Of a stretch of 38,006 bases of DNA, positions 1-38,006 are shown piece after piece. Below the pieces are notes generated by a model that had not been told where the DNA came from, did not search any database, and saw only the letters and a program-made list of their open reading frames with translations. Made by a program: the position numbers and the translations under genes. The DNA comes from a virus (taxonomy: Duplodnaviria > Heunggongvirae > Uroviricota > Caudoviricetes): positions 1-38,006 of the IMG/VR virus record IMGVR_UViG_2778261277_000017, one strand, 5' to 3'. Each line of letters begins with the position of its first letter. Positions within the stretch are counted from its first letter, which is position 1.

Positions 1-1164
1 TTACACATCATTAGTACCTTCCTTATTTTTTGACTGGGACAAATTTGGGACCGATGGGTTCAGAATCGAGTCTATTTGCCGTGCGTGTTCGGTAAGGTGA
101 TTAGGCGCGAGGTGAGCATATCGACGAACCATTTCGATAGACTCCCAGCCACCCATTTCCTGTAACACTGACAACGGGACTCCGGCTTGAACCAGCCAAC
201 TTGCCCAGGTGTGTCTCAAGTCGTGAAATCTGAAATCATCAATACCAGCCCGTCTCAGCGCCGTTTTCCAGGCTGTGTTTGCGTCATACCGCATCTTCCT
301 TACTGTTGGCGCTTTCGTTCCGTCTGGTTTGGTACAGCTTTCCTTGTACACAAATACCCAACGGTGATGATTCCCGATTTGTTTTTTCAATACGCGACAT
401 GCAGTATCATTCAGCGCAACGCCAATTGCGCGGTTTGATTTACTCTCTTCCGGGTTTATCCATGCCACCCGGCGCTGCATATCTATTTGTTGCCATTCAA
501 GGTTGATGATGTTCGAGCGTCTTAAGCCTGTTGCCAGTGCAAATTCAACAACAGACTTTAATGGCTCCGGACATTCATCAATCAGCCTTTGTGCTTCATG
601 GGGCTCCAGCCAGCGGATCCGTTTATTCTTTGGTTGAGGCACTTTAATAATTGGTGCCTTATCCAGCATTTTCCATTCACGCTCTGCGGCTCTTAGTAGG
701 GCCTTTATAAATGAAAGATGCGTAGCCTTCGTTGCAACGGACGCTGGTTTTGGCGTGTATTCTGGAACAGGTTTCCCTTTTTTTCTGCATGCTTCTGCCC
801 TGAGTTTCCAGTTTTCCTCATGACGCCGGTTCGTCATTTTCTGCATTGCTGAATAAATTTTTGATTCAGTAATGTCTCTTAGTTGCATCCCTGCGAAATG
901 TTGAAGCCAGAATCCGATCCGGCTTTTGTCATCGTCCAGTGATTTCTTATGTGCTTTCTCTTCGAGCCACCTGACACACGCTTCCTCAAACGTCATATCA
1001 GGTATTTCACCAAGTTTGCTGACCCGCCATGCTTCAGCCTTTAGCTTGTCATGGAGCTCTGTCGCCTGCCTTTTGTCCTTTGTTCCAAGAGACTGTTTAA
1101 ATCTTTTACCGTTCGGCAATGTGAAACTGGCGTACCATATTTCACTTCTGCGGAAGAGTGACAT
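1..1164 (-). CDS. int: Tyrosine integrase (site-specific recombinase), not lambda-type; resembles e14/phage-21-group integrases from memory
   Basis: 387-aa ORF with C-terminal R..HDLRHT..Y-type catalytic region ([17 protein letters not shown]). Excisionase-like gene overlaps its 5' end. Stop codon is at bases 1-3. Confidence 0.9.
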
Positions 1165-1391
1165 TTTCTTTCCTCTGTTATGCCATCACCCGCGCTCACC
1201 TTGATAGTATGCAGCGGAGACTGAAGCGCCGCAATGCAGGCTTGTCGCGTTGTGAGGTAAGGAGATTTTGGTTTAGTGGGGTCTTTGCGTGTTGCCTGTA
1301 GGCGGCCTGTTCGTATCCAGTTGGTGGCGGTTGGTCTGGATATCTTAAGAAACTGACAGGCCTCATCGAGTGTGAGGCTGTATGATTCCAT
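1041..1391 (-). CDS. xis: Excisionase-like small HTH protein overlapping the int start
   Basis: ATG at 1391 preceded by AGAGGT Shine-Dalgarno; translation [31 protein letters not shown] has an excisionase-type HTH. Overlaps int by about 120 nt; the true C-terminus is uncertain. Confidence 0.6.
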
Positions 1392-1688
1392 GGTTACCTC
1401 TGCTTTTTGAACGCATGTCACGTAACTTCTTAATGTGTTCTGCCGTTTCGATCTCTTCTGCTATCCGATCTGCATCAGCTTTATTCACAGGTTCAAAGTC
1501 ATGATTAAAGCGGAACATGCTGGCGATACATGTTCTGCCTTTTCGGATGTAGTGAACTTTGTTGTGGGTAGAACGCAGGATTTTGCAGGGAGTGCCGTGG
1601 TGGTCGACGTACCAGGTGTTAGGAAAAATGATTCTGAATATTTTTACACCTCAGTTGGACGATGTTGAAATTTGCTGCTTTGAGGCCA

Positions 1689-1907
1689 TCACAATCCCCA
1701 TTGTTTGTTCTTAAGTTCGATCTCCTCCTGGCAACTTGCACAAGTCCGACAACCCTGAACGGCCAGGCGTCTTCGTTCATCTATGGGATCGCCACACTCA
1801 CAACAATGAGTGGCAGATATAACCTGGTGGTTCAGACGACGCATTTTTATTGCTGTATTGCGCTGTAATTCTTCGATTTCTGATGCTGAATCAATGATGT
1901 CTGCCAT
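1689..1907 (-). CDS. TraR/DksA-family C4 zinc-finger protein (lambda Orf73-like)
   Basis: 72-aa ORF with CCECGDPIDERRRLAVQGCRTCASCQ, the Cys4 motif characteristic of TraR/DksA C-terminal zinc fingers. Confidence 0.75.
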   Translation of the reverse strand: MADIIDSASEIEELQRNTAIKMRRLNHQVISATHCCECGDPIDERRRLAVQGCRTCASCQEEIELKNKQWGL

Positions 1908-2005
1908 CTTCCATTAATCCCTGAATTGTTGGTTAATACGCTTGAGGGTGAATGCGAATAATAAAAAAGGAGCCTGTAGCTCCCTGATGATTTTGCTTTT
2001 CATGT

Positions 2006-2287
2006 TCACCGTTCCTTAAAGACGCCGTTCAACATGCCGATCGCCAGGCTTAAATGAGTCGGTGTGAATCCCATCAGCGTTACCGTTTCGCGGTGCTTCT
2101 TTAGTACGCTACGGCAAATGTCATCGACGTTTTTATCCGGAAAATGCTGTCTGGCTTTTTTGATTTCAGAATTAGCCTGACGGGCAATGCTGCGAAGGGC
2201 GTTTTCTTGCTGAGGTGTCATTGAACAAGCCCCATGTCGGCAAGCATAAGCACACAGAATATGAAGCCCGCTGCCAGAAAAATGCAT
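2006..2287 (-). CDS. Small Cys/His-rich early protein, Ea8.5-like by size and position
   Basis: 93-aa ORF in the xis-to-exo interval. N-terminal Cys/His cluster (HILCAYACRHGAC). No obvious Shine-Dalgarno; an alternative ATG lies at 2221. Confidence 0.45.
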   Translation of the reverse strand: MHFSGSGLHILCAYACRHGACSMTPQQENALRSIARQANSEIKKARQHFPDKNVDDICRSVLKKHRETVTLMGFTPTHLSLAIGMLNGVFKER

Positions 2288-2297
2288 TCAGTGGTTG

Positions 2298-2489
2298 TCA
2301 TACCTGGTCTCTCTCATCTGCTTCTACTTTCGCCACCATCATTTCCAGCTTTTGTGAAAGGGATGTGGCTAACGTATGAAATTCTTCGTCTGTTTCTACT
2401 GGTATTGGCACAAACCTGACTCCAATTTGAGCAAGGCTATGTGCCATCTCAATACTCGTTCTTAACTCAACAGGAGATGCTTTGTGCAT
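2298..2489 (-). CDS. Lambda orf63-like small protein
   Basis: 63-aa ORF overlapping the next gene by 28 nt, the same spacing as recalled for lambda orf63/orf60a. Confidence 0.55.
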   Translation of the reverse strand: MHKASPVELRTSIEMAHSLAQIGVRFVPIPVETDEEFHTLATSLSQKLEMMVAKVEADERDQV

Positions 2490-2644
2490 ACCGCCTCCCG
2501 TTTATTATTTATCTTCTCAGCCAGCCGCTGTGCTTTCAGTGGATTTCTGATAACAGAAAGGCCGGGAAATACCCAGCCTCGCTTTGTAACGGAGTAGACG
2601 AAAGTGATCGCGCCTACCCGGATATTATCGTGAGGATGCGTCAT
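2462..2644 (-). CDS. Lambda orf60a-like small protein
   Basis: 60-aa ORF from the second ATG; overlaps the exo stop by 4 nt as in lambda. Confidence 0.55.
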
Positions 2645-3321
2645 CGCCATTGCTCCCCAAATACAAAACCAATTTCAGCCAGTGCCTCGTCCATTTTTTC
2701 GATGAACTCCGGCACCATCTCGTCAAAACTCGCCATGTACTTTTCATTCCGCTCAATCACGACATAATGCAGGCCTTCACGCTTCATGCGCGGGTCATAG
2801 TTGGCAAAGTACCAGGCATCTTTTCGCGTCACCCACATGCTGTACTGCACCTGGGCCATGTAAGCCGATTTTATTGCCTCGAAACCACCGAGCCGGAATT
2901 TCATGAAATCCCGGGAGGTAAACGGGCATTTCAGTTCAAGGCCGTTGCCGTCACTGCATAAACCATCGGGAGAGCAGGCAGTGCGCATATTTTCGTCGCG
3001 ATAGATGATCGGGGATTCAGTAACATTCACGCCGGAAGTGAATTCAAACAGGGTTCTGGCGTCGTTCTCGTACTGTTTTCCCCAGGCCAGCGCCTTAGCA
3101 TTAACTTCCGGAGCCACACCGGTGCAAACCTCAGCCAGCAGGGTGTGGAAGTAGGACATTTTCATGTCAGGCCACTTCTTTCCTGAGCGGGGCTTTGCTA
3201 TCACGTTGTGAACTTCTGAAGCGGTGATGACGCCGAGCCGTAATTTGTGCCATGCATCATCCCCCTGTTCGACAGCTCTCACGTCGATCCCGGTACGCTG
3301 CAGGATAATGTCCGGTATCAT
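2641..3321 (-). CDS. exo: Lambda exonuclease (Red alpha)
   Basis: 226-aa translation reads as lambda Exo along its length ([50 protein letters not shown] ... [11 protein letters not shown]). Confidence 0.95.
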
Positions 3322-4103
3322 GCTGCCACCTTCTGCTCAGTGGCTTTCTGTTTCAGGAATCCAAGAGCTTTCACTGCTTCGGCCTGTGTCAGTTCTGACG
3401 ATGCGCGAATGTCGCGGCGAAATATCTGGGAACAGAGCGGCAATAAGTCGTCATCCCATGTTTTATCCAGGGCGATCAGCAGAGTGTTAATCTCCTGCAT
3501 GGTTTCATCGTTAACCGGAGTGATGTCGCGTTCTGGCTGACGTTCTGCAGTGTATGCAGTATTTTCGACAATGCGCTCGGCTTCATCCTTGTCATAGATA
3601 CCAGCAAATCCGAAGGCCAGACGGGCACACTGAATCATGGCTTTATGCCGTAACATCCGTTTGGGATGCGACTGCCACGGCCCCGTGATTTCTCTGCCTT
3701 CGCGAGTTTTGAATGGTTCGCGGCGGCATTCATCCATCCATTCGGTAACGCAGATCGGATGATTACGGTCCTTGCGGTAAATCCGGCATGTACAGGATTC
3801 ATTGTCCTGCTCAAAGTCCATGCCATCAAACTGCTGGTTTTCATTGATGATGCGGGACCAGCCATCAACGCCCACCACCGGAACGATGCCGTTCTGCTTA
3901 TCAGGGAAGGCGTAAATTTCTTTCGTCCACGGATTAAGGCCGTACTGGTTGGCGACGATCAACAATGCGATGAACTGCGCATCGCTGGCATCACCTTTAA
4001 ATGCCGTCTGGCGAAGAGTGGTGATCAGTTCCTGTGGGTCGACAGAATCCATGCCGACACGTTCAGCCAGCTTCCCTGCCAGCGTTGCGAGTGCTGTACT
4101 CAT
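3318..4103 (-). CDS. bet: Lambda Beta single-strand annealing protein (Red beta)
   Basis: 261-aa translation matches recalled lambda Bet ([66 protein letters not shown]...). ATGA overlap with exo. Confidence 0.95.
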
Positions 4104-4108
4104 CCGTT

Positions 4109-4525
4109 TTATACCTCTGAATCAATATCAACTTGGTGGTGAGCAATGGTTTCAACCATGTACCGGATGTGTTCTGCCATGCGCTCCTGAAACTCAACAT
4201 CGTCATCAAACGCACGGGTAATGGCTTTTTTGCTGGCCCCGTGGCGTTGCAAATGATCGATGCATAGCGATTCAAACAGGTGCTGGGGCAGGCCTTTTTC
4301 CATGTCGTCTGCCAGTTCTGCCTCTTTCTCTTCACGGGCGATCTGCTGGTAATGACGCGTCCAGCTCTGAGCCTCAAGACGATCCTGAATGTAATAAGCG
4401 TTCATGGCTGAACTCCTGAAATAGCTGTGAAAATATCGCCCGCGAAATGCCGGGCTGATTAGGAAAACAGGAAAGGGGGTTAGTGAATGCTTTTGCTTGA
4501 TCTCAGTTTCAGTATTAATATCCAT
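4109..4525 (-). CDS. gam: Lambda Gam (RecBCD inhibitor)
   Basis: 138-aa translation matches recalled lambda Gam ([55 protein letters not shown]...). Confidence 0.95.
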
Positions 4526-4623
4526 TTTTTATAAGCGTCGACGGCCTCACGAAACATCTTTTCATCGCCAATAAAAGTGGCGATAGTGAATTTAGTCTGG
4601 ATAGCCATAAGTGTTTGATCCAT
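4480..4623 (-). CDS. kil: Kil (FtsZ inhibitor), lambda-type
   Basis: 47-aa [50 protein letters not shown] from the ATG at 4623. Overlaps gam and cIII as in lambda. Confidence 0.85.
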
Positions 4624-4756
4624 TTTTTGGGACTCCTGGCTGATTAAGTATGTCGATAAGGCGTTTCCATCCGTCACGTAATTTACGGGTGATTCGTTCA
4701 AGTAAAGATTCGGAAGGGCAGCCAGCAACAGGCCACCCTGCAATGGCATATTGCAT
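4592..4756 (-). CDS. cIII: cIII (FtsH/HflB inhibitor), lambda-type
   Basis: Reverse-complement translation from 4756 gives [54 protein letters not shown] (54 aa). Below the 60-aa ORF-track cutoff, found by hand. Confidence 0.9.
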   Translation of the reverse strand: MQYAIAGWPVAGCPSESLLERITRKLRDGWKRLIDILNQPGVPKNGSNTYGYPD

Positions 4757-4828
4757 GGTGTGCTCCTTATTTATACATAACGAAAAACGCCTCGAGTGAA
4801 GCGTTATTGGTATGCGGTAACGCCGCGC

Positions 4829-5197
4829 TCAGGCGGCTTTGATAGTCATATCATCTGAATCAAATATTCCTGATGTATCGATATCGGTAATTCTTATTCC
4901 TTCGCTACCATCCATTGGAGGCCATCCTTCCTGACCATTTCCATCATTCCAGTCGAACTCACACACAACACCATATGCATTTAAGTCGCTTGAAATTGCT
5001 ATAAGCAGAGCATGTTGCGCCAGCATGATTAATACAGCATTTAATACAGAGCCGTGTTTATTGAGTCGGTATTCAGAGTCTGACCAGAAATTATTAATCT
5101 GGTGAAGTTTTTCCTCTGTCATTACGTCATGGTCGATTTCAATTTCTATTGATGCTTTCCAGTCGTAATCAATGATGTATTTTTTGATGTTTGACAT
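4829..5197 (-). CDS. ea10: Ea10-like early protein (lambda ea10)
   Basis: 122-aa acidic ORF (MSNIKKYIIDYDWKASIEIEIDHDVMTEEKLHQINNFW...) at the position of lambda ea10, upstream of cIII in the pL operon. Confidence 0.8.
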   Translation of the reverse strand: MSNIKKYIIDYDWKASIEIEIDHDVMTEEKLHQINNFWSDSEYRLNKHGSVLNAVLIMLAQHALLIAISSDLNAYGVVCEFDWNDGNGQEGWPPMDGSEGIRITDIDTSGIFDSDDMTIKAA

Positions 5198-5212
5198 CTA
5201 TTCATATCCTCA

Positions 5213-5243
5213 CAGATAAAAAATCGCCCTCACATTGGAGGGC
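5213..5243 (-). terminator. Rho-independent terminator-like hairpin upstream of ea10 (minus strand)
   Basis: GCCCTC / GAGGGC 6-bp stem with 6-nt loop at 5226-5243, followed on the minus strand by GATTTTTTAT. Confidence 0.45.
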
Positions 5244-5361
5244 AAAGAAGATTTCCAATAATCAGAACAAGTCGGCTCCTGTTTAGTTACGAGCGACATT
5301 GCTCAGTGTATTCACTCGTTGGAATGAATACACAGTGCAGTGTTTATTCTGTTGTTTATGC

Positions 5362-5387
5362 CAAAAATAAAGGCCGACTATGCGGCC
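5362..5387 (-). terminator. Rho-independent terminator immediately after the 207-aa gene (minus strand)
   Basis: GGCCG / CGGCC hairpin at 5372-5387 followed on the minus strand by TTTATTTTTGG; overlaps the stop codon of the 207-aa gene. Confidence 0.5.
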
Positions 5388-6001
5388 TCGGAAGGAAGTC
5401 CAATCATCTTATTCAAATCTTCTACCCGTAAAGCAGGAAGTGCTGTACTTGCTTTATCTGCTTCTTTTGGTAGCAACTCTTTGCTTTCAGGCCAAACCTC
5501 AATAAGTCGCTTAACTGTTGTGACTGAGTTTAAAGCAGCCCATACATTTGATTCGATATCCTTTTTCTTTGCTTCAAGTTTTTGTTGTAATGAGCAGATT
5601 TCATCAAACCTTTTTGTTATTTCGTGCTCTGCGTCAAACATGCATTTATCTTTTGTCGGAGTAGGGAGCAATATATCTTCGCCGTTGCCGTCTTTCCCAT
5701 ATGAATGCCATCCAACCCTTCTGCCAGATACAGTCAGATAAATTGAAGTAGAATGAACATCGTATGAGTAAAATGAACATCCCATCTTTCCAAGTTCTTC
5801 ACTTATAGCTACCAACTTGGATGATAACTGATCCACTTCCTCAGTTTTCTTTTTACCGCCAAACGCAATAACTCTGGCGTCAAGTGCAAGCTGGTTCTTT
5901 AACTTTGTTACTTCTTCAAGTTCAGTGAAAACCCCAGACTTAATTAAAGCGTTACGAGCGATTTCCTCTTTCATTCTCGTAGTTAAGCGGATTGATGACA
6001 T
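5378..6001 (-). CDS. Hypothetical 207-aa protein immediately downstream of N, where lambda carries sieB/ral; function unknown
   Basis: ATG at 6001 preceded by GAGAGGAATTAAT Shine-Dalgarno. Hydrophilic, largely helical-looking sequence (MSSIRLTTRMKEEIARNALIKSG...). AT-rich compared with flanking lambda genes. No recognisable lambda Ral sequence present. Confidence 0.6.
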   Translation of the reverse strand: MSSIRLTTRMKEEIARNALIKSGVFTELEEVTKLKNQLALDARVIAFGGKKKTEEVDQLSSKLVAISEELGKMGCSFYSYDVHSTSIYLTVSGRRVGWHSYGKDGNGEDILLPTPTKDKCMFDAEHEITKRFDEICSLQQKLEAKKKDIESNVWAALNSVTTVKRLIEVWPESKELLPKEADKASTALPALRVEDLNKMIGLPSEAA

Positions 6002-6012
6002 ATTAATTCCTC

Positions 6013-6339
6013 TCAAATAAGTGGTTTGCTGCCTAATTTCATTTTCTGGCGGCCTGAACAAGTCACACCCATTTCACTGCGTGGCTTGCTGTACCATGTG
6101 CGCTGATTCTTGCGCTCAATACGTTGCAGGTTGCTTTCAATCTGTTCGTGGTATTCAGCCAGCACCGTAAGGTCTATCGGATTCAGTGCGCTTTCTACTC
6201 GTGATTTCGGTTTGCGATTCAGCGAGAGAATAGGGCGGTTAACTGGTTTTGCGCTTACCCCAACCAACAGGGGATTTGCTGCTTTCCATTGAGCCTGTTT
6301 CTCTGCGCGACGTTCGCGGCGGCGTGTTTGTGCATCCAT
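6013..6339 (-). CDS. N: Antiterminator N (lambda-type, divergent C-terminus)
   Basis: MDAQTRRRERRAEKQAQWKAANPLLVGVSAKPVNRPILSLNRKPKSRVESALNPIDLTVLAEYH... is the lambda N arginine-rich motif and core; the last ~25 residues differ from my recollection of lambda N. Confidence 0.9.
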   Translation of the reverse strand: MDAQTRRRERRAEKQAQWKAANPLLVGVSAKPVNRPILSLNRKPKSRVESALNPIDLTVLAEYHEQIESNLQRIERKNQRTWYSKPRSEMGVTCSGRQKMKLGSKPLI

Positions 6340-6537
6340 CTGGATTCTCCTGTCAGTTAGCTTTGGTGATTGGATGGCCGGCGCTGAACCCCGGCTTACT
6401 GGTTAGAGCGCCCGCACTACCAGTGACGCTGTCTTGAGGCGCAGATTGGTTACTGCTTGCCATGAGCGCTGTTTATACATTGGTCGAGCATCAGCCTGCT
6501 CATTCATCCAATCCCAAAGCCTTCTGCTTTGAATGCT

Positions 6538-6569
6538 ACCCTTCTTCAGGGCTTAATTTTTAAGAGCGT
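6538..6569 (-). promoter_or_regulatory. nutL (boxA + boxB) N-utilisation site
   Basis: Minus-strand reading CGCTCTTAAAAATTAAGCCCTGAAGAAGGGT: boxA CGCTCTTA and boxB hairpin GCCCT-GAAGA-AGGG, in the N leader. Confidence 0.8.
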
Positions 6570-6607
6570 CACCTTCATGGTGGTCAGTGCGTCCTGCTGA
6601 TGTGCTT

Positions 6608-6670
6608 AGTATCACCGCCAGTGGTATTTATGTCAACACCGCCAGAGATAATTTATCACCGCAGATGGTT
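6608..6670 (-). promoter_or_regulatory. oL1-oL2-oL3 operators with pL promoter (lambda immunity)
   Basis: TATCACCGCCAGTGGTA (6610-6626), CAACACCGCCAGAGATA (6634-6650), TATCACCGCAGATGGTT (6654-6670). Minus-strand -35 TTGACA (6631-6636) and -10 GATACT (6608-6613). Confidence 0.9.
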
Positions 6671-6821
6671 ATCTGTATGTTTTTTATATAGATTTATTTT
6701 TTGCAGGGTTGTGTGGATTGGGAAGGTGATCGAGAGATCTGAATTGCGATGTTTAGTGAGTTGTATCTATTAATTTTGAAATAAATACAATTGGTTATGC
6801 GTTTTTTGGGGGGCGTTAGGC

Positions 6822-6847
6822 AAAGAAAACCCGGCGCAGATGCCGGG
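6822..6847 (-). terminator. Rho-independent terminator after the 301-aa gene (end of the cI-distal transcript)
   Basis: CCCGGC-gcagat-GCCGGG hairpin (6830-6847) followed on the minus strand by TTTTCTTTG. Confidence 0.55.
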
Positions 6848-6859
6848 TTGTGGTGGAGA

Positions 6860-7765
6860 TCAATGCTTATTTGGGAGTGCTGGTTTTTTTATCGACTCTA
6901 ATAGCTCGGAGGCGTTACTAATCTTTTTGTTCCCAAGGTAATTTGGCAGTTTTTCCATTGCGTAATTATCGTGTAGCCATTTTCTGAACACGCCAAGTGC
7001 CTCAATAGGATAAATCCAAGCTGTTATATGCTTATTTGCAGCTGACTGCCTGTAATTTTCGGGGAATAAATGTGGGTACTGCACCCTTTCCCCGAATTTC
7101 TCAGATAGCCCATTAGCTGTCCAATACTTTCCCCAGTGAATTCCAACACTTCCATCCAAAGATGTGGTGTCATCCATTGGGAATCCTCCTCCGATCAGGT
7201 TCATGGCAATGTCAGCTATCTCTCTGAATACTGCAAAATGAGTTGTCGGTATCTGATCGTTTAGCTTAATCCTTGCTCTATAGTTCTCGAATGAGATATC
7301 TATTGAAGCATTTGGGTTGTAATTTGACTTTTCATAAATCATTCGCTTAAGCGTGTACTCAGCCAAGCGAACAAAATTACCTATTGCGACTGACCTATCA
7401 AAATTGGTGGCATCTAGAGCGTAGTAACGGAGGATAGCCATGCAAACATAGTCAGGATAAGCATGAGTTTCCACGTTTGAGCTATTTAAAACGCGAGTGT
7501 ATAGCTTTTCGACGTTATGAAACCCTTTCTCAGCTAAATACGCAGCTACTTTTTGACCTCTGGGTTTGTTTTTCTCTGTGTTCCAGTTTGATGTGAACAC
7601 CCTCAGTGGCGTGTCATCAATGCCGCATAACTTTGCGAGACCGTAGAGAGTTAGGTAAGGAGTTCCATCATTGAGAACGCCCATAGGAATATCATCAGAA
7701 ACAACCTCTACTACAGGGAAAAGCTGCATTTGATGCAGGGATTCGCTATTGCTGTTAATCGACAT
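6860..7765 (-). CDS. Hypothetical 301-aa protein in the position lambda uses for rexA-rexB (downstream of cI, before oL); candidate prophage-encoded exclusion/abortive-infection gene
   Basis: Single long ORF co-oriented with cI and followed by a terminator. AT-rich compared with cI. No similarity to RexA/RexB as I recall them; no HExxH motif, so not Lit-like. N-terminal region (LFPVVEVVSDDIPMGVLNDGTPYLTLYGLAKLCGIDD) loosely resembles Bro-N/KilA-N-type domains. Confidence 0.7.
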   Translation of the reverse strand: MSINSNSESLHQMQLFPVVEVVSDDIPMGVLNDGTPYLTLYGLAKLCGIDDTPLRVFTSNWNTEKNKPRGQKVAAYLAEKGFHNVEKLYTRVLNSSNVETHAYPDYVCMAILRYYALDATNFDRSVAIGNFVRLAEYTLKRMIYEKSNYNPNASIDISFENYRARIKLNDQIPTTHFAVFREIADIAMNLIGGGFPMDDTTSLDGSVGIHWGKYWTANGLSEKFGERVQYPHLFPENYRQSAANKHITAWIYPIEALGVFRKWLHDNYAMEKLPNYLGNKKISNASELLESIKKPALPNKH

Positions 7766-7851
7766 ATCTTAATGATTTCCTTATTTTTATTGTAGGGATC
7801 TTCTTTTTTATTTCCTACATCTAGATGCGTATAAAGTCTCTTGCTGCGGAC

Positions 7852-8568
<717 letters not shown>

Positions 8569-8575
8569 TTAAATC

Positions 8576-8640
8576 TATCACCGCGAGGGATAAATATCTA
8601 ACACCGTGCGTGTTGACTATTTTACCTCTAGCGGTGATAA
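8576..8640. promoter_or_regulatory. oR3-oR2-oR1 operators with pR and pRM
   Basis: TATCACCGCGAGGGATA (8576-8592), TAACACCGTGCGTGTTG (8599-8615), TACCTCTAGCGGTGATA (8623-8639). pR -35 TTGACT and -10 GATAAT on the plus strand. Confidence 0.9.
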
Positions 8641-8656
8641 TAGTTGCATGTACTAA

Positions 8657-8866
<210 letters not shown>

Positions 8867-8873
8867 ATAACCC

Positions 8874-8905
8874 CGCTCTTACACATTCCAGCCCTGAAAA
8901 AGGGC
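8874..8905 (+). promoter_or_regulatory. nutR (boxA + boxB)
   Basis: CGCTCTTACACATTCCAGCCCTGAAAAAGGGC: boxA CGCTCTTA and boxB hairpin GCCCT-GAAAA-AGGGC. Confidence 0.85.
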
Positions 8906-8984
8906 ATCAAATTAAACCACACCTATGGTGTATGCATTTATTTGCATACATTCAATCAATTGTTATCTAAGGAAATACTTACAT

Positions 8985-9263
8985 ATGCAACTTACAAGTA
9001 CTCGCAAGAAAGCGAATGCAATTACAAGCAACATCCTGAATCGAATTGCTGTACGTGGTCAGCGAAAGGTTGCCGACGCGTTAGGGATTAATGAATCGCA
9101 AATTTCGCGATGGAAAGACAGCTTCATCCCAAAAATGGGAATGCTTCTGGCTGTTCTTGAATGGGGTGTTGAAGACGAGGAGTTGGCGGAACTGGCTAAG
9201 CAAGTAGCCAGAATGCTGACAAAAGAAAAAGCCCCGAAGAACGGCGAATTCTTCGAGGCCTGA
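8985..9263 (+). CDS. cII: cII-family transcriptional activator (homologue, not lambda cII itself)
   Basis: ATG at 8985 preceded by AAGGAAA. Translation has the cII-like HTH and tail (GINESQISRWKDSFIPKMGMLLAVLEWGV). Upstream non-coding sequence looks lambda-identical but the coding sequence diverges. Confidence 0.8.
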   Translation: MQLTSTRKKANAITSNILNRIAVRGQRKVADALGINESQISRWKDSFIPKMGMLLAVLEWGVEDEELAELAKQVARMLTKEKAPKNGEFFEA

Positions 9264-9297
9264 TGTAGAAAGACTGGATCAATCCACAGGAGTAATT

Positions 9298-9459
9298 ATG
9301 ACAAAACGTCGTAAGAAATACCAGGAAAAAGAAGAGATTCGACACCCTGATTCACCTGAGGGATTAGTGGTAGCCGCAGCAAATAACAGGGCGTTCGCAG
9401 AACGCCTTGTTGGTGTTTACAGACTAGCCAAAGCAGGAGTGAAACATGGGCGTCGTTAA
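9298..9459 (+). CDS. Small basic hypothetical protein (53 aa) between cII and the O-like gene
   Basis: ATG at 9298 preceded by AGGAG at good spacing; [53 protein letters not shown]. Overlaps the O-like start by 14 nt. Below the ORF-track cutoff. Confidence 0.4.
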   Translation: MTKRRKKYQEKEEIRHPDSPEGLVVAAANNRAFAERLVGVYRLAKAGVKHGRR

Positions 9460-10267
9460 GTTAGCTGATTACAGGCCTCAACTGGAGGTCGTGGAGCATC
9501 GCGTGGCAGATACCGAAGATGGTTTCATGCGCGTTGCTAACGAGATTACCGACAGTCTGCTGATGGCTGATTTAACCGTCCGGCAGTTGAAGGTGATGCT
9601 CGCTATCATGCGCAAGACATACGGATTCAATAAGCCGATGGATCGACTCACAAACACGCAGATAGCAGCCATGACAGGTATTCATCACACTCATGTTTGC
9701 GCTGCCAAGCGCCAGCTTATTGAGCGTAAATTCCTCATTGCTGATGGCGTGAAAATCGGAGTGAACAAGGTGGTTTCTCAGTGGATTAGCCAGGACAGCT
9801 TAACATTAGCTAAAACAGCTAATAAAACATTAGCCAAGTCGGCTAATGGGTATAAGCCAAGTCAGCTAAACACAAAAGACAATATACAAAAGACAATAAA
9901 TACAAATACCCCCTTACCCCCTAACGGGGGCGGCGATGGGCAGGTTAAACCTGAACGTCGCAAGGCAGAACGAATCGACTACGAATCCTTCCTGAACGCC
10001 TACAACACCGAAGTCGGTGACAGACTTCCACACGCTGTTGCGGTCAACGAGAAACGAAAACGCCGCCTGAAGAAAATCATCCCGCAACTGAAAACGCCAA
10101 ACGTGGACGGTTTCAGAGCGTATGTCAGGGCGTTTGTGCATCAGGCCAAGCCGTTTTACTTCGGAGACAACGACACGGGCTGGACGGCTGATTTTGATTA
10201 CCTGCTGAGAGAAGATTCGTTAACGGGAGTTCGTGAAGGGAAGTTTGCAGACAGGGGGATTGCATGA
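9446..10267 (+). CDS. Replication initiator, phage O-like
   Basis: N-terminal region [34 protein letters not shown] resembles the lambda O DNA-binding domain as recalled; AGGAG Shine-Dalgarno; ATGA overlap with the downstream helicase. Confidence 0.8.
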
Positions 10268-11640
10268 AACAGGATATCGAAGCGAGCGTTATCGGTGGCC
10301 TGCTGATTGGTGGATTAACACCAACTGCCAGTGACGTTCTGGCAACGCTTGAGCCGGAAGCGTTTTCAATTCCGCTCTACCGGAAAGCCTTCGAGGTTAT
10401 CCGCAAGCAGGCGCGAAACAGAAATTTAATCGACGCGCTGATGGTCGCCGAGGCGTGCGGAGAGGAGCATTTCACGTCAATCCTGATGACCAGCAAAAAC
10501 TGCCCGAGTGCCGCAAACCTGAAGGGATATGCCGGAATGGTCGCGGATAACTATCACCGCCGTCTGGTGCTGGAAATCATGGATGAAATGCGTGAACCAA
10601 TTCAGAGCGGAACCATCGACGCATCGAGTCAGGCGATGGATGAGCTTGTAAAGCGTCTTTCAGCCATCAGAAAGCCCCGTGACGAGGTTAAACCTGTACG
10701 GTTAGGGGAAATCATCACCGACTACACTGACACGCTTGACAGGCGTCTGAGGAACGGAGAAGAGTCAGATACCCTGAAGACCGGAATCGAAGAACTTGAT
10801 GCCATCACCGGAGGGATGAACGCGGAAGACCTGGTGATAATCGCTGCTCGTCCTGGTATGGGGAAAACCGAACTGGCGCTGAAGATTGCCGAAGGCGTTG
10901 CAAGCCGCGTTATTCCTGGTTCTGACGTCCGGCGCGGGGTATTGATTTTCTCAATGGAAATGAGCGCATTGCAGATTGCAGAGCGAAGCATTGCCAACGC
11001 CGGGAGGATGTCGGTTAGCGTACTGCGAAATCCTGCATCGATGGATGACGAGGGCTGGGCACGTGTTGCTAACGGCATGAGTCAGCTTGCAGATTTGGAT
11101 GTATGGGTAGTCGATGCCTCGCGGTTATCGGTCGAAGAAATTCGCTCAATCGCAGAACGGCACAAACAGGAAAATCCAAATCTGTCACTCATCATGGCGG
11201 ATTATCTTGGCCTGATTGAGAAGCCGAAAGCAGACCGCAACGACCTCGCAATTGCTCACATCTCAGGAAGCCTGAAGGCGATGGCGAAAGACCTGAAAAC
11301 GCCTGTTATCTCCCTAAGTCAACTTTCGCGCGATGTTGAGAAGCGACCAAACAAACGCCCGACAAACGCAGATTTGCGTGATTCAGGAAGCATTGAACAG
11401 GACGCAGACTCAATCATCATGCTCTATCGGGAAGCGGTATATGACGAGAACAGTAGCGCCGCGCCATTTGCTGAAATCATCGTGACGAAAAACCGTTTTG
11501 GCTCACTTGGTACGGTTTACCAGCGGTTCTGCAACGGACACTTTGTTGCATGTGACCAGGATGAAGCCAGACAGATTTGCACAGCATCAAATGCACCTGC
11601 TGCTCGTGGCAGACGATATGCACAAGGGGCTGACGTATGA
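10264..11640 (+). CDS. Replicative DNA helicase, DnaB family (in place of lambda P)
   Basis: 458-aa ORF with Walker A ([16 protein letters not shown]) and overall DnaB-like architecture. Confidence 0.9.
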
Positions 11641-11665
11641 CCATCTACATCACTGAGCTTGTAAC

Positions 11666-11697
11666 AGGCCTGCTGGTAATCGCAGGCCTTTTTATTT
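11666..11697 (+). terminator. Rho-independent terminator after the helicase gene
   Basis: AGGCCTGC / GCAGGCCT 8-bp stem (11666-11689) followed by TTTTTATTT. Confidence 0.5.
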
Positions 11698-11713
11698 GGG
11701 GGAGAGGGAAGTC

Positions 11714-12154
11714 ATGAAAAAACTAACCTTTGAAATTCGATCTCCAGCACATCAGCAAAACGCTATTCACGCGGTACAGCAAATTCTTCCAGACCCAACC
11801 AAACCAATCGTAGTAACCATTCAGGAACGCAACCGCAGCTTAGACCAGAATCGAAAGCTTTGGGCTTGCCTTGGTGACGTCTCTCGTCAGGTTGAATGGC
11901 ATGGTCGCTGGCTGGATGCAGAAAGCTGGAAGTGTGTGTTTACCGCAGCATTAAAGCAGCAGGATGTTGTTCCTAACCTTGCCGGGAATGGCTTTGTGGT
12001 AATAGGCCAGTCAACCAGCAGGATGCGTGTAAGCGAATTTGCGGAGCTATTAGAGCTTATACAGGCATTCGGTACAGAGCGTGGCGTTAAGTGGTCGGAC
12101 GAAGCGCGACTGGCTCTCGAATGGAAAGCGCGATGGGGAGACAGGGCGGCATGA
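11714..12154 (+). CDS. ninB: NinB (Orf) recombination protein
   Basis: 146-aa translation [56 protein letters not shown]... matches recalled lambda NinB; GAGGGA Shine-Dalgarno. Confidence 0.9.
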
Positions 12155-12333
12155 GACGACAGCGACGAAGTATCACCGACATCATCTGCGAAAACTGCAA
12201 ATACCTTCCAACGAAACGCTCCAGAAATAAACGCAAGCCAATCCCAAAAGAATCTGACGTAAAAACCTTCAACTACACGGCTCACCTGTGGGATATCCGG
12301 TGGCTAAGACATCGTGCGAGGAATACAAGGTGA
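12151..12333 (+). CDS. ninD: NinD-like small zinc-finger protein
   Basis: [60 protein letters not shown]; ATGA overlap with ninB. No ninC-sized gene between ninB and ninD. Confidence 0.8.
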
Positions 12334-12500
12334 TTGACCCAAATCGAAGTTACGAACAAGAAAGCGTCGAGCGGGCTTTAACGTGCGCTAATTGCGGTCA
12401 GAAGCTGCATGTGCTGGAAGTTCACGTGTGTGAGTACTGCTGTGCAGAGCTGATGAGCGATTCGAATAGCTCGATGCACGAGGAAGAAGATGATGGCTAA
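12288..12500 (+). CDS. ninE: NinE-like protein (start codon uncertain; GTG candidates at 12288, 12300 and 12330)
   Basis: Translation ...[55 protein letters not shown]; overlaps the ninD 3' end. Confidence 0.7.
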
Positions 12501-13104
12501 ACCAGCGCGAAGACGATGTAAAAACGATGAATGTCGGGAATGGTTTCACCCTGCATTCGCTAATCAGTGGTGGTGCTCTCCAGAGTGTGGAACCAAGATA
12601 GCACTCGAACGACGAAGTAAAGAACGCGAAAAAGCGGAAAAAGCAGCAGAGAAGAAACGACGACGAGAGGAGCAGAAACAGAAAGATAAACTTAAGATTA
12701 GAAAACTCGCCTTAAAGCCCCGCAGTTACTGGATTAAACAAGCCCAACAAGCCGTAAACGCCTTCATCAGAGAAAGAGACCGCGACTTACCATGTATCTC
12801 ATGCGGAACGATCACGTCTGCTCAGTGGGATGCCGGACATTACCGGACAACTGCTGCGGCACCTCAACTCCGATTTGATGAACGCAATATTCACAAGCAA
12901 TGCGTGGTGTGCAACCAGCACAAAAGCGGAAATCTCGTTCCGTATCGCGTCGAACTGATTAGCCGCATCGGGCAGGAAGCAGTAGACGAAATCGAATCAA
13001 ACCATAACCGCCATCGCTGGACTATCGAAGAGTGCAAGGCGATCAAGGCGGAGTATCAACAGAAACTTAAAAAACTGCGAAACAGCAGAAGTGAGGCTGC
13101 ATGA
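12490..13104 (+). CDS. ninG: NinG (Rap) recombination endonuclease
   Basis: 204-aa ORF with Cys-rich N-terminus ([25 protein letters not shown]), the same length as recalled for lambda ninG. No ninF-like ORF precedes it. Confidence 0.9.
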
Positions 13105-13773
13105 ATATCTACGAAAGAATTGATGGCAGCAAATACCGAAATATTTGGGTAGTTGGCGATCTGCACGGATGCTACACGAACCTGATGAACAAACTGGATA
13201 CGATTGGATTCGACAACGAAAAAGACCTGCTTATCTCGGTGGGCGATTTGGTTGATCGTGGTGCAGAGAACGTTGAATGCCTGGAATTAATCACATTCCC
13301 CCTGGTTCAGAGCTGTACGTGGAAACCATGAGCAAATGATGATTGATGGCTTATCAGAGCGTGGAAACGTTAATCACTGGCTGCTTAATGGCGGTGGCTG
13401 GTTCTTTAATCTCGATTACGACAAAGAAATTCTGGCTAAAGCTCTTGCCCATAAAGCAGAAGAACTTCCGTTAATCATCGAACTGGTGAGCAAAGGTAAA
13501 AAATATGTCATCTGCCACGCCGATTATCCTTGTGACGAATACGAATTTGGAAAGCCAGTTGATCATCAGCAGGTAATCTGGAACCGCGAACGAATCAGCA
13601 ACTCACAAGACGGGATCGTTAAAGAAATTAAAGGCGCGGACACGTTTATCTTTGGTCATACGCCAGCAGTGAAACCACTCAAATTTGCCAACCAGATGTA
13701 TATCGATACTGGGGCAGTGTTCTGCGGAAATCTCACATTGATTCAGGTACAGGGAGAAGGCGCGTGGGCATAA
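13101..13773 (+). pseudogene. ninI: ninI-like serine/threonine protein phosphatase, interrupted by a frameshift
   Basis: Two adjacent ORFs (13101-13331 and 13336-13773) jointly carry the metallophosphatase motifs (GDLHGC, GDLVDRG, GNHE region). Reading frame breaks at a run of five C at 13307-13311. Confidence 0.75.
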
Positions 13774-14252
13774 GAGAACTAAACCTCACCAAAGAACAGC
13801 ACGAGTGGCTGAATGGCTGGCTTGAACTGTGGGGCGCATGGGTTTATTCAGGTCGTCTGGAAAAGCGCATGAGCAGCGTAATAGCTAAGTTCATGGAGAG
13901 CGTAGAGCCGGGAAGAGTTATGACAAGGCCAATGTGTAATGATGATGATGGAATGTTGATTTCTCAGGTCGTCGATTCCGTCATGTACATTGACAAGAAA
14001 GCCTTTGGCATCCTCCTCAGCTACTACGCCCACGGCTCTTCCAAGCACGCCATTGCATCTTACTATCATCGCGTCGCAAGACCTCGCAAGATGTTATGCC
14101 GGGGCGGCGGGCGCATTCAAAAACCATCGCTCGCAACCTGTCGACGGGAAGTTGACGAAATCCTCAATGCCTCGTTGTTTATGATTTACCCGGTTCTGGA
14201 TGGTGCGTTTAAAAACCGGAAACGTGTAGAGAAAATTAAACATGTAGCATAG
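13764..14252 (+). CDS. Putative late antiterminator Q (non-lambda type), assigned by position
   Basis: 162-aa ORF with GTG start and GGAGAAGG Shine-Dalgarno, between the nin genes and the late promoter/lysis cassette. Sequence is not lambda Q. Assignment is by synteny only. Confidence 0.5.
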
Positions 14253-14258
14253 AACGTG

Positions 14259-14340
14259 TTGACATCATTGAGCAAATGAGCAACACTATTCGCATAAGCT
14301 GCCGTTAGTGACTCTTAAGTTGCAACGGTGGCTTTTTTTA
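14259..14340 (+). promoter_or_regulatory. Candidate late promoter (pR'-like) and T-tract terminator downstream of the Q-like gene
   Basis: Perfect -35 TTGACA at 14259-14264 but no good -10 match; weak hairpin followed by TTTTTTTATTT at about 14330-14343. Confidence 0.35.
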
Positions 14341-14343
14341 TTT

Positions 14344-14418
14344 GGGTCAGTCGTATAAAGGTCATTACGGAAGGCTGTTAACCTTCTTATCGTGGTTCGA
14401 GTCCACGCTGTCCCGCCA
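14344..14418 (+). tRNA. tRNA gene, anticodon loop CUGUUAA (anticodon GUU, Asn-like)
   Basis: Hand fold: acceptor GGGTCAG/CTGTCCC (one mismatch), T-arm CGTGG-TTCGAGT-CCACG, anticodon arm GAAGG-CTGTTAA-CCTTC, encoded 3' CCA. Confidence 0.7.
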
Positions 14419-14423
14419 AATAT

Positions 14424-14499
14424 GCTGGTTTAGCTCCAATGGTAGAGCAGTCGCCTTGTAAGCGAATGGGTAGCGGTTCAAGTCCGTTAACCAGCACCA
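14424..14499 (+). tRNA. tRNA gene, anticodon loop CUUGUAA (anticodon UGU, Thr-like)
   Basis: Hand fold: 7-bp acceptor GCTGGTT/AACCAGC, D-arm TAGCTC..GAGCA, T-loop GGTTCAAGTCC, encoded CCA. Confidence 0.7.
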
Positions 14500-14618
14500 T
14501 AACTGAGCCGTAGCCACTGGCTATCATGAATTCATCAGTGATAGTTACGCTGCGGCCTTCTTTTTTTCCCCTTCCCAATATAAGAACTACGCAATCCGTT
14601 ACTGGCGGAGGCGTTGCT

Positions 14619-14834
14619 ATGAAATCAATGGACAAAATCTCAACTGGCATTGCCTACGGAACATCTGCTGGTAGTGCGGGATACTGGTTTTTGCAGTGGT
14701 TGGATCAGGTCAGTCCGTCACAGTGGGCTGCGATTGGAGTGCTTGGAAGCCTTGTGTTGGGTTTTCTCACTTATCTGACAAATCTGTATTTCAAAATCAG
14801 AGAAGACAGACGAAAGGCTGCGAGAGGTGAATAA
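14619..14834 (+). CDS. S: Pinholin, phage-21 S21 type, with dual-start motif
   Basis: 71-aa [71 protein letters not shown]; two transmembrane segments; Met1/Met4 dual start; GGAGG Shine-Dalgarno. Confidence 0.9.
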
Positions 14835-15331
14835 TGCCTCCATCATTACGAAAAGCCGTTGCTGCTGCTATTGGTGGCGGGGCTATTGCCATAGCATCTG
14901 TGTTAATCACTGGCCCAAGTGGTAACGATGGTCTGGAAGGTGTGAGACATAATCCTTACAAAGACATAGTTGGTGTATGGACTGTATGTTACGGGCATAC
15001 AGGAAAAGACATCATTCCCGGTAAAACGTATACCGAAGCAGAATGCAAAGCCCTCCTGAATAAAGACCTTGCCACGGTCGCCAGACAAATTAACCCGTAC
15101 ATCAAAGTCGATATACCGGAAACAACGCGCGGCGCTCTTTACTCGTTCGTCTACAACGTGGGTGCTGGCAATTTCAGAACATCGACGCTTCTTCGCAAAA
15201 TAAACCAGGGCGATATCAAAGGCGCATGTGACCAGCTACGTCGCTGGACATACGCTGGCGGTAAGCAATGGAAAGGGCTGATGACTCGCCGTGAGATTGA
15301 GCGTGAAGTCTGTTTGTGGGGGCAGCAATGA
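14834..15331 (+). CDS. R: SAR endolysin (lysozyme with N-terminal signal-anchor-release domain), phage-21 R21 type
   Basis: 165-aa [30 protein letters not shown]... with Gly/Ala-rich SAR segment, then a T4-lysozyme-like domain. Confidence 0.95.
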
Positions 15332-15771
15332 GCAGGTTAACCGCGATTATCTCCGCTCTGGTTATCTGCATCATCGTCTGCCTGTCATGGGCTGTTAATC
15401 ATTACCGTGATAACGCCATCGCCTACAAAGAGCAGCGCGATAAAGCCACGTACATCATCGCTGACATGCAGAAGCGTCAACGTGATGTAGCAGAACTCGA
15501 CGCCAGATACACAAAGGAGCTTGCTGATGCTAACGCGACTATCGAAAGTATTCGTGCTGATGTTTCTGCTGGTCGTAAGTGGCTGCGCGTCAAAGCAGTC
15601 TGTCCGGACATGCATAAAACCACCGCCGCCTCCGGCGTGGATGATGGCGCCAGCCCCAGACTTACTGACACCGCTCAACGGGATTATTTCGTTCTCAGAG
15701 AGCGCATCGAAACCATAACTAACCAATTGAATGGCCTGCAAGAGTATGTGAGATCACAGTGTTCATATTAG
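15328..15771 (+). CDS. Rz: Rz i-spanin
   Basis: ATGA overlap with R; N-terminal transmembrane segment ([20 protein letters not shown]) and coiled-coil periplasmic domain. Confidence 0.85.
15521..15718 (+). CDS. Rz1: Rz1 o-spanin lipoprotein, embedded in Rz in the +1 frame
   Basis: Lipobox LVVSGC and proline-rich body ([26 protein letters not shown]); lies wholly inside Rz. Confidence 0.8.
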
Positions 15772-16184
15772 AAAAGTCTTATCATAAGATTTTTGTATAT
15801 GGATGCATTATGTCTCAATACGCGCGCGCCGCTTTAATTGCTTATTATTTGGTTGCTGATAATTCAATATCCCCGCGTGATGCATGGGATGCTGCTGTCG
15901 CTGAGGTTACAGAAAGCGAATCGGCAAGAAAGAAGGGATGCCCAAGGGCAACGTTTCTCGCTCTGGCGGATAGCGGTTATCTGAAGAATGTAAAACCACA
16001 TCATGGGGAGAAAAAGATCGGTAAGTTGTACCAAAGGGCAATTGAAGTTGCGAATCTGATTCTTGATTTACCCGGAATTAGCAAAGCTGAGCTAGTTGAT
16101 AAAACTTGCTATAAAGACAGGCAAGGGTCTTATGACATTGCTCTAACTCTCGCTCAGCACGGATTACTCCAGCGTCCTCAATAA
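15759..16184 (+). CDS. Hypothetical protein after the lysis cassette (start uncertain: GTG 15759 or ATG 15810)
   Basis: 124-141-aa ORF with its own downstream terminator. AT-rich. No family recognised. Confidence 0.5.
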
Positions 16185-16201
16185 GATATTAAGTGATTTA
16201 T

Positions 16202-16226
16202 GGCCTCGCTTTTAGCGGGGCCTTTT
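16202..16226 (+). terminator. Rho-independent terminator
   Basis: GGCCTCGC-TTTTA-GCGGGGCC hairpin (8 bp including one G.U) followed by TTTT. Confidence 0.5.
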
Positions 16227-16409
16227 CACATCTGAATTTCAACGCGCATCTCAGCGCACAATAACCACCTGACCATTTGGAATGAGTCGTTGAAGATACC
16301 TGCAGAGTAGACAGAAAAACCAGCAGAATAAACAACAGAGTAACGAATTAGCTAGCAGGAATGATTGGCCATCAACTACAGCAGTTCCGATTTGATGGCC
16401 ACAAAAAAG

Positions 16410-16598
16410 TTAGTTCAGATCGGCAACGTAGTTGGTAGCTTCGAGATTAGTGATACTAAATTCTGACGCCAAAATACGAGCAAGCTCTTCTTTCGAGCTT
16501 GCTGTGCGGTTTTGATTAGACCAGGCGATCAAGTAAAAACCATTGCTCTTCGCAAGCATGATTTGTATTGCATTGATAGTTATGTAGTAACTGTCCAA
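16410..16598 (-). CDS. Possible small antisense ORF (62 aa, TTG start); may be non-coding
   Basis: ORF with TTG start and GAGGT about 10 nt upstream; no recognisable domain. Confidence 0.25.
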   Translation of the reverse strand: MDSYYITINAIQIMLAKSNGFYLIAWSNQNRTASSKEELARILASEFSITNLEATNYVADLN

Positions 16599-16628
16599 GA
16601 ATAAATTACCTCAGTGTTAGGAAAAGTA

Positions 16629-17180
16629 ATGGCACTCACCGACAAGCAAGAAATGTTCTGTCGCGAGTACCTCATCGATTTAAACGCCACGCAAGCGGCT
16701 ATTCGGGCGGGGTACAGCGCAAAGACAGCTAACCGTACCGCATCCGAAAACTTGTCAAAACCTGACATCAAGTTAAGAATCGCCGAACTGAAAGCGCAAC
16801 GCAATGATCTTGTTGGTATTAATGCAGAATATGTACTTAATCGCCTTCTTGAAATCGACCAGATGGATGTGCTCGACATTCTCCTGCAAAACGGTGAGCT
16901 AAAACCCATTAAAGACTGGCCTAAGGTATGGCGCACAACGCTATCAGGAATGGATGTCGTGGAGATGGTATCCGCAGATAGCGCCGCACTTCTGAAGAAA
17001 ATCAAATGGCCTGATAAGGTTAAAAACCTTGAGTTACTTGGGCGCCATGTTTCTGTTCAGGCGTTTAAAGACAACGTCAAAAATGAAGTGACTGGCGCTG
17101 ATGGAGGACCAGTCAGAACAGAAATTACCAACTTAACGCCGGAGCAGGCTGCAGAGGCGTATAGAAAAATGATGGGCTAA
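16629..17180 (+). CDS. Terminase small subunit
   Basis: [30 protein letters not shown]... is the typical N-terminal HTH of small terminase subunits; directly precedes the large-subunit gene. Confidence 0.8.
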
Positions 17181-17182
17181 GT

Positions 17183-18805
17183 ATGCCGTTACCATTCCCC
17201 TTCGATTTTAAACATCCTGATTACCAGATGGTTTTTGAATGGCGGATGGAACGCCTACAGCGCATTCGCCAGAATCCTGAAATATTGCCTGCACTAAAAC
17301 AGTTTTACCGAACCAATCCGGCTCAGTTCATCATCGACTGGGGCATGACAACGGACCCGCGTAATATTGATTATGGCCTGCCGGTGACCATTCCGTTTTT
17401 ACTCTTCCCTAAGCAGGAGGAGTGGATCCACTGGATTATGGAACGCTGGAGCAATCGGGAGAATGGTATTACCGAAAAATCCCGTGAAATGGGGCTCAGT
17501 TGGACCGCGATCGGACTGGCCTGCTCGCTTTGTCTCTTCAACAAAGAAATGGTTATCGGTTTCGGTTCCCGTAAAGAGGAATACGTCGACAGCACCGGTG
17601 ACCCGAAAGCATTGTTCTGGAAGGCGCGCAAGTTCGTGGAAACGCTACCTGTAGAGTTTCGCGGTTCGTGGAGCGAGAAGAAGCATGCGCCATATATGCG
17701 TGTTGAGTTTCCTGAAACTGGTGCCGTTATCAAAGGCGAGGCTGGCGATAATATTGGTCGTGGTGACCGTACCACGCTTTATCTGGTTGATGAGGCTGCA
17801 TTCCTTCAGCGTCCTCTGCTGATTGATGCGGCGTTGTCACAAACGACGCGTTGCCGTATCGACCTGAGTTCAGTTAACGGCATGGCTAACCCGTTCGCTC
17901 AGAAGCGTCATGGCGGGAAGATACCGGTATTCACATTCCACTGGCGGGATGATCCTCGCAAGGATGAAGAGTGGTATCGCAGGGAATGCGAGAAAATCGA
18001 TAATCCGGTGGTGGTGGCACAGGAACTTGATCTGAACTACAGCGCATCAGCGGAAGGCGTCCTGATTCCATCAGAATGGGTACAGGCTGCCGTTGATGCG
18101 CATATCAAACTGGGTATCCAGCCAACAGGCAAACGACTTGGCGCGATGGATGTCGCCGACGAAGGCAGGGACAAAAATGCCTTTTCCACCCGTCATGGCT
18201 TCCTCCTGGAAAATGTGCGGGAATGGTCCGGTGTGGGCAGCGACATTTATCAGTCCGTCGAGAAGGTCTTCGGTTTTTGCGAACAGGACAACCTCGAAGA
18301 GTTTCGCTTTGACGAGGACGGGCTGGGCGCTGGCGTTCGCGGCGATGCGCGCGCTATCAACGAACTGCGTAACGCTGCGCGCCGACCGTCAATACTCGCC
18401 ACACCGTTTCGAGGTAGTGGCGCGGTATTTGATCCGGATGATGAAGCTGTTCGCGGGGACAACGGGCAAGCCGCACGTCTGAACAAGGACTTCTTCGCTA
18501 ACGCCAAAGCCCAGAGCTGGTGGCGGTTACGTAAACTTTTTCAGAATACCTGGCGCGCCGTGGTTGAAGGTATGGCTTACAACCCGGACGAAATCATCTC
18601 AATCAGCAGTAGCATGGCGCTCAAAGATAAACTCATCATCGAGCTTTCGCAGCCGACCTATTCCATTAATGGTGTGGGAAAAATCGTTATTGATAAACAG
18701 CCTGATGGAACCCGGTCGCCAAACCTTGCCGACTCGGTGATGATCAACTATGCCCCAATGAATTCAGCCCTGAACATCTGGGAGCTGCTAGGGAGACAGG
18801 CCTGA
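17183..18805 (+). CDS. Terminase large subunit
   Basis: 540-aa ORF between terS and portal; Walker B-like [10 protein letters not shown] and deviant Walker A-like [10 protein letters not shown]. Confidence 0.75.
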
Positions 18806-20271
18806 TGGCACGAAACAAACAAGCCCTGCGGCGAACTGCGCAGGCCACAGCTGATGGTTATGAGAATTTTATTGCCCGCGTAGGGATGCAGACACCTAAC
18901 CAGCACTCAGCATCCACCTACCGGGCTAATTTCACCAGTCGTAACCGCATGCTGGTGGAATGGTCCTATCGTTCATCCTGGATCATCGGCGAAGCAGTCG
19001 ATGCTATCCCGGATGATATGACCCGCAAAGGCATTCGCATCACTTCGGAAATTGATGCAAAAGATCGTGGCATTCTCGAATCACAACTGGATGAGTTGCA
19101 AATCTGGGATGCGCTGAATGACGTGCTGAAATGGTCTCGCCTCTACGGCGGCGCGGTCGGCTTCATCATGATCGAGGGGCAGGCACCAATGACCCCGCTG
19201 CGACCCGAAACCATCGGTAAGGGCAAGTTTAAGGGGATTCTCCCGCTCGACCGCTGGATGATTGACCCGGTACTGACCCGCCGCATTAAAGATATGGGGC
19301 CGGACCTGGGTAAACCTGAGTTTTACGATGTGGTGACCACAGCAACGGGAATTCCTGCCTGGCGCATTCATCACAGTCGACTGATTCGCTTTGATGGCGT
19401 CACGCTGCCATTTCAGCAGAAGATGACCGAGAACGAATGGGGAATGTCGGTTGTAGAGCGTATCTGGGATCGTCTTACCGCGTTCGACAGCGCTACTGTC
19501 GGCGCGGCGCAGCTGGTCTACAAAGCGCATTTGCGTACCTACAGCGTGGAGAAGCTACGCGAGCTTATCGCACTTGGTGGTCCTGCGTATGAAGCGTTGC
19601 TGAAGAATATAGACCTGATTCGACAGTTCCAGAGCAATGAAGGCATGACGCTCATGGACTCGCGGGATAAGTTTGAAACTCATCAGTACAGCTTCAGTGG
19701 TCTGGATGACATCCTTTCACAGTTTGCAGAACAGATTAGTGGCGCTGTTGGTATCCCGCTGGTGCGCCTTTTCGGGCAGTCCCCGAAAGGCTTCTCTACC
19801 GGTGACGCAGACCTCGCCAACTATTACGACCGGGTGAGCTCGTTGCAGGAACGCCGCTTACGGCTGCCGATGCGTCGGATACTGGACATCATGCATCGTT
19901 CGGAGCTTGGCAAGCCGCTGCCGGACGATTTCACGTTTGAGTTTAACCCGCTCTGGCAAATGTCTGACGTTGACCGCTCAACGGTGGCCGTAAATACCAC
20001 CACCGCGATCAGCACCGCGCTGGGCGACGGATTGATGACGCGTAAGGCGGCAATGACCGACCTACGCGAAAACTCTGATGTCACCGGCATCGGGGCATCT
20101 ATTACCGACGAGGATATCGAGAATGCCGAAGACGAAGCGCCGCCAGGCATCGGCGAACTTGACGACAAACCGCCAGAGCCGCCAGGCGGAGATCCGATAT
20201 CGAACGAGCCTACGGCAGATAGCGCGGGCGGTCGGAGACATCGTAAATGGTCGCTACGATGGTTCAAATGA
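18805..20271 (+). CDS. Portal protein (Mu-like family suspected)
   Basis: 488-aa ORF after TerL with acidic disordered C-terminus; position and size are typical of portal genes. Confidence 0.7.
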   Translation: MARNKQALRRTAQATADGYENFIARVGMQTPNQHSASTYRANFTSRNRMLVEWSYRSSWIIGEAVDAIPDDMTRKGIRITSEIDAKDRGILESQLDELQIWDALNDVLKWSRLYGGAVGFIMIEGQAPMTPLRPETIGKGKFKGILPLDRWMIDPVLTRRIKDMGPDLGKPEFYDVVTTATGIPAWRIHHSRLIRFDGVTLPFQQKMTENEWGMSVVERIWDRLTAFDSATVGAAQLVYKAHLRTYSVEKLRELIALGGPAYEALLKNIDLIRQFQSNEGMTLMDSRDKFETHQYSFSGLDDILSQFAEQISGAVGIPLVRLFGQSPKGFSTGDADLANYYDRVSSLQERRLRLPMRRILDIMHRSELGKPLPDDFTFEFNPLWQMSDVDRSTVAVNTTTAISTALGDGLMTRKAAMTDLRENSDVTGIGASITDEDIENAEDEAPPGIGELDDKPPEPPGGDPISNEPTADSAGGRRHRKWSLRWFK

Positions 20272-20896
20272 CAGTATCACGGAAATTATTGAGGCGCTGG
20301 AACGCTACAGTGAAATCATCACCCCCTGGGCGACAAAGGTCGCGGAAAACTTTACTGCGGACCTAACCCGGCAGAACGAGAAAGTTTGGCGGCAACACAG
20401 CAAGAACATCAGTCGCGAGCTCCGCAATCTTGTGGAAAGCGCTCCTGTGGGCCAGGTGATGCAATCCATCATCGCCGAACAGGTCAAGTACATCAAATCG
20501 CTCCCCCTCGAGGCGGCTGACAGGGTGTACGACATCCAGAATCGGGCGATAGAAGCTGTTGTGACCGGTGGGAGAGCAGAACATTTTGCTAAAGAAATAG
20601 CCGCATCGGGTGATATAGCAAAGTCCAGAGCTGACCTGATTGCCCGTACTGAACTTGGACGTGCAACCGGCGCGCTGGATCAGGCGCGTGCGCTGTCAAT
20701 TGGTTCGAATGGTTATATTTGGCGTACAGCCGAAGATGGTGACGTCAGGCATTCTCATCGGGAAATGGAAGGTAAATTTGTCGAATGGGGCAAACCTCCA
20801 ACGCTTGACGGCATGACCGGTCACGCTGGCGAGCTCCCGAATTGTCGTTGTTATAAAGAAATCGTTTTTCCCACCTCCCAATCTTATCCCGCCTGA
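20123..20896 (+). CDS. Head morphogenesis protein, Mu gpF / SPP1 gp7 family
   Basis: C-terminal motif GYIWRTAEDGDVRHSHREMEGKF...NCRCY is characteristic of this family. First in-frame ATG with GAGGA Shine-Dalgarno is 20123, overlapping the portal 3' end. Confidence 0.75.
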   Translation: MPKTKRRQASANLTTNRQSRQAEIRYRTSLRQIARAVGDIVNGRYDGSNDSITEIIEALERYSEIITPWATKVAENFTADLTRQNEKVWRQHSKNISRELRNLVESAPVGQVMQSIIAEQVKYIKSLPLEAADRVYDIQNRAIEAVVTGGRAEHFAKEIAASGDIAKSRADLIARTELGRATGALDQARALSIGSNGYIWRTAEDGDVRHSHREMEGKFVEWGKPPTLDGMTGHAGELPNCRCYKEIVFPTSQSYPA

Positions 20897-20910
20897 ATCG
20901 CAGGTAACAC

Positions 20911-22131
20911 ATGAAATATTTTTTCAATACCCGGCTGGGGGAAACCCGCTATCAGCTGGCTGACGGCTCGTTGCTGTGCAGAGACGTGCCGATAGGACGA
21001 ACAGGTAAGCAGCTCTATGGTGCTGATGACCTGCCAAAACTGAAACCCGATAAGTTCGGTGAAATAGTCGTCACGCGTTCTCCTGAGCAGGTATTCCATC
21101 CGGCCACGCTTGCCTCATTCGAAGGGATGAGCATCACGATTCTGCATCCTGAAGATGAAAACGGGAATGTGCGGCTGGTAAATCCCGAGAACTGGAAAGA
21201 GCTTGCTGTCGGGCACCTCCAGAATGTCCGGCGCGGGACGGGTGAGCAGTCTGATTTGATGCTGGCTGACCTTATCGTCAAAGACGAAAACGCCATTCAG
21301 CTTATCGAAGATGGCCTGCGCGAAGTGTCGTGCGGCTATGACGCGGAGTACGAGCAGACCGAGCCAGGTAAAGCTGAGCAGGTCGATATTACCGGAAACC
21401 ATGTGGCTCTTGTCCCTAAAGGCAGAGCCGGAAATCGTTGTGCAATTGGAGACAGAGACACAATGGCAAATCAAAAGAAAAACTGGTGGAACCGCATGCG
21501 TGCGGCCATCAAGACAGGAGATGCCGACACCATGAACGAACTGGTGGAGTCGGCTCCCGCATCGGTTACAGGAGATGAGGGGGATTTGCCGCAGGGCGTT
21601 AATCTCAATATCAACCTGTCCCCGCAGCAACCACTACCGGACAAAGCACCAGAGATGGGTGGAGGTCCAACCGGCGACAGTGATGATGACCTCAAAACAT
21701 TACTGAAAGCCCTGCTGGCTAAGCTGGAAGGAAATGCCACGGGCGATAACGATAATAAGCCTGACGATAATCCGACCGGTGACGGCGAGGACGATGAAGA
21801 GGAAACCACGATTACTGGTGACTCAGCCTGGCGTGCCGAAGTTATCGTTCCGGGTATCGATCTGAGCCGTAAGATGAAACCGACCGCGTTCAAACGCGAG
21901 GTTCTGGCTTCCGCAGATAAAACGCTGGTTCGCCAGATCGTCGGTGATGCGGATATCCGCAAATTGCCGAAACAATCGGTCGACATGGCGTTTAATGCCG
22001 TGTCTGAGATTGCCAAAGGGCGAAACACCCGCGCCACCACCGGCGATGCACAGCGCCCAAACATGGGCATGACCAGTATCGCTTCCCTGAACAAACAAAA
22101 CGCTGAATTCTGGGCAAACCGTAAAGGGTAA
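20911..22131 (+). CDS. Putative prohead protease/scaffolding protein
   Basis: 406-aa ORF with acidic low-complexity C-terminal half (GDSDDDLKTLLKALLAKLEGNATGDNDNKPDDNPTGDGEDDEEE); lies between the head morphogenesis and capsid genes. Confidence 0.5.
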   Translation: MKYFFNTRLGETRYQLADGSLLCRDVPIGRTGKQLYGADDLPKLKPDKFGEIVVTRSPEQVFHPATLASFEGMSITILHPEDENGNVRLVNPENWKELAVGHLQNVRRGTGEQSDLMLADLIVKDENAIQLIEDGLREVSCGYDAEYEQTEPGKAEQVDITGNHVALVPKGRAGNRCAIGDRDTMANQKKNWWNRMRAAIKTGDADTMNELVESAPASVTGDEGDLPQGVNLNINLSPQQPLPDKAPEMGGGPTGDSDDDLKTLLKALLAKLEGNATGDNDNKPDDNPTGDGEDDEEETTITGDSAWRAEVIVPGIDLSRKMKPTAFKREVLASADKTLVRQIVGDADIRKLPKQSVDMAFNAVSEIAKGRNTRATTGDAQRPNMGMTSIASLNKQNAEFWANRKG

Positions 22132-22134
22132 AAA

Positions 22135-22641
22135 ATGAATAATGTATTTCTGTACCGGATGCCTGTTGGCATTGCCGGGGCTATCTCTCGCCCGCAGGAC
22201 TTAACCGTCGAACCGGTGGTCCTTAAATCCGATAACGCCTTCGCTGCCTATGGCCTGGCTGGTAAATACGATGATGACGGTTTTTTCGTGCCGCTGGCAG
22301 ATGGTGATACCGCAGACAAGGTGAAGGGGATCTACGTGCGCCCTTATCCGACCACTTCGCAGCCGGACATGGTTCGCCAGGTGGGGAGTGGCAAGAACTT
22401 CCCGGGCGACGCCATGAAACGTGGCTACGTGACCGTTAATCTCGGTTCTGATTTTGATGCCAGCACCATCAAAAAAGGCGACCCGGTATACGTTGTCGTC
22501 TCCACTGATGAATCCATCAAAGTGCCGCTGGGTGGATTCATGTCCACGTCAGTCAGTGGCAAAAACGTGGTGCTGACCAACGCTGAATTCACAGGTGCCG
22601 GTGATGCTAACGGCAATGCAGAAATTTCCTGGAAGATTTAA
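22135..22641 (+). CDS. Head structural protein (possible decoration protein)
   Basis: 168-aa ORF immediately upstream of the putative major capsid gene. Confidence 0.4.
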   Translation: MNNVFLYRMPVGIAGAISRPQDLTVEPVVLKSDNAFAAYGLAGKYDDDGFFVPLADGDTADKVKGIYVRPYPTTSQPDMVRQVGSGKNFPGDAMKRGYVTVNLGSDFDASTIKKGDPVYVVVSTDESIKVPLGGFMSTSVSGKNVVLTNAEFTGAGDANGNAEISWKI

Positions 22642-22652
22642 GGAACAGACGA

Positions 22653-23594
22653 ATGATTACTTTTGATCAGGCAACCGTTGACAGCTCTGGTGTCTTTCTC
22701 ATCGGGGAGCTGGAGCGACTCGACCAGACGCTGAATCTGCCACTGGTGGGGTACACCTGGACCCGCGATATCCAACTGCGTGAAGATGTCTCCATCGCAG
22801 ATGACATTTCCAGCTGGACGAATACCAGCTTCGCCGCTGCGGGTACTGGTGCAAATCCGAATGGCAAAAACTGGGTAGGCAAAGACTCAACCGCTATTGC
22901 TGGCGTGAACGTGGATATCGGCAAATCCGGTAACCCGCTGAACCTGTGGGGGATGGAACTTGGCTGGACGGTCATAGAATTGCAGGCTGCTCAGCAGGTC
23001 GGACGCCCGATTGATACGCAGAAGTATGACGGGATGCAACTGAAATGGCAGATGGATAACGATGAACAGGTGTATGTTGGCGATTCCGCATTAAACCTGA
23101 AAGGCCTTGTTACCCTGGACGGCGTGCCTGTCAACAACGCTGCCAAAACGTGGGCAACCTCAACACCGGACGAAATCCGCGCAAGCATTAACCAGGTGCT
23201 GTCTGATGCGTGGGCCGCTTCCGGTTACTCTGTGGTTCCGCGTGATTTGCTGATCCCGCCTGAGCAGTTTGCTCTGTTGTCCAGCATCATCGTTTCATCT
23301 GCGGGTAACCAGTCCCTGTTGACGTACCTTCAGACCAACACCATCAGCTATCACCAGAACGGTGTTCCGCTGAATATCCGCGCGGTTAAATGGCTGAAAG
23401 GCCGTGGTGTGGGGAATAAGGATCGCATGGTTGCGTACACCAACGATAAAAAATACGTCCGCTACCCGCTGGTTCCGCTTCAGAGCGTGCCGGTGCAGTA
23501 TCGCGGTCTGTATCAGATCGTCACTTACTACGGCAAGCTGGGTGCAGTCGAGCCAGTGTATAAAGAAACTCTGTCCTATGTGGACGGTATCTGA
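22653..23594 (+). CDS. Putative major capsid protein
   Basis: 313-aa ORF in the expected position after scaffold/decoration genes; high-GC codon usage typical of structural genes. Confidence 0.6.
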   Translation: MITFDQATVDSSGVFLIGELERLDQTLNLPLVGYTWTRDIQLREDVSIADDISSWTNTSFAAAGTGANPNGKNWVGKDSTAIAGVNVDIGKSGNPLNLWGMELGWTVIELQAAQQVGRPIDTQKYDGMQLKWQMDNDEQVYVGDSALNLKGLVTLDGVPVNNAAKTWATSTPDEIRASINQVLSDAWAASGYSVVPRDLLIPPEQFALLSSIIVSSAGNQSLLTYLQTNTISYHQNGVPLNIRAVKWLKGRGVGNKDRMVAYTNDKKYVRYPLVPLQSVPVQYRGLYQIVTYYGKLGAVEPVYKETLSYVDGI

Positions 23595-23634
23595 TAACCA
23601 GAATGGCCCCGAAATGGGCCTGAAGGAAACTGAA

Positions 23635-24003
23635 ATGGCGAAAGAAAAGCTGGTTACCATCCATGTTCACACCCCGTTTACGCTGACGCTCGGCGATCAG
23701 TCAAAACAGGAGTTTGGCCGGGGACGGCATAACGTACCGGAAGAGGTCGCGTCGCACTGGTTCACCCAGGCGCACTCTGAGCTTTCCGAAAGCGTGATTA
23801 GCGACACCGATGATCTGCAACCCATTATCGACGGCCTGCAAGCGCAGATTGCCGACAAAGATAAGCTGATTGCCGATCTGAAAGATGCATTGCTCAAACT
23901 GCAGGAGCAGAACGACAGCCTGCAGGCGCAGATTACTGCCGCCCGGACTGGCGGTAATGGGGCTAAAGATGCCAAAGAATCAAAGTCTGCCAGCGGTAAG
24001 TGA
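23635..24003 (+). CDS. Hypothetical head-associated protein with coiled coil
   Basis: ATG at 23635 preceded by GAAGGAAA; coiled-coil C-terminus ([33 protein letters not shown]). Confidence 0.45.
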
Positions 24004-24376
24004 TTTTCGCCGCGACTTCCCGCAGTTTGCTGACCCGGCAAAATATCCCGACGCCCAAATCGGGTTCCGTCTGAATCTGGCCGATGAACTGCTGAGTGAA
24101 AACGTCACCGGCAAAAAGTTGTTTCCGTACTTTGCCGGATTGTTCGTTGCGCACTACATGACGCTCTGGGCGGCAGACAGCAGAGCGATGCTGGCTGGTG
24201 GTCCGGGCGGTTCAACCAATGGTGTTCAGTCCTCAAAGTCCGTGGATAAGGTAAGCGTCAGCTATGACACCAGCGCGACGCTGAATCCTGATGCAGGTTT
24301 CTGGAATAACACCCGATATGGCGCTGAATTTTATCAGTTGATCACGATGTTCGGTGCAGGCGGTCGCCAGCTATGA
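23957..24376 (+). CDS. Hypothetical head-tail connector/completion protein (start 23957 or 23969)
   Basis: ORF in the structural operon. Confidence 0.45.
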
Positions 24377-24927
24377 GTTTCAAAAGCGGTGTAACAACGA
24401 GGGTGGATAACGCTAAGGCCATTCTGGATGCGCTCAGGTCGTTAACCAAAAAAGATGTGCTGGTCGGCATCCCTTCGGAAGACAGCGGGCGGGATGATGT
24501 TCCGTTTGGTAATGCGGGCATCGGTTACCTCAACGAATACGGCTCACCAGAGCAGAACATCCCGCCACGACCTCACCTGGTCCCCGGCGTTAAATCGGCA
24601 GAAGAGCAGACGGTGCCGCAGCTCAAAACCGCGGCACAGGCTGCTCTTGATGGTAATGCTGCGGGAGCAGAACGCGCACTCAACCGTGCCGGAACGCTGG
24701 CTGCTAATGGCGTCAGGCGTTACATGACTATTACCGGCTTTACGCCGCTTGCTGACAGCACTGTTGAAGCCCGGGCTCGTCGGGGGCGCAAGGGGGCAAC
24801 ACTGGAACTTGCCCGGCGTGTTGCTGGCGAATCTCCCGGAACCGATCTGGCGAAACCATTAATTGACACCGGGCAATATCGCAGAGCTATTACCCATGTA
24901 GTGAGGGATAAAGATGCCGACTCTTGA
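24373..24927 (+). CDS. Hypothetical structural protein
   Basis: 184-aa ORF with ATGA-type overlap upstream, in the structural operon. Confidence 0.45.
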
Positions 24928-25303
24928 TGTAACAGATGTGCTTTTTGACCCCGATTTTTGCGACTTCAATTTGTGGGTAACACGCCGAGTGCAAACGGTG
25001 GATGAGGACGGGATCGGCAGCGACAGTGAAGTTAAAAAGCAGTTTGCCGGAGTCGTAACTGTTGATCGCTCTCTGGAAAACCGCCGTATGCAGGCAGGGC
25101 AGGTAATCAGCGGTGCAATTCTGATTGTGACGACTGAGCGACTGACGCAGGGACAGACTGGCCGTGATGCCGATATCGTGACGTATCAGGGCCGTGATTA
25201 TCGTGTGACCTTCGTCGACCCGTATACAGCTTATGGGGCCGGATTCGTTCAGGCGCATTGTGAGTTGATGCCGTTTGATGGAGGAACTCCGGTTGAGCAA
25301 TAA
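24914..25303 (+). CDS. Hypothetical structural protein (head-tail joining candidate)
   Basis: 129-aa ORF, tightly packed in the structural operon. Confidence 0.45.
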   Translation: MPTLDVTDVLFDPDFCDFNLWVTRRVQTVDEDGIGSDSEVKKQFAGVVTVDRSLENRRMQAGQVISGAILIVTTERLTQGQTGRDADIVTYQGRDYRVTFVDPYTAYGAGFVQAHCELMPFDGGTPVEQ

Positions 25304-25841
25304 CACCAGTACAGAGCGCGGATGGTTAATACCAACCAGTGGCGATCCGGATTATGACGAAGCGCTCGACAGGCTGTTAAGCCAGTGGATGCGTAACGTT
25401 TCCGGTTTGTCTGCCGGGATGGTTCGCCCGCGCTGGCAGAAAGAGCAGCCGCCACTGCTACCGGTTGAAACGAACTGGTGTGCGTTTGGGGTTATCGGAT
25501 GGTCAGGTGATGACAGTCCGGCATTCACCAGACAGACCGATGATGGCTCTCAGCTCTGGCGGCATGAAACGATTGAGTGTATGGCTTCGTTTTATGGACC
25601 GGCGGGGATGGTGTATGCGTCCCGGTTTCGTGACGGTATATCTGTGCCGCAGAACAATGCAGCACTGAATGCGCTGGGGCTGTCTCTTGGCGATTACACA
25701 GGTCTGACTCCCTTCCCTGAACTTATTAATCAGCAATGGGTCCGCCGCTACGATATGACGGTGTGCCTGCGCCGGAAGGTTGTGCGCGAGTACGGTATTA
25801 AATCGCTGGTGGAAGCACCAGTCATCTTTTTCGGAGATTAA
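25275..25841 (+). CDS. Hypothetical structural protein (tail completion candidate)
   Basis: 188-aa ORF preceding the major tail genes. Confidence 0.45.
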   Translation: MMEELRLSNNTSTERGWLIPTSGDPDYDEALDRLLSQWMRNVSGLSAGMVRPRWQKEQPPLLPVETNWCAFGVIGWSGDDSPAFTRQTDDGSQLWRHETIECMASFYGPAGMVYASRFRDGISVPQNNAALNALGLSLGDYTGLTPFPELINQQWVRRYDMTVCLRRKVVREYGIKSLVEAPVIFFGD

Positions 25842-25844
25842 GCT

Positions 25845-26990
25845 ATGGCACAGGGCTTGCCTGTATCAAACGTTGTTAATGTTGATGTGATCATGTCGCC
25901 GCGTGCAGCATCAGGGCGAAATTTTGGTGCATTACTCATTCTCGGCCCGTCCACAATCATTCCGGTAAGTGAGCGCATTCGTCGTTATTCTGCCGCGGAA
26001 GATATTGGAAAAGATTTTGGCGTGGAATCACCAGAATATAAAGCTGCGCAGGTGTTTTTCTCACAATCACCGAAACCTCAGGAGGTTTTTGTCGGTCGTT
26101 GGGTGAAAACGAAGGGAGACAGCGAACAGGCCACGCCTGAGACGCTGGAGCAGGCTGTGAATGCCATGCTTGATTATACTTCATGGTATGGACTGGGGAT
26201 TGCAGACGATGAAGATATTCCGGATGCAGACTGGCTGAAAGTGGCTGCGGCGATCGAATCCTCTTCTGTAAGCCGTATTCTGGCGATTACGACAAGCGAT
26301 GAGAAATGCCTGCAGACTGCATCCAGAGATGATTTGGCATCAAAACTGAAAACCGCCGGATATTCACGCAGTTTTATTCAGTATTCATCGGGTAATAAAT
26401 ACGCTGCGTTATCTGCATTTGGCCGGGCATTCACGGTTAATTTCAATGGCAGTAATACCGCGATTACGCTCAAGTTTAAGCAGGAGCCGGGGGTCGGGTA
26501 TGAAACACTGACAGTCAGCCAGGCATCGGCACTTGATGCAAAAAACTGCAATGTGTTCGTGTACTACCAGAATGATACAGCTATCCTCCAGCAGGGAGTG
26601 ATGGCTAACGGCGATTTCTTTGATGAACGCCACGGCCTGGACTGGTTACAGAATTATGTGCAGACCAGCCTCTATAACCTGCTTTATACCAGCACCACGA
26701 AAGTTCCCCAGACTGAAGCCGGTATTACCCGACTGTTATCAAATGTTGAAAAATCACTGGATCAGGCCGTTCAGAATGGACTGATTGCTCCGGGCGTATG
26801 GAAAGGTGGCGACCTGGGTCAGTTGTCATCAGGTGACACGCTGCCCAAAGGTTATTACGTATACGCCCAGCCGCTGGATGAACAGGCACAATCAGAACGT
26901 GAAGCCCGTAAGGCTCCGGTGATTCAGGCTGCAATAAAACTTGCAGGCGCGGTTCATTACGCTGACGTACAGATTAACGTTGTTCGCTAA
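25845..26990 (+). CDS. Tail sheath-like / major tail protein
   Basis: 381-aa ORF directly upstream of the small tube-like protein, chaperone and tape measure genes. Family assignment is from memory. Confidence 0.5.
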
Positions 26991-27000
26991 GGGGAAGTGA

Positions 27001-27441
27001 ATGTCTACCTATTCTTTTATGGATGTCACTGCGACGCTGACCGGGCCGACCGGTTCGATTGACCTCGGGTACGGTTCGGCAAGTTCTGAAGAGGGGATTG
27101 TGGTTGCGATGGGCGGTCCTAAAAACACCATGACCATCGGTGCTGATGGCGAAGTGATGCACAGTCTCCATGCAGATAAAAGCGGGACGATTACCGTTAA
27201 CCTTCTGAAGACATCACCGACAAATAAAAAATTGTCGCTGGCGTATAACGCACAGAGCCAGTCTTCTGCCACATGGGGGAATAACGTTATCGTGATCCGC
27301 AACAAGGTCAGCGGCGACATCATCACGGCACGCAGTGTTGCGTTCCAGAAACAACCGGATAACGCCAACGCTGAAACCGGTAATACGATGCCGTGGGTGT
27401 TTGACTGCGGCAAGATTGACCAGGTTCTCGGGGAGTTTTAA
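27001..27441 (+). CDS. Tail tube-like protein
   Basis: 146-aa ORF between the sheath-like gene and the chaperone gene; GGGGAAG Shine-Dalgarno. Confidence 0.5.
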   Translation: MSTYSFMDVTATLTGPTGSIDLGYGSASSEEGIVVAMGGPKNTMTIGADGEVMHSLHADKSGTITVNLLKTSPTNKKLSLAYNAQSQSSATWGNNVIVIRNKVSGDIITARSVAFQKQPDNANAETGNTMPWVFDCGKIDQVLGEF

Positions 27442-27444
27442 TAC

Positions 27445-27897
27445 ATGGAATTCGAAATCAAAGGCGTGAAATATCGCGTGGCAAAACTCAGCGTTTTTGA
27501 CCAGCTGAAAGTGACCCGCAAACTTCTGCCGGTGCTGGCAGGAATGATGTCAGATTTCGGGAGCATTCGCTCCCGTTTGCCTGCTGATGGCAAAATCGAC
27601 ACCGTGAAATTCGAGCAGTTAAAACCGGTGTTTGAAACCATGCTCCCGCGTATCGCTGAGGAACTGTCTTCCCTGACCGAAGATGACACCGATGCGATTA
27701 TTCATCCCTGTCTTGCGGTGGTATCGCGGCGTCATATGGACGGATGGGTGCCAGTATTTACCCGGGGCGAACTGATGTTTGATGATATTGACCTGCTGGT
27801 CATGCTTCATCTGGTGGCGCGGGTGGTCGCCGATTCGCTGGGAAATTTTTTGCCTACACCCCTTACCAGCACGACGCAGAGCCTGCAACAGGGCTGA
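27445..27897 (+). CDS. Tail assembly chaperone (upstream frame of a -1 frameshift pair)
   Basis: 150-aa ORF immediately before the tape measure gene; contains slippery heptamer AAATTTT near its 3' end with an open -1 frame beyond it. Confidence 0.65.
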   Translation: MEFEIKGVKYRVAKLSVFDQLKVTRKLLPVLAGMMSDFGSIRSRLPADGKIDTVKFEQLKPVFETMLPRIAEELSSLTEDDTDAIIHPCLAVVSRRHMDGWVPVFTRGELMFDDIDLLVMLHLVARVVADSLGNFLPTPLTSTTQSLQQG

Positions 27898-28085
27898 CGT
27901 TTAACAGCCTGCCTGACGGGCTGTCCTACCTTCTCAATCCGGTTGACGCCGGGTTAATTCCTTATACAGCACTTAAAGATGGCTCTGTCGATTTGTACGA
28001 CATTGCTCTCTTGAATGACCATCTGGCGGTAAAAGCGGATAACCAGCGGCGCATTGAGAAATGGAGAGAGGATAATGAACGCTGA
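27843..28085 (+). other. Programmed -1 translational frameshift site and chaperone extension frame
   Basis: X_XXY_YYZ heptamer A_AAT_TTT at 27843-27849; the -1 frame stays open to a TGA at 28083-28085, overlapping the tape measure start. Confidence 0.5.
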
Positions 28086-30063
28086 AACTATTAAAGATTT
28101 CCTCGTCTCGCTTGGCTTCAGTGTGGATGATGCAGGAGCGAAAAAGTTCGGTTCTGTCCTCGCCGGTACAACTGCAAATGTCATCAAAATGGGGCTGGCC
28201 GTCGAAGGAACTGCACTGTCCGTGGTGGCCTTCACGGCTAAGATCGCCTCCGGTCTGGATAATCTTTACTGGGCGTCACAGCGCACCGGCGCGACGGTCC
28301 ATGGAATTCAGTCTATTGGCTATGCGGTTTCGCAGGTTGGCGGCAGTGCAGACGCTGCGCGCGGGTCACTGGAGAGCCTTGCCCGTTTTATCCGTAATAG
28401 CCCCGGGGCTGAGGGATTTCTGAATCGTCTGGGGGTACAGACACGGGATGCCAGCGGTAACATGCGTGACATGGCCGCTATTTTTACAGGTGTAGGCCAG
28501 AAGCTCAGCGGCATGCCGTATTACCGGGCTAACCAGTATGCGCAGATGCTGGGCATTGACGAAAATACCCTTATGGCGATGCGCCGGGGTGTGGGTGGCT
28601 TCTCCGGGCAGTACAGCGCAATGGCGAAAGCTATCGGCTTCAATGCTGACGAGGCGGCCAGAAGCTCCAACAAATTTATGACCTCCCTGCGTGAGTTTAG
28701 CGCGATGGCAGGCATGGCCCGTGACAAAATCGGCTCTAATCTTGCGGGTGGGCTTGCGGGTTCGCTGGACACCCTGCGCCGCCATATCCTGGACAACTTC
28801 CCTCGTATCGAGCTGACCCTGACGAAAGCCATAAAAGGCATTCTGGCGCTCGGGGATATTATCGGGCGGCTGTTCTTCAGACTGATTGAAGGAACATCAG
28901 GCCTCATCACCTGGTGGCAATCGCTGGATAAGCAAACGCGGGAGCTCATCTCGCTGTTTGGCGCGCTGACGATTGCGCTGCGCATTCTGAACAGTACGTT
29001 CTGGATGTCGCCGATTGGCCTCATTACCGCGCTGGCGGCGGGGATTGCCCTTCTGTGGGAGGACTATCAGACCTGGAAGGAAGGCGGCGACAGCCTGATT
29101 GACTGGGGCAAGTGGAAGCCGGAGGTCGATGCCGCGCTGAAGATGGTTCGTGACCTGAAAGGGTCTGTTAATGAACTGGCGAAAGCGCTGGCGAAACTGC
29201 TCAATATTGACCCCAAATCATGGTCCCTGAAGTGGGATTTCAGCAACTTCATCGACCAGATGGGCGAATTCAGCAAAATGCTGAACATGATCGCCGACCT
29301 GCTCAACGCTATCAAAGATGGCCGCTGGGCTGATGCCGTCAGCATCGGCAAACAGATACTTAATCAGGGCAGCGAAAATCCGTCAGCGATGCCGATGGTT
29401 ACAGACAGCGCTAACAGTACTGCCGACTGGATTAAAGAGCACTGGGGATTCGATCCCCGCAGTGTGGGCCGGACGGTACGCGGCTGGTTTGGTGATGATG
29501 AGCCGGAACAATATGCACAGGCTACGAAACGAGGAGAACGGAATAACAATCCGGGAAACCTTAATTTTGCTGGTCAGGCAGGGGCTTCTCTTGAACGCCC
29601 GGGCGGGCGATTTGCCAGATTTGAAACTGCTTTTGATGGATTACGGGCTCTTGCTCGTCAGTTAATGCTGTACGCCGGACGGGGAATAAACAGTGTGGAG
29701 AAAATTATCTCTACCTGGGCACCTGCGTCTGATAATAACAACACAACTGCGTATATCAGGGCTGTATCGCAACGACTGGGAGTGGATCCCCGGGCTGCCC
29801 TGAATATGAGCGATCCGCAAACCATGTCAGCATTGATGAGCAGCATTATCCAGCATGAAAATGGAAGAAATATCTATTCTCGAGAGCTGATTAATAAGGC
29901 TGCCGTGGCGGGAATTAGTGGCAAAATGACAGAGGTTAACCAGCAAAATACTTACCACATTTACGGTGGCGGAGATCCGCACGCTGTCGGTAATGAGGTT
30001 GCACGTCGGCAACAGTCTGCAAATGCTCAGGTCATGCGAAGTAATCAGGTGAGGGTGGGTTAG
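28075..30063 (+). CDS. Tail tape measure protein
   Basis: 662-aa ORF from the ATG at 28075 (GAGAGGA Shine-Dalgarno); long helical, Ala/Gly-rich N-terminal part typical of tape measure proteins. Confidence 0.85.
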   Translation: MNAETIKDFLVSLGFSVDDAGAKKFGSVLAGTTANVIKMGLAVEGTALSVVAFTAKIASGLDNLYWASQRTGATVHGIQSIGYAVSQVGGSADAARGSLESLARFIRNSPGAEGFLNRLGVQTRDASGNMRDMAAIFTGVGQKLSGMPYYRANQYAQMLGIDENTLMAMRRGVGGFSGQYSAMAKAIGFNADEAARSSNKFMTSLREFSAMAGMARDKIGSNLAGGLAGSLDTLRRHILDNFPRIELTLTKAIKGILALGDIIGRLFFRLIEGTSGLITWWQSLDKQTRELISLFGALTIALRILNSTFWMSPIGLITALAAGIALLWEDYQTWKEGGDSLIDWGKWKPEVDAALKMVRDLKGSVNELAKALAKLLNIDPKSWSLKWDFSNFIDQMGEFSKMLNMIADLLNAIKDGRWADAVSIGKQILNQGSENPSAMPMVTDSANSTADWIKEHWGFDPRSVGRTVRGWFGDDEPEQYAQATKRGERNNNPGNLNFAGQAGASLERPGGRFARFETAFDGLRALARQLMLYAGRGINSVEKIISTWAPASDNNNTTAYIRAVSQRLGVDPRAALNMSDPQTMSALMSSIIQHENGRNIYSRELINKAAVAGISGKMTEVNQQNTYHIYGGGDPHAVGNEVARRQQSANAQVMRSNQVRVG

Positions 30064-30650
30064 TGGATATTCTCTCTACACTTTTTCATCAGCAGAGCAG
30101 AAAAATAGGAATGATTGTTCCCAGTGTTGTTATTTCAGAGAAGCATACAGATATGCTTGAAATAACAGAGCATCCGGTAGAGGTTGGGGCCGCTGTCGCT
30201 GATCATGCCTATAAAAAACCGTCAGAAGTGGTGATGGAGGTTGGTTTCGCCGGTGGCGGCGCATTGCTGGATTTTGCCAGTAATCTGACGGCTACCAGCC
30301 TGCTCGGCCTGAGTCCTCAGCAGACGTATCAGGAGCTACTGGATCTGCAGGAAAGCCGTATCCCCTTCGATGTGGTAACCGGTAAACGGCTGTACAGCAA
30401 CATGTTGATCCGGGCGCTGGAAGTGACGACGGACAAGACAACCGAAAACGTCCTGTCCGCCGTCCTCACCCTGAGGGAGGTCATTATCTCCCGGACACAG
30501 CAGATTACCGTCGCGGATAAAACCAACATGAAGGAAGGGGCCAGCACGTCGGCGGTACAGAACAGCGGCAACAAAACCACAAAGCCTCCAGATACTTCAC
30601 TGCTGAAAAGCATCACTGGTAACGTGGCGTCATTACTGGGAGGCGGCTAA
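30063..30650 (+). CDS. Tail/baseplate protein
   Basis: 195-aa ORF, translationally coupled after the tape measure gene. Confidence 0.45.
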   Translation: MDILSTLFHQQSRKIGMIVPSVVISEKHTDMLEITEHPVEVGAAVADHAYKKPSEVVMEVGFAGGGALLDFASNLTATSLLGLSPQQTYQELLDLQESRIPFDVVTGKRLYSNMLIRALEVTTDKTTENVLSAVLTLREVIISRTQQITVADKTNMKEGASTSAVQNSGNKTTKPPDTSLLKSITGNVASLLGGG

Positions 30651-30952
30651 TGATAATTCAGGAAATTCCGCTGACAGCGGACAACCAGCAGTTCAGCATC
30701 GTCCTGGGTGGTGTCACTTGGCAGATTAGCATCATATGGCGCGATCTTTACTGGATTATGGACCTGCAGAACGACAGAGGGGAGCCGGTAATCTCCGGTA
30801 TTCCTCTCGTCACTGGCGCTGATCTGCTGGCGCAGTACGCCTGTATGGGGCTTGGTTTTAAGCTGGTGGTGGTCTGCGATGACAACACACAGGATTATCC
30901 CTCGAAAACTGATATGGGTGGCCGCAGTCATTTACTGGTATCAACGGAGTAA
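30650..30952 (+). CDS. Hypothetical tail protein
   Basis: 100-aa ORF in the tail operon. Confidence 0.4.
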   Translation: MIIQEIPLTADNQQFSIVLGGVTWQISIIWRDLYWIMDLQNDRGEPVISGIPLVTGADLLAQYACMGLGFKLVVVCDDNTQDYPSKTDMGGRSHLLVSTE

Positions 30953-30954
30953 GC

Positions 30955-32022
30955 ATGTCACAGAACTGGATGAGACATTTCGAGCTGCAGCTTGTGGACG
31001 GGAACGGTCAGGGAATTGAGCTAAGTGATTTCAAAGTCACCTTTACGATCGACTGGTTCAACATCAGCAGCGCGTCCCGGGTAGGGACTATCAAAATTTA
31101 TAACCTTTCGGCAGATACTGTGAACCGAATTACCGGGCAGGAGTTTTCGAAAGTGCGGCTGATTGCCGGTTACGACGGTATCGCGCCGGAGGTGGCGGCA
31201 AGCGACGTCGGGACCGTGCGCGAAGTCGACGCGGCAGATGTGGGCCAGAGTGATGGCCGCAACTACGGGCTGATTTTCAGCGGAGAAATTCGCTACTCGG
31301 TCACAGGAAAAGACAGCCCTATTGATTCCTATGTCCTGATTCAGGCAGCAGATACGGATCTGGCATTTGCCACCAGTATAACCTCGCAGACGCTGGCGGC
31401 CGGTTACACGGTCGCAGATGTGAACCGTGCGCTGATGAAAGACTTTGAGGCCAAAGGCGCGACCGAAGGACTGACGCCTGAAATGCCTGCTACCGTATTC
31501 CCTCGAGGGCGGGTGCTGTTCGGCATGACACTGCATCTTATGGATAACGTGGCCGGACAATGTGGCGCAACATGGCAATTTGTGGACGGTCAGCGCCAGA
31601 TGGTGGCGAATAACGAGTATGTTCACGACGCGATTGTGCTCAACAGCGCCACCGGGCTTATCGGCATGCCGCAGCAGACTATCGGCAACGGTGTAAACGT
31701 CCGCGCTCTTATTAATCCGAACATCCGGGTTAACGGGCTTATTCAGCTGGATCAGGCTTCCGTGTACCGCACCGCGCTGTCGAACAATGATATTGCGATG
31801 GCTGGTGGGCAGATCACCGACCAGAACACGGACGGAAATATCACGCTCAGCGGCACCACAGCACAACCTGCCAGCATCGCAACGGATGGCGTTTATATTG
31901 TGCGCGGGATTATGTACACTGGCGATACAAGGGGCCAGGCGTGGTACATGGATATGATGTGCGAAGCGCGTGGCGCGGCGGATCTTCGTTCTGCGTCGTC
32001 TTTACAGCGTGAGGTAGGATAG
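30955..32022 (+). CDS. Baseplate hub-like protein
   Basis: 355-aa ORF following the tape measure-proximal genes. Confidence 0.5.
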   Translation: MSQNWMRHFELQLVDGNGQGIELSDFKVTFTIDWFNISSASRVGTIKIYNLSADTVNRITGQEFSKVRLIAGYDGIAPEVAASDVGTVREVDAADVGQSDGRNYGLIFSGEIRYSVTGKDSPIDSYVLIQAADTDLAFATSITSQTLAAGYTVADVNRALMKDFEAKGATEGLTPEMPATVFPRGRVLFGMTLHLMDNVAGQCGATWQFVDGQRQMVANNEYVHDAIVLNSATGLIGMPQQTIGNGVNVRALINPNIRVNGLIQLDQASVYRTALSNNDIAMAGGQITDQNTDGNITLSGTTAQPASIATDGVYIVRGIMYTGDTRGQAWYMDMMCEARGAADLRSASSLQREVG

Positions 32023-32375
32023 TGAAAAAGTGGATTGTTATCGGACTCTGTTTCCTTCCGGGGTTAGCATTTGCTGCGAATCCTGGCGGTATCACGCTTC
32101 AGTGTGGTGGCTACAAATTAGAGTTGATTCCTGATTCATTGTTCAGGATTAATGGTGAGACAGTTACCTCTCAGAAAATCAAAACGCTCGGCAACGGTAA
32201 TGGAATGAAGGCGGATATGGGTCTTATGCCAGCCAAAGACGGTAACAATTACGCTTTCGAGTTCATTCGTCGCCCTGGTACCGAAACGCGTTTCCTGAAC
32301 GTCCAGCTTCTGCAGAACAGCATGGATGCACCGAAAATCATCGGCTCCTTCCCGTGTAAAAAGGTTGATGGTTAA
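32022..32375 (+). CDS. Small secreted protein with Sec signal peptide, embedded in the baseplate module
   Basis: MKKWIVIGLCFLPGLAFA|ANPGG: n-region, hydrophobic core and AxA cleavage motif; no lipobox Cys. 117 aa. Lower GC than flanking tail genes. Confidence 0.6.
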   Translation: MKKWIVIGLCFLPGLAFAANPGGITLQCGGYKLELIPDSLFRINGETVTSQKIKTLGNGNGMKADMGLMPAKDGNNYAFEFIRRPGTETRFLNVQLLQNSMDAPKIIGSFPCKKVDG

Positions 32376-32515
32376 CCAAAAGTTACATTTCTGCATAGTG
32401 TTGAGTTTGTTCACATTCACTAAATAATGATTTTTTATCGCTTGCTAGGTGGTTGCATGATCACTAAACTTTGCGAACTTTTAGCGCTCAGCTAACTTTG
32501 AATAAGTGGTGTATA

Positions 32516-32530
32516 GTCGTTTAAAACGAC
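32516..32530 (+). promoter_or_regulatory. Palindromic candidate operator overlapping a -10-like TATAGT upstream of the 190-aa gene
   Basis: GTCGTTT-A-AAACGAC perfect 7-bp inverted repeat; TATAGT at 32512-32517; about 14 nt upstream of the AGAGGGA Shine-Dalgarno of the next gene. Confidence 0.4.
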
Positions 32531-32543
32531 AGAGGGATTGGGT

Positions 32544-33116
32544 ATGGCGATTAGCTACGCATTTGCGCTGGCAACAATTACACAACAAATGAATCAGGTT
32601 CAGGAAGCTGTTAACGGTGCTTTCAAACCCCTGATCTCTAATGCTTGTGAACTGCCACAACGATTAGATGCTGAAGAGGTATTTCGTCGTTGTACCGCGA
32701 TTGCTGCACGCGCTCAAGAAATCGAAAATACCGCGAAGGAAGGCATGTCTCATCTCGAAGCTTTTCGAAATGGGAGAATCATTGTTGATGAGCTTCCGGA
32801 AGAGTTTTTATCCCATCTCGAAGGTCTTGCCAAGGCATGCCGAAATGCTAAAGGACATTTAGTGGATATGTTCTCTGAAGCGGAAAGGTCCCCTATGTGG
32901 CAAGGCCATCTGCAAATGTTGCGCCCATTAAAACGCAAATATGTTCGTGCGTTGACCGCCGTCGAGAACACTGCAACTCAGTTGGCCGCTGAAGTTAGGC
33001 AATCGCAGCCTTTCCAGGCTGAACTCTTGTCAGATAATGTTACCCGTGAAGAGGCTATTGAACTGATCTCAACATCGCATAAGATGCTGGGAGCCAACGC
33101 CCCTAAATGGATGTGA
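32544..33116 (+). CDS. Hypothetical 190-aa helical protein, upstream partner of the YafO-like gene (candidate antitoxin/regulator of a novel type)
   Basis: ATG at 32544 with AGAGGGA Shine-Dalgarno; 1-nt gap to the downstream gene. Far larger than, and unlike, the Phd/YefM-type antitoxin YafN that partners YafO in E. coli. Confidence 0.6.
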   Translation: MAISYAFALATITQQMNQVQEAVNGAFKPLISNACELPQRLDAEEVFRRCTAIAARAQEIENTAKEGMSHLEAFRNGRIIVDELPEEFLSHLEGLAKACRNAKGHLVDMFSEAERSPMWQGHLQMLRPLKRKYVRALTAVENTATQLAAEVRQSQPFQAELLSDNVTREEAIELISTSHKMLGANAPKWM

Positions 33117-33117
33117 C

Positions 33118-33534
33118 ATGGCAAAAGTCAGTATCACGGGAGAATTGCGTCATTTAGCTGCAGCACATAAGTATGCTCAAATGCTTGCCGATTATATTTC
33201 AAAGGGTTCCCAGTTCTGGTGTTTTGGTTCGTTAGGCGGTTTTGAACGTAACTATGATGCGATGGCTGCCAACATCAGGAAAATTCACTTAAAGCTACCT
33301 GGCGATAAACCCTGGCCTCCAGAAGCATCTCTGAGTGAACGGACATGTGATAATTTTTTGGTATATGCTCAGCATCTTTATATCGATGAACACTATCAGA
33401 TATTGGCAATCATCAGCCCAAACGCTCATCAGCAAGCTGATTCGATGCTTCCCCGGCTGATAAAATTAGCAGAGGAAACCTTCATAGAACTTCCTCCTGA
33501 TGAACTCGAAAAATTGAAAACCTACGATTCATAA
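33118..33534 (+). CDS. YafO-family toxin-like protein (ribosome-dependent mRNA interferase family), tentative
   Basis: 138-aa ORF. Segments ADYISKG, KIHLKLPGDKPWPP, FLVYAQHLYIDEHYQILAIISPNAH and RLIKLAEETF align with what I recall of E. coli YafO (ADFISYK, HIHLANENNPFPP, HLVYCQGAFDEQAWLLIAILKPEPH, KIGKMAEAF). Recall-based, unverified. Confidence 0.6.
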   Translation: MAKVSITGELRHLAAAHKYAQMLADYISKGSQFWCFGSLGGFERNYDAMAANIRKIHLKLPGDKPWPPEASLSERTCDNFLVYAQHLYIDEHYQILAIISPNAHQQADSMLPRLIKLAEETFIELPPDELEKLKTYDS

Positions 33535-33535
33535 A

Positions 33536-33557
33536 CCCGCCACCCGGCGGGTTTTTT
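33536..33557 (+). terminator. Strong rho-independent terminator closing the cargo cassette
   Basis: CCCGCC-ACCC-GGCGGG hairpin followed by TTTTTT, directly after the stop codon at 33534. Confidence 0.8.
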
Positions 33558-33576
33558 GCTTTCTGGAGCCTACTAA

Positions 33577-34329
33577 ATGGCAGTATCTGACCAGACCCGC
33601 AGCGGCGACCTTGCCGAAACATTCAAATCTGAACGGGAAACAACAAAGAATCAGATCCGTGTCGCCTTGCCTGGCATTATTCAGTCATTCGATCCTGATG
33701 CGGTGACGGCGGTTGTGCAGCCTGCTATCCGTTCGGTTGAAAAGGATAATGACGGCAACCGCATTACCAAAAATTACCCATTGTTGGTGGATGTTCCAGT
33801 GGTATTCCCACGTGGCGGAGGATGTACGCTAACGTTTCCGATTAAAGCCGGGGATGAGTGTCTTGTCGTTTTTGCCGATCGTTGTATTGATTTCTGGTGG
33901 CAGAGCGGCGGAATACAGGAACCGGTCGATGACAGAATGCATGATTTATCGGATGCGTTTTGTATTGTAGGCCCCCAGTCGCAGGCGAGGAAGATTAGCG
34001 GTATTAATACCAGTGCCACACAGTTGCGTAGTGACGATGGCAGCACCTATTTTGAGCTTAATCCTGATACCAGGAAAATTAAAATTGTCGCTCCGGGTGG
34101 TCTTGATGTGGTTGCCCCTCTGGCTGATTTTTCTGAGAAAGTAACCATTCATGGCCTGTTAACCTGGATGGGGGGCATGGTGGGGTCTGTTGTTTCTGGT
34201 GTGGCTTCAAAAATCACTGGTGTTGTTGAGTTTTTGGGTAGCGTGAAGGCTAACGGCAAGCCAATCGATGATACGCACACTCATGGCGGTGTTCAGCGCG
34301 GTGGAAGCAATACCGATGGGGTAAACTGA
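33577..34329 (+). CDS. Baseplate spike / gpV-like protein
   Basis: 250-aa ORF with GGAG Shine-Dalgarno; Gly-rich C-terminus (THTHGGVQRGGSNT) typical of gpV-like spike proteins. Confidence 0.55.
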   Translation: MAVSDQTRSGDLAETFKSERETTKNQIRVALPGIIQSFDPDAVTAVVQPAIRSVEKDNDGNRITKNYPLLVDVPVVFPRGGGCTLTFPIKAGDECLVVFADRCIDFWWQSGGIQEPVDDRMHDLSDAFCIVGPQSQARKISGINTSATQLRSDDGSTYFELNPDTRKIKIVAPGGLDVVAPLADFSEKVTIHGLLTWMGGMVGSVVSGVASKITGVVEFLGSVKANGKPIDDTHTHGGVQRGGSNTDGVN

Positions 34330-34682
34330 TGCGATACAGACGTGAAGACGCCGATGGCGATTACACCTTTGGCAGCGGTGATGACACCTGGCTGATTAAC
34401 TCACCGGAGGCCGTGGCGCAGGCGGTAAAAACGCGATTCGAATTGTGGTATGGGCAATGGTTTCTCGACACCACCGAGGGGACTCCGTGGATCCAGTCCG
34501 TACTCGGTAAGCAGAAGCCGGAAACCTACAACCTGGCGATCCGTAAGCGCATCCTCGAAACGCGGGGCGTTAAATCAATCCTCTCTTTCAATACGACGGT
34601 GGATACCACGACCCGACGTGTCATGTTTTCCGCTGAAATCGACACTCTTTATGGAATAACGACTGTTACATCGGAGGCGTAA
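34329..34682 (+). CDS. Baseplate wedge protein (gpW/gp25-like)
   Basis: 117-aa ORF, ATGA-coupled after the spike gene; size and position typical. Confidence 0.5.
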   Translation: MRYRREDADGDYTFGSGDDTWLINSPEAVAQAVKTRFELWYGQWFLDTTEGTPWIQSVLGKQKPETYNLAIRKRILETRGVKSILSFNTTVDTTTRRVMFSAEIDTLYGITTVTSEA

Positions 34683-35881
34683 TGGCTCTGAACCTTGATT
34701 CTCTCGGTTTATCTGCAAAGGTAACCGCGGAGGGGATCAGTGCGCCTGATTATCAGACGATACTCAGCACCCTGATTAGCTATTTTCAGCAGATTTATGG
34801 CAGTGATGCCTACCTCGAACCGGACAGCAAAGACGGCCAGATGGTGGCTCTGATGGCGCTGGCGATTCATGATGCCAATAATACGGCGATAACTGTCTAC
34901 AACTGTTTTTCACCGGCAACCGGCTATGGGGCTGCACTGACCAGTAACGTGAAAATAAATGGTATTTCACGTAAAGGCGCGACGAACTCTACGGTTGATT
35001 TGCTTCTTACAGGAACTGCCGGAACAACCATCATTAATGGCAGCGTGAAAGACAGTAATAATGTGATATGGCGTTTGCCTGCTTCAGTGGTGGTCGGCGT
35101 GGATGGTACAGTGATGGTGACCGCAACATGTTCCGTCAGTGGTGCAGTGGCGGCGCTGGCTGGAACTATCACTGAAATTAATACGCCAACCCGTGGCTGG
35201 GTTTCGGTAACCAATCCTGCTGCAGCTACTGTAGGCACTCCAGCAGAAACTGATGCGGAGTTACGTATCCGCCAGTCGCAAAGTGTTGCGTTGCCATCAA
35301 TAACCCCATTTGAAGCACTGGATGGTGCCGTTTCTAATGTTACCGGTGTAACCCGCCACAAACTCTATGAAAACGATACTGGTTCGGAGGACGGTAACGG
35401 GTTACCGCCACACTCTGTTGCTGTAATTGTGGATGGCGGTGATGTGACGGATATTGCTCAGGCTATCAGAGGGAATAAAGGTCAGGGGACAGCCACTCAC
35501 GGTACAACATCCGTTACGGTTCCGGATAAATACGGCAATCCCCATGTAATCAAATTCTCGCGTTCCAGTGATGTACCTGTTTATGCCCGGATTAAATTAA
35601 AAGTTTTTACGGGTTATACCTCACAGATAGGGCAACAGATCCAGCAGGCTATTTCCGACTATATCAATAGTCTGATGATTGGTGATTCGGTCCTTTTAAG
35701 TCGCATTTACTCACCGGCGAATCTTGGCGTGGTGAGTGGCGGGAATGCACGCTATTACGATATTCAGGAACTGACGATTGGGAAATCCCCGGGGGCTTTG
35801 TCGTCATCAAACATTGATATCAGATACAACGAATCTGCGTCCTGTACCCCGGAAAATATCGTTATAACGGTGGAGTCATGA
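34682..35881 (+). CDS. Baseplate J-like protein
   Basis: 399-aa ORF following the gpW-like gene, as in P2/Mu-type baseplate clusters. Confidence 0.55.
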   Translation: MALNLDSLGLSAKVTAEGISAPDYQTILSTLISYFQQIYGSDAYLEPDSKDGQMVALMALAIHDANNTAITVYNCFSPATGYGAALTSNVKINGISRKGATNSTVDLLLTGTAGTTIINGSVKDSNNVIWRLPASVVVGVDGTVMVTATCSVSGAVAALAGTITEINTPTRGWVSVTNPAAATVGTPAETDAELRIRQSQSVALPSITPFEALDGAVSNVTGVTRHKLYENDTGSEDGNGLPPHSVAVIVDGGDVTDIAQAIRGNKGQGTATHGTTSVTVPDKYGNPHVIKFSRSSDVPVYARIKLKVFTGYTSQIGQQIQQAISDYINSLMIGDSVLLSRIYSPANLGVVSGGNARYYDIQELTIGKSPGALSSSNIDIRYNESASCTPENIVITVES

Positions 35882-36558
35882 GCAAATACACCGAACTAAT
35901 CACGAACTACCACGCCACCAAACCTAAATTTCTTGCGCATGTTGATCTGATGACCCGGCCACTTATTGATGTTGCGGCTGCCACCAGAGGGCTGATTACT
36001 GCATTTGATATTGACTCTGCGGTTGGTGTGCAACTTGACATTCTTGGATTGTGGATCGGACGTAGCCGTGTTGTCAGCCAGCCTATCTCAGGTGTCTATT
36101 TCAGCTGGGATACCGACGGGCTTGGATATGATCAGGGTGTATGGCAGGGGCCATACGATCCTGATTCCGGATACATGTACCTCAGCGATGAAACTTATCG
36201 TGTCATCCTTAAAGCGAAGATTGCGATTAATAACTGGGATGGACGGAATGATTCGCTTCCGGCAATTCTTGACGCGGCGACAGCAGGATCCGGACTGCGA
36301 ATGCAGATAGTCGATAACCAGGACATGACGATATCGGTCTGGGTCTTTCCTGATACTGATATTTCAGATGTATCGCGTGAGTTAATTGCTGCAATTAAAC
36401 AGGGATATCTCACAGTAAAAGCCGCCGGTGTGTGGGCGGGTGGCATTGAAACACCTTCGGTGGAAACCCCATCGGAAGGTTCAAAATTTTTTGGTTTTGA
36501 TATGGATAACGAATTCATCAGTGGTTTTGATGTAGGGGCATGGGGAGTATTACTCTGA
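35878..36558 (+). CDS. Tail protein (gpI-like)
   Basis: 226-aa ORF, ATGA-coupled, immediately upstream of the tail fibre gene. Confidence 0.5.
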
Positions 36559-37253
36559 TGGCGAAAAATGACTTTAAAGCGTTTGCAACGGATCGAAATG
36601 CCAATGTTATGTCGCAGGAGGAATGGGAAGCGTTGCCTGCGCTTTTATCCGGATTTACAGCAGGGAAAGCATCCAGTGCGCAAGTCAATAAGGTTATTCG
36701 GCAGGCCAGCTTTATTGCTGCAGCTCTGGCCCAGTTTGTAAGTGACAAAACGCAACGGGATGTGCTTGATAATGGTGATCTGCCCGGTTTTGTTGAATTG
36801 CTGGGATCGGGGTTTGCTGTTGAATACCTGAGCCGCAAGAATCCGTTTGGTGATATCAAATCGGATGGCACGGTGAAAACGGCTCTCGAAAACCTTGGTT
36901 TGGGAGAAGCGGCGAAAAGGGATGTGGGCACAGGAGATAATCAGATACCGGATATGGGAGCATTCGCTTCTGGTTCGGGATGGTTCAGGCTACCAGGTGG
37001 ATATATTGTTCAGTTTGGCACTTTTGCAGGAAACACGACCCGCTTTATCAGTGGACACTTCCCTATACCATTCCCTAATCAGCCGATGGTTTCAGTCAGT
37101 GTTATGTCTGATGCCGTTCAGTCAGACCCGTCGATTCCTGCCCCGCAGGTTTTGTCTGTAAATTTTGAACATATCAGTAATTCAGCGTGGCGTGTGGCAA
37201 CCAGTGATATCTCACAGCAATACAGATTCAGTTATATTTCGATAGGACGGTAG
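36558..37253 (+). CDS. Tail fibre protein, with a constant N-terminal part and a C-terminal part lying in a putative invertible segment
   Basis: N-terminus [29 protein letters not shown]... is typical of side tail fibre proteins; followed by a Tfa gene; contains the hix-like site at 36883-36908. Confidence 0.75.
36883..36908. other. Candidate Hin/Gin/Pin/Cin-family DNA invertase crossover site (hix/gix-like, 26 bp)
   Basis: CTCTCGAAAACC-TT-GGTTTGGGAGAA: 12-bp imperfect inverted half-sites around a 2-bp core, close to the recalled hixL/gixL pattern (TTnTCnAAAACC nn GGTTTnGAnAA). Lies inside the tail fibre gene. Confidence 0.55.
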
Positions 37254-37255
37254 AA

Positions 37256-37696
37256 ATGCAGAAATATATTTTCAGTGCCGATAAAAATGCGTTTTTCCCT
37301 GTGGAGCTTAAAATCGCTTATCAGGAATCCGGCGAATGGCCCGATGATGGAATCGAAATTGACGACACTGTTGCTGCCGAATTTATGAAGGAAGCACCAG
37401 AAGGAAAATACAGAGGTGTCATCGACGGAATGCCTGCATGGATTGATATTCCACCGCCAACTCATGAGGAACAAATTGCCGCAGCCGAACTGAAAAAGCA
37501 GCAATTGATTAATCAGGTCAACGAATACATAAACAGTAAGCAATGGCCTGGTAAAGCGGCGATTGGTCGCCTGAAAGGTGAGGAACTGGTGCAATATAAT
37601 TTGTGGCTGGATTATCTGGACGCACTGGAACTGGTCGATACTTCCGGTGCGCCAGATATTGAATGGCCTACGCCTCCGGCAGTTCAGGCCAGATGA
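37256..37696 (+). CDS. tfa: Tail fibre assembly protein (Tfa)
   Basis: 146-aa ORF with conserved Tfa N-terminus (MQKYIFSADKNAFFPVELKIAYQESGEWPDDGIEIDD) and C-terminal ...DIEWPTPPAVQ. Confidence 0.85.
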   Translation: MQKYIFSADKNAFFPVELKIAYQESGEWPDDGIEIDDTVAAEFMKEAPEGKYRGVIDGMPAWIDIPPPTHEEQIAAAELKKQQLINQVNEYINSKQWPGKAAIGRLKGEELVQYNLWLDYLDALELVDTSGAPDIEWPTPPAVQAR

Positions 37697-38006
37697 CATC
37701 CGGTGCGGTGCTGGTATCTGTTGCCGTCACCGCGTCAATATAATCCAGCACAGCGTTAAGTCGGGTGTTTTCTGGCTGCGTCAGCTTCCGCCCGGCCTGT
37801 AATTTCAGTTGAATCAGACCGATGGAAGCCATTGCAGCATCAATCAGCGACTGGCGCTTTACTTCTGCCGCGTCTAGTGCGGCGCTATGCTGTGCCTCGG
37901 TATCCGTCACCCATTTCTCACTATCCCATTTATCGTATGGCGTTAATGGGGCGATAGTGGTTGTATTTTCAGGGTAATCACCCGGAACTGTGATTTCTTT
38001 GGTATC
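37668..38006 (-). CDS. Second, oppositely oriented tail fibre assembly protein (alternative Tfa of an invertible segment); 5' end beyond the window
   Basis: Minus-strand frame open to the window edge, ending ...LDYIDAVTATDTSTAPDVIWPELPEA, parallel to the plus-strand Tfa C-terminus; the two 3' ends overlap by 29 nt. Confidence 0.7.
   Translation of the reverse strand, partial: DTKEITVPGDYPENTTTIAPLTPYDKWDSEKWVTDTEAQHSAALDAAEVKRQSLIDAAMASIGLIQLKLQAGRKLTQPENTRLNAVLDYIDAVTATDTSTAPDVIWPELPEA

Follow-up and report, generated by a model that had tools for sequence, protein, structure and literature searches.

The tail-fibre gene at the right-hand end of the 38,006-nucleotide stretch of DNA analysed here (the window) contains a 26-bp sequence that resembles a recombination crossover site, which raises the question of whether the fibre encoded by this gene is the only one available to its prophage or one of two alternatives exchanged by inversion of a DNA segment. 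Invertible tail-fibre segments driven by Pin, Gin or Cin have been described in textbooks since the 1980s. For both the G-segment of Mu (Gin) and the C-segment of P1 (Cin), a serine invertase is encoded beside the segment and inverted 26-bp sites lie inside the fibre gene; a constant fibre N-terminus is followed by one or the other of two C-termini, and the pair of assembly genes is convergent. The locus described here is, with high probability, the left half of a tail-fibre switch with two states, of the Pin (serine invertase) type and homologous to the P-segment of e14, and the system is one that is already known (Pin/Gin/Cin/Hin family).

The window is a prophage. Its first base lies at the stop codon of the integrase gene (1-1164, minus strand), and terminase, tail sheath, baseplate hub and spike genes follow along it. 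The host element is apparently a complete, contractile-tailed E. coli prophage of about 40 kb. The features at the end of the tail module, together with those projected from a relative, are collected in Table 1.

Table 1. Features of the tail-fibre locus (window coordinates unless L001 is named)
Feature	Position	Strand	Remarks
Baseplate_J gene	34682-35881		Pfam domain
DUF2612 wedge protein gene	35878-36558		directly upstream of the fibre gene
Tail-fibre gene, 231 aa	36558-37253	+	from the ORF list
Constant N-terminal fibre part, aa 1-112	36558-36894	+	outside the invertible segment
26-bp crossover site (pix/gix/hix type)	36883-36908	+	CTCTCGAAAACC-TT-GGTTTGGGAGAA
Crossover site, outer half	36883-36894	+	CTCTCGAAAACC
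Crossover site, core (2 bp)	36895-36896	+	TT
Crossover site, inner half	36897-36908	+	GGTTTGGGAGAA
Cassette A, variable C-terminal fibre part	36897-37253	+	Gp53-like_C receptor-binding tip
TfaA, 146 aa, tail-fibre assembly chaperone of cassette A	37256-37696	+	Caudo_TAP, E value 9e-34
TfaB, C-terminal 112 aa of a ~200-aa chaperone for cassette B	37668-38006	-	Caudo_TAP, E value 1e-25
Inverted right-hand site in L001	8945-8970	+	TTCTCCCAAACC-AA-CGTTTAAGAAAA; corresponds to window ~38744
pinE in L001	9026-9580		Resolvase + HTH_7

Between the baseplate hub and spike genes, three small cargo-like reading frames occupy positions 32022-33534 on the plus strand. They encode a protein of 117 aa with a signal-peptide-like N-terminus (phrog_3443), one of 192 aa without a Pfam family (phrog_35514), and one of 138 aa belonging to the YafO_toxin family (PF13957, E value 4e-17). 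The same slot is filled by different genes in four otherwise collinear relatives (L001, L002, L005 and L016) and, because its content changes from one relative to the next, it resembles a hotspot for variable cargo within the tail module. The three genes possibly include a toxin-antitoxin pair; a PADLOC search matched nothing among them.

The start of the fibre gene overlaps the stop codon of the DUF2612 gene through the sequence ATGA, and the two genes are translationally coupled. The tail-fibre families of PHROG match only residues 1-120 of the fibre, the matches being split at about residue 120, and the Pfam family Gp53-like_C (PF21882, E value 3e-8) is found at residues 144-231. In every relative that shares the backbone, the constant part aligns collinearly with 97-99% identity, regardless of how the segment is oriented. 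In the present assembly cassette A is joined in frame to this constant part and is therefore in the ON state. Further downstream, TfaA and TfaB are convergent with a tail-to-tail overlap of 29 bp, and TfaB leaves the window at its end. A plus-strand Tfa met by a minus-strand Tfa that runs off the window had been described in an earlier note made from the sequence; the description is accurate, and both proteins belong to Caudo_TAP. A search of NCBIfam returned no hits for the fibre or the Tfa proteins. Promoter-like sites are not in excess within the segment, a count that would fit expression from the upstream late genes. The segment also contains an 18-nt inverted repeat (37606-37623 and 37732-37749, 89% complementary). 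The convergent tfa genes code on opposite strands for similar C-terminal peptides (LDYLDA and LDYIDA); the repeat, which arises from this likeness, probably just reflects homology and is not a functional element.

The 26-bp site encodes fibre residues A109-E117 (ALENLGLGE), with the exchange point at codon L113. The earlier note had correctly placed such a site inside the fibre reading frame, but its account of 12-bp inverted half-sites was overstated, since the halves are complementary at only 9 of 12 positions. The window holds 24 positions with this degree of half-complementarity, compared with 15 +/- 4 in shuffled sequences, and the dyad symmetry of the site, taken alone, is no higher than the chance level. 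A chance palindrome was nevertheless rejected as an explanation: the symmetry is not significant, yet all 26 bases are shared with the left crossover site in stfP of the K-12 element e14 (L014 4779-4804). Of the 16 bases in the inverted repeat of e14, which is reported to recombine experimentally (PMC12529663), 15 are present in the site, and it fits the family consensus TTCTCC(C)AAACC-AA-(G/C)GTTTnnGAnAn, which was built on 34 sites from the window and related loci. Homology with other phages and prophages starts or stops at window positions 36889-36909, i.e., at the site. A pattern scan of the 38,006-nt window revealed no second copy of the site at up to 3 mismatches, with 0 expected by chance. 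A site-like sequence at 33511-33536 (AAATTGAAAACCTACGATTCATAAAC), retrieved with a loose pattern, does not have the conserved TTCTCC/GAGAA arms and was taken as a chance match.

The far end of the segment was read from relatives. Seven show both segment ends, namely five E. coli chromosomes (L001, L002, L003, L016 and L017) and two phage records (L005 and L006). The complete chromosomes of strains PEC148 (L001) and APEC-O117H42 (L002) are collinear with the window, its last 1.6 kb matching them at 98.0-98.8% identity to within 6 nt of its end. Both encode a full TfaB, of 200 aa (L001 7869-8471), beyond which the minus strand encodes a C-terminal fragment of a fibre, containing a phage Tail Collar domain. 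This is followed by the right-hand site, whose plus-strand sequence in the two chromosomes is TTCTCCCAAACC-AA-CGTTTA(A/T)GAAAA; its core is AA and that of the left-hand site TT, so the two sites are inverted. Further inverted right-hand sites are located at L002 8969-8994, L005 7906-7931 and L016 6486-6511, and an inverted second site is present in all seven relatives. In PEC148 and APEC-O117H42 pinE starts 56-80 bp past the right-hand site. The relatives' PinE contains both PF00239 (E value 6e-52) and PF02796 (E value 4e-14), shares 95% identity with PinE of K-12, and matches the solved structures of the Gin invertase (3uj3 and 4m6f) with E values of about 5e-93 to 1e-92. A full-length invertase of 182-188 aa adjoins an intact right-hand site in six of the seven. 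When these positions are projected on the window, the distance from its end is about 740 bp for the right-hand site and about 820 bp for pin, and the segment would span about 1.86 kb. The second inverted site and serine invertase that had been predicted just outside the window are thus found in the seven relatives, although the window's own contig stops short of that region.

The first 200 bp of pin are nearly identical to those of K-12 pinE in L001, L002, L016 and L017 and contain several loose Fis-like motifs; a simple motif scan of these four 5' ends yielded no convincing pair of Fis sites at the expected spacing. The unfused Collar-domain fragment of PEC148 has an ATG of its own 25 nt outside the right-hand site (8971-8995, minus strand; MPVSRNLCIFLNVGLGEGS...). 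Owing to this position the fragment is an open reading frame even when it is OFF, as is stfE in e14. In phage vB_EcoM-611R5 (L005) the invertase is annotated at 104 aa only (7986-8300) and abuts an unrelated minus-strand gene, which suggests that the switch may be decaying in some members of this same-backbone group.

The end of the window is that of a draft contig. NLFZ01000027.1 (GCA_002225765.1; L018), identified by an exact-protein search, matches the window with 0 mismatches over 5449 nt as its source contig, and it stops 2 nt past window position 38006 (L018 5449-5451). The window ends, and TfaB is cut, because this contig itself ends there, which places any right-hand site and invertase of its own genome beyond the reach of the sequence. 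A second draft contig with an identical fibre also breaks inside tfaB (L019 3122-3227). Sequences of tfa are present in a median of 2 and a maximum of 8 copies per E. coli genome and, because of this repetition, a short-read assembly break at the tfa repeat is the likely cause of the contig end. Exact-pattern scans for the DNA past the window end gave zero matches in genome contigs and in metagenome contigs, and the same scan of IMG/VR retrieved related, non-identical contigs only. A prophage call that ends at this break inside the segment is short by about 1.4 kb.

Both orientations of the segment occur naturally on one prophage backbone. In vB_EcoM-611R5, an induced phage, the sequence corresponding to window 36400-36909 is collinear at 97.5% identity, and positions 7924-6865, next to the invertase, match window 36890-37949 in reverse, likewise at 97.5%. 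The segment is also flipped in an IMG/VR contig (L013). In the phage, in this contig and in the strain pair that follows, the breakpoints lie inside the site. Two O55:H7 strains, CB9615 and DEC5B (L017 compared with L016), carry the prophage beside yfhH. Outside the sites the two are collinear at 98.6-99.1% identity, and between them all matching blocks run in reverse; since the segments differ in content too (86-95% identity), this pair does not represent a pure inversion.

To obtain the flipped junction, the constant part of the window up to the core was joined computationally to the reverse complement of the far cassette of PEC148. The product reads in frame through the junction (...ALENLGLGE followed directly by GSALPVG...) to a stop codon, and gives a Collar-domain fibre of 271 aa followed by TfaB. 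A count over complete E. coli genomes gave 16 with the junction as it stands in the window and 47 with the computed flipped junction, the latter over at least 80% of its length; this compares genomes, not cells of one culture.

The closest known system is the P-segment of e14 (stfP-tfaP / tfaE-stfE, with PinE), to which the left crossover site is identical. The order of elements is also the same, i.e., a constant fibre N-terminus, a site, a Gp53-like tip, a Tfa, a convergent Tfa, an alternative tip, a site and pin. The genes tfaP and tfaE overlap by 29 bp, exactly as TfaA and TfaB do; TfaB has 89% identity to TfaE and TfaA 56% to TfaP, and the e14 segment measures 1797 bp compared with about 1.86 kb in the relatives of the window. 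The resemblance to the Mu G-segment and the e14 P-segment that the earlier note had proposed is borne out, down to the 26/26 identity with the e14 site. The e14 segment is reported to have the inverted repeats TTGGTTTGGGAGAAGG and CCTTCTCCCAAACCAA at its flanks and inverts experimentally under PinE, PinQ and PinR (PMC12529663), and phase variation of the locus in culture has been seen in sequencing reads (PMC4272514).

The window is, however, not e14 itself. Residues 1-91 of its fibre show no relationship to StfP, and for the Gp53-like tip identity is only about 35% over a local alignment of residues 92-230 that includes the conserved junction block. The gene upstream of the fibre encodes the DUF2612 wedge protein; e14, a defective element, has YmfQ (DUF2313) at this position, and its DNA matches only two short stretches of the window (36831-36909 and 37592-38000). 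As both the backbone and the fibre N-terminus are unlike those of e14, the window belongs to another prophage, one that carries a P-segment homologous to that of e14.

Comparison with other invertible systems delimits the type of switch. The Mu G-segment and the P1 C-segment share their architecture with the locus and its relatives, the likeness being one of gene layout and of the match to invertase structures; the Mu segment is longer (about 3 kb), and Mu fibre proteins greatly exceed in length the window fibre of 231 aa, whose constant part comprises 112 aa. In flagellar phase variation of Salmonella, which depends on the H-segment, Hin flips a promoter and turns transcription on or off, whereas here coding sequence is swapped by in-frame fusion. 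The Min shufflon of plasmid p15B and the multi-cassette switches described for P2-like prophages (PMC4272514) resemble the locus in their family of sites and in their tail-fibre C-terminal cassettes. In such shufflons the sites number more than two and many arrangements arise, and a multi-site shufflon of the Min type was rejected: the window has one site (at up to 3 mismatches) and each relative exactly two, which indicates a simple binary switch.

In the proposed mechanism, the constant part of the fibre (aa 1-112) would be expressed with the baseplate genes and joined at the 26-bp site to one of two C-terminal receptor-binding cassettes, each followed by its own assembly chaperone, with the two cassettes facing each other in a segment of about 1.9 kb. 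By analogy with the Gin/Hin/Pin family, a PinE-like invertase, whose gene would lie immediately past the far end of the segment, would bring the two inverted sites together, cleave each at its 2-bp core and rejoin the strands after rotation, presumably assisted by a Fis-bound enhancer. A flip would fuse the other cassette and its chaperone to the constant part and bring them to expression. The state that is ON in the present assembly is that of the Gp53-like tip with TfaA; the other state, found in the relatives, has the Collar-domain tip with TfaB. On the same analogy with known members of the family, a population of lysogens would be expected to release phage with two host ranges or receptor specificities.

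Because the second site and the invertase lie outside the window and the contig ends there, the switch of the window's own lysogen could be incomplete. The segment might be locked, the invertase or the right-hand site having been lost or become defective, in which case the fibre would be fixed with its Gp53-like tip unless the Pin of another prophage acted in trans. The downstream part is indeed out of view, an invertase of just 104 aa is annotated in the same-backbone phage vB_EcoM-611R5, and stfE of K-12 e14 is annotated as a pseudogene. We consider a locked segment improbable nonetheless, given that nearly all the relatives with both ends retain a full-length invertase adjoining an intact right-hand site, that the left-hand site of the window is intact and identical to a known functional site, and that E. 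coli commonly has Pin paralogues able to act in trans (PMC12529663).

It might also be argued that the 26-bp site is nothing but a short conserved coding motif at which general homologous recombination exchanges fibre tips between phages, without any site-specific inversion. Such a mosaic boundary would account for the block of about 80 bp (window 36831-36909) that is 96% identical to e14 in an otherwise unrelated N-terminus, and for a nearly identical half-cassette that is shared by three backbones with its breakpoint at the site. It would not account for the presence of the segment in both orientations on one backbone, with its ends exactly at two inverted sites and a serine invertase gene alongside, and the identical e14 site does invert experimentally (PMC12529663). 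Inversion and cassette exchange can coexist, and we regard exchange alone as a very remote alternative.

The half-cassette in question, which consists of the Gp53-like tip, TfaA and the 3' part of TfaB (1.1 kb, window 36889-38006), is found with 99.6% identity on P2-like (L003 3200-4317) and e14-like (L004 3200-4317) prophages. It thus occurs on three unrelated backbones, that of the window included, and its homology begins inside the crossover site. In both of these prophages the Gp53-like tip is the unfused (OFF) copy, beside the recombinase. StfE2 of e14 has been reported to be a decoy that blocks adsorption of other phages, an anti-phage role being attributed to such a chimeric K-12 product (PMC12529663). 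We speculate, as a rather doubtful extension of the switch, that the site might serve as a portable junction through which unrelated co-resident prophages swap whole receptor-binding cassettes with the invertase acting in trans, and that lysogens might express the unfused cassette on the pin side as a decoy against adsorption of other phages.

The finding has little value as a discovery; the pinE and tfa genes of near-identical prophages have already been annotated by RefSeq. Its practical value is for annotation. In draft prophage calls that are broken inside tfaB, the alternative fibre cassette is missing, together with the right-hand site and pin. The 231-aa fibre is to be read as one of two alternative products, and both tips should be considered in host-range predictions for the prophage of the window.
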